From the IMG/VR virus record IMGVR_UViG_3300035002_000017, positions 1 to 48,395 of that record: a DNA stretch of 48,395 bases, one strand, 5' to 3'. How positions within the stretch are numbered: position 1 is the stretch's first letter; each line of letters starts with the position of its first letter. The DNA comes from a virus. Lineage: Duplodnaviria > Caudoviricetes. Position numbers and translations under genes: made by a program. Shown in pieces: positions 1 through 48,395 of the stretch. The notes under the pieces are model-generated. The model had not been told where the DNA came from. It saw only the letters and a list, made by a program, of their open reading frames with translations, and did no database searches.

Positions 1-369
1 ATGGCAAAGCATCCCATTGCCCACTACCTCGAAAAGACCCTTGAAATCTACGAGGAAATCGGCACCCCCGAACTGATTACCGAAAAGTTCACCGGCCCGG
101 ACGGGCGGGTTGACTACGTGGCCTGCAAGGGCGCTTTGGCCGGCCAACTCGAATCGGTTGTCGGCAGCATTCGCCGGGCAATCGAGCTGTACGGCACCCA
201 GCCCACCCCCACCGAAGGCCGCACCGCCGATGAGGTGCTTGGCCCCCTGCGCCAACTGGAACACCCCCGCGTTGCCGAAACCGAATTGGAGGCCCGGCGG
301 CAGGAGGAAAGCCGGGCGGCGCTGGAGGAAGCCGAGGCGACGCGGAATCTGGAATTGTACGGAATCTGA
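1..369 (+). CDS. Hypothetical early phage protein
   Basis: 122-aa ORF heading a tightly packed + strand gene train. Confidence 0.75.
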   Translation: MAKHPIAHYLEKTLEIYEEIGTPELITEKFTGPDGRVDYVACKGALAGQLESVVGSIRRAIELYGTQPTPTEGRTADEVLGPLRQLEHPRVAETELEARRQEESRAALEEAEATRNLELYGI

Positions 370-371
370 CC

Positions 372-542
372 ATGAAACTCCGCATCACCAAAACCACGAG
401 CGGGCAAGTGCGGGTCAGTTGCCACGACGGGATGAGCCAAACCAGTATCGTCCTGACCCCGCAAGAGGCCCTGAACGCGGGGAGTAAAATCATTCAGTTT
501 GCCCGCGAATTGCAACGAACTCAAATCAAAGACACGCCATGA
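372..542 (+). CDS. Small hypothetical protein (56 aa, not in ORF track)
   Basis: ATG at 372 reads MKLRITKTTSGQVRVSCHDG...KDTP*; stop overlaps the next ATG (ATGA at 539-542). Confidence 0.7.
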   Translation: MKLRITKTTSGQVRVSCHDGMSQTSIVLTPQEALNAGSKIIQFARELQRTQIKDTP

Positions 543-985
543 AAACCCTTGAAATCATTAACGAAACCACCGTCAAAATTGACGGGGTGGAGTATGCCAA
601 AGTTCAACAACCGGAGGCGGGGTTAGACTTTGATCGCATTCTAACCGATACGGGCGCGCACTATTTAATTGACCCAGCCGGTAAAGTTCAGAGGAACGTT
701 ATCACATACCCCAACCAATACCCCACCGAACGCGCCGCCAAGCAAGCCTCCGCCCGCATCAAACTGGAGGTTGTTGCGCACTATCTGAATGAGGGGTGGG
801 AACGGGGCCATGAACGGGCGTTCTATTGGGCATGGCATAGCGTTCCGCAACGGCTTGACATCGGAATGTATACACCAGACTATTGGGCCGGATCGGCGTG
901 TTTCAAAACACACTCCCTCGCCGAACGCGCCCGCGCCATTTTGGGCGACGAAATCATCAAGCAATCGCTTGGAATCTTCGACTAA
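539..985 (+). CDS. Hypothetical phage protein
   Basis: 148-aa ORF, ATGA-coupled. Confidence 0.8.
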   Translation: MKTLEIINETTVKIDGVEYAKVQQPEAGLDFDRILTDTGAHYLIDPAGKVQRNVITYPNQYPTERAAKQASARIKLEVVAHYLNEGWERGHERAFYWAWHSVPQRLDIGMYTPDYWAGSACFKTHSLAERARAILGDEIIKQSLGIFD

Positions 986-1105
986 CACCCCACCCCCGAA
1001 TCTCCGCAAGGGGAGCGTTTTTTCGTAGAAAATTTGAGAGGGATTAAACGTCCGCGTCCCTGGGTTCCGGGGGCGGGGATTCGGGGGTAAAAACAAGCAC
1101 AAACC

Positions 1106-1576
1106 ATGCGCGTAACTATTGAAAATTACCGGGGCATTGAGATCGAGTTCGATACCGAGCAGGAATCTTTCCTTGCGGCCGTCGCCGACACCGGGGTAAA
1201 AAAATCGTCATTTACTTCCATCAAAAAAGCCATTGACGACTATTTCAAAAACAACCTGACGTTCCCGGCTTTTCACATCGAGCGGACAATTGATTCGTAC
1301 TATCCCAACGAAATCCGGCGTATCGTGGGAATTCGCAAAGACGGCCGGTTCGTAGCGGAAACCAGCAAGGGCACCCGCGAACAGGTGTCCGAATATGACG
1401 AACGAAATTGGATTGTACGAAACCCAGACAACGATCCAGTACGGGCCGAAATAAGCAAGCTTGATGTCGAAATCAGGAATCTTGAAACTAAAAAGCGTGA
1501 ACTGAGCGCGCGGATTTTGAGCAAAACCCTAAAAGAAATCAAGCAAAACTACCTCCAATTCACCAAGTCGGAATGA
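1106..1576 (+). CDS. Hypothetical protein with C-terminal coiled coil
   Basis: 156-aa ORF, A/C-rich leader, heptad C-terminus. Confidence 0.8.
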   Translation: MRVTIENYRGIEIEFDTEQESFLAAVADTGVKKSSFTSIKKAIDDYFKNNLTFPAFHIERTIDSYYPNEIRRIVGIRKDGRFVAETSKGTREQVSEYDERNWIVRNPDNDPVRAEISKLDVEIRNLETKKRELSARILSKTLKEIKQNYLQFTKSE

Positions 1577-1680
1577 CTATCCGTCGCCCGACACATTCGC
1601 CGCCGCATTGATGGAAGCCGCCGACCGAATGGAGGGCAAAAACCAGTAAGACTTTTCAAAACCAAAACCTCAATTTCAAC

Positions 1681-2343
1681 ATGAACGCGAAAGAACAATC
1701 CGTTTCGGCAGCCGTCGCCGCACAGATGAAGTCGTACCAGGTCGAGAAGCACGACGAAGAAACCGGCGAGGTCGCCATTGTTTCCAAATTCAAGTACCTC
1801 GAAGGCCACCCGAAGCAGTACCGCTTCAACGGACAGACGGGCCGCTTCAACCTCAACGGCACCACCGACATCGGAAGCAAAATTTCCTTTCAACCGATTG
1901 CCTGGCGGATTTTCGTGGAAAACCTTTTCGAGCGGGGCCGCAAGGAGCAGTGGGCGGAAATCTTTTTCATTGACGACAAAAACTGCGTGTCGGTCATCAT
2001 GTTCAACAACACGTCGGTGGACGTGCTGTTTGGGTTGATTGAGCCGCTGTTTTACGAGGAATACAGCTTGTCAGACGTAGTGCTGACCGTGGAAAGCGAA
2101 AAGCGGGAAAACACGAAAATCACCCCGAAGGGCATCTACTACATCACCAAGTTCAGCTACACGCCCGCCGATCCCGAAAAGGTGAAAGTCCAACGTGAGT
2201 TCGTGCGCGATCACCGCATTTTCCGGGCCGACACCCTGACCCCAACCGCCGAATACAAGGCCGTGTCGAAGGGATTTTTCAACGCCCTGGCGCACCAGGA
2301 GCCGCACTATTTGCCCGAACCCGTTGCCCAGCCGGAGGAGTGA
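1681..2343 (+). CDS. Conserved-looking phage protein, possibly ssDNA-binding/recombination
   Basis: 220-aa beta-rich, aromatic-rich ORF with acidic end (EPVAQPEE) in the early region; function is inference only. Confidence 0.6.
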   Translation: MNAKEQSVSAAVAAQMKSYQVEKHDEETGEVAIVSKFKYLEGHPKQYRFNGQTGRFNLNGTTDIGSKISFQPIAWRIFVENLFERGRKEQWAEIFFIDDKNCVSVIMFNNTSVDVLFGLIEPLFYEEYSLSDVVLTVESEKRENTKITPKGIYYITKFSYTPADPEKVKVQREFVRDHRIFRADTLTPTAEYKAVSKGFFNALAHQEPHYLPEPVAQPEE

Positions 2344-2564
2344 CCCCGCCCAACCTCTACGCCCAGGCCGAAGACCTCATCCACCGCAGCACCGTGGATG
2401 AGGTTCAGAAGGCCCACTTCACGGCCCGGCTGAACGCGGCCTACGCCACGGAGGAACTGGAAACCCTGCTTTCCGACCTGCGCAACTGCCAACCACCCCG
2501 CCCGGCCGGACAGCGCCCGCACCCGGACGACGAACTAAGCCGGAGGTTGGGGCGGGAGAAATAA
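2340..2564 (+). CDS. Hypothetical protein
   Basis: 74 aa, GTGA overlap with upstream stop. Confidence 0.65.
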   Translation: MTPPNLYAQAEDLIHRSTVDEVQKAHFTARLNAAYATEELETLLSDLRNCQPPRPAGQRPHPDDELSRRLGREK

Positions 2565-2647
2565 ATGCCCCCAACCTTTGGCCCCGGCGCGGTGATGAAC
2601 TGGGGCGGTTGGGGCGGGAGGAGTGAAAACCCAAACAGAACGCAACC

Positions 2648-2881
2648 ATGAAAAAAGAAGAAATTGAAGCCAACCCGCTCTTAAGCTGGATTGACCGCAT
2701 TATCGAAGGTCCGACCGGCTTCAAGGCATGGGAAGAGAACGAGTGGGTTATATTCCATTGGCCGCGTGAATGCGGAATCGCCCATTTTGTGATTCGTTGC
2801 CTGGCAAACCCAGCCTGTGAGGGAAGTCAGGAAATGCTTGACGAAATTATGGCACAGCGCAAGAGGCTGGAGAATAAGTAA
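2648..2881 (+). CDS. Hypothetical protein
   Basis: 77-aa ORF with A/C-rich leader. Confidence 0.65.
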   Translation: MKKEEIEANPLLSWIDRIIEGPTGFKAWEENEWVIFHWPRECGIAHFVIRCLANPACEGSQEMLDEIMAQRKRLENK

Positions 2882-2970
2882 CCCGTGCGCCCAAACCCAA
2901 AACCAAGCCCTCTCCCAAAGCCCCGGCGCACGGGTGGAGGAATTTCGGAGGCTTTAATCTGATTGAATCG

Positions 2971-3459
2971 ATGGCCAGCAACCCAAATATTGAGGTGTTT
3001 CCTGCACCCAATTTGCGTAACGAAAAGCACCATCACGGTAAACGGTGGATGCCTGCCATGTATGTTGCCTATTTCGGAATCCTACAGGAATTAGCCAACC
3101 GGCACGGGTACGCCTTATGCGTTCACGGTTCAGTTGTCAGGGATTTTGATCTTATCGCTGTTCCGTTCGAGGCCAGGGTTAGCCCGCACGAAGTCCTATT
3201 GGGCGACATCCGAAAAGCAATTGGCTCACCCGAAGAAGGGCACCCCGCCTTTAGCCACATTGGACACGAACCCCACGGCAGGACGTGCTACACAATCGAA
3301 AGCGGCGGGGGCGGGTATTTCGACATCAGCTTTACGCCAACGCTTGAACAGGCGATTATAGAGGTTCAGCGAAAAGAGCGCCGTGACGCTGAAATAGAAG
3401 TCTTCCTGAAGGCAATCCGTACAAGCGAAAAGGCACTTAAAGACGAATCTAACCCATGA
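2971..3459 (+). CDS. Minimal nucleotidyltransferase-like protein (Pol-beta superfamily)
   Basis: GYALCVHGSVVRDFDLIAVP resembles the hGS...DxD nucleotidyltransferase motif; possible third acidic residue in YFDISF. Confidence 0.6.
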   Translation: MASNPNIEVFPAPNLRNEKHHHGKRWMPAMYVAYFGILQELANRHGYALCVHGSVVRDFDLIAVPFEARVSPHEVLLGDIRKAIGSPEEGHPAFSHIGHEPHGRTCYTIESGGGGYFDISFTPTLEQAIIEVQRKERRDAEIEVFLKAIRTSEKALKDESNP

Positions 3460-3602
3460 CCAACCCCACCCCCGCCGACCTCCGCCGCATCGCCGAGCAA
3501 TTCGAGCGGGCGCAGTACCCCAAATTGGCCGGGGTGCTTAAGGCGGTTGCGGGGTGGAAGGAGAGGAAGGGGGAAACTAAAACTAAAGAGAAGAAGAAAT
3601 GA
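3456..3602 (+). CDS. Small basic hypothetical protein (48 aa, not in ORF track)
   Basis: MTNPTPADLRRIAEQF...KEKKK*; ATGA overlaps at both ends. Confidence 0.65.
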   Translation: MTNPTPADLRRIAEQFERAQYPKLAGVLKAVAGWKERKGETKTKEKKK

Positions 3603-3796
3603 AAGCACAACCCTCCGACCGCGACGTATTTTATTTCCAGCAGAAGCGCGGCCTCTGGCAATGGGTGCGAAAGTCCCCGTCGGGGCTGGTGGTTGATACC
3701 AGCGAGGGGCTGGGGTTTCGCACCTACCCGGATTGCTTCGCCGACGCGAAGGCCAAAGGATTGGATATTGAAACGCATCAAATTGTACGGAAATGA
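3599..3796 (+). CDS. DUF1508/YegP-like small protein
   Basis: GLWQWVRKSPSGLVVDTSEGLGF..YPDC resembles the WRW.lka.NG.iia.SgEGY pattern. Confidence 0.5.
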   Translation: MKAQPSDRDVFYFQQKRGLWQWVRKSPSGLVVDTSEGLGFRTYPDCFADAKAKGLDIETHQIVRK

Positions 3797-4089
3797 AAGA
3801 ACTACTCGAAATCCGGTTCAACCTGATGCTTCAGGCAACCGAAGAACATCTGCCAATGGCGGAACTGGTGTTCATTCACACGGAAGAAAACCGCGCCTAC
3901 AACCTCGAAAACGGGGCCTTGAAATCCGCCGTCACGATTACCGACAGCCGGGTAACGGCTTCGCTCAAAACGCTCAAAACCGCCCTCGCGACCCTCACCC
4001 ACGTTTGCGAGCGAATGGAGGTATTGCGGGATTTTTCTGATTCCCTGAATGAGTTAGAGCAAAGGCCCGATACCCCCGAAACGAAATGA
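3793..4089 (+). CDS. Hypothetical protein
   Basis: 98 aa, ATGA-coupled on both sides. Confidence 0.75.
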   Translation: MKELLEIRFNLMLQATEEHLPMAELVFIHTEENRAYNLENGALKSAVTITDSRVTASLKTLKTALATLTHVCERMEVLRDFSDSLNELEQRPDTPETK

Positions 4090-4541
4090 ACACCCAACAA
4101 CACCCCACCCCGCAACCCCTCCCGGCCCTGGCCCCGCAGACGCTGGGGGCGTATATTGGGAGTCGGGTAATCGCATCCCTTTACCCAGCCCAACTTGTCG
4201 AAATTTCCTTGAACGGGTGCCGTGCGGTTGGTTCTGCTCCCTTTGGCTACTTCGCTCACTCGTCAATCCGCCTCCAGCTTCGGCGGGTGGGGGCCGAATG
4301 CCTGACAGCGACCGAAATTGTTGAACTTTTCAAACACACTGTGCCGACGCTTGCATCTTGGCACGATGACGCGCTTCAGGGGGTGTTTCTCGCAAATCTG
4401 AATACCATCAGAACCCAAACCCCCTATGTGGATTGGCTCCGCGCCCGTGGCTTCGACTGCGGGGGCTTCGATGAAAACGGCACATGGCACCCGTCGCTGA
4501 TTGAGGCGGGGCTGGCGGATGAACTTGTAACTGAAACATAA
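4086..4541 (+). CDS. Hypothetical phage protein (paralog of 4765..5286)
   Basis: Shared motifs Y(I/L)GxRV, LTxxE, D(W/Y)LRxxG(F/I)D, AGLA. Confidence 0.75.
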   Translation: MNTQQHPTPQPLPALAPQTLGAYIGSRVIASLYPAQLVEISLNGCRAVGSAPFGYFAHSSIRLQLRRVGAECLTATEIVELFKHTVPTLASWHDDALQGVFLANLNTIRTQTPYVDWLRARGFDCGGFDENGTWHPSLIEAGLADELVTET

Positions 4542-4548
4542 ACCAGAA

Positions 4549-4749
4549 ATGACGTTCCACGAACGCAAACAACACCGCACGGAATGGTATTTCCGGCACG
4601 TCTACGGCTACGGATTGCGCCCGTGCACGGCCTGCAATGGCTCGGGGCGCTACGACAGCTTCCAAAGCCCGAAATGCGGGGCTTGTGAGGGTACAGGCAA
4701 AGAAACCTACCGGCGAAAACTTCCGCCCATCGATAGCCAAAAGGCTTAA
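4549..4749 (+). CDS. Small DnaJ-type zinc-finger protein
   Basis: Two CxxCxGxG repeats: CTACNGSG and CGACEGTG. Confidence 0.75.
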   Translation: MTFHERKQHRTEWYFRHVYGYGLRPCTACNGSGRYDSFQSPKCGACEGTGKETYRRKLPPIDSQKA

Positions 4750-4764
4750 AACCGAACAGCAACC

Positions 4765-5286
4765 ATGAACCACACCCCTACCCAAATCGCCGCCGCCCTT
4801 GCTCCGTATTTGGGGCAACGAGTCAAAATAACGCACATGGGTACAACGCCGTTTTTTCGGGATTTTGCCGTTGGCGATACCGAATACCTCACGTGGGTTT
4901 TGTTTGAATACATCGCCTCCGGTGCGCTTGGGGTTCAACTGAAGGCGCGGGTGCTTTCGAGCCTCACCGACGACGAAGCGCGGGAGGTGGCGCGGTTGGC
5001 AACCGACCGGAAGCAGGCCAAGCCCTGGCTTGTCGAACGAACGCGGGACTACATCACCGTTAAGGCTTCGGCCTTGAGAGTGGAGCAATTGAGCTTGTTT
5101 TTCGATGAATTTGCCTCCATTATCGCCTACGGTTCCGGCTCGTCAACCGCACACCACAACACCCACCAAATCACCGACTACCTCCGCTCCATCGGAATTG
5201 ACATTCCGAGTCACCACCTGAACGGGCAGACCTTGCATAGCGCGGGGCTTGCTGTGTATGAAACCGAAACCCTGAACGCGAAATGA
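4765..5286 (+). CDS. Hypothetical phage protein (paralog of 4086..4541)
   Basis: 173 aa; shared motifs as above. Confidence 0.75.
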   Translation: MNHTPTQIAAALAPYLGQRVKITHMGTTPFFRDFAVGDTEYLTWVLFEYIASGALGVQLKARVLSSLTDDEAREVARLATDRKQAKPWLVERTRDYITVKASALRVEQLSLFFDEFASIIAYGSGSSTAHHNTHQITDYLRSIGIDIPSHHLNGQTLHSAGLAVYETETLNAK

Positions 5287-5708
5287 AAACCCCCGAAGAA
5301 ATCGCCTTAAAATTTTTTCCCATCCCAGCAAAACAGGGCGGCGTTATGATGCGGCACGAGCAATGGGAACAAAGCCGGAAAAGCCTCGCCGCCGAAATCC
5401 GCGCCTATGCTGAGGAGATGCGGGAACAGGGATGGCTTGCCCATTCTGTTGGAAGCGACGACGAAGCCATTAAAGCCGCGCGGGAGGAGGGGCGGCGGGA
5501 GGGAATGGAGCAAGAGAAGCAAATTCTAATCCATCTATCCTCCAAAGACCCCGATCTTGACGAATACGACGACGATACCCTTGACTGGGAGGAGGAAAAT
5601 GAGGAATACGAAAACGCCGTAATTGCTGGAGATTGTAGGTGCGGTGCGTGGATTTTCACGAATGACGGTGTTAAGCACGTTGCTGATTGCGTGTGCGGCG
5701 CAGATTAA
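5283..5708 (+). CDS. Hypothetical acidic protein with C-terminal Cys motif
   Basis: 141 aa; DCRCG...DCVCG possible metal site. Confidence 0.7.
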   Translation: MKTPEEIALKFFPIPAKQGGVMMRHEQWEQSRKSLAAEIRAYAEEMREQGWLAHSVGSDDEAIKAAREEGRREGMEQEKQILIHLSSKDPDLDEYDDDTLDWEEENEEYENAVIAGDCRCGAWIFTNDGVKHVADCVCGAD

Positions 5709-5754
5709 CCCCTACAACCCCAACGCCTTCAAAACCGAATCCTGACATACGCCA

Positions 5755-6024
5755 ATGGAAGCCAAAGAATTTGCCGCCACGGTGCGGATTGTGTGGGATT
5801 ATTACGACGACGCTATCCTGGTTGCCCCCTGGGGCGAAACACCAGCCGGGGGCATAATGGAGTCAGGCAGAAAGCCGTACTTGGCGCGGGTCCGGGACTT
5901 TACGGCTACCGGCATCAAGTACGAACGGGAATATTTCGACACCGACGACGAAGCCCGCGGGTGGGTCGAAACCCAACTCATCGAACGGTTGGGGTTGAGG
6001 GAAGTGGAACCGGCAACTTCCTGA
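5755..6024 (+). CDS. Hypothetical protein
   Basis: 89 aa, last gene of + strand train, converges on the late operon. Confidence 0.7.
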   Translation: MEAKEFAATVRIVWDYYDDAILVAPWGETPAGGIMESGRKPYLARVRDFTATGIKYEREYFDTDDEARGWVETQLIERLGLREVEPATS

Positions 6025-6032
6025 GCCATGCC

Positions 6033-6716
6033 CTACCCCCAATTCCCCGCCGCCCCCGCACTCGGCAGGGCTTCGGTTCTCAGCACCCGCGTGGTGCCAA
6101 AGCAGGAAGTCACGCCCCCGGTGCCGTCCCTAAAAATCAGCACCTCCGATTCCACTTCGTGCCGCCTGCCGCCCCGGCGGTTGAGCACCCCGAAGCGGTC
6201 GGAATGGCGCTGGGTGGAACGTGACCGCAAGGCTTGGTGCCACTTTTCCAGCATCAGGCCCATTTCGCGGGTGTCGAGGGCAGAAGTCCAGCCCAGGCCC
6301 AACACGTCGGGCTTGGCAAGGCCCACCAGGTCCAAGTACGCGTCGTTGCAATCGGTAAGTTCCCCGGCCCCGTCCAAGACGAACCAGGGCCGGTCACTGA
6401 GCTCGTTCGTGGCCCGGAGGTTCACTGACAAGGCTTCCACGCGGGCGGCGAGGGCATCGGTTTTGGCTTCGTTGCGGACGACGGCATCTTTCAGGCTCCC
6501 ACCCCCGTTGGGCGTGACTTCCTTCACCACGCGCTCAACGAGTTCGGTAAGGCGTTCCAGCCGCGCCCCGGTGCGGTTCTGCCACCGGGCAAAGCACCAG
6601 GCTTTCAGGCGTTCGCGCCGCGCCCATGCCGCCGACAATAGGGCAACCGACAGGGGGGCGGAAAGCCATTTTAAGGCCGGGTGTACCGTGCCGATGGCAT
6701 CGAGGGCTTCTTTCAT
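6033..6716 (-). CDS. Membrane-anchored PAS-domain protein (TM - coiled coil - PAS/PAC)
   Basis: N-terminal hydrophobic helix, TPNGGGSLKD coiled coil, then WFVLDGAG..CNDAYLDLVGL...VLGLGW...FRDGTGGVTSCFG matching the PAS/PAC consensus; no output domain. Confidence 0.85.
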   Translation of the reverse strand: MKEALDAIGTVHPALKWLSAPLSVALLSAAWARRERLKAWCFARWQNRTGARLERLTELVERVVKEVTPNGGGSLKDAVVRNEAKTDALAARVEALSVNLRATNELSDRPWFVLDGAGELTDCNDAYLDLVGLAKPDVLGLGWTSALDTREMGLMLEKWHQALRSRSTQRHSDRFGVLNRRGGRRHEVESEVLIFRDGTGGVTSCFGTTRVLRTEALPSAGAAGNWG

Positions 6717-6779
6717 GGGTCAAAAGGTGGGTAGGTTGTTGGGAACTTGCTTGGTTACTTCATTTATTTTCAGTAGCTT

Positions 6780-7172
6780 ATGGGCATGAACAAGAAACAA
6801 CGCGAACTAATTTTCAATAAATTCGGCGGTCGTTGCGCCTACTGCGGAACGCCACTCGAAAGGGGTTGGCACGTTGACGAACTCTTACCCGTCCGGCGAA
6901 ACAAAACCTACGACCGAACCCGGCGAAAGTGGGTGTGCGACGGCACTTGCCTACACCCCGAGCGGCTTACCATTGAGAATCAAATGCCCACTTGCGCCTC
7001 GTGCAACATCAATAAACACAGCATGAGCCTTGAGGAATTTCGTAGACTTATTTCCGGCTTCATTGTTTCGTTGAACCGGGATTCAGTCCAATACAAGGTT
7101 GCCAAACGCTACGGGCTGATTCAGGAGGAACTAAAGCCGGTTGTGTTCTACTTTGAACAGCAATCAACCTAA
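6780..7172 (+). CDS. HNH endonuclease
   Basis: KFGGRCAYCG...WHVD....ENQMPTCASCNINK; start may be ATG 6786. Confidence 0.9.
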   Translation: MGMNKKQRELIFNKFGGRCAYCGTPLERGWHVDELLPVRRNKTYDRTRRKWVCDGTCLHPERLTIENQMPTCASCNINKHSMSLEEFRRLISGFIVSLNRDSVQYKVAKRYGLIQEELKPVVFYFEQQST

Positions 7173-7236
7173 AGCGCCACCGCCGCCAGAATCACCGCCC
7201 CAACCCCACTCAGGAACCCGATTTTGAACCCCTGCC

Positions 7237-7623
7237 ATGAGCCAACCATTTCCTTTTTACCGCTACTCCGGCGACCGCCTGACTGAACCAGCCCTGAAGG
7301 GTGCGGTTTGTCGAGCGGTTCGGCGACCTGACGGCAAGTGCATCCGGGGCAAAAACGGGACGATGCTTGTCGAGTTTGAGGGCGGCGAGCAATGCACGGT
7401 TATTGGTCGCCTACTTCGGAAAATCCCTACCCCCGCTTCCACTCCACTTCCTGACCAGCGCCCGAATCCCCCCGTAAGCCGCCCCCACACCACCACCAAT
7501 CAGCGCCCCGACCGGCCCGAAAAAAGACCCTACAGCGGCACCACCCCCGACAGGGAGGGCAACGCCCCAGGCGTCTCCCGTTCCGCGCTTCCAGCCCCTT
7601 CGTTCGGCTTCTTTTTCGAGTGA
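7237..7623 (+). CDS. Hypothetical protein (globular first ~65 aa; tail overlaps antisense gene)
   Basis: YRYSGDRLTEPALKG..CRAVRRPDGKCIRGKNGTMLVEF looks protein-like; the Pro-rich tail overlaps 7411..7824 on the other strand. Confidence 0.55.
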   Translation: MSQPFPFYRYSGDRLTEPALKGAVCRAVRRPDGKCIRGKNGTMLVEFEGGEQCTVIGRLLRKIPTPASTPLPDQRPNPPVSRPHTTTNQRPDRPEKRPYSGTTPDREGNAPGVSRSALPAPSFGFFFE

Positions 7624-7824
7624 GGGCAGGGCTTCCCGCATCCCCCGCAGGGCACGGGTCGAGTCGGTGAGTTGGTTGTAGGCGCGGGCGAGTTCATGAT
7701 CGAGTTCAACGGTCAGGCGCTTACAGTCCTGTAGTTCGGCGGCGGGCGCGGATTGCGCGGTAGAGGGAATCCAGCTTGCCAGCGCGAGCAAGGCTGTCAG
7801 CGTAAAATTTCGCGTCTTTTTCAT
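7411..7824 (-). CDS. Putative spanin-like lysis protein (signal peptide, coiled coil, C-terminal glycine zipper)
   Basis: ATG 7824 MKKTRNFTLTALLALASWIPSTAQ; coiled coil; GGGAAVGSFFGPVGALIGGGVGAAYGG; overlaps the upstream gene by 104 nt. Confidence 0.55.
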   Translation of the reverse strand: MKKTRNFTLTALLALASWIPSTAQSAPAAELQDCKRLTVELDHELARAYNQLTDSTRALRGMREALPSLEKEAERRGWKRGTGDAWGVALPVGGGAAVGSFFGPVGALIGGGVGAAYGGIRALVRKWSGSGGRDFPK

Positions 7825-7972
7825 TTTGTTTTCGGGTTTGGTGTACGGATTCAGCGGCGGGGTCAATCGCGGATTCACGGGCAGAAAAACACGCCCGCAC
7901 GCCCAGGACGAGAAGGGCCAGGAGCGCGAAGGCCGAGGCCCAGCCGAGGATGGTTTTGGTTTTGGGGGTCAT
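7721..7972 (-). CDS. Putative i-spanin-like protein (N-terminal TM + coiled coil)
   Basis: ATG 7972 MTPKTKTILGWASAFALLALLVLGV then a charged helix; downstream of holin/endolysin. Confidence 0.55.
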   Translation of the reverse strand: MTPKTKTILGWASAFALLALLVLGVRACFSARESAIDPAAESVHQTRKQNEKDAKFYADSLARAGKLDSLYRAIRARRRTTGL

Positions 7973-8112
7973 GGGAATTTTGTTTAACTTTCGGTTCACG
8001 AATGCGGCTCCGGCTAACGACCCGAAAGGGGTACATTGTCCCGGCAACGCGCGCCTTCATCCCCGCACGCCCGACGGCTTCGTTCCACTTGGCCCACGGC
8101 GGCGGGGTTTTT

Positions 8113-8505
8113 TCATATCCATACCTGCATCATGCTTGTAATTTTCAGGTTCCGGTTACAGGTTTTGAAATTTTCAAGCTCCATAACCCACTCTTGCACC
8201 GGCAGGTACACCTTCCTGTCGTTGTAGGCCAGTACATCCCAACCAGTGCCGCGATTTTCTTTTTTGAAAACATACCGCATTAATGCCGGATAGGGCGTGT
8301 TGGGGTCAAACGGGAGGAAGCGCGGAGAGCAATTGAATCCCAACGAATGCACCAAATCACGCATTTCCCGCCCATACCACCCCGCGCCGGGCTTCACTTT
8401 CGAAGCCGCAATAACTTCGCATAGTGGCAGTCCGGTCAAGACCGCGATCAGCCCCTCAACCTCCCGTTCTTGCGGAGCTTTGATTAATTCAACTTCGTAC
8501 ACCAT
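8113..8505 (-). CDS. Hypothetical protein, possibly degenerate C39-peptidase-like fold
   Basis: 130 aa overlapping the endolysin stop; IAVLTG...WDVLAYNDRKVYLP spacing recalls C39-like proteins but the catalytic Cys/His are absent. Confidence 0.6.
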   Translation of the reverse strand: MVYEVELIKAPQEREVEGLIAVLTGLPLCEVIAASKVKPGAGWYGREMRDLVHSLGFNCSPRFLPFDPNTPYPALMRYVFKKENRGTGWDVLAYNDRKVYLPVQEWVMELENFKTCNRNLKITSMMQVWI

Positions 8506-8989
8506 TTAGTTGAACCGTGTTATTTGTCGGATACTTCACCGACCGCGAATCTTCCACCGTTTCAGCGTACCCCACGGTCACGAAAATCTTCCCCCGCCGC
8601 GAGGCGTGATCCAAGAGTGCCACCAACTGCTTTTCGGTTTCGGCACTCACCCCGACGAAGTTCTTTTTTCGGGTGCGACCCACCAAAATGCAGCCAGACG
8701 ACGAAGCGGCGGTGTTCCCCCGGTGAAAGCGAATGCCCTCGAATGCCGGAACCCTCAGCAGCAGCGGCAACCGCCGCCCAAAGGCATTCGACCAGTTCAT
8801 AATGACTTCGTAGCGCCCGGTCGGGATGGCGGTTTGGTGCTTGACTTTCCGGCCCCAGGTCAGGGGGTTGTCGGAGACAAGACCCCGGTCGAGGTCTTCA
8901 AGCGTCTGCGAAAAGAGTTTGCCGTTCACGCTCAGCGTTCCGAGGGTTGATTCGTCGGTGAGGGTGTCCCTCAGTAGCAAGAGTTCCAT
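8489..8989 (-). CDS. DUF5675-family protein, putative endolysin
   Basis: STLGTL...TLED...TAIPTGRY...LPLL..VP.FEGIRFHRGNT...SSGCILVG; directly downstream of the holin. Confidence 0.85.
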   Translation of the reverse strand: MELLLLRDTLTDESTLGTLSVNGKLFSQTLEDLDRGLVSDNPLTWGRKVKHQTAIPTGRYEVIMNWSNAFGRRLPLLLRVPAFEGIRFHRGNTAASSSGCILVGRTRKKNFVGVSAETEKQLVALLDHASRRGKIFVTVGYAETVEDSRSVKYPTNNTVQLNGVRS

Positions 8990-8992
8990 CCG

Positions 8993-9202
8993 TCAGGGGT
9001 GTTTAGCGGGCTTCCGTCGGCGGGGGTCTTTGGCCCCAAGCAACACCACCCCGGCCCCGGCCAGGATGACCACGAGCGTTGCTTTGTCGGCGGCGGCAAT
9101 CCGGTCGGTCTGCGCCGCGTAGAGCGCCCCGGCAATCAAGGCCAGGCCGCTGAGGGTGGTTTTCAGGTTCAGGAACAGGCGTTCCAATAGGGTTGGTTTC
9201 AT
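8993..9202 (-). CDS. Holin (two TM helices)
   Basis: 69 aa, NLKTTLSGLALIAGAL...VVILAGAGVVLLGAKD, basic C-terminus; adjacent to the endolysin. Confidence 0.8.
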   Translation of the reverse strand: MKPTLLERLFLNLKTTLSGLALIAGALYAAQTDRIAAADKATLVVILAGAGVVLLGAKDPRRRKPAKHP

Positions 9203-9225
9203 GGGTGGGAGGTTTCAGGGAGGAG

Positions 9226-11787
9226 TTAAAACGCGGCCGTTGAAAGCCGGACTATCGTGCCGTTTAGTTTGATGTAGGGGATTCCGGTTGAGCCGACAAC
9301 GATTTCCTTTTCCGCTACGGCGGCATCCGTCGCGCTGGCGGGCGTGTAGCCCCGCGCCTGCACCCCCGCTACCTGACTAACCGCCGCCGTGGTGGTTGCC
9401 ACGTAGGGGCCGGGGAGCAAAGAAACCTGCGCTTCGGCCACACGGATGAAACTTGCCCCGTCCCCCGAGTAGGAGTTGGTGCCGTTGGCCGAGGCCGCAT
9501 AAATACCCGGCGCTCCGGTTGCGGGTGTCCAGCTTGTAATCGCCTCCAGCCGGACGCGATACCAGCCGCTGCCGAGGTTAACGATGTAGGGTGTGGCCGA
9601 CAAGCCCTGTGTGTTGCCCGCTGCCCCGGTCGAAAGGTTCACGAACGCGAACGGCACCACGCCCGCCTGCCAGTTAGCACCAATGCCCCCGGTGTTGATA
9701 AAAGCCCACGTCCGGCCTGTCCCCGCCTTCAGCGTGACCCAGAAATAGTATTTCGTGTTCGGCTGGTAGGCGATGTTCGCACCCGTAATGCCGTGCGTTC
9801 CTGTGGCGTTGTCCTCGGTGATTTTCCAGCCGTTTGCGCTGCCGTCGTAGAGCGTTTCGCCCGATGCCACCGCAGCCCGGATTTTCCCCCAACTGGCTGA
9901 ACTGAACGTGTTCGATTGCAGCAGTAGGTTTGTCCACTGCCCGATGGGAAGCGTCACCGGGTCGCTGATGATGGTCGAGTACACGCTTGGCGAAATGGCG
10001 GCGATGTACTGGTAGGAGGAAAGCGACGACGTGTTCTCGGTACGGTTGTTTCGGTGGAGCAGGTTGCTGTTGGAAATGTTGCTGTTCATGTCCACCCATA
10101 CGACCGAACACGAAGAAAGGGCTACGGAGTTCGTCCCGCTGTTCTGCGTCACACGGAGGTGATTGCCCGTAAGGGTCATGTTCGTATTGGCCGCCCCGGT
10201 GATGGTGTTGCGCATCCTAATCGCAACGCTTGGGTACATTCCTGCCGAACCGCCCGTTGCCCACCCCGCCGCGTAGGTCCAGTGAATGAACCGATTCGCG
10301 TCCATTGACGTGCCGACCGAGCCTTCCAGGCAGACGTGAGAATCCGCGTTGGAATCGAACTCGTTCTGCTGAATCACGTGGTTCATGCTGGTCGCATACC
10401 CCGTGATGTTGCCGCCCGCGTCGCTACTGGTTGCCTGCCGCTGGATATGAACGCCCGCCCCCAGAAACCCACTCATGGGGTTGCGCCCATTTCCGAAGAT
10501 TGAGTTGTCGATGATGCGCGTGAAGTGCGCCCCGGTCACGATGCCACCCGACGCGCAGACCCCGATTCGGCTGCGCTCAATCGAAAGCCGACAGCCATAG
10601 GAGTTCTGCCCCAACACGCCAACGCCGTCGCAAAACGTGATTTCGGATTCTTCGATGCGAATAATTGACTGGTACGAGTCGGTGTTTTGAACGCCCGCTA
10701 CGAGGATGTCCGGTCGCCAGAGTGAAGCAATGCCGTGGCCGTGTACGTCCTTGATGGTCAGTTGCCGGAACGTTGCGTACCACAGCCCTACCGTTTCAAT
10801 TGCCGCTCCCTGGGTGCCGTAGCCATACGCCTGCGCCCGCTTGATGTGAATGCCCTCAATATGGCTCATCATCTGAAACTGGTAGGGAGTCAGCGATGCT
10901 CCGTCAAGCCTTAATAGGGGCGTCCCGTCAGCGAAGGCAAACAGCAACACCGCCTTCTCCCGCCCCGCCCCGGTCAGACGCAAGCCCCGGTCGTAACCGT
11001 TGGTCTGGTAGGTCAGCGTGTAGGTAATTCGGTAGGTGCCGGGCGGAACATACAGGCTCAGAATTTTGCCGCTCGATTTGTAGGTGTCCAGCATTGCCTG
11101 GAACGCCTGCGTGTCGTCAGATACCCCGTCGCCGGTCGCTCCCGCCATTTGGGGCGTAAGCACGTCGGTTTTCCGCTCGAAATACGTCCCCGTTGGTCCG
11201 GCCCGGAAAAGCACGTTCAGCCCCGCCGTGGGGGCCGTGCCCGTCCGCCGCTCCCACACCGACCCGTCCCATTGCACCCGGCTTTCGGAGGCCGTAGTGA
11301 AGTCGGAAGCCGAGGACAAGAACCGCAGTTTGGGCGCAAGCAACCCGTCTGTTTGCCCGGCGGTGTACGCCCCGACCTGCGCGGCGGTCACCCCGTGCGG
11401 GTTGGACGTGTTGGCCGTGTGCGATGAAACCGCCGTAGCGTCTGCTTTCAGGTTCAGGGCCGCTTGTGTAGCGGTCGAAACCGGCTTGGCCGCGTCCGAT
11501 GTGTTGTCCACGCTTCCAAGCCCAAGTTGGGCTTTCGTGACCCCGTGCGGGTTGTCTGCCCGCGCTGAGTGAGCCGAAACCGCCTGACTTGCGGGTTGGT
11601 CATTGACAACAACAACCGGAAACGATCGCACCCGCACCGTGTCAGGAATCCGGGCCATGAAGGTCAGCGTCACCTGCTGAGGCCCCGGCGTGCGCAAGGT
11701 GTCCGTGCGGGGGGCGGGGAAGGTGATTTGGGTTTGGGCCTCGGCGAAAAGCGGCACAAAGCCCAGCAAAAAAAAGAAGCGCTTCAC
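9226..11787 (-). CDS. Fibre/spike protein: signal peptide, fibre repeats, pectate-lyase-like beta-helix, head-spike-fibre-like CBM
   Basis: GTG 11787 gives MKRFFFLLGFVPLFAEAQ; NPHGVTKAQLGLGSVDNTSD repeats; GATGDGVSDDTQAFQ...VPPGTY; TNLL.SNTF...W...GWYRV C-terminal domain. Confidence 0.85.
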   Translation of the reverse strand: MKRFFFLLGFVPLFAEAQTQITFPAPRTDTLRTPGPQQVTLTFMARIPDTVRVRSFPVVVVNDQPASQAVSAHSARADNPHGVTKAQLGLGSVDNTSDAAKPVSTATQAALNLKADATAVSSHTANTSNPHGVTAAQVGAYTAGQTDGLLAPKLRFLSSASDFTTASESRVQWDGSVWERRTGTAPTAGLNVLFRAGPTGTYFERKTDVLTPQMAGATGDGVSDDTQAFQAMLDTYKSSGKILSLYVPPGTYRITYTLTYQTNGYDRGLRLTGAGREKAVLLFAFADGTPLLRLDGASLTPYQFQMMSHIEGIHIKRAQAYGYGTQGAAIETVGLWYATFRQLTIKDVHGHGIASLWRPDILVAGVQNTDSYQSIIRIEESEITFCDGVGVLGQNSYGCRLSIERSRIGVCASGGIVTGAHFTRIIDNSIFGNGRNPMSGFLGAGVHIQRQATSSDAGGNITGYATSMNHVIQQNEFDSNADSHVCLEGSVGTSMDANRFIHWTYAAGWATGGSAGMYPSVAIRMRNTITGAANTNMTLTGNHLRVTQNSGTNSVALSSCSVVWVDMNSNISNSNLLHRNNRTENTSSLSSYQYIAAISPSVYSTIISDPVTLPIGQWTNLLLQSNTFSSASWGKIRAAVASGETLYDGSANGWKITEDNATGTHGITGANIAYQPNTKYYFWVTLKAGTGRTWAFINTGGIGANWQAGVVPFAFVNLSTGAAGNTQGLSATPYIVNLGSGWYRVRLEAITSWTPATGAPGIYAASANGTNSYSGDGASFIRVAEAQVSLLPGPYVATTTAAVSQVAGVQARGYTPASATDAAVAEKEIVVGSTGIPYIKLNGTIVRLSTAAF

Positions 11788-11924
11788 GTTGTTTTTTGAG
11801 TTGATTGTCATTAGTTTAGGCCCCGGAACGAAGGAACGCTCGTTGTCTTCACGCAACCTTTCAAAGCCATGTAACCGTCCGTCTTGCCAACCTACGCGGA
11901 GTGGCCTTTTCGAGACCTACTGTC

Positions 11925-11963
11925 CAAGATGCCCCACGGCCCGCGCGTGGGGCATCTTGTTTT
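11925..11963 (+). terminator. 14-bp hairpin, intrinsic-terminator-like
   Basis: CAAGATGCCCCACG / CGTGGGGCATCTTG followed by TTTT on the + strand. Confidence 0.6.
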
Positions 11964-12327
11964 ACGGCGTATCCTTGAAAACAGGCAGGTAGTAGGCTAA
12001 AACCGTCTTCGCCCCGCCCGGAAGCAAGGCCCCCACCCGCACGTAATACGTGGCCGGGGCGGGTAGGGTGTTCTGAGAATCGGGCAGGGAGTAGAAATAC
12101 TTCCTGACCCCAACCCGCACGGCAGGGCCGGTTTTGAGGGCCGTGTAGTCGGTTGGTGACTTGTGGATGCTGACCGTTACCGTCAGGCTATCCGGGTACG
12201 CATTGGGCATGGTGACCGTTGCCGTGTACGTGCGGCCCGACGGCACCGGGTCAACCGTCCCGGCAAGGGGCGGGGTTTGGGCCATCGCCAGGGCGGGGAG
12301 GAGGAGGAGGCAAAACAGGTATTTCAT
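11962..12327 (-). CDS. Signal-peptide protein with a BppU-like/Ig-like adaptor domain
   Basis: MKYLFCLLLLPALAMAQ then an all-beta domain (FYSLPDSQNTLPAPATYYVRV). Confidence 0.7.
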   Translation of the reverse strand: MKYLFCLLLLPALAMAQTPPLAGTVDPVPSGRTYTATVTMPNAYPDSLTVTVSIHKSPTDYTALKTGPAVRVGVRKYFYSLPDSQNTLPAPATYYVRVGALLPGGAKTVLAYYLPVFKDTP

Positions 12328-12356
12328 TGTGAGTTGATTGTAACTACCTTAGGGGC

Positions 12357-12683
12357 ATGGAAAACCTAATTTCAGAAATCTCGGCTACCGCTGTCAGCCA
12401 GTTTACCGCCGCCATTGATGCCGCCATCCGCACCGCGCTTTCCGAAAAAGGTTACCGGTTCGGCAGCGACATTGACCTGTTTGCTTTTTGTAAAGCCCGC
12501 GTGAGCATGGTAACTTTTGAGGATAATCACGTCTGCGAAATTTGGGTTGACCACGGCAAGCCGGGTGGGGTTTGTGTTTTAAAGTACAGCCGGGCCTTAG
12601 ATCACAAATTCACTTACCGCCCTGAAACCAACACCGTTGAGGTAACAATGTCAACCGGAGGAATCCACAGCCGCGCACGTTGA
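12357..12683 (+). CDS. Hypothetical protein inserted antisense in the fibre cluster
   Basis: 108-aa ORF exactly filling the gap between two - strand genes; visibly more AT-rich. Confidence 0.7.
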   Translation: MENLISEISATAVSQFTAAIDAAIRTALSEKGYRFGSDIDLFAFCKARVSMVTFEDNHVCEIWVDHGKPGGVCVLKYSRALDHKFTYRPETNTVEVTMSTGGIHSRAR

Positions 12684-12701
12684 TTCTGGCTTGTGCATGG
12701 C

Positions 12702-15700
12702 TCAAAGCGTCGTTTTTCCGAGATACAGATTCCGCCCGTACAGCCGAATTTGGTCATTCAGCCCCGCGTACCTCACGCGGATGTCGAGCGTCGTGCCCTG
12801 GTAGTTCCACGGGTCAATCGCCCCGACGAGGATTTTCCCGTTTTTGACCACGGCCTTCACAATCAGCCGGTCGGCAACGGCGGGAATCGAAAGGCTTGGG
12901 TTGTAAGGCGGGCCGGCTTGGTAGGGCACATACCCATCCATCATGCTGTACTTGAACCCGCCCCATTCGTTGCCCTGCTTGGTTCTACGCCACGTTGCCC
13001 CGCCGTCCAAACTGAATTCCGGGGTCACGTACTGCTGTCCGTCCCCGTCGAAAATATCCGGGTGCTGGGCAATGCGCCACAGGCCCCGCAGGTAGCGTTC
13101 TTCGGAGTTTTTCCATTCCGCCACGCGGGGGGCGTTCCAAAGGCCCGTGCCTTTCGCGCCACTGAGGTACGCCAGCGGTGCCCAGTTTTCGGCCACGTCC
13201 GGGCGGAGTTTGTAGAACTTCCACAGCCCGTCCCGGTCGGTGTCCCCCATCCCGTCTTCGTGGTAGGGGGCGTTGAGGGGCACGACCGGCTGCGGCATCG
13301 TCGCGCGGGCGTATTCCACGTTCTGCACGCTGTGGTGCGCCCATGCCCCTTGCCGCTCCCAAAGCACCTGGTAGAAGTCCCAGAAGTCGTGGGGTTTGGA
13401 GAACCCCGGCCCGTAGGCAAAGCGCGTCTTGTGGTAGCCCGTTTCGGCAAAAAAGTCCTGTCCGGCCCCCCAGGCTGAATTGTGCGAAGCCCCTTGAAAG
13501 CCCACCTTGTGCGAGGCCGGAATGTTTCCCGTCCCCCGGTACTGCTTTAAGGGGTTCAGCATCTGATCGCGCTTGACGTTCTCCCAGGTCTGCGCGTTCA
13601 CCCCCGCTTCGGTGTGGGCGCGGGCTTCCAGGTTCACCCAGAACCGCCCCGCCGCCGTGATGTCGTTGAAGTGCAACCCCCCAATGGCATCGTTCAGGAC
13701 CGACAGGCGGATGTCGGCTTCTTCGTCCGCGTTGCGCGGCGGGTAGCCAAGCCCGCCCGTCGTAGCCCCCACGTACCGCGCCCCGGCTTCGGTCTGCTGA
13801 AGCACGTTATTGCCCATCATGCGGGCGCGGCGGGTGAAGGGCACGTTAGCCCCAATGTTGGCTTTGCCCGACGCGTTCAGGCCCCCCGAAAGCAATCCGT
13901 GTTCGTCGGTGTGGGTGATGCCGTAGTCCAACACCGACAGGGCGTTTTGCGCCCCTACGCCGCCGATGAACCATTCCGACGTAAGGCCCGTCGGGAAGGT
14001 GAATTTGGGCAGCCGGGCCAAATTCAGGTTGGGGGTTTCGTTGTCGGCCCCATCAAGCTCCGCCGTTGGGGCAAGGGCCGCGGAATTGGGTTGGGCGCGG
14101 GTGAGGATGGATACGTCGCCACTTGTGCCGCCGTAGAGGGCGTTGACGGTCAAAAGCGAAGAGTTTAGCGAATCGCCACCCGAAAATTTCACCGTCGCCA
14201 TGTAGGTGCCTACCCATCCCGTTCCCACCGCACTCAGCACGACACCGTAATCCGTGCCCGTCACTGCCCCGAACGGCCCGAGCGGAGCGCCAACTACCCG
14301 CATGGATGGGACGTTGTATTCAAGGAGGTAGCCGTTGTTGAGGTTGAAGTGAACCGTATCCGGCCCCGGCGGGCTGGTGTTCGTCCACTTTCGCAGCCGT
14401 GCCACGACCGGCGTCCGCGTACCCGCGTAGTCCACCCGGATGCGGGCGGAATCCGGCCAGGCGTTAAGCAAGGTGATGTTCAGCCGTTCGGTTGCCCCCG
14501 ACGGCACCGTCACTGACTGCTCGCTACTCCACCCCGAAGCCCCCGCCGTGCTGTTGACCGCCCGGACGCGGAACGTGATGACGCTTCCCGCCGCTTCGGT
14601 CACGGCGGGTTTAATCACCCGCGCGGCGGCGGGGAGTTGCTGCGAGGGCCCGAAGGCCCCCGAACCCACCTTCCGCTGAAGCTCGAAGTAACTCACGCCC
14701 GTCCCCGTGTGCGTCCATTCCACCCGGGTTACGCCCCCGCCCGTGGTTTCGTAGGCGACGGGAAGTAGCACGGGCGGCACCGGCACCGTGGGGGCTTCCA
14801 CGGCCACGCCCGTGAAGTCGTCCACCTGCCGAAGGTTCACTTGTTGGGTGGGGCCGCTGACCGAGTTCCACGCCGTGAAGTGCGCCGAAGGGTCCGGCCC
14901 CAGCATCGTGGAATAATTGTAAGTCACCGAAGCCACCGGGGCGCGGGGCGTTACGGCGTTGTTTGGGGCCGTGCAGTACTCGGTTTTGAGTTGCTGGAGG
15001 TAGGTCGAGGTTGCCGCCCAGTTCCAGCCCGCGACGGGGGAAATGTGAATCACCCACCCGCCTTTGTCGTAGAATTTTTTGTACTGCGAATAAATGTCCG
15101 ACGCATTCTCGTAGTTCCACGGCGACGGCAGCAGCGACACGTCCTGCGGGTCAACCTCAATGGCCGAGTACTTCCCCGGCCCAAACGTCCCCGGCACCAA
15201 ATCGCCAATCAGTAGCTTGTGGTTGGGAAACTGGTGAGGGTAGTCCCCGGCCGAGGAGTACAGCCCGTCCATGTCGCGCAGCAGGTAGGCGACGTTGGCC
15301 GTACCAAGACCGATGATGAACTGGAAATTCACCCCCACGTCGGCGAAATAGCCCACGAAGGGAATGTTGGGGGCGGCGGACTTGACCCCCGCCCGCATTT
15401 CATCCAGGAAGAACTTCCACCGACCCAGCCGCCAGCGCATCCAATCCCGGCGGGGGTTGCTGTTGATGTCGAAAAAATGCGCCGGGCCGGTGTCCAGGGG
15501 CGTGACCCACCCGACGGCCGAAAACGAGGCGTGAGCCGTACCCCAGGCGCTGTTGAGGGCCGCGACGGTGCCGTACTTGGCCTCCAGCCACCCGCGCCAA
15601 TTCGTGAGCGCCGCGGCCGAAAAGTCGCTGTAATGCCCCGAAAAGGGATTGTAGGCGTAATTGAATTCCCCGCCGTTGCCCAGGGCGGGCTGCAGGCTAA

Positions 15701-17048
15701 TCAGCGTCCCGTCGTCGTGGTAGGGCTTCACTGCCGCCGCCAGCGCCGCCCAGAACGTGCGGGCTGCCGTCATCGCGACCGCCGACGAAGGCGAAGGCGC
15801 GACGTGGGCGTGGTTGACGACCCAGTTGCCTTCCCACAGGTACAAACTCCCGTCCTGGTAGCGGATGCAATCCGCATCCGGCCAATAGGCCGAATAGTCC
15901 TGCGGCGTGGCGTCGTTGTAGCGCTTGCGCACCATCAGCACGTTCACTTCCGCCTTCCAGCCCAAATCCTTGACGTACTGCAAGGCACTCAGCAGGGTAT
16001 CGAACTTATAGGCTTTGTCCGTGCCTTGTAGTTCGACCCAGCGAAGCAGGAAGTTCACCCCCGTAATGGGCTTGCCCAACAGGTTCCCCGCAATCCACGT
16101 CCTGAGGTTGCCCTCGAAGGGAATGTTGTAGAGCAGTTGCCGGGTCGGGGTGGTGACGACCACCGGCGCACTAGGAATCGTTACCTCGACGGCGGGCGAA
16201 AACGGCCCCGTCCCCCGGCTGTTCACGCCCCGCACCCGGTAATAGACCTTCGTCCCGGCGGGCAGACCCGACAGGTTGTCGGGGTAGGTCAGCGCGGCCG
16301 GGTTGTCGGTCGGCAGGATGCCCCAGGCATTGGCCCCGATGCTCCGGTGTAGCTCGTATTCGGTCGCCAGGGCCGCAACCGACCAGGACAGGTAGCTTTG
16401 CGCCCCCGATAGGTTTGCCGTCAGGGTAGGGGCAGCGGGAAGCCCCGACGGCAAATCAAAATTTGTGACGTAGCCATCAATCCGGCCCCATTGGGCGGTG
16501 CCGTCGAAATTGCGCAGGTACTCGAATTTCTTCGAAGCCGCCTTGTCCACGAAAAAGTCCCCGTGCTTGCCGGGGTCGGTCGAGTGAATCGGGGCCGCAG
16601 AAACCGCCCGGAGGCCGATTTTGGCCGCGTCAATCCGCCGCCCGTCCCCCTTCGTTGCCGGGTTGCCCGAATAAGCTTGCACCCAGCCGGGGTCGGAGTC
16701 GGATAGTTCCGGGGGCAGGTACCCACCGGGGTTTTTGTAGTTGAGGCTGGAAGTGACGTTGAGGTTGCGTATGGCCCCGTCCGCGCCGTTTCGGATGTAC
16801 TGCGACAAGTCCATCGCCCCGCCGCCGGTCAACAGCGAATCCACCCCGAACGGGTCGCGGGCGTAGAGCTTGCCGTTGGTTGCGCGGTACCAGCGGTCGT
16901 AAATTACCCCACCGACGATTTCACCCCGCGCCGTGCCGGGGTCGCCGCGCTTGACCAAAAGCTGATCCACGCGGGATTTGCCGGTGGTTTGAGCCTGCGC
17001 CCCGCACAGCGCCCCCAACCCCAACAGGAGAAAAAGGAAACGTTTCAT
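12702..17048 (-). CDS. Large signal-peptide protein: FN3 - GH42/GH14-like glycoside hydrolase - FN3 - unknown C-terminal domain
   Basis: MKRFLFLLLGLGALCGAQAQ; FN3 motifs (YYRVRGVNSRGTGPFS; FRVRAVNSTAGASGWS); WRGWLEAKYGTVAALNSAWGT...RRDWMRWR (GH42-like); LGNGGEFNY (beta-amylase-like). Confidence 0.85.
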   Translation of the reverse strand: MKRFLFLLLGLGALCGAQAQTTGKSRVDQLLVKRGDPGTARGEIVGGVIYDRWYRATNGKLYARDPFGVDSLLTGGGAMDLSQYIRNGADGAIRNLNVTSSLNYKNPGGYLPPELSDSDPGWVQAYSGNPATKGDGRRIDAAKIGLRAVSAAPIHSTDPGKHGDFFVDKAASKKFEYLRNFDGTAQWGRIDGYVTNFDLPSGLPAAPTLTANLSGAQSYLSWSVAALATEYELHRSIGANAWGILPTDNPAALTYPDNLSGLPAGTKVYYRVRGVNSRGTGPFSPAVEVTIPSAPVVVTTPTRQLLYNIPFEGNLRTWIAGNLLGKPITGVNFLLRWVELQGTDKAYKFDTLLSALQYVKDLGWKAEVNVLMVRKRYNDATPQDYSAYWPDADCIRYQDGSLYLWEGNWVVNHAHVAPSPSSAVAMTAARTFWAALAAAVKPYHDDGTLISLQPALGNGGEFNYAYNPFSGHYSDFSAAALTNWRGWLEAKYGTVAALNSAWGTAHASFSAVGWVTPLDTGPAHFFDINSNPRRDWMRWRLGRWKFFLDEMRAGVKSAAPNIPFVGYFADVGVNFQFIIGLGTANVAYLLRDMDGLYSSAGDYPHQFPNHKLLIGDLVPGTFGPGKYSAIEVDPQDVSLLPSPWNYENASDIYSQYKKFYDKGGWVIHISPVAGWNWAATSTYLQQLKTEYCTAPNNAVTPRAPVASVTYNYSTMLGPDPSAHFTAWNSVSGPTQQVNLRQVDDFTGVAVEAPTVPVPPVLLPVAYETTGGGVTRVEWTHTGTGVSYFELQRKVGSGAFGPSQQLPAAARVIKPAVTEAAGSVITFRVRAVNSTAGASGWSSEQSVTVPSGATERLNITLLNAWPDSARIRVDYAGTRTPVVARLRKWTNTSPPGPDTVHFNLNNGYLLEYNVPSMRVVGAPLGPFGAVTGTDYGVVLSAVGTGWVGTYMATVKFSGGDSLNSSLLTVNALYGGTSGDVSILTRAQPNSAALAPTAELDGADNETPNLNLARLPKFTFPTGLTSEWFIGGVGAQNALSVLDYGITHTDEHGLLSGGLNASGKANIGANVPFTRRARMMGNNVLQQTEAGARYVGATTGGLGYPPRNADEEADIRLSVLNDAIGGLHFNDITAAGRFWVNLEARAHTEAGVNAQTWENVKRDQMLNPLKQYRGTGNIPASHKVGFQGASHNSAWGAGQDFFAETGYHKTRFAYGPGFSKPHDFWDFYQVLWERQGAWAHHSVQNVEYARATMPQPVVPLNAPYHEDGMGDTDRDGLWKFYKLRPDVAENWAPLAYLSGAKGTGLWNAPRVAEWKNSEERYLRGLWRIAQHPDIFDGDGQQYVTPEFSLDGGATWRRTKQGNEWGGFKYSMMDGYVPYQAGPPYNPSLSIPAVADRLIVKAVVKNGKILVGAIDPWNYQGTTLDIRVRYAGLNDQIRLYGRNLYLGKTTL

Positions 17049-17078
17049 GGTTATTTTAGAGTTGATTGGTTATTGGAT

Positions 17079-18377
17079 TTAAAACACCCGCTCAACGCGG
17101 TACTTGACCGCCGTTGCCCCGGTGTACGTCCGGGCACTTGCCCCGGTTATTCGCACCTGCAACTTGAACTTGCCCGTTCCCGATGCCGCGTCCTTCTGAA
17201 TGCGCCAACTGATTGCGTCCCCGTTGTTGGATTGGGATGTGTGGTTGGTGTTCAGGGTGACGGTTTCGGTTGAGTTCGTCGCCTTCACGACCGGCAAGTC
17301 GATGAGGGCGTAGTAATTGAAAATGACCCCGCCCTGTTGCCAGTTTTCGAGGTTCACCACGCCGAGGCGGTAGAAGCCGTCGAAAGCGAAGTCGTCGGAA
17401 GTGATGCCGGTATCCACCCACGTGTTTTCGGCGAACGTCACCGATTTAGTCAGGTCGAACAGCACGTCCGACGACTGAACACCGGTGTAGTCAATCGGTC
17501 GGAACCGGTTGGCTTTCGATACCTGAATGACTTTATTGCCGAGCGGCCCGCCGAGGGCGGCTTCTGTGAAGTTGCCCGCCGTGCCCGCTTCATCCCGGTA
17601 CGCCTCCGTGTCGGCCCCGTTGCCGTTGCCCTCGAAGGTGTAGAGGCCCTTTGTATTGACCGTACCGGATTGCAGCCAAAGACCCCGGTGGTTGTTGCCC
17701 CCCCCGAGGTTCACGCCCTGGAAAAAAAAGTTGCCGGTTTCCAGCAGCGTCAGCCCGTACTTGGATTGGATATTGCCGCCGAACAACTTGGCATTGTTGG
17801 CCGCCCGGCCGTAAATGCCGTATTCGCCGCCTACGATGTTGGGGCGGGCGATTTCGAGCCAATAAGCCCCGTCGGTGCCGTTACCTTCGGCTTTAATTCC
17901 GTAGGTTCCGGCCAATACGTTGGGCATCCAGACGAAGCAATCGACGATTTTGCCGTCGTAACTGCCCGCCGGTACCTGAATGCCGATGTAGCCGTTGGGG
18001 GCGGTGGCCAGATTCGAGCGTTCGACTTTCAGGTTTTCAACCGTGATGAAATCGCCGTTCAACTTCAGCGCCCCCGGCGCATTGGGGTCGGTCACGCGCA
18101 AATACGACCCCGGCCCGAGGCCATAGAGGCGGGTGCCGGCCGGAATGTCGAGTTGGTCGGAAATATTGAACCACCCGCGCGGGATGAACAGCGCCCCCCC
18201 GGCGTTGTCGTCAAGCGCAGCCTGAATGCCCGCCGTCGAATCCGCCGAACCCGGCCCCTCGAAAACGTCTTCGTAGTCGAGAATGGAAGGCAGTTCGCGC
18301 AGGCGGGCGGCCAGCGTCCGGGCAACGGTGCCCGTCCCCGCCAATTGGTACTCGAATTCGTTCAGGCCAAAACTCAT
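17079..18377 (-). CDS. Tailspike/depolymerase with right-handed beta-helix
   Basis: GTGTVARTLAARLRELPSILDY...DSTAGIQAALD...LFIPRG is a typical tailspike N-terminus plus pectate-lyase-like start. Confidence 0.85.
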   Translation of the reverse strand: MSFGLNEFEYQLAGTGTVARTLAARLRELPSILDYEDVFEGPGSADSTAGIQAALDDNAGGALFIPRGWFNISDQLDIPAGTRLYGLGPGSYLRVTDPNAPGALKLNGDFITVENLKVERSNLATAPNGYIGIQVPAGSYDGKIVDCFVWMPNVLAGTYGIKAEGNGTDGAYWLEIARPNIVGGEYGIYGRAANNAKLFGGNIQSKYGLTLLETGNFFFQGVNLGGGNNHRGLWLQSGTVNTKGLYTFEGNGNGADTEAYRDEAGTAGNFTEAALGGPLGNKVIQVSKANRFRPIDYTGVQSSDVLFDLTKSVTFAENTWVDTGITSDDFAFDGFYRLGVVNLENWQQGGVIFNYYALIDLPVVKATNSTETVTLNTNHTSQSNNGDAISWRIQKDAASGTGKFKLQVRITGASARTYTGATAVKYRVERVF

Positions 18378-18409
18378 GCGTTGGAATTGATTGTAGGGTG
18401 GGTAAATCG

Positions 18410-19327
18410 TTACAGCGTTCTGATTCGGGCGGCGTATTCCACCACCCGGGTATCGTCGTATTTTTCCAGCACGAGGCGGTTGGCTTCATCCACTTGGCGC
18501 GCCCCGTTCGGCACCCCTACCGCTTCAATGTCAGCCACGAACCCGCCGTCGGTCAGGGCCGTCTGGGGCAAGGCCGCAGCGGGGGCGGCGTAGGCGTATT
18601 CCAGTTTGAGTACGTCGCCAAGCCCAAGCGCCTCCCCCACCTCCACCCGTCCCGTGTTCGACTGGTAGGTGAAACTCTGGTAGTATTTCGAGGTCGATTG
18701 GTTGAAGACGCCTTTCAGCACCGCGCCCGCAGGCAGGGGCTTGGCGGTACCGGACGTTGGGTTGTCCACCACCACGGCGTAGGTTGCGTCCGTGAGGTTG
18801 CAGACGGCCCAGCCGGTTTCAAAGGTCAGGGAAGGCATTTTCAGTTTGGCCCCGCCAACGTACTTCCACGTCAGGGCCGTTGTTCCCGCCGTGTAGGAGC
18901 CGGGAAACGAAACCTGAAACTCACCCCCGCCGTAGACATCCCCCAGCGCAACCTTGACAAGGGTGCCGTTCAGCAGGGGCGTAGTGATGCGTTCCCACGC
19001 GCCCGGACGCATGATCCACGGGGTGCGGCCTGCGGCGGCGGTCAGGTTGGGCACCAGCACCCGCAGGCCGTCGTAGCCCGTCACGCCGTCAATGGTCTGA
19101 ATGCCCGAAAGCGTCACCGAGGGAACGATGGCCACCACGTCCACGCCGCCCGACAGGTAGTCTTGGGCGGGGTTGGTCATTGTTCCGGCAAGGGCGGCGA
19201 GTTCGGTCTTGACCCAATCCTTGAAGGCCAATACCATCGTTTCGTGCTCGGTGTCATTGAGCACGGTATTGGTCGGGTTGAAAAACCCGCTGATGATGGC
19301 ATTGAGTTGGCTTTCGGTCGTGGGCAT
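18410..19327 (-). CDS. Tail fibre/baseplate-associated protein
   Basis: VTLSGIQTIDGV...DGLRVLV motif common in phage fibre proteins; position after the hub. Confidence 0.75.
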   Translation of the reverse strand: MPTTESQLNAIISGFFNPTNTVLNDTEHETMVLAFKDWVKTELAALAGTMTNPAQDYLSGGVDVVAIVPSVTLSGIQTIDGVTGYDGLRVLVPNLTAAAGRTPWIMRPGAWERITTPLLNGTLVKVALGDVYGGGEFQVSFPGSYTAGTTALTWKYVGGAKLKMPSLTFETGWAVCNLTDATYAVVVDNPTSGTAKPLPAGAVLKGVFNQSTSKYYQSFTYQSNTGRVEVGEALGLGDVLKLEYAYAAPAAALPQTALTDGGFVADIEAVGVPNGARQVDEANRLVLEKYDDTRVVEYAARIRTL

Positions 19328-19329
19328 GG

Positions 19330-22191
19330 CTATTCGTATCTATCCGCGTAGCGGGTCGGGTCGTATCGTCTCGTTCGGGGCGGCTTCGGCACCTCCACCG
19401 ACTGCCGCGCCCGGCTCTCCCCTTCGGGCGTCGAAATCGTGACTTCCACGTCGTCAGTCCCGAAATCCGGGGGCAGGGTCACGGCAAACTCCGTATCCAC
19501 GTCCGACCCCGGCGGCGGGGCAAACGTTTGTTCGTAGAGCGTCCCGCCCGTGCGGATGTTCTTGGCGCTAACGACGGTTTGCCGCCCGCCGGGAATGTTC
19601 TCAACCGGCACGGTGAGGGTGTTCCCAACGAGGGAAATCGTCCCCACTTTGGCCTCGATGAAGGCAACCGTGAACTTCACCTGTGCCCGCTTGCCTTGCT
19701 GGTTTTCGACCGTTGCTTCGTATTCCGAGGGCGGCAGGGGAACCGTGTAGGTGAGGGCGTTTACGGTGAAATCCGCCCCGGTCGGACTACCGACCTGCCG
19801 AACCGTCAGCTTGTAGGGGGGGCGGTTGAAGGAATCCAGCCAATCAAGGGTGATGTTGTACACCGGAAGCGTCACCCCGCCCGCCGTGCCCGTGCCGTAG
19901 CGCCCGTTCTGGCGAACGTCCGTAAAGCGGATGCCTGTTGCCGGCGCGTAGCACTTGCCGCCTTCGCGGGTAGCGACGAGGGATTCGCGGTCTTGCAGGA
20001 GGTCGTAATGCCGTCCCGTGTGGGCGGCGTCTACGCAAGGGGGCAGTTGGCGAAGCACGGTCTGGTGTTCGTCCTGCCGGGCGCTACTTTGGGTACCCAG
20101 GCACAGAAACCGCACCCCGGTAAATTCAGGCCACGCCACCCGCACCCCGTCGCCGGTACGCAGCCGGGCGCTGTCCACCTCGCCCCGGATGTGTTGCAGC
20201 GGGGCGCGGTAGCGGGATAGGGTTGCGTGGGCAACGTGGTGGAGCAGCGGGGCTTTGAAGGAAGGATTGGAAAGCCGGAACCATTCCCGCGTCGGGGTCA
20301 CGCCGTCCTTTTCGTAGATGACGGAATGGTAGTTGGTGTTCCTGGAATCGCCCAGTTTTACCGTTACCTCGCCTTGCACCTCACCGCCCGCACCGTCGGG
20401 GGCCTGAATCACGAACCGCTCCCCCTTCGTATCCTGTTCGCCGGTTGGCGCGTAGGAAAGCCGCAGGGCGTCGTATTCGATGTAGGATGCCGAAGCCGGG
20501 CCGGGCGTAGCGGGGTATTCGTTGCCTTCGTCAAAGTCCGTTGCTTCCCCCAAACACACCATCAGCAGGTAGCCCGGTACCGGAACCTGAATGTCCACCA
20601 GGGTTCCCTGTCCGGCTTTGGCAAACAGCGGAATGCCGCCGTTTTTCAGCTTTTGGTCGTTGCGGCCCGCCAGGCCCCCGAAGTTCCAGAACGGCCCGAT
20701 CTTGAAGGAAACATCAAAACCTTTCCATTCCGGCGCGGCAAATTCGGTTTCAATCCCGTCCAATAGCCGCGTTTCGGTGTTGTCGAACAGGTGTACGGCG
20801 TCACCGTCCCCCCACCCCCCGCCGTTTTGCAGGACGTAGGTATAGGCCAGGTTCAGATCGCGGGCGGCGGGAACAGAGTCCGGGTTGTTTTTGAACCGGC
20901 TGTAGGCGGCCAGTGACCGGAACGGGCAGGCAAAAACGGCCAACTTCGCCCCCCGCGCGTCGAACTGGCGAAACCGCCCGGAGAGCTTGACGTTGTGGGC
21001 GTTGGGTACGGCCAGAATCTGAAAAAAGCAGTTCTCGAACGCATCCGAGGCCGAGGCCCCGACGGCGTAGGACAGCAGCCCGGATTTCAGCATTTTGTCG
21101 GCGGGCCGGCGTCCGGTTAGCCGCAGGTAGCGCCGCCCGAAGTAATCCGGCCCGGTGCCGAGTTCGGGTTTGGGGAGCGACCACTTGGTGGCCGGTGTCG
21201 TGCCCCAGTGCAGGGGCATCCGAACCCCGTCGCGCCGGGCGGGGGCAAGGGCCGAAAGCCGAAAGTTGCGCAGGCGGTTTTTTGGGGTGCCGTAGTCCAG
21301 TTTGAGCGTGACCGACTTGACCGGCTGCGTGTAGCCGATTTGCTGACCATCGAAGACAAACAGGGTCTTTTCCGCCCGCGCCGTGCCTTCCGGGTACGTT
21401 TCCGCCCCCTGCACCGAAACCAGCCGCGAAACCGTCACCGGCCCCGTTTCGCGCCCGTCCGGGGCGAAGGCGAAGAACTTCACCGTCCCGCCCTCCAGAT
21501 TGGGTTCAATGGCTTCCCAATGCCCTTCCCGCTGGCGAATGACCAGCCCAAAGGCCCGGCTAATTTCGGTCAAAACGACCTGACACGAGTCCGGTACGTC
21601 CCCGTCGCCGGTGAACTGTCCGGGGTGGTAAAAGTGCTGGTCCAGGTTGCACCGGGCCGGGTCGTCGCCGGGCGTGTGGAGTTCCGAGGCGATCCACAGC
21701 GCGAGATCAAGCCCCGTTTTCGATAGCGCCAATTGCAGCGCCCGGCGGAAGGTAACGGGGGTTTCAAGCCCCATGCCGTTTTCGTCCGTGTGGGGTTCAG
21801 CGTCAAGGCCCCCTAGTCCGTCCGTTGCCCGAAGTTCAAATTCCTGATTTTTGCGGAAGGGTTCGGTTTGCAGGTGCTGGGCCAAAAACCCTTCAAATTC
21901 CACCTGTCCGTTTAGTAGCCGCCGCACCATCCATTCGCGGGGGTGTTCGGAAAGGAACGTTTTGATGCCGAAGCCGTCTAGGTTCTGTAGGCGCAGCGTG
22001 ACCTCCGTTCCCTGCAAGATTTCGTCTTTGTCGGCGCTCGATACGCCCGCTTCCCATTCCAGGGGTCGGACGCCTTGCAGGGCTTTTAAGGGCACAACCG
22101 GCCCCACGTAGTTCCGCCGCAGCAGTTCAACCGTTTCGGTTTGGTCCGAAACAGTCTGGTAGCTGAAGGCATGGAACAATCCGTAGGGCAT
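19330..22191 (-). CDS. Baseplate hub / distal tail protein
   Basis: 953 aa immediately after tape measure; FEGFL...ELRATDGLGGL...L.EI..AFG..IRQ.EG.W pattern. Confidence 0.75.
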   Translation of the reverse strand: MPYGLFHAFSYQTVSDQTETVELLRRNYVGPVVPLKALQGVRPLEWEAGVSSADKDEILQGTEVTLRLQNLDGFGIKTFLSEHPREWMVRRLLNGQVEFEGFLAQHLQTEPFRKNQEFELRATDGLGGLDAEPHTDENGMGLETPVTFRRALQLALSKTGLDLALWIASELHTPGDDPARCNLDQHFYHPGQFTGDGDVPDSCQVVLTEISRAFGLVIRQREGHWEAIEPNLEGGTVKFFAFAPDGRETGPVTVSRLVSVQGAETYPEGTARAEKTLFVFDGQQIGYTQPVKSVTLKLDYGTPKNRLRNFRLSALAPARRDGVRMPLHWGTTPATKWSLPKPELGTGPDYFGRRYLRLTGRRPADKMLKSGLLSYAVGASASDAFENCFFQILAVPNAHNVKLSGRFRQFDARGAKLAVFACPFRSLAAYSRFKNNPDSVPAARDLNLAYTYVLQNGGGWGDGDAVHLFDNTETRLLDGIETEFAAPEWKGFDVSFKIGPFWNFGGLAGRNDQKLKNGGIPLFAKAGQGTLVDIQVPVPGYLLMVCLGEATDFDEGNEYPATPGPASASYIEYDALRLSYAPTGEQDTKGERFVIQAPDGAGGEVQGEVTVKLGDSRNTNYHSVIYEKDGVTPTREWFRLSNPSFKAPLLHHVAHATLSRYRAPLQHIRGEVDSARLRTGDGVRVAWPEFTGVRFLCLGTQSSARQDEHQTVLRQLPPCVDAAHTGRHYDLLQDRESLVATREGGKCYAPATGIRFTDVRQNGRYGTGTAGGVTLPVYNITLDWLDSFNRPPYKLTVRQVGSPTGADFTVNALTYTVPLPPSEYEATVENQQGKRAQVKFTVAFIEAKVGTISLVGNTLTVPVENIPGGRQTVVSAKNIRTGGTLYEQTFAPPPGSDVDTEFAVTLPPDFGTDDVEVTISTPEGESRARQSVEVPKPPRTRRYDPTRYADRYE

Positions 22192-22197
22192 ACTGAT

Positions 22198-24453
22198 TTA
22201 GCGCCCGGTGCGGGCGGCGTTGGCTTTGATGCGTTGGTCGATGACGAATTCCAGGTCGCGGCCCGTTTGCCGCATCGAACCCGTGACGTGAACGGCCAGC
22301 ATTGCCGGGCCGGGCACGGAGGAGGCCGAAACACCCCGGCCCAAATCCACGGCTTGCCGGAACATCGGCAGGAGCATCGAGCGGAGTTTAGCCAGCGGGG
22401 CAATGACTTCGGGGTTGGTTCTTACCCCTTCGTATTCACCCATCAGGCCGTAGACCGGCCCGGAGACGATGCCGCCCGCTGCGAATTTCTTCGGGGCCTT
22501 CATCGCGTTCGACTGGATTTTTGAGCCGATGGCGATCAAGGCAAGGGCGGCGGGGATGGCTATGTAGGGGTTTGATAAGGCACCTTTCAGGGCTTTACTG
22601 GTTGCAATCAGCGCGGGCACCGTCGATAGAACTTGCTGGCCGAATGCCTGGAGCAACCGCCCCAACTGTTCGCCCATGAAGTTTCCGATGTTAAAATCTT
22701 TCTCACCCAAGCGCCCCAGCCCTTGCGCAAACGCCCCGGCGAGTTGGGCAAATTGGCCCGGCAGGGATTCGATAATTTGACCGAAACTCCCCCGGATGCT
22801 GTCTTTCCACGTTTGCATGAACGTTGGAGCTTTGACCTGAGGGGCGTTGACTTCGGGCAGGGGGAGGTTTATCTTTAAAACTTCGGGGATGATGTTATTG
22901 AAGGGGTTTTTCTGCCCAATAATCGCCATCCGTTGCAAATGCTCCCCGAACACCTTTTCCCGGTCTTCGTAGGCTTTTTTGTCGGCGGCAAGAATGGCCG
23001 CAATCCGGGGGTTGGCCCCGCCGAGGGCGTTGGAGGTTGAGCCGCCTGACCGACCGCCGCCGCCGCCACCCCCGCCTTTCGGCGGCCTTACCGTGCCCGT
23101 CATGGCACCGACAGCGGCTTCGTTGAGCGCCCCGAGTTCGTCACCCGTTACGGCAACGCGCCCGGCGATTTTGGCGGCAATTCCGTCGAACCAGGCAATC
23201 TGTTCCTCTAATCGCTTCTGGGAAGTCTCAAAGCCGAGTGCCCCGGAAATGGAAGCGCCGAGCTTAAGGAACATCTGCGGCACCATCGCCGAAAGCTCCA
23301 CCATTGTAGCAATCGCATTGCGCACGGTGTCCACGCCGCCTTCCCACGCGCCTTTCCAATCGCCCTGCATGAATGAGCTAACCGCGCCGAGCGCCGACGT
23401 AATGGCGGGGCCTGCGTATTCGGTTTCGGCAACCAGGAGGCCAATCGTGGCAATGGCGAGGCCAACCGGCCCCGTCATTATGCCCCAGGCGGCGGCAACC
23501 TTCGGGGCAATCGAGACAATCGAGCCGAGGGCAATCAGCACCGGCCCGGCGGCGGCGGCAAACCCGGCGGCGGTCAGGATTGCTTTTTGAACGTTGGGAT
23601 CAAGCCCGGCAAACCGCTGGCTGAGTTCGTCAATTTTGTTCCCCAGCGCCTCAAACTTCGCGCTCAGGGCAAAGTTTCGCTCAAACGCCTTGCCGACTTC
23701 ATACGCGCCGATTTTAGCCGAATCAACGAAGTTTTCAAGGATTGCCTTCGGCCCGGCGGTGGCTTTTGGGAGTTTTTCGAGTTGGGTCGTGATTTTAGAG
23801 AGGAACTCATCGGCAGAAAGGCCCATTTTCTGCAAAACCTCCGTGTCCGCCGTCCCGAAGGCTTTTTGCATCAAATCCCGGATCATCGGCAACCGTTCGG
23901 CGATCTGGTTGATTTCCTCCGCCGAAACCTTGCCCTTGCCCTTCATTTGGGCTAAGGCGGTGTTGATGCCCTCCAGTTCGGCCTTGCCCTTGCCGGATTG
24001 CGTGAGCGCGTTACCAAAACCAATAATGGCACGCTTGGCAAGGTCAGCGTTGTACTTGACCGACAGGAGCGATACAATCGAACCGGCGGCTTCTTCAATG
24101 CCGAGGCCGGGCAATTTGGCAATCTGCTTAACCTCGCCGAGCGTGACGCCGTACTGCGACAGCGAACGCTCCAGGGCGTCAATATCGCCGAAGGTTTTGT
24201 AGGCCGCGCCCGCCATGGCAGCCAGCGGGGCGGTGACGAATGTAGAAAGGTTTTGCCCGGTTGATTTTAGGTTCCCGGCCATGCGCCCGAACCCCTGGTT
24301 GAACCGTGAGGTGAAGTAATCGGCTTGCTTTCCGGCGTTGGCCAGGTCCACGTTCATCCGGGCAACGAAGGCCCCGACGGCCCCGGCCGATTGCTGCATC
24401 CCGGCAATGAACCGCCGGTTGTCGAGGCTTAAGGGTATGTTGGCTCCGGCCAT
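22198..24453 (-). CDS. Tape measure protein
   Basis: Ala/Gly-rich helical; LAQMKGKGKVSAEEINQIAER tape-measure motif; FAAGGIVSGP...GE..PEVIAPL C-terminus. Confidence 0.95.
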   Translation of the reverse strand: MAGANIPLSLDNRRFIAGMQQSAGAVGAFVARMNVDLANAGKQADYFTSRFNQGFGRMAGNLKSTGQNLSTFVTAPLAAMAGAAYKTFGDIDALERSLSQYGVTLGEVKQIAKLPGLGIEEAAGSIVSLLSVKYNADLAKRAIIGFGNALTQSGKGKAELEGINTALAQMKGKGKVSAEEINQIAERLPMIRDLMQKAFGTADTEVLQKMGLSADEFLSKITTQLEKLPKATAGPKAILENFVDSAKIGAYEVGKAFERNFALSAKFEALGNKIDELSQRFAGLDPNVQKAILTAAGFAAAAGPVLIALGSIVSIAPKVAAAWGIMTGPVGLAIATIGLLVAETEYAGPAITSALGAVSSFMQGDWKGAWEGGVDTVRNAIATMVELSAMVPQMFLKLGASISGALGFETSQKRLEEQIAWFDGIAAKIAGRVAVTGDELGALNEAAVGAMTGTVRPPKGGGGGGGGRSGGSTSNALGGANPRIAAILAADKKAYEDREKVFGEHLQRMAIIGQKNPFNNIIPEVLKINLPLPEVNAPQVKAPTFMQTWKDSIRGSFGQIIESLPGQFAQLAGAFAQGLGRLGEKDFNIGNFMGEQLGRLLQAFGQQVLSTVPALIATSKALKGALSNPYIAIPAALALIAIGSKIQSNAMKAPKKFAAGGIVSGPVYGLMGEYEGVRTNPEVIAPLAKLRSMLLPMFRQAVDLGRGVSASSVPGPAMLAVHVTGSMRQTGRDLEFVIDQRIKANAARTGR

Positions 24454-24719
24454 CAGGTCAGGGTGGAAAGCGCCGCGTTCAACCGGCGCGTCATGGCTTG
24501 CTTTTCCTCCGGGGTCATTGGCACGGGGGCGGGCGGCGGGGGCACTTCCCCGACCGGCCCGAACACGTCATCTTCGCTTTCAAAGGGGCTGTCTTTGCCC
24601 CAGGCGGCAAGACCAACGACGTGAATGAGCCGCCCGAAAAACACCTTTTGTTCGTCCCTCCGGCGGCTTTCGCGGGCGTAGTACCCCCGCCGGGTGTCGA
24701 AGTAGTCGCGCAGGCTCAT
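24453..24719 (-). CDS. Tail assembly chaperone, T segment (made as a G-T frameshift fusion)
   Basis: Frame is open upstream to the slippery site: KLTWAELRAEAFGEIGLKPWEFRQMSLRDY. Confidence 0.8.
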   Translation of the reverse strand: MSLRDYFDTRRGYYARESRRRDEQKVFFGRLIHVVGLAAWGKDSPFESEDDVFGPVGEVPPPPAPVPMTPEEKQAMTRRLNAALSTLT

Positions 24720-24739
24720 CTGGCGGAACTCCCACGGCT

Positions 24740-25168
24740 TTAGGCCGATTTCGCCGAACGCTTCGGCGCGGAGTTCCGCCCAGGTGAGTTTTTTGCGGGC
24801 TCGGCGGTGTTTACGATTTCGGCCGGGCCGCGTTCGGCGTTATTGGGGTCGGGGTCGATGTAGCGCACGAAGGCATCCAACACGGCATCCTTGAAGGTCG
24901 AGCGCAGCCCGCCCGTCGCGTCAATCGCGTCCACAATGTCGGCGCGGGTAAAGGGGCAAGGCTCCCGGCGTACCTGGTGGTAGCGCTCGACGAAACACAG
25001 CAGCAGTTCGGGCACTTTTTTGAGTGCCTTCGGCCCGGCGACCAACGCAAACACCGCCTGCAGGTTCACGTCTTCAATGCCGTTGGCCTCGCAGAACGCC
25101 TCCAGCGCCCCGATGCCGAAGTTGAAACCGAATTGTTTGTCGCCTGCGGCGAGAACGATTTCGTTCAT
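24740..25168 (-). CDS. Tail assembly chaperone (G)
   Basis: Between tail tube and tape measure; FNFGIGALEAFCE. Confidence 0.85.
   Translation of the reverse strand: MNEIVLAAGDKQFGFNFGIGALEAFCEANGIEDVNLQAVFALVAGPKALKKVPELLLCFVERYHQVRREPCPFTRADIVDAIDATGGLRSTFKDAVLDAFVRYIDPDPNNAERGPAEIVNTAEPAKNSPGRNSAPKRSAKSA
24788..24794 (-). other. Programmed -1 ribosomal frameshift site A_AAA_AAC
   Basis: GCA AAA AAC in the G frame; a -1 shift enters the 24453..24719 frame. Confidence 0.8.
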
Positions 25169-25171
25169 GGC

Positions 25172-25612
25172 TTAGGCAATGGTGAAGGTTTCGATGGAAC
25201 CGTTGATGTCGAGCGACACGTCCCATTTGGAGATGTCCCCGACGGCGTTTTCGCTGCCGACTTTGGAGACGACGGCCGTAAACTTTTCCCCCGACGTGCC
25301 GGTAGTGGTGTTGGCCCCGACGAAAAATTCGAGCACCGTACCCGCGTCAAAGGCGGTGCACCAGTCCTTGTACGACCAGTTGGTGGTTTCTTCGCCCGAG
25401 GTGTAATCCATGTGCACCCCGCCGAGGGTGGCCGTAACCGTGCGTTCGCCCGGTACCTTCTGGGAGGTGTTGCCCGTGGCCTGGCACAGATACTTTTTGA
25501 TGTCCGCCGAACGGTCGGCGGAAAACTTGTCGGCGCAGCCGATGAGTTGGTAGGTCGAGGCGACCTTGACGAAAATGAAGGTGTTCACCCCCAGTTGCCG
25601 AACCGTTGCCAT
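25172..25612 (-). CDS. Major tail tube protein
   Basis: 146 aa; IGCA..FS.DRSAD...KVPG.RTVT...WDVSLDINGSI; canonical position. Confidence 0.85.
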   Translation of the reverse strand: MATVRQLGVNTFIFVKVASTYQLIGCADKFSADRSADIKKYLCQATGNTSQKVPGERTVTATLGGVHMDYTSGEETTNWSYKDWCTAFDAGTVLEFFVGANTTTGTSGEKFTAVVSKVGSENAVGDISKWDVSLDINGSIETFTIA

Positions 25613-25632
25613 GATGGTTGAAGAGTTGATTG

Positions 25633-26019
25633 TTAAATGCGGTAAATCACTTGGAACCGGACGAGCCGGGCGTACTCCTGGTTTTCTTCGTCAAACCCGT
25701 CGTCGGGTGCGCCGCTGACGCTCACGCCGTCGATGGTTTCGCCCGATAGTGTCCCGGCCCAACGGTCAAGCCGGGCGGTAATGAGGGCGGCTATTGCAAC
25801 GGCTTCGGCCTTGTCGGGCGACCAGACGATGACTTCCACCGTATCGCGGTGAATGCGTCCGGCCTGACAGGGAATTGGCTCCCCGGACGTGACGGTGTAC
25901 ACCGCCGACGGTGCGCCTTCCTCCACGGCCCCGACGGGTACGACTTCCGGGAACAAGCCCGCAAAGCCCACCGGCAAGGCCGGGTCGGTCATCACGCGCT
26001 GACGGAAAGCCTTTTGCAT
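25633..26019 (-). CDS. Tail terminator/completion protein (DUF3168-like)
   Basis: LFPEVVP...PSAVY...VEVIVWS...A.AIA..I.ARLD; canonical position. Confidence 0.8.
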   Translation of the reverse strand: MQKAFRQRVMTDPALPVGFAGLFPEVVPVGAVEEGAPSAVYTVTSGEPIPCQAGRIHRDTVEVIVWSPDKAEAVAIAALITARLDRWAGTLSGETIDGVSVSGAPDDGFDEENQEYARLVRFQVIYRI

Positions 26020-26023
26020 CGGG

Positions 26024-26500
26024 TTAGGGTATCAGGCCCAGCCGCTTCATGGCGGCAAGTACCTTTTTTTCAATCGTTTGGCCGAGCGATGCCGTCACCT
26101 GGGCAATCGTTTGACTGAACGCCCGCGTCAGGAAATCGTTGGGGCGGATGCGGCGTTTTCCGGCGACGCCCTTGGTAATGAAGTGCGTCCGCCAACCGAC
26201 CTTGCCGGACTTTTTCGATACGCCGATGATGACTTTCGCTTCGCCGACCTTATCCCGCACCGCCCGGATGCGGATGTCCTGCCGGGTCGCCCCGCCGCGC
26301 CGGTAATCGTTGCTGCGTCGCTTTAAGCTAACCCGTTGGTTCCCCTTCCCCCTCGGTGCTTCCTGCACCATCCGGGTTTTTATGGGCTTTGCCGCTTCGC
26401 TGAGCGCCGCCTGCATCGTGCGTTCCTGGAGTTGGAACGGAAGCCGCACCAGATTGGCTTCCAGGTTCCGTAGGCCCGTCAGGTCGTAGAGGATTTCCAT
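26024..26500 (-). CDS. HK97 gp10-family tail component
   Basis: ATG 26500; GLRNLEANL..L...ALSEAAKPI...AP...HFITKG...PNDFLTRAF. Confidence 0.85.
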   Translation of the reverse strand: MEILYDLTGLRNLEANLVRLPFQLQERTMQAALSEAAKPIKTRMVQEAPRGKGNQRVSLKRRSNDYRRGGATRQDIRIRAVRDKVGEAKVIIGVSKKSGKVGWRTHFITKGVAGKRRIRPNDFLTRAFSQTIAQVTASLGQTIEKKVLAAMKRLGLIP

Positions 26501-26609
26501 AGCCGAGGCGAACGAAAAAGGTAACCAGGGAGTCCGGCACGGCAACCGTTTGGCCCGCGTCGGCGTGAATTACCCCGTGGTGGTCTTTGGTGAAATGAAA
26601 AGGCGTCAT
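26328..26609 (-). CDS. Small protein similar to 27607..27816, overlapping gp10
   Basis: ATG 26609 lies 5 nt after the upstream stop; FHFTKDH...AGQTVAVPD...FVRLGYG aligns with VKFLKNH...EGDVAELE...IEAGIA. Confidence 0.5.
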   Translation of the reverse strand: MTPFHFTKDHHGVIHADAGQTVAVPDSLVTFFVRLGYGNPLRPDGPTEPGSQSGAASVPTPGTHDAGGAQRSGKAHKNPDGAGSTEGEGEPTG

Positions 26610-26614
26610 CGGCG

Positions 26615-27004
26615 TTAGTAGCGGATTTCGGTGAGTAGTTCCCATCCCTGACCCCGACCGAGTTCGCGCGGCGGGGCGATGATTTCGTAGTACTGCGTTG
26701 GCTCCGTAGCGCCTTCCGGTACGTCCCGGTGGTCATAGAGCCGCATTTGGGCCGTGATGCCCTTGCCGGTGCCGTAGCGCACAAGAAACCGCGTTTTGGC
26801 CGTTGCCGTCTCCCGCCCTTCCGGGTAGGCTTCCTTGTCGCCGCCGCCGTCCATTTTCGCGGCCCAAATTCCTGCTTTGAACACCTCCCACGTCCCGCGC
26901 TTGCGCCCGGTCTGGCCGTAGGCGTCCGGGGTTTGGGCGGGGCGTTCGATGGTCAGCAGGCGATCCAACTGCCGCCCCGAAAACGGGTTTTGGTCGTTCA
27001 TCAC
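26615..27004 (-). CDS. Head closure / head-tail adaptor (SPP1 gp16-like)
   Basis: GRQLDRLLTIERP...DAYG....W...IWA...E.....TRFLVRY...ITAQMRL. Confidence 0.9.
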   Translation of the reverse strand: MMNDQNPFSGRQLDRLLTIERPAQTPDAYGQTGRKRGTWEVFKAGIWAAKMDGGGDKEAYPEGRETATAKTRFLVRYGTGKGITAQMRLYDHRDVPEGATEPTQYYEIIAPPRELGRGQGWELLTEIRY

Positions 27005-27036
27005 GGTCTGACGCCTACGCGCGTCGGGTTAAGGTT

Positions 27037-27606
27037 TTACGCCGACACCGGCAACCGGTGGGCGGCAGCAAGGCTTTCGCTCAGTCGCCGCTTTTCGTCC
27101 GGGGCATCGCCGGGGCTGTCGTAGCGTTCGCGGATGCGCGAAAGCATCGCGTCGCGTAAATCTTCCGGCACGGTGTCGAGGGCGTAGCCCGCTTTGAAGG
27201 TCACCTTCACCGCGTCGGGCCGACTGGCCAGGGCCGGGAGGGCGCCGGTGAGGCTGACCCAGCCGAAGTATTCCCCGAGCCGCCCGGAAAGCACCTGGTC
27301 AGCGGGCAAAGCCGTGTAGGTGCTTGCGCCGTCTGCGATGTACTCCACGCCAACCAGTTCCACGAACGGGGCCTTGTCGAGCGTCAGGCAACCCGAAGGC
27401 CAGCCGGATAGGGTGACGGCAAAATCGGCAACGCCGAGTTGCAAGCCTGTCGCCCTCTGGCACCAGTCCCGCGCCCCGCGAATCATTCGCATCAGCGATT
27501 CTTCGTCCTCGCCCTCGTCCGGCTTCACGTACGCCCGCACGGCCTGGGCGTCGAGCACTTCGCCGGTCGGGGTACTGATTCGGTAGGGAGCGGAAACAAG
27601 CATCAC
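27037..27606 (-). CDS. Head-tail connector (phiE125 gp8 / HK97 gp6-like)
   Basis: ED..L..MIRGAR.WC...TG...RPDAVKVTFKAGY...VPEDLRDAML. Confidence 0.9.
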   Translation of the reverse strand: MMLVSAPYRISTPTGEVLDAQAVRAYVKPDEGEDEESLMRMIRGARDWCQRATGLQLGVADFAVTLSGWPSGCLTLDKAPFVELVGVEYIADGASTYTALPADQVLSGRLGEYFGWVSLTGALPALASRPDAVKVTFKAGYALDTVPEDLRDAMLSRIRERYDSPGDAPDEKRRLSESLAAAHRLPVSA

Positions 27607-27816
27607 TTAGCGGGTTTGGCCTTTGGGGGCTTTGTCTTCGGGGGTGCGGGGTGCGGCGGCGGCTTTCGCTTTGGCGATTTCGGCTTCCGACGGGGCGGCA
27701 GCGATGCCCGCTTCGATGGTTTTTTCGGCCCAGCCTTTTTCGAGTTCCGCTACGTCGCCTTCTTCGTGGGCGAACAGGGGGTGATTTTTGAGAAACTTGA
27801 CGAACTTGGTTTCCAT
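27607..27816 (-). CDS. Small head-associated protein
   Basis: 69 aa between capsid and connector. Confidence 0.75.
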   Translation of the reverse strand: METKFVKFLKNHPLFAHEEGDVAELEKGWAEKTIEAGIAAAPSEAEIAKAKAAAAPRTPEDKAPKGQTR

Positions 27817-27831
27817 GACTGTTTTAGGAAA

Positions 27832-27865
27832 ATCCCCTAACCGTCAACGCGGACGGTTAGGGGAT
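27832..27865 (-). terminator. Hairpin/terminator downstream of the capsid gene
   Basis: ATCCCCTAACCGTC / GACGGTTAGGGGAT 14-bp stem, short T-run on the - strand. Confidence 0.7.
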
Positions 27866-27872
27866 GAGTGAA

Positions 27873-29177
27873 TTACGAAATGACGGTGGTGGCGTCTTTG
27901 AACCCGGCGAAGGAGGCGGCGCGGGCTACTTTCACCTGCCAGTACATATTCGCCACGACGAGCACGTTGCCTTTTTTGGCCTGCGTGACGGTATCGACTA
28001 TGAAGTCCATCCCGCCCCACATCCCGACGTAGAGATCGGCGAAGTTGCCGAAGATGCCCGCCGAGCAGACGCTGGTTGCGGTGCCCTTCGTCAGGTTCGA
28101 GGGAACGAGGTTCGACACCACGGCGGGGTAGCCGTACACCGTGTTGTCATCGCCGTACACCGGCGCGCCGTTGGTGCCCGAAAACTTTTGCGTCAGGGCC
28201 AGCTTGCCTTTCGTCTTCGTGTTCAGGAGGTAGGCGTTGCGCGCCCCGATGGCGTTGGCGTTGGAAACGAGCGTTTCCAGGGCCACCATGTGGGCATACG
28301 TCGGGTCGGCTCCGTTGGTGCCGAGGGCGAGCAGGTTGCCGTTGCCGGAAATGATGGCCGCAAGCAACGCCGTAACGGCGTCCTGGTTGAGTTTCCGATC
28401 CAGCCCCTTCGTGATGTTGTCCTGCACGAGTTGCTGCACGTCAATCGACGCTTGCAACAGGGTTTGCTTGGAAACCGGGATCGCCGTGCCGCGCCGGGTG
28501 GGCAGCATGGTGAATTCGGACATCAGGATTTCGTCTTCCGACATTTCCTGCGTCTCGGTCAGTTCCTGCGGGGTGTTCTTGGTTGCCTCCACGATGAACC
28601 GGGGGGTGCCCTGAAGGCCCGCCAGCCGCCGGGCACCGACCTGGGAGAGGAACGAGGATTCCCACAGCGCGCTGAGCAGGCCGTTGACTTCGGTTTCCAC
28701 CGCCACCCCGCCCTGATCGCCCGCCGTCGTGGTTTGGCCCGTTACGGTCTGCCCGCGTTCGTTGCCGATGAAAGCCGGAACGCCGAAGCCTTCGAGGGCG
28801 ACGCCGTTACGGGAGGCTTCGCGCTGGGCAATCTGGTGCACTTCGGCCTCGATGCCGTCAAGGGGCTTGTTTTCGGCCAGCAATTGCAGGCCGCGCACGA
28901 TGCTGAGTTTTTTGAAATCGCGCGCTTCGGCGGGCGACAGCCCCTCGCGGGCACCGCCGTTGACTTTGGCCGTGCGGGCGACGACTTCTTCGGCCGCACT
29001 CAGGGCGGCGAGTTCTTCGTTGAGGGGTTCAACCGCAGCGGCGTACCCGGAAATGGCGGCACGCTCTTCGGCGGTCAGTTTATCGAACCCCTCGTTTTTG
29101 GCCTTCAACGCGGCTGCGTCGCGGGCCTGCGTGAGTTCGCCGAGGGCGTCCTGCACGGTTTTCGCGGTACGTTTCAT
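27873..29177 (-). CDS. Major capsid protein (HK97 fold, N-terminal delta domain)
   Basis: 434 aa; GGVAV...VSKQTLLQ...YGYPAVVSNLVP...IFGNFADL. Confidence 0.95.
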   Translation of the reverse strand: MKRTAKTVQDALGELTQARDAAALKAKNEGFDKLTAEERAAISGYAAAVEPLNEELAALSAAEEVVARTAKVNGGAREGLSPAEARDFKKLSIVRGLQLLAENKPLDGIEAEVHQIAQREASRNGVALEGFGVPAFIGNERGQTVTGQTTTAGDQGGVAVETEVNGLLSALWESSFLSQVGARRLAGLQGTPRFIVEATKNTPQELTETQEMSEDEILMSEFTMLPTRRGTAIPVSKQTLLQASIDVQQLVQDNITKGLDRKLNQDAVTALLAAIISGNGNLLALGTNGADPTYAHMVALETLVSNANAIGARNAYLLNTKTKGKLALTQKFSGTNGAPVYGDDNTVYGYPAVVSNLVPSNLTKGTATSVCSAGIFGNFADLYVGMWGGMDFIVDTVTQAKKGNVLVVANMYWQVKVARAASFAGFKDATTVIS

Positions 29178-29220
29178 TTTTGATTGTGATTGAGTTGATT
29201 GTGGGGTACTCTTGGAAAAA

Positions 29221-30249
29221 TCAAAGGCCGATTTCCAGCATCAGGAGCCGGTCGGCGGCGGAGTATTCAGGGGTTGGGGGCGGCGAGGCTTGCGAGGCGC
29301 GAATGGCGCGTACTGTTTCGACTTCTTCGGGCGTTAGGGTTAGTCCATCGAACTCCGGGGCCGACCGCACTACCATTCCGTCGTCGGTGATTTGCGCGTC
29401 GGTTCCAGCAAGACGCGCAATCGTTTGCGAACGGCTTTTCTTCATATCCATTTCGCCGTCCGAAGCATCGGCGTCATCGCCAAACCACTCGGAAAGCCAC
29501 TCTTTCATCTGGTCGATTTCCGCCGTTTGCGCGTCGATTATGCCCTGAGCAAAGTCTTTCAGGCGTTCGCTTGATAGTACCTTGCCGGCCATTTCCACCG
29601 CCATTTCGTGGTGGGGAATCATGTCGGTGAGAAACCTTTTTTCTTTTTTTTCGAGGCTGGTTAGTTTTCTTTCTTGCTGATTATTGGCCCGTTTAAAGGC
29701 TTCCAGCGACCGCAGCCCGACGCTTTCTTCGGTGTCGGGATAGGCCGGGTAGGTCACGATGCTGAAATCATCCACGCGGCTGATTTTCTGCACCGTCCCG
29801 ATGTACACCCCATCCGGGCGGCGCTCCCATTCGTAGTCATCCCACGACCAATAGGCCCGGAAGGAGCACCCGGCCAAATCGCCGCGCTCGATGAGTTCGC
29901 GGTAATAGTCGAAGGGGGCGGATTTGGGGAGTTTGGCGCGGGCGACGACCTTTTTGTTGCCGCCGTCGGTGTCCTTCACTTCAAAGGTCAGCGTGCCGGA
30001 TTTCGTCCGGCCGAACAGCAGGTTCGGATCGTGATTGATGACGGCCCGCACGTCCGAAAAGTCGGTTTCGTCCAGGCACTTCGCCGCCAGGATTTCGACG
30101 TAACCCATGTACACCGATTCCACGCCCGTGATGATGGGCGTGAATTCAACGTAGGTGTCTTCGCCCTCGCTGACGGCCCGCACGTGGGCCATTTGCAGGC
30201 TGACGGCGCGGCAAATCGCCACCCCGGCGGGGAGTTCAGGCTTGTTCAT
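29221..30249 (-). CDS. HK97-family prohead protease with a fused DUF305 half-domain
   Basis: ATG 30249; INHDPN.LFGRT.SGTL, RGDLAGCSF, SIVTYPAYPDT; then FLTDMIPHHEMAVEMA...AQGIIDAQTAEIDQMKEWL. Confidence 0.9.
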   Translation of the reverse strand: MNKPELPAGVAICRAVSLQMAHVRAVSEGEDTYVEFTPIITGVESVYMGYVEILAAKCLDETDFSDVRAVINHDPNLLFGRTKSGTLTFEVKDTDGGNKKVVARAKLPKSAPFDYYRELIERGDLAGCSFRAYWSWDDYEWERRPDGVYIGTVQKISRVDDFSIVTYPAYPDTEESVGLRSLEAFKRANNQQERKLTSLEKKEKRFLTDMIPHHEMAVEMAGKVLSSERLKDFAQGIIDAQTAEIDQMKEWLSEWFGDDADASDGEMDMKKSRSQTIARLAGTDAQITDDGMVVRSAPEFDGLTLTPEEVETVRAIRASQASPPPTPEYSAADRLLMLEIGL

Positions 30250-31642
30250 CGTCTTCTTTTTCGGTGGGTTGTTTTGGCGCTCCGGCGGGAACGTTCCGCT
30301 CGACGTTCTTGACGGCAATCATGTTGCCGTTGACCATGTGGATGTCGCCGCCTTCGTAGCCGTTCATTTCCTCCAAGGCCAGGGCCGTGTTGGGGTCGTA
30401 CATCCCGGATTGGATGCCCTTGTGGTAGGCTTCCATCCGGGTTTTGAAATCACCCCGCTGAAAAGCCGAAAAATTGTGTTTGAACCAGCGTTTGCCGACG
30501 TACTTGGTCGGCAGGAGTTTGTAATTGAGTTCCTGCTCGAATTCCGTCGCACGCGGCAGCAGGGTGTACGTCACGCACTGAATGCCGAGTTGTTCGACGC
30601 CCGACCCGAACGAGGTTGCTTTCGAGGTATCGCCGACCATTGACGGCTGAATCCGAAACATCCGGTAGATTTCCTCCGGGTGCATCGTCAGTAGTTCAAT
30701 GACCTGACTTTCCTTGTTGGATGCCGTGATGGATTTGTAGTCAGTGCCGAGGCCGAGCACGGGCGTTTTGTCGCTTTGGCCGTTCAGTCCCCGGTGTTCG
30801 TCCCAACCCTCCTGCAAACACTGAAAGGCTTCTTTGTTCTGGGCTACGTTGGCGTCGGTCTTCAGGTAGCCCGGCGGCATGGTGCCGTTCTGGTAGTAGC
30901 GGTTGAGAAATTCGGCGGCCCCCATGCCGAGTTGCAGCGTGCGGGTTTGGTAGCCGAGCAGCCCGCCGGAATACTTGCCGTTGATGGAAATGCCCTTGCA
31001 GCGGATTACGTCTTCTTCCCGGAGCCTCTCGCCCGTTTTGGCGATTTGATAGAACAATTCGCCGTCCGTGGTTTCCAAAATGAAGTACTCCCGGCGCGGG
31101 ATGTGCGTCAGGGTTTCGGTCTGGTTGTAGAAATCCCGGCCGATGCGCAGCAGGCCCTCGCCAAAAAGAAACTGATTCACCCAAAACGCCTTGCGGAGGG
31201 CAAACGGGGTTTGGTGCCGGTTTGGGCGAACGGACAACACCCGGTGTTCGGGCGTGTCGGTGAGTTTTTCGGTTCCGTACTGCGCCGCCCGGTATTCCCC
31301 GATGGGCGGGTAAGCCAGGGCGTCCGTTACCGCGTCGAGGCAGGCGTAGAACGTCGAAATGCCCAGGGCGGTGGTTTCATTGACGGGGATTTTGCCCACG
31401 TCCATGCCGAACAGCTTTAGCCCGGCCAGGGCGTCGGAAAGCGCAACGAGGTTGGAATAGGGAACGGAACGGGATTGGTAGCGACTTCCGTAGAAATCAT
31501 TGACCGACACCCCATCGGGAATCACCGAAGCGGCCCGCGAAGGCAAAGGGGCGGCGTCCGGCGTGGGAGTTGCCGGTTTTGCGCCGCCCCGAAAAAGGGT
31601 GCCCAGGAGGTTCAACGGTGGGTTGGGGTTTGCCTGTCCCAA
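30236..31642 (-). CDS. Portal protein (HK97 family)
   Basis: RPNRHQT, NGTMPPG.LK, FRIQPSMVG, NE/NT..A.E-type end; TTG start uncertain. Confidence 0.95.
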   Translation of the reverse strand: MGQANPNPPLNLLGTLFRGGAKPATPTPDAAPLPSRAASVIPDGVSVNDFYGSRYQSRSVPYSNLVALSDALAGLKLFGMDVGKIPVNETTALGISTFYACLDAVTDALAYPPIGEYRAAQYGTEKLTDTPEHRVLSVRPNRHQTPFALRKAFWVNQFLFGEGLLRIGRDFYNQTETLTHIPRREYFILETTDGELFYQIAKTGERLREEDVIRCKGISINGKYSGGLLGYQTRTLQLGMGAAEFLNRYYQNGTMPPGYLKTDANVAQNKEAFQCLQEGWDEHRGLNGQSDKTPVLGLGTDYKSITASNKESQVIELLTMHPEEIYRMFRIQPSMVGDTSKATSFGSGVEQLGIQCVTYTLLPRATEFEQELNYKLLPTKYVGKRWFKHNFSAFQRGDFKTRMEAYHKGIQSGMYDPNTALALEEMNGYEGGDIHMVNGNMIAVKNVERNVPAGAPKQPTEKEDDEQA

Positions 31643-31733
31643 AATTCCCCACCGGAGTTCAGGGGTTTTCCTGTAAATAGCGGAAGGTTGGCGCTAAATG
31701 CCAGAATGTTGGCGGCATTTGACGGAAAAGGGC

Positions 31734-31769
31734 ACAAAAAAGCCCGGCAGTGATTGCCGGGCTTTTTGT
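31734..31769. terminator. Bidirectional intrinsic terminator
   Basis: AAAAAAGCCCGGCA-GTGAT-TGCCGGGCTTTTTG, right after the Rha/ANT stop. Confidence 0.85.
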
Positions 31770-32552
31770 TTAGCGCATCGCCGCCGCTTGCGGCAGGTTC
31801 ACCACGGGCGGGGCACTGCGCGGCATCGGCACAAACCCCGCCTTTTCAAGCATCCGCCGCACCCCGTCAACCCCGCGCTGGGTAAAGACGGTTTTCCGGC
31901 CCACCTGAACGCCTTCCTTCGGGTGTGTCCATGTGGTTTCAATCACTTTGCACCAACCCTCATCGATAAACCGCTGGTAGGGCTGGTTCCAGTCGTTGCG
32001 CATCAACACGCCCCGCGAACGCAGGAAGTCGAACAGGTGATTTTGCCCCATGCCCCGAAAGGCCAACACCTTCGCCATTTCCCGGACGCTCATCAGGTTT
32101 TCCGAACTCATCGCCCGTTCGTAGAAGTCGGCTTTGGGTTGCAACACTTCCACCGCTGCGGCCAGCCGTTCCCGTTCTTCCGTTGCCGCAACCAATTCCC
32201 GAAGGGCTTCCAGGTACGTTTGCGGCACGGCGGGCTTCTGGCTTTGCAGTTGCCGCTGTGCTTCGTTGAAGGCGTTGATGAACTCGACTTTGAAGGCGGC
32301 GGCTTTCTTGCCGGTGAAGCCCATCACCAGAAAAGCAAAGCCGTCTTTTGTGATCACGTATTCGGGCCGGGCCTCCCCCTTGCTGTCAACATATTCAACC
32401 AATCCAAAATTGGATGCGTTGAAATCGGCGGGGCATTCAAGATTCTGAATTGCCCGCAAAACGTGCGCGTGTTGCTTGCCGAACTTTTCGGCGACAAGCC
32501 GCGAGGTCGTTACGGTCTGACCGTCCCGAACCAAGACAAGTTCCGTGTTCAT
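31770..32552 (-). CDS. Rha-family regulator fused to a KilAC/ANT antirepressor domain
   Basis: TTSRLVAEKFGKQH.HVLRAI...ITKDGFAFLVMGFTGKKAA.FK; PQTY.EALR...PKADFY...GQNHLF.FLR...NQPYQRFID.G. Confidence 0.92.
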   Translation of the reverse strand: MNTELVLVRDGQTVTTSRLVAEKFGKQHAHVLRAIQNLECPADFNASNFGLVEYVDSKGEARPEYVITKDGFAFLVMGFTGKKAAAFKVEFINAFNEAQRQLQSQKPAVPQTYLEALRELVAATEERERLAAAVEVLQPKADFYERAMSSENLMSVREMAKVLAFRGMGQNHLFDFLRSRGVLMRNDWNQPYQRFIDEGWCKVIETTWTHPKEGVQVGRKTVFTQRGVDGVRRMLEKAGFVPMPRSAPPVVNLPQAAAMR

Positions 32553-33307
32553 GCCTGGGAGGAAAGAAAGAACGAGGTTGCAAATTCGTGTACGCGCGTC
32601 AGGTAGCCGTAGCGCTTTGCTACGTCAATGTAGTTTTCTCCCACTTCACGGCGGGCACTGAGTATGCCAATGTTGTAGGCGTGTCCGAAGCTGCTCCAAA
32701 AACGTTCCCATAGCCATTCCGGGGTTTTGTGCGGGTGCGCTGCCAGGTGCGCGTTGAAGCAAGCAAATACCGCTTGTCGCATTTCGTTCACAGGCCGGGA
32801 ATCAGGCGAACCCGGCGGCGGGAGTTGGGCGCGAAGGGCGGCGAGTTCGGCGGCGTGGTGGTATTCGATTGCGTCGATTTTCCGGGAAAGGGCCTTAACC
32901 TGACGAGCAAGGGCGGAGTTTCCGGCCTGTTCGCGTTGGCTTTGCGCCCACTTTTCCACGGCGATAAAGTACTGACGCACTTTCCGGCCCTGTTCGGTGC
33001 GCTGAATCATGGCAATTTCCTTCGCGCAGTCGAGAAGCAAGGCGTAGTCGTCAAGGACTTCGCGTTCCCCTCCGGTAGGTGTATGATCAATTCTGATCAA
33101 ACGCTCGTAATCAGTGTTTTCAACGAATCCGTATGCAAACATTCGCTTCATCCACGGATCGAACCTGGTTTTAATGCCCAGGTAGTCATACAGGCTTCGC
33201 GCCGATGTGACTTCTTCGTTCCGGCAATTCAGCGTGACAGGCGGGAATCCATCGGATTCGTTTATCCCCGGCGGGGATAGGGTAAGGTTTTTAAGTTTGG
33301 TAACCAT
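32549..33307 (-). CDS. AntA/AntB-family antirepressor
   Basis: ATG 33307; SARSLYDYLGIKTRF..W..R...YGFVEN.DY...DYAL.LDCAKEIAMIQRTEQG.KVRQYFI.VEK. Confidence 0.9.
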   Translation of the reverse strand: MVTKLKNLTLSPPGINESDGFPPVTLNCRNEEVTSARSLYDYLGIKTRFDPWMKRMFAYGFVENTDYERLIRIDHTPTGGEREVLDDYALLLDCAKEIAMIQRTEQGRKVRQYFIAVEKWAQSQREQAGNSALARQVKALSRKIDAIEYHHAAELAALRAQLPPPGSPDSRPVNEMRQAVFACFNAHLAAHPHKTPEWLWERFWSSFGHAYNIGILSARREVGENYIDVAKRYGYLTRVHEFATSFFLSSQA

Positions 33308-33354
33308 GACTTTGACAGTTTTTTGCTCAGAATGCGACCTTTCGGCTGAGCGTG

Positions 33355-33453
33355 AAAAAGAAAAAACGGCGTCGCACCGCCCCGCTGTCAAAGTCCGTTA
33401 CCGGGAGCTTCCTACGGCCATTACAGCCGCAGGACGGGAGTGCAACGCCGTTT
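33355..33453 (-). ncRNA. Candidate c4/CI-like antisense RNA
   Basis: 14-bp closing stem (33440-33453 with 33364-33377), 9-bp inner hairpin, unpaired GACUUUGACAG complementary to sites at 33308 and 33539, U-tract at the 3' end. Confidence 0.6.
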
Positions 33454-33486
33454 CCACTACGTGAATACGTGCGCTAAATGAAGGGC

Positions 33487-33517
33487 AAAAAAATAGCCAC
33501 TCATCGTTCTGAGGGGC
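33487..33517 (-). terminator. Attenuator-like terminator in the antirepressor leader
   Basis: - strand GCCCCTCA-GAACGA-TGAGTGGC followed by TATTTTTTT. Confidence 0.55.
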
Positions 33518-33551
33518 TTCCTTACCCCCGGTTACTTAGACTTTGACACCG

Positions 33552-33559
33552 CAAACATA
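33552..33559 (-). promoter_or_regulatory. Bacteroidota sigma-70 -7 promoter element (TAnnTTTG)
   Basis: TATGTTTG on the - strand just upstream of the antirepressor leader. Confidence 0.6.
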
Positions 33560-33626
33560 CGCATTTCGCCAGGATTCAAGAAGAATTTATAGCTATTTTG
33601 CGCCGAACCTCCGCAACCCTGTCCCA

Positions 33627-34166
33627 ATGAAAAAGCATCTTGCCGCCGCCCTTTGCTTGCTTTTCTGGTCATGTTCCTCCAAAACCGAAAAAATTCCCGC
33701 TCAAAAGACCCCTGATAAGCCTTCCCGAAGAGAAATCACCGCCGCTTTACAGCCCCCTTACGGCTTAAAGTGGGGCGACAACCAGCGAACATTCAGGAAA
33801 GCAATGGAGTCAAGGGGAGGATTGCACTTTGTCGGAGAAGGGGAGTTTTTGCAGTATCAGGGGGTTAAAACAGGGGGTGATTTTTGCGATGTGTACGCTC
33901 ACTTTTTCGAGAACAAGCTATATAGCGTTGAAATTGCAACGGAAATCATTTACTATGACGACACCAAAAACGCTTTGTCGGGTAAGTACGGCCCGGCAAA
34001 CGACTCTTCGTCTTTTTCGTTACTGTGGCACAACAAAGACGGCCTAATTTCCATGCCGAACAAATTTCCAGACAGCCCCAAGCCGTTTAAAGTAAGGTAT
34101 GAAAGCCTGAAAATTTACGCTGAAATGGCAAAAGCCGACAGCGTAAAGCTGCGAAATGAATTGTAG
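33627..34166 (+). CDS. Lipoprotein (moron)
   Basis: ATG 33627 MKKHLAAALCLLFWS-C lipobox; opposite strand, more AT-rich. Confidence 0.8.
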   Translation: MKKHLAAALCLLFWSCSSKTEKIPAQKTPDKPSRREITAALQPPYGLKWGDNQRTFRKAMESRGGLHFVGEGEFLQYQGVKTGGDFCDVYAHFFENKLYSVEIATEIIYYDDTKNALSGKYGPANDSSSFSLLWHNKDGLISMPNKFPDSPKPFKVRYESLKIYAEMAKADSVKLRNEL

Positions 34167-34210
34167 TCTGTCACCAATCAACAACCCGCCCTGAACCCCT
34201 CTCCCGCCCC

Positions 34211-34846
34211 ATGACACCGCAGCAAATCGAGGCCCTTGAACGCCTGACCCGCCTTAAAGAACAGGGTTCTTTGACCGACAACGAATTTGAAGAGGGCAAA
34301 CGCCGCATTTTATCCCAGCCCAACCCGTTGCCCGCGCGAAAAAGCAAGCCGGGGGCGGTCTGGGGGCTAATCGCCCTTGTCGCCTCGTTATTGCTTTTGT
34401 TCACCCCTCGTTTCCTGGTCACGCCGGTACTGATTGCGGTTTTCGCCTTCGCCGTCGTTGGGCTGTTTCGTGATTCGTCCAAATTTCCGGCGCTCCTCTC
34501 CCTGGTTCCCGCCTTTTTCATCATTTATACCCTTTTTGGCGAAGCCCTGGACTCATCGGCAACGTACAGGGTCGAATACGAAGCCTATTGCATCGGTTGC
34601 ACTGTGCGCTATTCAAACGGCAGCGGCGGCACGGATGAAGAGGCAGTTTCGTCCTCTTGGAAACAAACGGTTTCGGCACGCGGTGACGACTTCCTGAGCC
34701 TCTCAGCGCAAAATTCCGGCGAGAACACCGGCACGGTTCAGGTGGTGGTTCGGGTTGACGGTAAAAAACTCACCGAAAAAAGTTCTTCCGGGCGTTTTGC
34801 CGTCGCTCAGGTTCATTTCAGGCCGAAAGAATCACCAAACGAGTAA
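34211..34846 (+). CDS. SHOCT-domain membrane protein with C-terminal Ig/MmpS-like domain (moron)
   Basis: LERLTRLKEQGSLTDNEFEEGKRRIL (SHOCT), about 3 TM helices, beta-rich C-terminus. Confidence 0.85.
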   Translation: MTPQQIEALERLTRLKEQGSLTDNEFEEGKRRILSQPNPLPARKSKPGAVWGLIALVASLLLLFTPRFLVTPVLIAVFAFAVVGLFRDSSKFPALLSLVPAFFIIYTLFGEALDSSATYRVEYEAYCIGCTVRYSNGSGGTDEEAVSSSWKQTVSARGDDFLSLSAQNSGENTGTVQVVVRVDGKKLTEKSSSGRFAVAQVHFRPKESPNE

Positions 34847-35095
34847 TCACGCCGCCGCCAACTCACGCCCGTCCCGGCGCAGGCGGTCGCTGTCGAAGGC
34901 TTCAAACGTCTTGTAGGGGCTACCAAGTCCGGTTTCTACAAAAAACCGCTTCTCGGCCCGCTCGTAGGCATCGGCCCAACTGGCCTTGTGCAACAGCCGC
35001 TTTTCTTCCGCCGCAATTTGCTGGAACCGTTCGCGGGGCGTGACCGGCGGCGGGGGATTCGGGGTTTTGGGCATGGTGGGTAGGTGTTGGTGCAT
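34847..35095 (-). CDS. Hypothetical protein after terL
   Basis: AYERAEKRF...G...YKTFEAF; start 35095 or 35074. Confidence 0.65.
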   Translation of the reverse strand: MHQHLPTMPKTPNPPPPVTPRERFQQIAAEEKRLLHKASWADAYERAEKRFFVETGLGSPYKTFEAFDSDRLRRDGRELAAA

Positions 35096-35105
35096 GGGGG
35101 TGGGG

Positions 35106-36896
35106 TCAGAATAGCCATTGTTCGACGGCGGGGGCGTGAGCCTCGGCACTCATCCAAGCAGCAAAGGCATTGACGCAGGCGGCGGCTCCGTCGATTTTAT
35201 CCGGGGCGCGGCGGGGGTCTTTGGTGAGCTTGACGTTGCCGTTGGTGTCGGTGATGGGGACGGCATTTCGCATATTCCAGCGGATAATGGGGTTATGGCC
35301 GTGGTCGAAACGCTCTTGTAAAACAATGTCCCGGAAGGCGGCGGTTGGCCCGGTTAGCAGCGGCATGGTTTGACCGAGTTCGGTGCAGGGAATGCCCGCT
35401 TTTTCGAGGGCCAGCGCGGTGGACGTGGCGTTGAAGCGGTCAAAAAACAGGGAGGCAATGGGGTAGTTGACGTTCATTGCCCGGATGTCGGCTTCAATTT
35501 CGGTGGGGTCAATCACGTTGCCGTCGAGCATTCGGATGTACCCGGCCTGTTGCCAGTCGCGCAAGGAATGAAGGCCCGCCTGGATGCGGGCTTCAAACTT
35601 GTAGGCAGGAATCCAGTACCGCCAAATGGCCCGGAATTGGCCCGGCACGCGGAGCGGGGTGCGGACGTAGGCGATAAGGTCGCGTTTTTCGAGCATTTCC
35701 GCCGAATCGTGCCGCTGCCAGTCTTCGGGCGGGAAAAGTAGGCACAGGGAACAGAAATCAGAGGTTTGGCCCATATCCAGCCCCGCATAGCAGGTTTTGC
35801 CCCGCATTCCGGCCTCAAATTCTTCCCGCCACCGCTTACCCGAGTACCCTTCGGGCTTCTCTGACCCGGAGCGAACCCAAATTTGGTCGGGAATGAAGGT
35901 TTGTGGGGCGTCGCACCACCAGTTCAGGTTGAGGGTTTTGAAGTAAACAATGCCTTCTTCCCCGTTGATGATTTGGCGGTCACGCTCTTTGATTAGCTCT
36001 ACTATGTCAATAATCCCCCCTTCGCATAGCATCGGGTTTGATTTCTGCCACGTTTCGGGGTCGTCAAACTCTTCTTCGGAGTCCTGGGAATAAATCACAA
36101 CGAAGATGTCGTCGTTTATAATGCTGCCTTCCAAAATCGGCACGTACACCCTCCGCTCGGCTTCAAAACACGGCCAATCCTTGTGGCTGCCCCTGGTGGT
36201 TACGATGCTCAGGATGGAGTTCGGTTTCTTGATCAGCCCCGTTCGGAGCTTGTTTAGCATCGCGTCGGAATCAAATTCGTGGTATTCGTCAATCGTGGCG
36301 TAAGTCGGGCGGGTGCCGTCGGCGGTTTTGGGGTTGGAGGTGAGGAATTGAAATTTAGAATTGCGCTCCGGGCAAAAAATGGTCGTGGCCGTAGGCGACG
36401 GGAACACTTCGGACAAGTCCGGGGAGTTTTCGAGGATGTTTTTAGCGTCGGTGAAGGCGATTTTAGCCTGGTCTTCCTTTGTGGCCGAAACGTAAGCCTC
36501 GGCACCATACGGCCCGTCAATACAGAGGTGGTAGAGGATTTGCAGGGCTTCCAGGGGTGTTTTGCCTGAGCCTCTTGCACAGCTCTTATAGCGGTCGCGA
36601 AACCGCCGTTTGCCGTTCTCGGTCTGTCGCCACCCATAGAAGACGTAAAGCTCCCAAACCTGAAATGGGAACAGAAAAAACGGCGCGTCCGGCCCTAAGT
36701 TGCACAGACCCGCGAAGTCCACGATTCGCTGCCCCTCCTCATGGTCGAAATAAAGCCCCCGTTCCGCCCCGGTGCGCAAGTCCCGCCGCTGGCGTTCAAT
36801 GGCCAGTTTCAGCAGCCGCCCGGCGACAATCTTCCCGCTGAGTACGTCTTCCTCGTACTGCCAGGCTTGGCGGTTGTAGCCGTCGGGTCGGGTCAT
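35106..36896 (-). CDS. terL: Terminase large subunit
   Basis: Walker A ARGSGKT, Walker B IDEYHE, WQKSNP, GLDMG...D, KIDGAAA. Confidence 0.97.
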   Translation of the reverse strand: MTRPDGYNRQAWQYEEDVLSGKIVAGRLLKLAIERQRRDLRTGAERGLYFDHEEGQRIVDFAGLCNLGPDAPFFLFPFQVWELYVFYGWRQTENGKRRFRDRYKSCARGSGKTPLEALQILYHLCIDGPYGAEAYVSATKEDQAKIAFTDAKNILENSPDLSEVFPSPTATTIFCPERNSKFQFLTSNPKTADGTRPTYATIDEYHEFDSDAMLNKLRTGLIKKPNSILSIVTTRGSHKDWPCFEAERRVYVPILEGSIINDDIFVVIYSQDSEEEFDDPETWQKSNPMLCEGGIIDIVELIKERDRQIINGEEGIVYFKTLNLNWWCDAPQTFIPDQIWVRSGSEKPEGYSGKRWREEFEAGMRGKTCYAGLDMGQTSDFCSLCLLFPPEDWQRHDSAEMLEKRDLIAYVRTPLRVPGQFRAIWRYWIPAYKFEARIQAGLHSLRDWQQAGYIRMLDGNVIDPTEIEADIRAMNVNYPIASLFFDRFNATSTALALEKAGIPCTELGQTMPLLTGPTAAFRDIVLQERFDHGHNPIIRWNMRNAVPITDTNGNVKLTKDPRRAPDKIDGAAACVNAFAAWMSAEAHAPAVEQWLF

Positions 36897-37363
36897 TTCT
36901 TTTTCAGGGCGTCAAGTTTGGACTGCTTCTTTGGCGCGGCGGGAGAAAGGCGGGTGCGGTCGGCGGGGGTGAATCCGAATTTGGCTTCGAGTTGGCTGCA
37001 CGTGGCGGCGGCGCGGTCGCGGGCCTGCAACTCGTCGGAAAGTTTTGTCCATTTCAGGGCACCGTCTTCGTCGTAAAGGCCCGTGATGGCCCCGTGCTCT
37101 CGGATCACTTCGTCAAAAAACAAATAATCTTCGACGGCACGGCAGTAGCGATGCAGGGCAAAAAGGTCGGTGGCGGCAAGCATCCCGCGCTCAAGCAACC
37201 ATTGGCCGTTGGCGATCCAAACTTTTTGCCCGTTTTCACCCAGTTGAGCGGGCGGGTCGGGCACTTCGGCCAAAATCGCGGGCTGAATCTCGGCTTTGGC
37301 CCGGCTGGGTCGTTCGGTGCCCTTGAGTTGCTTAATCGCCGTCGGTACGGTGTTCGCTGGCAT
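36893..37363 (-). CDS. terS: Terminase small subunit (P27 family)
   Basis: PTAIKQLKGT.R...PP..L...G.K.W...D..AL.RYC...FGFTPADR.RL. Confidence 0.92.
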   Translation of the reverse strand: MPANTVPTAIKQLKGTERPSRAKAEIQPAILAEVPDPPAQLGENGQKVWIANGQWLLERGMLAATDLFALHRYCRAVEDYLFFDEVIREHGAITGLYDEDGALKWTKLSDELQARDRAAATCSQLEAKFGFTPADRTRLSPAAPKKQSKLDALKKK

Positions 37364-37670
37364 AACCCAACAGGTGAGCGGTTGAAAATCCCAGATACAG
37401 CCCCACCCGTGCGCCGGTCGGCTTGAACTTGACCTGAGCGGCCCCTTTCCAGTCTTTTTCCAATAGCAGTTTCTTTTTCAGGAAGTGGGCCTCCGCGTTG
37501 GGCGTGTCGGCGATGCGGTCGCGTGCCAAATTGATGCTGAGTTGAATTTCTTCGTCGTCAGCATCCCAGGCGCATTCTTCGTTCTCGCGGAAGTTCTTGA
37601 TGATTTCAACGTCCGAAAGGCCCGTTAAAACCATTTCCTCTAAAAGCTGAACGCGTTCGGCGGGGGTCAT
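37332..37670 (-). CDS. Hypothetical protein, possibly HTH-like
   Basis: 112-aa helical ORF overlapping the terS start. Confidence 0.65.
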   Translation of the reverse strand: MTPAERVQLLEEMVLTGLSDVEIIKNFRENEECAWDADDEEIQLSINLARDRIADTPNAEAHFLKKKLLLEKDWKGAAQVKFKPTGARVGLYLGFSTAHLLGYASEHRTDGD

Positions 37671-37695
37671 GGGGAGTTAAGGTTTAAGGCGATCG

Positions 37696-37830
37696 TCAGA
37701 ACGGCACGTCAGCGGGTTTGTATTCTTCTTCTTTTCGCTTGGGCTTGCGCTTGCTGGCCGATGATCCGCCTTTCTTTTTCCAATTTTTGATGTTTTGGGC
37801 TTTGCCCGAACCGTTTGAACCTGATGCCAT
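37696..37830 (-). CDS. 44-aa basic peptide ending in DVPF (not in ORF track)
   Basis: MASGSNGSGKAQNIKNWKKKGGSSASKRKPKRKEEEYKPADVPF*; preceded by the ACAATCAACTC leader motif; fills the gap between two genes. Confidence 0.7.
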   Translation of the reverse strand: MASGSNGSGKAQNIKNWKKKGGSSASKRKPKRKEEEYKPADVPF

Positions 37831-37844
37831 AGCGAGTTGATTGT

Positions 37845-38558
37845 TTAGGGTGAAACTGAATCAGATTGACCTGTTGCCGCCCGCCATGCGGTGTTGCGGC
37901 GAAGGGGCTTCTTTATTGTCTTAAAGCGTTCAATGATCCGGTTTTGGGTGGCTTCGTCGGCTTGGTTCAATTCCTTGCTCTCGTGAATGAAGAAATGTTC
38001 GATGCAGGCCGACGAACGCAGGTTGGCCGAGCCGCGTATGCCGATGTTCAGCCCTTCGTCAGTAGTAAACAAACACAGTTTGCAGTGAGAGGCGGCGACC
38101 GCGAGTTGAAACCGCCCGCTTTCGGCCCCCAGGGTTTCGTAAATGTACGGAATTAACCCGTGCCGTTCGTGGGCGAACTGGTAGGCCGAAATCACCAAAT
38201 CCAAATTATCCACAAACCCGCCGTTCAACAGACTCGCCAAACTGTCCACGTTGTTCTGGCTCATCGAAAGCGTTGAAATCAACAGCCGCCCCGTGTGGTA
38301 GTTGTGTTCAACGAACAATGCCTCGATGAAATCGCCAAACTCAAAGTTCCCGCTCAGGTAGTGATACGAGGCGTGTCCCGGCTGAATCTGGATGCCCCTT
38401 GCCATTGCCGCTGCTTTCTCGTAAAACAGTTCGTGTTCATCGTAATCCGGCACGTGCGGCGGCTTGATGAACCAGGATTCATTTTCAAAGCTACGCAGCG
38501 GGTTTTGGCTGGTGGCCTTGAAGAGGTTGGGGTCGAAGGAAACGGTCAGGAAATCCAA
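37845..38558 (-). CDS. Phospholipase-D-fold (HKD-like) protein, putative nuclease
   Basis: SHCKLCLF...IRGSANLRSS..IE; start uncertain (TTG). Confidence 0.75.
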   Translation of the reverse strand: MDFLTVSFDPNLFKATSQNPLRSFENESWFIKPPHVPDYDEHELFYEKAAAMARGIQIQPGHASYHYLSGNFEFGDFIEALFVEHNYHTGRLLISTLSMSQNNVDSLASLLNGGFVDNLDLVISAYQFAHERHGLIPYIYETLGAESGRFQLAVAASHCKLCLFTTDEGLNIGIRGSANLRSSACIEHFFIHESKELNQADEATQNRIIERFKTIKKPLRRNTAWRAATGQSDSVSP

Positions 38559-38584
38559 CGGGGGTATGGGGGTCTGATGAGGAT

Positions 38585-38650
38585 GGGATTTTTCTTGGGT
38601 GGGTCAGCGGTAGACAAGGGGTCGAGGCTCAGAGCTTACCCCTCCCCCTG
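38585..38650 (-). other. Candidate cos/packaging site
   Basis: GGGGAGGGG...ACCGCTGACCCACCC...AAAAAT between the HNH gene and terS, where HK97-like cos sites lie; positional inference. Confidence 0.35.
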
Positions 38651-38854
38651 GGGTGCCGGTTCTGTCTCCATAAACACGCGCAGGGTAAGCGTCAGGAAAT
38701 GGTCTCCTTCATCAGCCCTCCACGCAACGCCGCCGTCGTGCAACACACGCAGCCGCTTACCCGCCGCCTTCAGAACAATACTCCCGTCCGCCGCCTGAAC
38801 AACCGATGGTATTTTAATTTCAACGTCCTTTCGGGGTGGGGTTAGTGCGGCCAT
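38636..38854 (-). CDS. Hypothetical protein
   Basis: ATG 38854 just after the HNH stop; 72 aa. Confidence 0.6.
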   Translation of the reverse strand: MAALTPPRKDVEIKIPSVVQAADGSIVLKAAGKRLRVLHDGGVAWRADEGDHFLTLTLRVFMETEPAPQGEG

Positions 38855-38858
38855 TGTT

Positions 38859-39176
38859 TTACCGGTTTTGGGTGGTTCGCTCTCTTCTGGATTTACGCGC
38901 ATGGCAGGTATCGCAGAGGCACTCCAGGTTCTCGTCGTCGTCCGTGCCGCCTTGCCTTCGGGGTATTTTGTGATCCACGTTGATTCCGTACACGGTCGGG
39001 TCGCCATTGCGTAGGCATTCCTGACACCGGCGCTTATCCCGCACACGGACGGCCTCGCTTCGCCTCTTCCAGTACCCCGAACCGTAATACTTGACTTCCT
39101 CCGGCGTCTTACCCCGGCTGGCGGTTTCCTTTGCCTTCGGGTACTTCGGCCCCTTGATGCGTTCGAGGTAGGGCAT
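38859..39176 (-). CDS. HNH endonuclease (HK97 gp74-like terminase accessory)
   Basis: YY.S..WKR....RD...CQEC...VDHKIP..QGG.DD.ENL..LC..CH.RK; upstream of terS. Confidence 0.92.
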   Translation of the reverse strand: MPYLERIKGPKYPKAKETASRGKTPEEVKYYGSGYWKRRSEAVRVRDKRRCQECLRNGDPTVYGINVDHKIPRRQGGTDDDENLECLCDTCHARKSRRERTTQNR

Positions 39177-39178
39177 GG

Positions 39179-39637
39179 CTATTCCGGTTCGCGTTTCGTC
39201 CATTCCAACAGCGCCTCCATAAAGGCGGGAACCTGTCCTTCGGTTACTGTCAGTGTCACTTCTTCGCAATCCTTTGCGCCCTCATCCCAATACCCACTAA
39301 TCCTGAATCGATACACCTCCGTATCACCAAACGCCACAAAGAAGGCCCCGCGAATGCTCGTTCCCCAATCAATCGCCTTCGAGAGAAAAGGCGCGTTGAC
39401 CATCAAAAGGAAGTTCACGTATTGCTCCCGCTGTTCGATGTATTGGAAAGTGGTTCCGTCGAGAATGCACCGCACGACCTCCAGCATCTTGCCTGCCAAA
39501 TGCTCGTCCATTTCTTCGTCGTACGTCGTGAAGCCGAACACCACGCCGCCCAAAAAGGCAAGGCGCGAACACGGTTCGGAATCCGTCATCGCGTTGTGGT
39601 ATTGGTAGATTGCTTCCAGTTGGTCAGGGTAGGTCAT
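39179..39637 (-). CDS. Hypothetical phage protein
   Basis: 152 aa; VFGFTTYD...DWGTSIRGAFF. Confidence 0.8.
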   Translation of the reverse strand: MTYPDQLEAIYQYHNAMTDSEPCSRLAFLGGVVFGFTTYDEEMDEHLAGKMLEVVRCILDGTTFQYIEQREQYVNFLLMVNAPFLSKAIDWGTSIRGAFFVAFGDTEVYRFRISGYWDEGAKDCEEVTLTVTEGQVPAFMEALLEWTKREPE

Positions 39638-39640
39638 GGG

Positions 39641-39862
39641 CTAAAGCGCTTCCAATTGGTTTTCGTACTCCGCCTTCCGCCGGCGAAGCCCTTCCGTCAC
39701 AACCTCCAACACCTTCGCCCGCGTTGCTTCGTCCATGCTGATGTTGTCGCCATAGCGGGACCTCACCTCATGCCCGCCGCTCTCAATCGCCGCAATCTCG
39801 CGTTCAAGTTGGGTGATAAACCGGTCAAGCCGTTCGGCTTCTTTGATGTTTTCGCGTTTCAT
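39641..39862 (-). CDS. Hypothetical coiled-coil protein
   Basis: 73 aa in the packed train. Confidence 0.7.
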   Translation of the reverse strand: MKRENIKEAERLDRFITQLEREIAAIESGGHEVRSRYGDNISMDEATRAKVLEVVTEGLRRRKAEYENQLEAL

Positions 39863-39875
39863 GGGTCAGCATGGC

Positions 39876-40217
39876 TTAGTGCATACTATCAATTTCCCTT
39901 GAATCCGGGAACGGGTCTTTCCCTTCCCGGATTACACGGTCAGCGGGCGGTTCGGGCGGCGGGGGCGGAGCGTTCAATGTGGCACTCACTTCGGCAACCT
40001 GACCCAAGAACCGGGCGGTTGTGTCTCCGGGTTCTGCAATCAATTCATCGACTATTTGCCCCATTCGTTTGCGAATCATACTAGAAAGCCGGGACAGGTC
40101 GGCGTACCTTTGCTCGCGTTGCGGGGATGACGAAGGGCGCAGCACCTGTTGGACTTCTTGTTCAACAAATTCCCGAAGCGCCCAAAGGTCAGCAGGGGAA
40201 AGGTTATCGAGTTTCAT
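39876..40217 (-). CDS. Hypothetical protein
   Basis: 113 aa in the packed train. Confidence 0.65.
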   Translation of the reverse strand: MKLDNLSPADLWALREFVEQEVQQVLRPSSSPQREQRYADLSRLSSMIRKRMGQIVDELIAEPGDTTARFLGQVAEVSATLNAPPPPPEPPADRVIREGKDPFPDSREIDSMH

Positions 40218-40419
40218 GGGCTTCGTTTTGATTCATCCGTTCCCCCAGCACCCGAACCACCTCCGGCCCGGCCTGTTCCACCGCCCGCGCAACCGCTTCA
40301 CAGTTCCGCACCAGCGCCGCACCGATAGCATCCACGGCCCGGCTCAGTAGTTCCGCGCTCTGGCAAATCGCTTCCTCCGGCGTCATGCCGTGTTTCTCGG
40401 TGAATTCTTGGCGGGTCAT
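40204..40419 (-). CDS. Hypothetical protein
   Basis: 71 aa in the packed train. Confidence 0.65.
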   Translation of the reverse strand: MTRQEFTEKHGMTPEEAICQSAELLSRAVDAIGAALVRNCEAVARAVEQAGPEVVRVLGERMNQNEAHETR

Positions 40420-40423
40420 GGCT

Positions 40424-40717
40424 TTAGTGTCCTACGAAAATCCGCATTTCGTGCGGGGGTTGCTGCGTTCCCCAAAAGAAAACAAGGTAGCTGCCTTCAC
40501 GGTAAAACCATTGCCCCGGCCAAATCTGCACCGTATCGCCATTAACGGTTATTTTGAACGTGTGGCGGGGCGGGAAATCGGTGGTTACTTCGTGACTGAA
40601 TCCGGTCGCGCCAAGCAAAAGCAACACTTCAAGGCTTTCGCGCGATCCGTCGAAAAGAATCGCCGTTTCCGGGCTACGGGCGGTGAGGGCTTGGGTACGG
40701 AGTTCTTCGGGTGTCAT
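40424..40717 (-). CDS. Hypothetical protein
   Basis: 97 aa, ATGA-coupled. Confidence 0.65.
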   Translation of the reverse strand: MTPEELRTQALTARSPETAILFDGSRESLEVLLLLGATGFSHEVTTDFPPRHTFKITVNGDTVQIWPGQWFYREGSYLVFFWGTQQPPHEMRIFVGH

Positions 40718-40932
40718 GCTTCAGACCTGTTTTTCTGTACATCCTCCCAATCCCAAACGATTTGCCGGGTTTGGCAATCGAAAACGTAGCGGTATTCCCG
40801 GAAACTATCCACCGCCGCCGCGATCGCATCGTTTAAATCGTCAAATTCCCCGTCAACGTCACCAAGCCCGCCCGAAGGGTAGTATTCGGGAAATCCAAAA
40901 AGCAGGAACCGTTTGAAGGTTTTGGTTTCCAT
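40714..40932 (-). CDS. Hypothetical phage protein
   Basis: KRFLLF...YYPSGGLGD...FD motif; ATG 40932. Confidence 0.75.
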   Translation of the reverse strand: METKTFKRFLLFGFPEYYPSGGLGDVDGEFDDLNDAIAAAVDSFREYRYVFDCQTRQIVWDWEDVQKNRSEA

Positions 40933-40934
40933 GT

Positions 40935-41357
40935 TCAAAGACTAGTTTCCAGTTCAAGCCCTTCGCTCACGGCGAAAAACCAGTTCTGTAATTGATGCAC
41001 GAAGAATAACTGAGTAGTTAAGACGGTTTTCGTAACGAAAGCCGGTTGCAAGTAAGCGCAAAACGCGCCTGGGCCGGAACGAAAATCAACCAGTTTCACC
41101 CCGCCCTGATACCCATATTCTTTGACAAAAACCCCTTGTTTTTCGTCAAAGACGAACCCCGCCGCCAGGACAATTTCCGGGGTCAGGGGGATGGGGTCGA
41201 GAAATTCGGGCTCAAACGTAGCGTTGCAATCGCATTCAATGGCGGGCGCTGAATTCGGCCCACAACGCCAGATGCCGGTTACTTCCTGAATCCGGGGGTT
41301 TTCGGCGGATTGGGATTGAAGCAGGTTGCCGAGTCTCAATTCCTTCGGGTCGATCAT
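40935..41357 (-). CDS. Bacteroidota-phage conserved protein (YopX-like)
   Basis: ELRLGN...PIPLTPEI...GF...VHQLQN.FF....EL pattern. Confidence 0.75.
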   Translation of the reverse strand: MIDPKELRLGNLLQSQSAENPRIQEVTGIWRCGPNSAPAIECDCNATFEPEFLDPIPLTPEIVLAAGFVFDEKQGVFVKEYGYQGGVKLVDFRSGPGAFCAYLQPAFVTKTVLTTQLFFVHQLQNWFFAVSEGLELETSL

Positions 41358-41419
41358 GGCGTTAATTTAACGGGTTTCAACGACTTACGCAAATCCTGAC
41401 GCTCTGTCATCAACGCGCG

Positions 41420-41647
41420 TCACGCATCGGGGTAGGCCCGAACCAAAGCAAAAGCCATCCCCAGCGAAAACCCGGCCTTGCGGTAGGTGACTTTCACCAG
41501 ATGCTGACGACTGACTTTCATCTTCCGGGCAACCTCCGAAAGGCTCCGTTCGCGTTCAATCGCCCTACTGAGTTTGGCGTGTAGTTCATCGGCCAAGTGT
41601 GCTTCATCGCGAATGTAGGCCGCAAAGCGGACGGGTTGGGGGTTCAT
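41420..41647 (-). CDS. Small HTH DNA-binding protein
   Basis: SLSEVARKMKVSRQHLVKV HTH signature. Confidence 0.7.
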   Translation of the reverse strand: MNPQPVRFAAYIRDEAHLADELHAKLSRAIERERSLSEVARKMKVSRQHLVKVTYRKAGFSLGMAFALVRAYPDA

Positions 41648-41818
41648 GGGCTGAGGTTATAAAGTGCGGCCCGAATATGGAAAAGAAACACCCGCCCGCA
41701 AAACAGGCGGGGTTTCTGCCAACTTATAACCTCTAACCTATCGGCATGGAACCGATATTGTCGTTAATCGGGCGTGTCGGCCTTTCTATTCGGGCATGGC
41801 CACGGCTTGGCGGGTTGT

Positions 41819-42043
41819 TTAGCCAAACAAAGCCTCTAAAAACCCTTTTCGCTTTGGTTTTTCGACGAAGACACAAAGTTCCTGCTTTCCATCTTCTGCA
41901 TTAATTGCACGGCCAACAACGCGATACGGATGGGAAGCAGAATTAAGAAGAAGAAGGTCGCCGTTGTGAATTGAACCAGGCAAAATACCTCGCAACTCGG
42001 CGATAGTTTTCTGGGTTTTTACATCAAAAAGTGTAATTCTCAT
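41819..42043 (-). CDS. Hypothetical protein
   Basis: 74 aa, AT-rich. Confidence 0.7.
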   Translation of the reverse strand: MRITLFDVKTQKTIAELRGILPGSIHNGDLLLLNSASHPYRVVGRAINAEDGKQELCVFVEKPKRKGFLEALFG

Positions 42044-42055
42044 GGTCTTAATTGA

Positions 42056-42241
42056 TTAATACGCCGGACTCACACTTTCCACGCCGTTTGTGGTGGTGGG
42101 GTCGGTTAGGGCATTGGCCTGAACATAGCGCACGGCGTTGGTGATGAGTTTCCTCTTCCTTTCGCACTCCCCACACTTCGTCCACCCGCACACCGGGCAG
42201 GCGTTCCATTGGGGGTTCAGGGGTTTGGGTGGGTGGGTCAT
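42056..42241 (-). CDS. Small zinc-finger protein
   Basis: CPVCGWTKCGEC; ATGA-coupled. Confidence 0.6.
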   Translation of the reverse strand: MTHPPKPLNPQWNACPVCGWTKCGECERKRKLITNAVRYVQANALTDPTTTNGVESVSPAY

Positions 42242-42423
42242 GGGGTGGGGTCAGAATCGGGCACCGTGTCAATCAGGGCAACGATTTGCTGACAAACCGC
42301 TTTCATGCCCAAAAGCCAATCCCTTTCCCGGTCGCTGCCAGTGTCGGCAACAAACCAGTAATCGTGGTGCATTTTAACGGATTGGCATAACTCAGATAGT
42401 TTGGACTCTTGTTCTGGTGTCAT
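42238..42423 (-). CDS. Hypothetical protein
   Basis: 61 aa, ATGA-coupled on both sides. Confidence 0.65.
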   Translation of the reverse strand: MTPEQESKLSELCQSVKMHHDYWFVADTGSDRERDWLLGMKAVCQQIVALIDTVPDSDPTP

Positions 42424-42851
42424 TGCTCAGGATTCAAATACCCATTCACCTCCTCAATAAACGCCTCCACCGACCGGCACACGGCGCACTTGTAGCCGTG
42501 GGATTGAAGGTAGGCGATTCGTTCGCGTTGAACCGGTGACAAACTACCCGTGTCGGTTTTCATCTCGAAAAAAGCCCCGTGGTAGCCGCCGGATGGCACG
42601 GCAAGCATTAAATCCGGTATGCCCGGAGTCTGGCCCTCATCGCGTAAATACGCCCCCGTGATGGCATCCCTACGCCCGCCGTTGGGGACGCTGAACAAAA
42701 GGTATTTCGGCCATTGCGCCCGAAACCACCGGACGCAGGCGACTTGTAGCTTGTGTTCCCGGTTGCGGGGTTTGGCGTTGATGCGGCCCGTTCGTTTGCC
42801 GTAGGGGGCGTACGGCGCGGGCGGCTGGTAGGTTGTGGGTAGGTCGGTCAT
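42420..42851 (-). CDS. VRR-NUC domain nuclease (putative Holliday junction resolvase)
   Basis: EHKLQ.ACV.WFR...FSVPNGG.R...GIPDL...FFEMKT..G.LS..Q. Confidence 0.92.
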   Translation of the reverse strand: MTDLPTTYQPPAPYAPYGKRTGRINAKPRNREHKLQVACVRWFRAQWPKYLLFSVPNGGRRDAITGAYLRDEGQTPGIPDLMLAVPSGGYHGAFFEMKTDTGSLSPVQRERIAYLQSHGYKCAVCRSVEAFIEEVNGYLNPEQ

Positions 42852-42861
42852 GGTTTTCGTG

Positions 42862-43062
42862 TCAATCTGTCAGGTATCGAATGATTTCCGCGACCTCGTT
42901 TTTGTCTGCCAGCCGAAGCCGCGCCGGGGGAAAGCCCGTCGGTTCCGTGTCTCTGATTTCCCCCGAAGGGGTCAGGTAGCCGCGTTGAACGGTGTGCTCG
43001 AAAATCGAACGGAACTCAACGAGCTTCCAATCCGGCTGAATCTTGCTTTTGCGGTGCGGCAT
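42862..43062 (-). CDS. Hypothetical protein
   Basis: 66 aa fills the gap. Confidence 0.55.
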   Translation of the reverse strand: MPHRKSKIQPDWKLVEFRSIFEHTVQRGYLTPSGEIRDTEPTGFPPARLRLADKNEVAEIIRYLTD

Positions 43063-43354
43063 TTTGTCGGTGGTTTAGCATTTCACGAAGTGCCTTGTTT
43101 TCAGTTTGCAGGAGCAGGAACGCGCCCGCCGTGTAGCCCGCGTACAGGCTACCCAAGCCCTCCTCCAATCGTCGAAGCAGGCTGATCGGGCCGTACCCTT
43201 CATCGTCGCAATGGGCGTCCCAGTGCTCTTTGAGTTCTTCGGCGGCGGCAACCATCACCGTTTTCAAGGCGGTGATTTTGTCGTCCTTTTTCTTGAGTTC
43301 GTCCATGAGGTGCTGAATGCGTTCCTCGGCGAAATCTTCGCGGGTCTTGTTCAT
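43016..43354 (-). CDS. Hypothetical protein
   Basis: 112 aa; HWDAHCDDEGYGP. Confidence 0.7.
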   Translation of the reverse strand: MNKTREDFAEERIQHLMDELKKKDDKITALKTVMVAAAEELKEHWDAHCDDEGYGPISLLRRLEEGLGSLYAGYTAGAFLLLQTENKALREMLNHRQNAAPQKQDSAGLEAR

Positions 43355-43520
43355 GGCTTTGCTTTATTTCCCCTCCCCACCCACCACAGCACCACCAGAA
43401 TCGGAAGCCAAAGCAGCCCGAGCAGCACCTTTTCGCCGGGCTTGTCCGGGGTTTTGGCCCAGACCAACAGGCCCCAGACGAAAAGGGCGATGAGGGCGTA
43501 GAGGGTGAGGGGTAGGGCAT
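43351..43520 (-). pseudogene. Two-TM membrane protein gene with a 1-nt frameshift near its start
   Basis: ATG 43520 is one base out of frame with LTLYALIALFVWGLLVW...VLLGLLWLPILVVLWWVG..KP*, whose stop overlaps the next ATG; C4 run at 43509-43512. Confidence 0.55.
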
Positions 43521-43523
43521 GGG

Positions 43524-43850
43524 TTAGTGTTTGTTGCGGTTCCGTTCGGCTTCCGCCAACGACTTTTCGAGGTACTCGCTGAACTTGCTTTTGGCGGGGC
43601 CTGTCTGGCTTCTGCCAATCAATTCATTCAGCCGCTTTTCGCTTTCCTTCGCTTTCCGGTATTGCCCGGTTACCGCGATGGCAATAAGTGCGAGGGCGAA
43701 CAGAAATGGCCCCCACAGCGGGGCTGTTACCCACCACCACGACCAATCGGCGACAATGCCGATTCCGGCAAGTTTGAAAACAAGGAACACAAGGAACAGG
43801 ATTCCGAAGAACCCGATGCCGCCCGACGTAGAGTTTGATTTTTCAGCCAT
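43524..43850 (-). CDS. Two-TM phage membrane protein
   Basis: GIGFFGILFLVFLVFKLAG...WSWWWVTAPLWGP pattern. Confidence 0.85.
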   Translation of the reverse strand: MAEKSNSTSGGIGFFGILFLVFLVFKLAGIGIVADWSWWWVTAPLWGPFLFALALIAIAVTGQYRKAKESEKRLNELIGRSQTGPAKSKFSEYLEKSLAEAERNRNKH

Positions 43851-44142
43851 GCTTTTGTTTTTGGTTTACGCCGCCAAATCCAGTTTGGTCAGCCGGTTGT
43901 TCTTTTCCAGTCCCTTCATCAGTGCCGCCCCCTGCCTCGAATAGGGTGTACTCCCGTCCCGCGCTTCGCTGTGTTGCTCGAAACTACCCGCCGCTAACGG
44001 TTTACAACGATTTTCGGTGTAGACTGAAAGTGGCACGCAAAGCGCGGAGTTGGCGGCTATCCGCCCGGCGCGACCCCTCCCGGTCGCTTTTGCCAAAACC
44101 CACGCGGCAGGCTTAAAACCCACGGTGGGACCGGGCTAAACA

Positions 44143-44385
44143 CTACGTTGCTATTTCATGGTCGGGGTGGTTTTGGGGTTGCGGTAAATACTTGGCCTTC
44201 CTGAACAAAAAGAAGTAATTCGACGGGTAGGAGTTCTTGATCGCGTCGGGCTTGGCATCCTTCGGGATTTTCACGCCCAATTGCTTGAATCCCGTGCGGG
44301 TGTCGAGGGACTTAGGCACCTGATCCCATTTCGAGTAGACCGGAACGCCGAACTCGCGTTCTAATTCATGCTTCAGCTTTTTCAT
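44143..44385 (-). CDS. Hypothetical basic protein
   Basis: 80 aa. Confidence 0.7.
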   Translation of the reverse strand: MKKLKHELEREFGVPVYSKWDQVPKSLDTRTGFKQLGVKIPKDAKPDAIKNSYPSNYFFLFRKAKYLPQPQNHPDHEIAT

Positions 44386-44404
44386 GGGTCACGTCGGTTT
44401 TAAG

Positions 44405-44497
44405 TCAGACCCCCAACCCCCGCCGCCCGTCGTCCTTCGGGGGCCGGGAAATCCAGTAGAGGGCAATCGACAAGGCGAGGAAGGCGAGGGCTTTCAT
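44405..44497 (-). CDS. 30-aa single-TM peptide (not in ORF track)
   Basis: MKALAFLALSIALYWISRPPKDDGRRGLGV*; ATGA-coupled to the upstream stop. Confidence 0.5.
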   Translation of the reverse strand: MKALAFLALSIALYWISRPPKDDGRRGLGV

Positions 44498-44718
44498 TTC
44501 GATTCGAGTTTTTCGAGTTCCGTTTTCAAATTCTCCCAGTGGTGCGGCGGGCACAACTCCCAATTCGATTGACGGGCCATGAGCACGGTGAACGTGCCGT
44601 AGGGGATTTTGGCCTTCGCCAAAATGGCGGTCTTCTTTCGCTGGATTTCCGGGGCGTTGTTGCCCAGGGCGGCCAGGTTCAAGCGGCGCAGGAGGGTGGA
44701 TTTTTCGGGGTTGGTCAT
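44494..44718 (-). CDS. Hypothetical protein
   Basis: ATG 44718 (ATGA overlap) MTNPEKSTLLRR... Confidence 0.65.
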   Translation of the reverse strand: MTNPEKSTLLRRLNLAALGNNAPEIQRKKTAILAKAKIPYGTFTVLMARQSNWELCPPHHWENLKTELEKLESK

Positions 44719-44939
44719 GGTTTGATTCGTTTCAGGCACCCGGCCAGTTCCTTGGCGTATTTGGCCGCCTCCCCTTCCCAGGCTTCCGCCTCCGATTGGT
44801 AGCGTTCCGCCCGGCGTTTGAGGCACAGCACCCGGCACAGGCGGGCGAAGAATCGGTAGGTCTGGGCCATGGATTCGGCGGATTCAATCAAGCCCGTGTA
44901 GGCTTGTTCCAGGCCGGGGAGTTCGGGGCGGGTGGTCAT
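44715..44939 (-). CDS. Hypothetical protein
   Basis: 74 aa helical. Confidence 0.65.
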   Translation of the reverse strand: MTTRPELPGLEQAYTGLIESAESMAQTYRFFARLCRVLCLKRRAERYQSEAEAWEGEAAKYAKELAGCLKRIKP

Positions 44940-45039
44940 GGGGTTAGTCAGGTTGAGCAGCTTCCAACACCCGCCGCACTAACCGGGCGGCAGGGGTGCG
45001 GGGGTGTTGTGTTGGGCTTCGGGCATGGGGAGTGGAGGT

Positions 45040-46881
45040 TTAGAAGGGAACGTCGGTTTCGGGAAAGGTGCGGCTCCAGTCGAAGATGCTGGTTTCGGGG
45101 GCGGCGGGCTCTTCTTCCTTCGGGGGCGGTTGGTGTTCGGCGGGGTTCCATTTCTCGAAAGGCGAACCGTAAACCGGTTCTTTGAAGCGGTTCGTTGCCC
45201 GGTCGAAAGACCAGGTGACGCGGCCCGGAACGCCGACAAGTTTTTGCTTTTTGATTTTTCGGACGATGATTTCAACCACCGCGTTTTTAGGGTCGGACGA
45301 CTGAAACGGGCGGTGAACGACCAGAAAATTATCAATCTTGTTGCCCCACATGGCCCCGCCCGACAAATCGTAAAAATCAACCTCCTCGTATTCCCCGTCC
45401 TTGTTTTTGCGCATCCCGCGCGGGTGCGCCGTCATCGTGTAGCAGATGTTGTGCGTAAGGGCAAACCGCTTGCGGTCGGAAAGGAACCCGTCAAGGAATT
45501 GGTCGTCGCGTTCGGTGAACTGACGACTGAGTTGGTTGAAGGGGTCAACCAGCACGCCCTTACACCCGAATTCCCGAATGGCGTACTCGAAATTGCGCTC
45601 GATTTCCTCCACCGTGTGCTTGGTATCGGGGTAGAGGAAAAAGAAATGGTCTTGGATGAACTGCGCGGCGGCGGTGTACTCGGCTTCCGTCATCACGTTG
45701 GAGAACCGCTGCTCAACGGCCTTGCCAACCAGGGCGTGAATGAGCGTATCGTAGAATTCATCCGCCGGGAAGTTTTCGGGAGTGAATACGGCCCACTTCC
45801 ACCCGTCGAAAGCCGCCTTTGCCAGCATCAACTGATAGACGAATTCGGATTTGCCCGAATTCGGACGACCCGAAAACAAAGTGAAGTCCCCGGCCTTCCA
45901 GGTGAAATGCGGGTTAAGGCTGTTGAAGTACGTGCTTTCGCCTTTGGCCTTGCCGTGACGGAAACCGTCAAGCATCCGGGGGAACACGTCGCTGACGAAC
46001 ACAAACCCGTGCTGGGCCGTCGTTTTCGGGGCGGGCGTGGTTTCGTGTTCGTAGAGCGGTTTTTGTTTGCCGTAGGCAATGCCGTCGCGGATGGTCTTGC
46101 GGGCGGCTTCCGAATCGTCAACGCCCGGCTTGCCCAGGATTTCAGCCTCCAGGGCCAGCACCGCCGCCGCCTCATCGAAGTACCCGCTCGCGATGTAGCC
46201 CCCGGCCAAACGCGCGGCCTTCAGCAGGACGTGGTGTTTCTCGCCGTCCACGGCGGCGCGGATCATGGCCGCGCAGATGTTGAGTTTGGCGTAATCGGCC
46301 CGAACCGCACCCGAAGGCGAAAGCGGGCGCGGCGGCGGCGGGGCTTCCTGCGGGGCTTCGTAGTCCGTGAATTCCTCCGCCTCCGGGTTAATGTAAATAT
46401 CCGGATCGTGGCTTTCGTAGCAAATCCGGCTTTCGTTCACCCCGGAGGCGTCACAGGACGGGAACCGTTTGCGCAGGGCGGCGAAGTGCCCCCGGTGCTG
46501 GGAGGCCACGGGCGGCACCCGAACCAGCACCTTCACGCCGGTATGGGTCGGGGAAAGAAACGCCGCGTACACGAACGGCTTTTCCTTCATCGAATCCCGG
46601 AAGGCGTAGGCATTGGGGAGGTGGTCAAAGTCGAGGCAGATTAGCCCGCTGTGCTGGCTGAGGGCGTTGTCGGCCCGCTGGAGGAACACGCCCGAAAACA
46701 GGATGCAGGGGAGTTCGGCTTTCAGTTTGCGTTTTTTGTCCCGGTCGGCTTCCGTCTGCACAGCCCGCACTTTGGCGGCAACCCGGCCCGTTTTGATGCG
46801 GTCAAGGATTTTCTGAACCGGCACGCAGTACGGCGTTTTGGTTTCGCTGTAGCGGGCAAATACGGTAACGGTGGGGTTCAT
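45040..46881 (-). CDS. BT4734/VirE_N-type primase fused to an SF4 (DnaB/T7 gp4-like) helicase
   Basis: KAELPCILFSG.F...HSGLICLDFDH...FLSPT..GVKVLV...D.SG.NESRICY.S.D; Walker A GRPNSGKS, LVDPFNQL, AHP, DLSGG..W.NK.DN. Confidence 0.9.
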   Translation of the reverse strand: MNPTVTVFARYSETKTPYCVPVQKILDRIKTGRVAAKVRAVQTEADRDKKRKLKAELPCILFSGVFLQRADNALSQHSGLICLDFDHLPNAYAFRDSMKEKPFVYAAFLSPTHTGVKVLVRVPPVASQHRGHFAALRKRFPSCDASGVNESRICYESHDPDIYINPEAEEFTDYEAPQEAPPPPRPLSPSGAVRADYAKLNICAAMIRAAVDGEKHHVLLKAARLAGGYIASGYFDEAAAVLALEAEILGKPGVDDSEAARKTIRDGIAYGKQKPLYEHETTPAPKTTAQHGFVFVSDVFPRMLDGFRHGKAKGESTYFNSLNPHFTWKAGDFTLFSGRPNSGKSEFVYQLMLAKAAFDGWKWAVFTPENFPADEFYDTLIHALVGKAVEQRFSNVMTEAEYTAAAQFIQDHFFFLYPDTKHTVEEIERNFEYAIREFGCKGVLVDPFNQLSRQFTERDDQFLDGFLSDRKRFALTHNICYTMTAHPRGMRKNKDGEYEEVDFYDLSGGAMWGNKIDNFLVVHRPFQSSDPKNAVVEIIVRKIKKQKLVGVPGRVTWSFDRATNRFKEPVYGSPFEKWNPAEHQPPPKEEEPAAPETSIFDWSRTFPETDVPF

Positions 46882-47120
46882 TGGGCAGCGGGTTGAAACG
46901 GCGAGAGCATCAAACGAATGTCGGCGGGGTGGTGCGGGTGGTTGGGCTTTTCCAGTTCGAGGGTATCAACACCGACCTGGTAGCAGATTTCGAGTTTCAG
47001 GCGAAGGCACAAATCCGACGGTTCGGGCTGGTGGCTGAGTTCGTGCAGCAGGTACATCAGGGGCAGTTCCGACAAGGGAACGCCCTGAAATTTTCCGTAG
47101 GGCATCGCGGGGCTTTGCAT
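46878..47120 (-). CDS. DUF3820-like small protein
   Basis: MPYGKFQGVPLSELP..YL motif. Confidence 0.7.
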   Translation of the reverse strand: MQSPAMPYGKFQGVPLSELPLMYLLHELSHQPEPSDLCLRLKLEICYQVGVDTLELEKPNHPHHPADIRLMLSPFQPAAQ

Positions 47121-47124
47121 GGCG

Positions 47125-48120
47125 TCAGGCGGTTGCGGGGGTTCTCAGGTGAATCGGCATCATGTGCGGAAACCTCCTCCACTGCTCCCGCAATTCCTGT
47201 TTGTAGGATTCGCTGTATTCGCCCCACAAATCGCCGTCGGGCGTCCAGACGGGCTGGTTGGGGTCGTAGGCGGGGACGACGGGGGCGGGCTTCTTTTGAC
47301 CGGGGGCGGCTTTAAGGGTCTTGGCGACTTCCTGGGCTACCCAGTTGAGAATCGTCAGGTAGTCCGATTTGTAGGTTTTGCCCGTCGAACCCTTGTAGGC
47401 GTCCAGTTTGTCGTAGCACCGTTCCCGGAACTCTTCACCGTACTGCTCGAAAAGTTTCTGGTGTTCGGCCTCCGTCAGCGTGACCCGTTCGCGGTAAGCG
47501 GTTTTTGGGGGGGCGGCGTCGGGCTTCGCGCGCGCGGCGGTTTTCTTTTTTTCGGTTGGGGCGGTTTGTTGGGTGTGCCCCGCTTCAACTGAATTTTGGA
47601 ACCCTTCGGCGGTTTGCCCCCCGAACGGATGTTCCTCGCGCGAAGCGGCGTTAGCCGCTGTGTTTTCTGTTTTGCTTTCTACTTTGTTTTCTTCTTTGCT
47701 TTCTTCCTTATAAAGAGGGGTAACGAAATTCGTTAGAGCCTCTAAAGAATTTCGTTGGAGGCTGTTATGGATTTCGTTAGAGCCTGTAACGTTTTTCGTT
47801 AGAGCCTGTAACGAATTTCTGTATAGCTCTAACGAATTTCGTAAGAGGCTATAAAGAATTTCGGTATAGCTTATACGCCGCTTCCGCTCCCACCTTTGAT
47901 TCACTTCAACGCTGAGGTATCCCGCCTTTTTCAGCTTTGCCAGGGTTGCCGAAATGTAATTCGGAGAAAGCCGCGTCCATGCCGCAAGTTCTTCGTTCGT
48001 GGCCTCACATTCCCGGTCTTTCGACAGGGCTTTGATTTGCGCCAGCAGGATTTGTTCGGCGGGCGAAAACTCGTCCACGGCCAAAATTTCGACGGGTATC
48101 CAGATTCCAGTGAAGTTCAC
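47125..48120 (-). CDS. Replication initiator (N-terminal wHTH, lambda O-like layout)
   Basis: GIWIP...EQILLA.I..L....C.ATNE.LA....S...IS..L.KL...GY; internal iterons; YKSDY.TILNW C-terminal domain. Confidence 0.85.
   Translation of the reverse strand: MNFTGIWIPVEILAVDEFSPAEQILLAQIKALSKDRECEATNEELAAWTRLSPNYISATLAKLKKAGYLSVEVNQRWERKRRISYTEILYSLLRNSLELYRNSLQALTKNVTGSNEIHNSLQRNSLEALTNFVTPLYKEESKEENKVESKTENTAANAASREEHPFGGQTAEGFQNSVEAGHTQQTAPTEKKKTAARAKPDAAPPKTAYRERVTLTEAEHQKLFEQYGEEFRERCYDKLDAYKGSTGKTYKSDYLTILNWVAQEVAKTLKAAPGQKKPAPVVPAYDPNQPVWTPDGDLWGEYSESYKQELREQWRRFPHMMPIHLRTPATA
47721..47873. repeat. Seven ~22-bp tandem iterons (putative replication origin)
   Basis: Units start at 47721, 47743, 47765, 47787, 47809, 47830, 47852; consensus TAACGAATTTCGTTAGAGCCTG with an internal palindrome; an AT-rich tract flanks them at ~47660-47715. 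Confidence 0.85.
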
Positions 48121-48143
48121 GGCAGGGAGTTGATTAGGTGGGG

Positions 48144-48395
48144 TCAGGCGTCAACCTCTTCGGTCTTGTCGAGCAGGGTTTCGACCTCCGTTTTAATCTC
48201 CGGAGCTAACGGGTGATTTTTGATGTGGCCGTGAACCACGTTGTAAACCAGGGTATTTGTTACTGCCCCCTCCCCGTGCCGGGCATTGATGACGGCAACC
48301 ACCTTAGGGGCGTATCCGTGCATATCCGGGCTGCGGCGGATGCGAAGTGCAAGGTCTGTTGTACGCCGTTTAATAATAATTTGTGGCTGGTGCAT
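48144..48395 (-). CDS. Hypothetical protein, Cro-like position
   Basis: 83 aa, first gene of the leftward train; VTNTLVYNVVHG resembles an HTH recognition helix. Confidence 0.6.
   Translation of the reverse strand: MHQPQIIIKRRTTDLALRIRRSPDMHGYAPKVVAVINARHGEGAVTNTLVYNVVHGHIKNHPLAPEIKTEVETLLDKTEEVDA

Follow-up and report, generated by a model that had tools for sequence, protein, structure and literature searches.

The timing of lysis determines burst size and phage fitness. It is generally regarded as fixed by the holin; the textbook exception is lysis inhibition in T4, which responds to a periplasmic signal. The globular domain of the T4 holin T is GAF-like and binds the antiholin RI. One-helix lysis proteins have been described in phages of actinobacterial hosts: LysF1b (mycobacteriophages Girr and NormanBulbieJr) and LysA2b (D29 gp30) are proteins of 88-150 aa without a globular domain, with one N-terminal N-out/C-in helix followed by basic residues, a long cytoplasmic helix and a 2-TM holin-like gene alongside (PMC13056207). 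Both proteins are needed for efficient lysis and are proposed to activate a 2-TM partner (PMC13056207; 10.64898/2026.08.27.747656), and their lysis role was assigned by genetic work (PMC13056207). LysA2b of D29 is functional though encoded far from the lysins (10.64898/2026.08.27.747656), so that a gene at some distance from the cassette may still act in lysis. The topology described for LysZ (PMC13123898) is opposite to that of LysF1b and LysA2b (PMC13056207). In sensor-effector proteins, a heptad-dependent linker length is described as a mark of signal-carrying coiled coils, and in YF1 linkers of 7n+1 invert the response (PMC6798134).

We analysed a 48.4-kb stretch of DNA (the window, meaning the whole stretch) from an HK97-type tailed phage, in which the terminase, portal, capsid, tape measure and tail genes all lie on the minus strand. 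The gene P0001 (6033..6716, minus strand, ATG start) encodes a 227-aa protein with the layout TM-coiled coil/NGG hinge-PAS. Its parts, all on the minus strand, are a single membrane helix predicted from hydropathy and charge to be N-out/C-in (residues 14-32, 6621..6677), a helix-break-helix hinge delimited by a match to phrog_9869, an AlphaFold2 model and conservation (residues 63-81, 6474..6530), a coiled-coil linker between hinge and PAS, recognised by a modelled helix, a 34+7n spacing and a heptad hydrophobic pattern (residues 75-105, 6402..6494), and a PAS/PAC domain without LOV motif, supported by Pfam, Foldseek and VIA-align (residues 107-216, 6069..6398). P0001 resembles LysF1b and LysA2b in a predicted N-terminal helix followed by basic residues and a predicted long cytoplasmic helix; a candidate 2-TM holin gene in its surroundings would fit the partner gene by anatomy. 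It is set apart from them by its length, its PAS domain, its NGG-type hinge, the lack of a DUF2746 match and the spanin-like genes nearby. T4 T is also described as single-pass with a globular regulatory domain (PMC13056207). The T domain is periplasmic and reads superinfection, whereas the PAS domain of P0001 is predicted to be cytoplasmic. With PAS/LOV sensor histidine kinases (YF1, BvgS, the DosP PAS) P0001 has the PAS fold and a heptad-quantised linker in common; unlike them it has no catalytic domain and no LOV motif, and its linker runs towards the hinge and membrane helix at the N-terminus. Our tentative reading is that P0001 regulates phage lysis through a membrane/hinge module under the control of a cytoplasmic PAS input; we give this reading slightly less than an even chance.

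P0001 is a real gene. Residues 107-211 match Pfam PAS_4 (E 1e-5; 26.2 bits against a cutoff of 23.1), and the Pfam scan gave no further domain-family match. In an AlphaFold2 model built from an 89-row alignment (pLDDT 87.7, pTM 0.60), residues 2-67 form a helix, 68-74 a loop that coincides with the NGG motif, 75-105 a second helix and 111-216 the complete five-stranded sheet of a PAS domain. Structure searches, proposed as a check in an earlier reading of this DNA (the sequence-only reading), returned PAS folds with both Foldseek and VIA-align, the best with a Z of 14.2 and an rmsd of 2.4 over 106 aligned residues. An artefact or shadow ORF was ruled out by the Pfam match, the fold and the family. 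The sequence-only reading had described a coiled coil with TPNGGGSLKD and a complete PAS domain without kinase or DNA-binding part, and both descriptions hold: the motif is present in the translation of ORF 6033-6716, with its NGG loop between the two modelled helices, and the domain search found no DHp/HATPase, DNA-binding part or other catalytic output. The membrane helix it had noted is indeed predicted, but is weak in P0001, where its mean Kyte-Doolittle value of 1.28 falls below the family median (1.87), with one Lys/Arg in the preceding 15 residues and five after it. The phrog_9869 profile matches residues 51-93 (E 3e-5), that is, the TM-distal coiled coil and the NGG hinge.

P0001 had been placed at the end of a lysis cassette. 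It does lie downstream of holin-, endolysin- and spanin-like genes, but an HNH endonuclease gene (6780..7172, plus strand, family match; GC 0.50) and a small plus-strand ORF from 7237 intervene. The cassette, on the minus strand, consists of a candidate 2-TM holin of 69 aa (8993..9202), a candidate endolysin of the DUF5675 family (8489..8989), an i-spanin-like ORF with an N-terminal TM and then a charged helix (7721..7972, start picked by eye) and a second spanin-like ORF with a signal-like N-terminus and a Gly-rich hydrophobic C-terminus (7411..7824). Among these genes the endolysin candidate alone has a family match; the holin candidate and both spanin-like ORFs, which are named from their anatomy, matched no lysis family in Pfam or PHROG. 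For the holin candidate we also found no distant relative, no match to the marine 2-TM family and no similarity to D29 gp11 or Coco12 gp32. Relatives of DUF5675 occur in Bacteroides and crAss-like phages, the crAss-like ones being annotated as L,D-transpeptidase/carboxypeptidase, and from these relatives and the spanin-like pair we infer a Gram-negative host, possibly of the Bacteroidota. DUF5675 is also found near the PAS gene in locus L127, and in the endolysin position it possibly represents an uncharacterised endolysin class.

The GC content of P0001 (0.654) resembles that of the holin (0.648) and capsid (0.632) genes, unlike the 0.50-0.51 of the opposite-strand HNH gene and of a 130-aa ORF (8113-8505, minus strand; no Pfam/PHROG match) with the endolysin candidate on one side and the spanin-like genes on the other. 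P0001 is therefore probably a gene of the late operon, and the low-GC genes are likely to be later insertions. The exact protein was also present on a 2.6-Mb contig and a variant with three substitutions on a 257-kb contig, which identifies the source as a prophage. Several other features of the window are recorded here. A hydrophobic ORF of 26 codons (7169-7249, minus strand), stranded between the two plus-strand inserts, looks like the residual C-terminal membrane segment of a spanin-like gene; in an unrelated phage (L126:4011-4610) an HNH gene likewise splits spanin from PAS gene. The promoter/terminator scan found one terminator-like site (9249-9234), against 5.8 in shuffles. Two tandem Ant/Rha-like antirepressor genes (31770-33391, minus strand) occupy a lower-GC stretch in the portal-terminase interval, and two tail-region proteins of 1448 and 876 aa (12702-17048 and 9226-11856, minus strand) have signal-peptide-like starts, the shorter one with a pectate-lyase-like domain.

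Single-sequence searches with P0001 were nearly empty, yielding one relative besides the near-identical copy, two PAS-less loci and one weak cultured-phage match, and its family was visible only through alignment-based queries and exhaustive search. The latter returned 858 clusters at E 0.001, cellular sensors among them. Among the best 149 of these (self-match aside), 117 were shorter than 400 aa; 101 scored on the hinge profile, and most of the remaining 16 short clusters had a variant hinge by eye. Seven of the ten matches listed by the ESM Atlas were clusters of 183-229-aa PAS proteins, 99-100% viral and with 65 to 1142 members each. The family comprises more than 100 clusters at 50% identity. 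The motif was present in 250 of 255 fetched loci, 121 with PAS and 129 without; the PAS-bearing loci, some of whose contigs were fetched twice, fall into 45 clades when grouped at 40% identity. Searches with three queries found the full TM-hinge-PAS layout in no cultured phage, and the literature, as covered thinly for subscription journals, gave no report of a PAS-bearing phage lysis protein. This is a large, phage-restricted and apparently undescribed family.

The most conserved part of the family is the hinge, with the consensus I-x-x-E-x-x-P-N-G-G-x-S-L-x-D and at least 90% conservation of N70, G71, G72, S74 and D77 over 116 alignment rows. The 107 rows with a recognisable motif were used for helix and charge counts: in 84 a hydrophobic window scored 1.5 or higher, and Lys/Arg were commoner after the helix than before it in 101, equal in 6 and reversed in none. 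Hydropathy and this positive-inside charge bias predict an N-out/C-in topology, and thereby a cytoplasmic PAS domain. The distance from the hinge to the PAS core glycine was 34, 41, 48, 55 or 62 (34+7n) in 110 of the 126 sequences that remained after 37 of 163 had been dropped for pattern failure, and one more in another 12; an alignment-based count gave 104/116. The distance between membrane helix and hinge varied freely (26-107). Hydrophobic residues recur at heptad intervals on both sides of the hinge, and the protein would be a parallel dimer. The 12 plus-one members may have an inverted response or a mis-anchored spacing. After the PAS domain, the tail has a median of 5 residues (163 sequences).

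The LOV motif GxNCRFLQ with its reactive Cys occurred in 0/116 rows, which rules out a LOV photoreceptor. No His or Cys reached 50% conservation in the 116-row alignment, so that no cofactor is indicated, and the conserved PAS residues are those of the core (G118, N124, W143 and G207). Two members, P0131 and P0134, carry a C-terminal receiver (REC) domain in addition to TM-hinge-PAS, and the phosphorylation residues of these receivers (acidic pair, Asp, Thr, Lys) are intact. Together these features suggest an input role for PAS and receiver, with the membrane/hinge module as the likely output. P0001 is therefore probably not the "output-less" sensor that it had been called.

A coiled-coil/PAS dimer whose role is structural only would show heptad spacing between hinge and PAS as well. 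P0001 could be a lysis accessory protein in which a ligand-free PAS domain senses nothing and serves as a cap for dimerisation or stability, so that the trigger threshold is hard-wired. The neighbourhood and module evidence supports such a cap as well as it supports a gated regulator, conservation is confined to the PAS core with no cofactor motif, and a continuous coiled-coil dimer would likewise yield the 7n spacing. However, 129 of the 250 motif loci are without PAS, indicating that PAS is not needed for the fold, and the receiver fusions with intact phosphorylation residues point to a regulated input in at least some members. On balance we consider a purely structural PAS unlikely.

The resemblance of PAS plus coiled coil to the input half of a membrane sensor kinase bears on another proposal, that P0001 is a decoy or modulator which heterodimerises with host PAS kinases or cyclases and rewires host signalling; the sequence-only reading had suggested a decoy that poisons host PAS kinases. 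The receiver fusions could then serve as phosphate sinks, and many clades are unlinked to lysis genes. On a PAS tree of 67 family and 32 cellular sequences (low support), however, family and cellular domains were split, with 2 label changes against a shuffled minimum of 22, so that the family PAS domains do not track host paralogues. The hinge, the best conserved part, was absent from 32/32 long cellular sensors tested and is common to PAS-less lysis-region proteins, and the fetched loci held no second PAS protein. We favour a decoy less than gated lysis and regard it as improbable, the least credible of the readings weighed here.

The membrane/hinge module also exists without PAS. Proteins of phrog_9869 and phrog_15431, represented by Arthrobacter phage Laroye gp72 and Streptomyces phage mu1/6 gp52, have the same TM and NGG-hinge module by clear homology and lie in lysis cassettes but, unlike P0001, carry no PAS; "holin" is an annotation label here, Laroye gp72 being a holin in RefSeq and a membrane protein in GenBank. 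Laroye gp72 matched the family by hhalign (95%, E 2e-8), and the profiles of PAS-bearing and PAS-less modules matched at 99.6%. The gene for mu1/6 gp52 directly follows endolysin and holin, and that of another PAS-less protein (L001) precedes an M23 peptidase. These proteins confirm the statement of the sequence-only reading that NGG-type motifs occur in small lysis-region membrane proteins. PAS-less module proteins are 63-250 aa long, and 11 of 17 PAS-less loci, with neighbours chosen by eye, had a lysis-family neighbour.

We compared the module with DUF2746, the family of LysF1b and LysA2b. The profile of the family N-terminus matched a 13-sequence LysF1b/DUF2746 profile at 75% (E 2.5e-5) with the helix-break motifs in register, against 0.5% for a reversed control, at most 2.9% for shuffled ones and 1.9% for i-spanins. 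The LysF1b profile itself, however, reached 15% with unrelated i-spanins (score 25.3 versus 28.8), D29 gp30 alone matched the family profile at 7%, and P0001 had no match to the DUF2746 profile up to E 10, whereas 4/4 LysF1b-like controls did match. Because of the i-spanin match and the missing DUF2746 match, homology of the module to LysF1b/DUF2746 is suggestive only. P0001 appears LysF1b-like by anatomy and context, and the 75% profile match leaves its membership of DUF2746 suggestive only.

The gene neighbourhoods of the 45 PAS-bearing clades were scanned in one or two representatives per clade, using script-called genes and covering most of the plausible neighbours. In 11/45 clades a peptidoglycan-hydrolase match lay near the PAS gene (~2.2 kb), of the types GH108, GH24, GH19, M15, CHAP-type, DUF5675, NlpC/P60 and peptidoglycan-binding domain, the last three being weaker assignments. 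A further 5/45 had a spanin match within ~2.2 kb, giving 16/45 lysis-linked clades. Against a chance share of 12.8%, the part of the 48.4-kb window within 2.2 kb of its own cassette, 16/45 has a p of 8e-5 and 11/45 a p of 0.02, with clades that are not fully independent. On the PAS tree the lysis-adjacent clades are scattered, with 13 changes in 42 and a mean of 13.0 after shuffling. Five more clades, the largest among them, had an adjoining small 2-TM gene with no or weak family match; in the largest clade a conserved 70-aa 2-TM gene directly followed the PAS gene in 41/42 loci. This two-helix gene (L029:2820-3026 and relatives) has no family match and is a candidate for a new holin; the gene after it is often protease-like or a ribonucleotide reductase.

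No lysis sign was seen in the flanks of 19/45 clades, L239 among them having been judged by reading and not by the scan, and in 4/45 the loci were too short to judge. Examples of unlinked copies are one flanked by NrdJ and Mom, one ahead of a T4-type capsid gene and one beside an integrase. One clade of large phages (L008, L011, L025, L031, L032, L053, L063) had no lysis gene nearby; its PAS gene has a Mom-like DNA modification gene on one side and, on the other, a class II ribonucleotide reductase or the helicase that precedes it. The lysis linkage of homologues, which the sequence-only reading had put forward as a check, is thus enriched yet partial.

The unlinked clades leave room for a late membrane protein that acts outside lysis, for instance by tethering assembly or packaging to the membrane or in superinfection exclusion. 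Several clades adjoin terminase, capsid or head-closure genes (L038, L052, L060, L062, L126, L131, L191, L197, L210), and some LysF1b-like genes are annotated as minor tail protein. In L210 the PAS gene directly precedes the small and large terminase genes, which we take to be the position of the T7 holin. Three of these loci (L038, L126, L131), however, also hold spanin or endolysin genes, and lysis cassettes often adjoin terminase or tail genes. Genetic work places LysF1b and LysA2b in lysis (PMC13056207). We hold a non-lysis late role to be quite unlikely.

Two Cellulophaga phage proteins matched P0001 by fold. Their assignment to phi18:3 gp090 and phi19:1 gp108, which lie in lysis regions (for phi18:3, as judged from its first 50 kb), is by length alone, and they showed no profile similarity to the family (0.4%). 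These one-helix proteins (L123:39102-39620 in phi18:3, L125:6203-6925 in phi19:1) have a PAS-like fold and no NGG hinge, and are possibly analogues, an independent version of the same design. Both phages are cultured, which makes them a tractable test system.

We return to P0001 as a lysis regulator gated from the cytoplasm. The protein would form a dimer in the membrane, N-out/C-in, with PAS in the cytoplasm. A small ligand, redox or a protein partner may change the state of the PAS domain, which would twist the coiled-coil linker and shift the triggering time. The module would act like LysF1b/LysA2b, either by activating the 2-TM holin (8993-9202 in the window) or by forming the lesion itself, and in P0131 and P0134 host kinases would provide a further input by phosphorylating the receiver domain. 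In support we count the occurrence of the module alone in lysis cassettes, the clade linkage, the 2-TM neighbours in 41/42 loci, the charge bias, the heptad spacing and the receiver fusions; against it stand the 19/45 unlinked clades, the lack of a DUF2746 match and of a cofactor motif, and the HNH gene between P0001 and the cassette. The earlier proposal of a holin-like, signal-gated protein thus survives in part: the module common to PAS-less cassette proteins, the predicted cytoplasmic PAS and the heptad spacing agree with it, but the linkage is partial and no ligand or cofactor motif was found in the family alignment. The wider proposition, that a widespread class of phages reads a cytoplasmic signal via PAS, and some also the host phosphorelay via a receiver, to tune lysis time to host physiology through a phased coiled coil and a holin-activating module, is possible but doubtful.

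If gated lysis is the true role, many unrelated environmental phages would have a lysis module connected to a sensor in the cytoplasm, and one-helix lysis regulators, recently characterised, would extend beyond actinobacteria. The heptad rule makes the mechanism testable through linker-length variants, and the family would give direct molecular access to the way in which phages match lysis to the state of the host.
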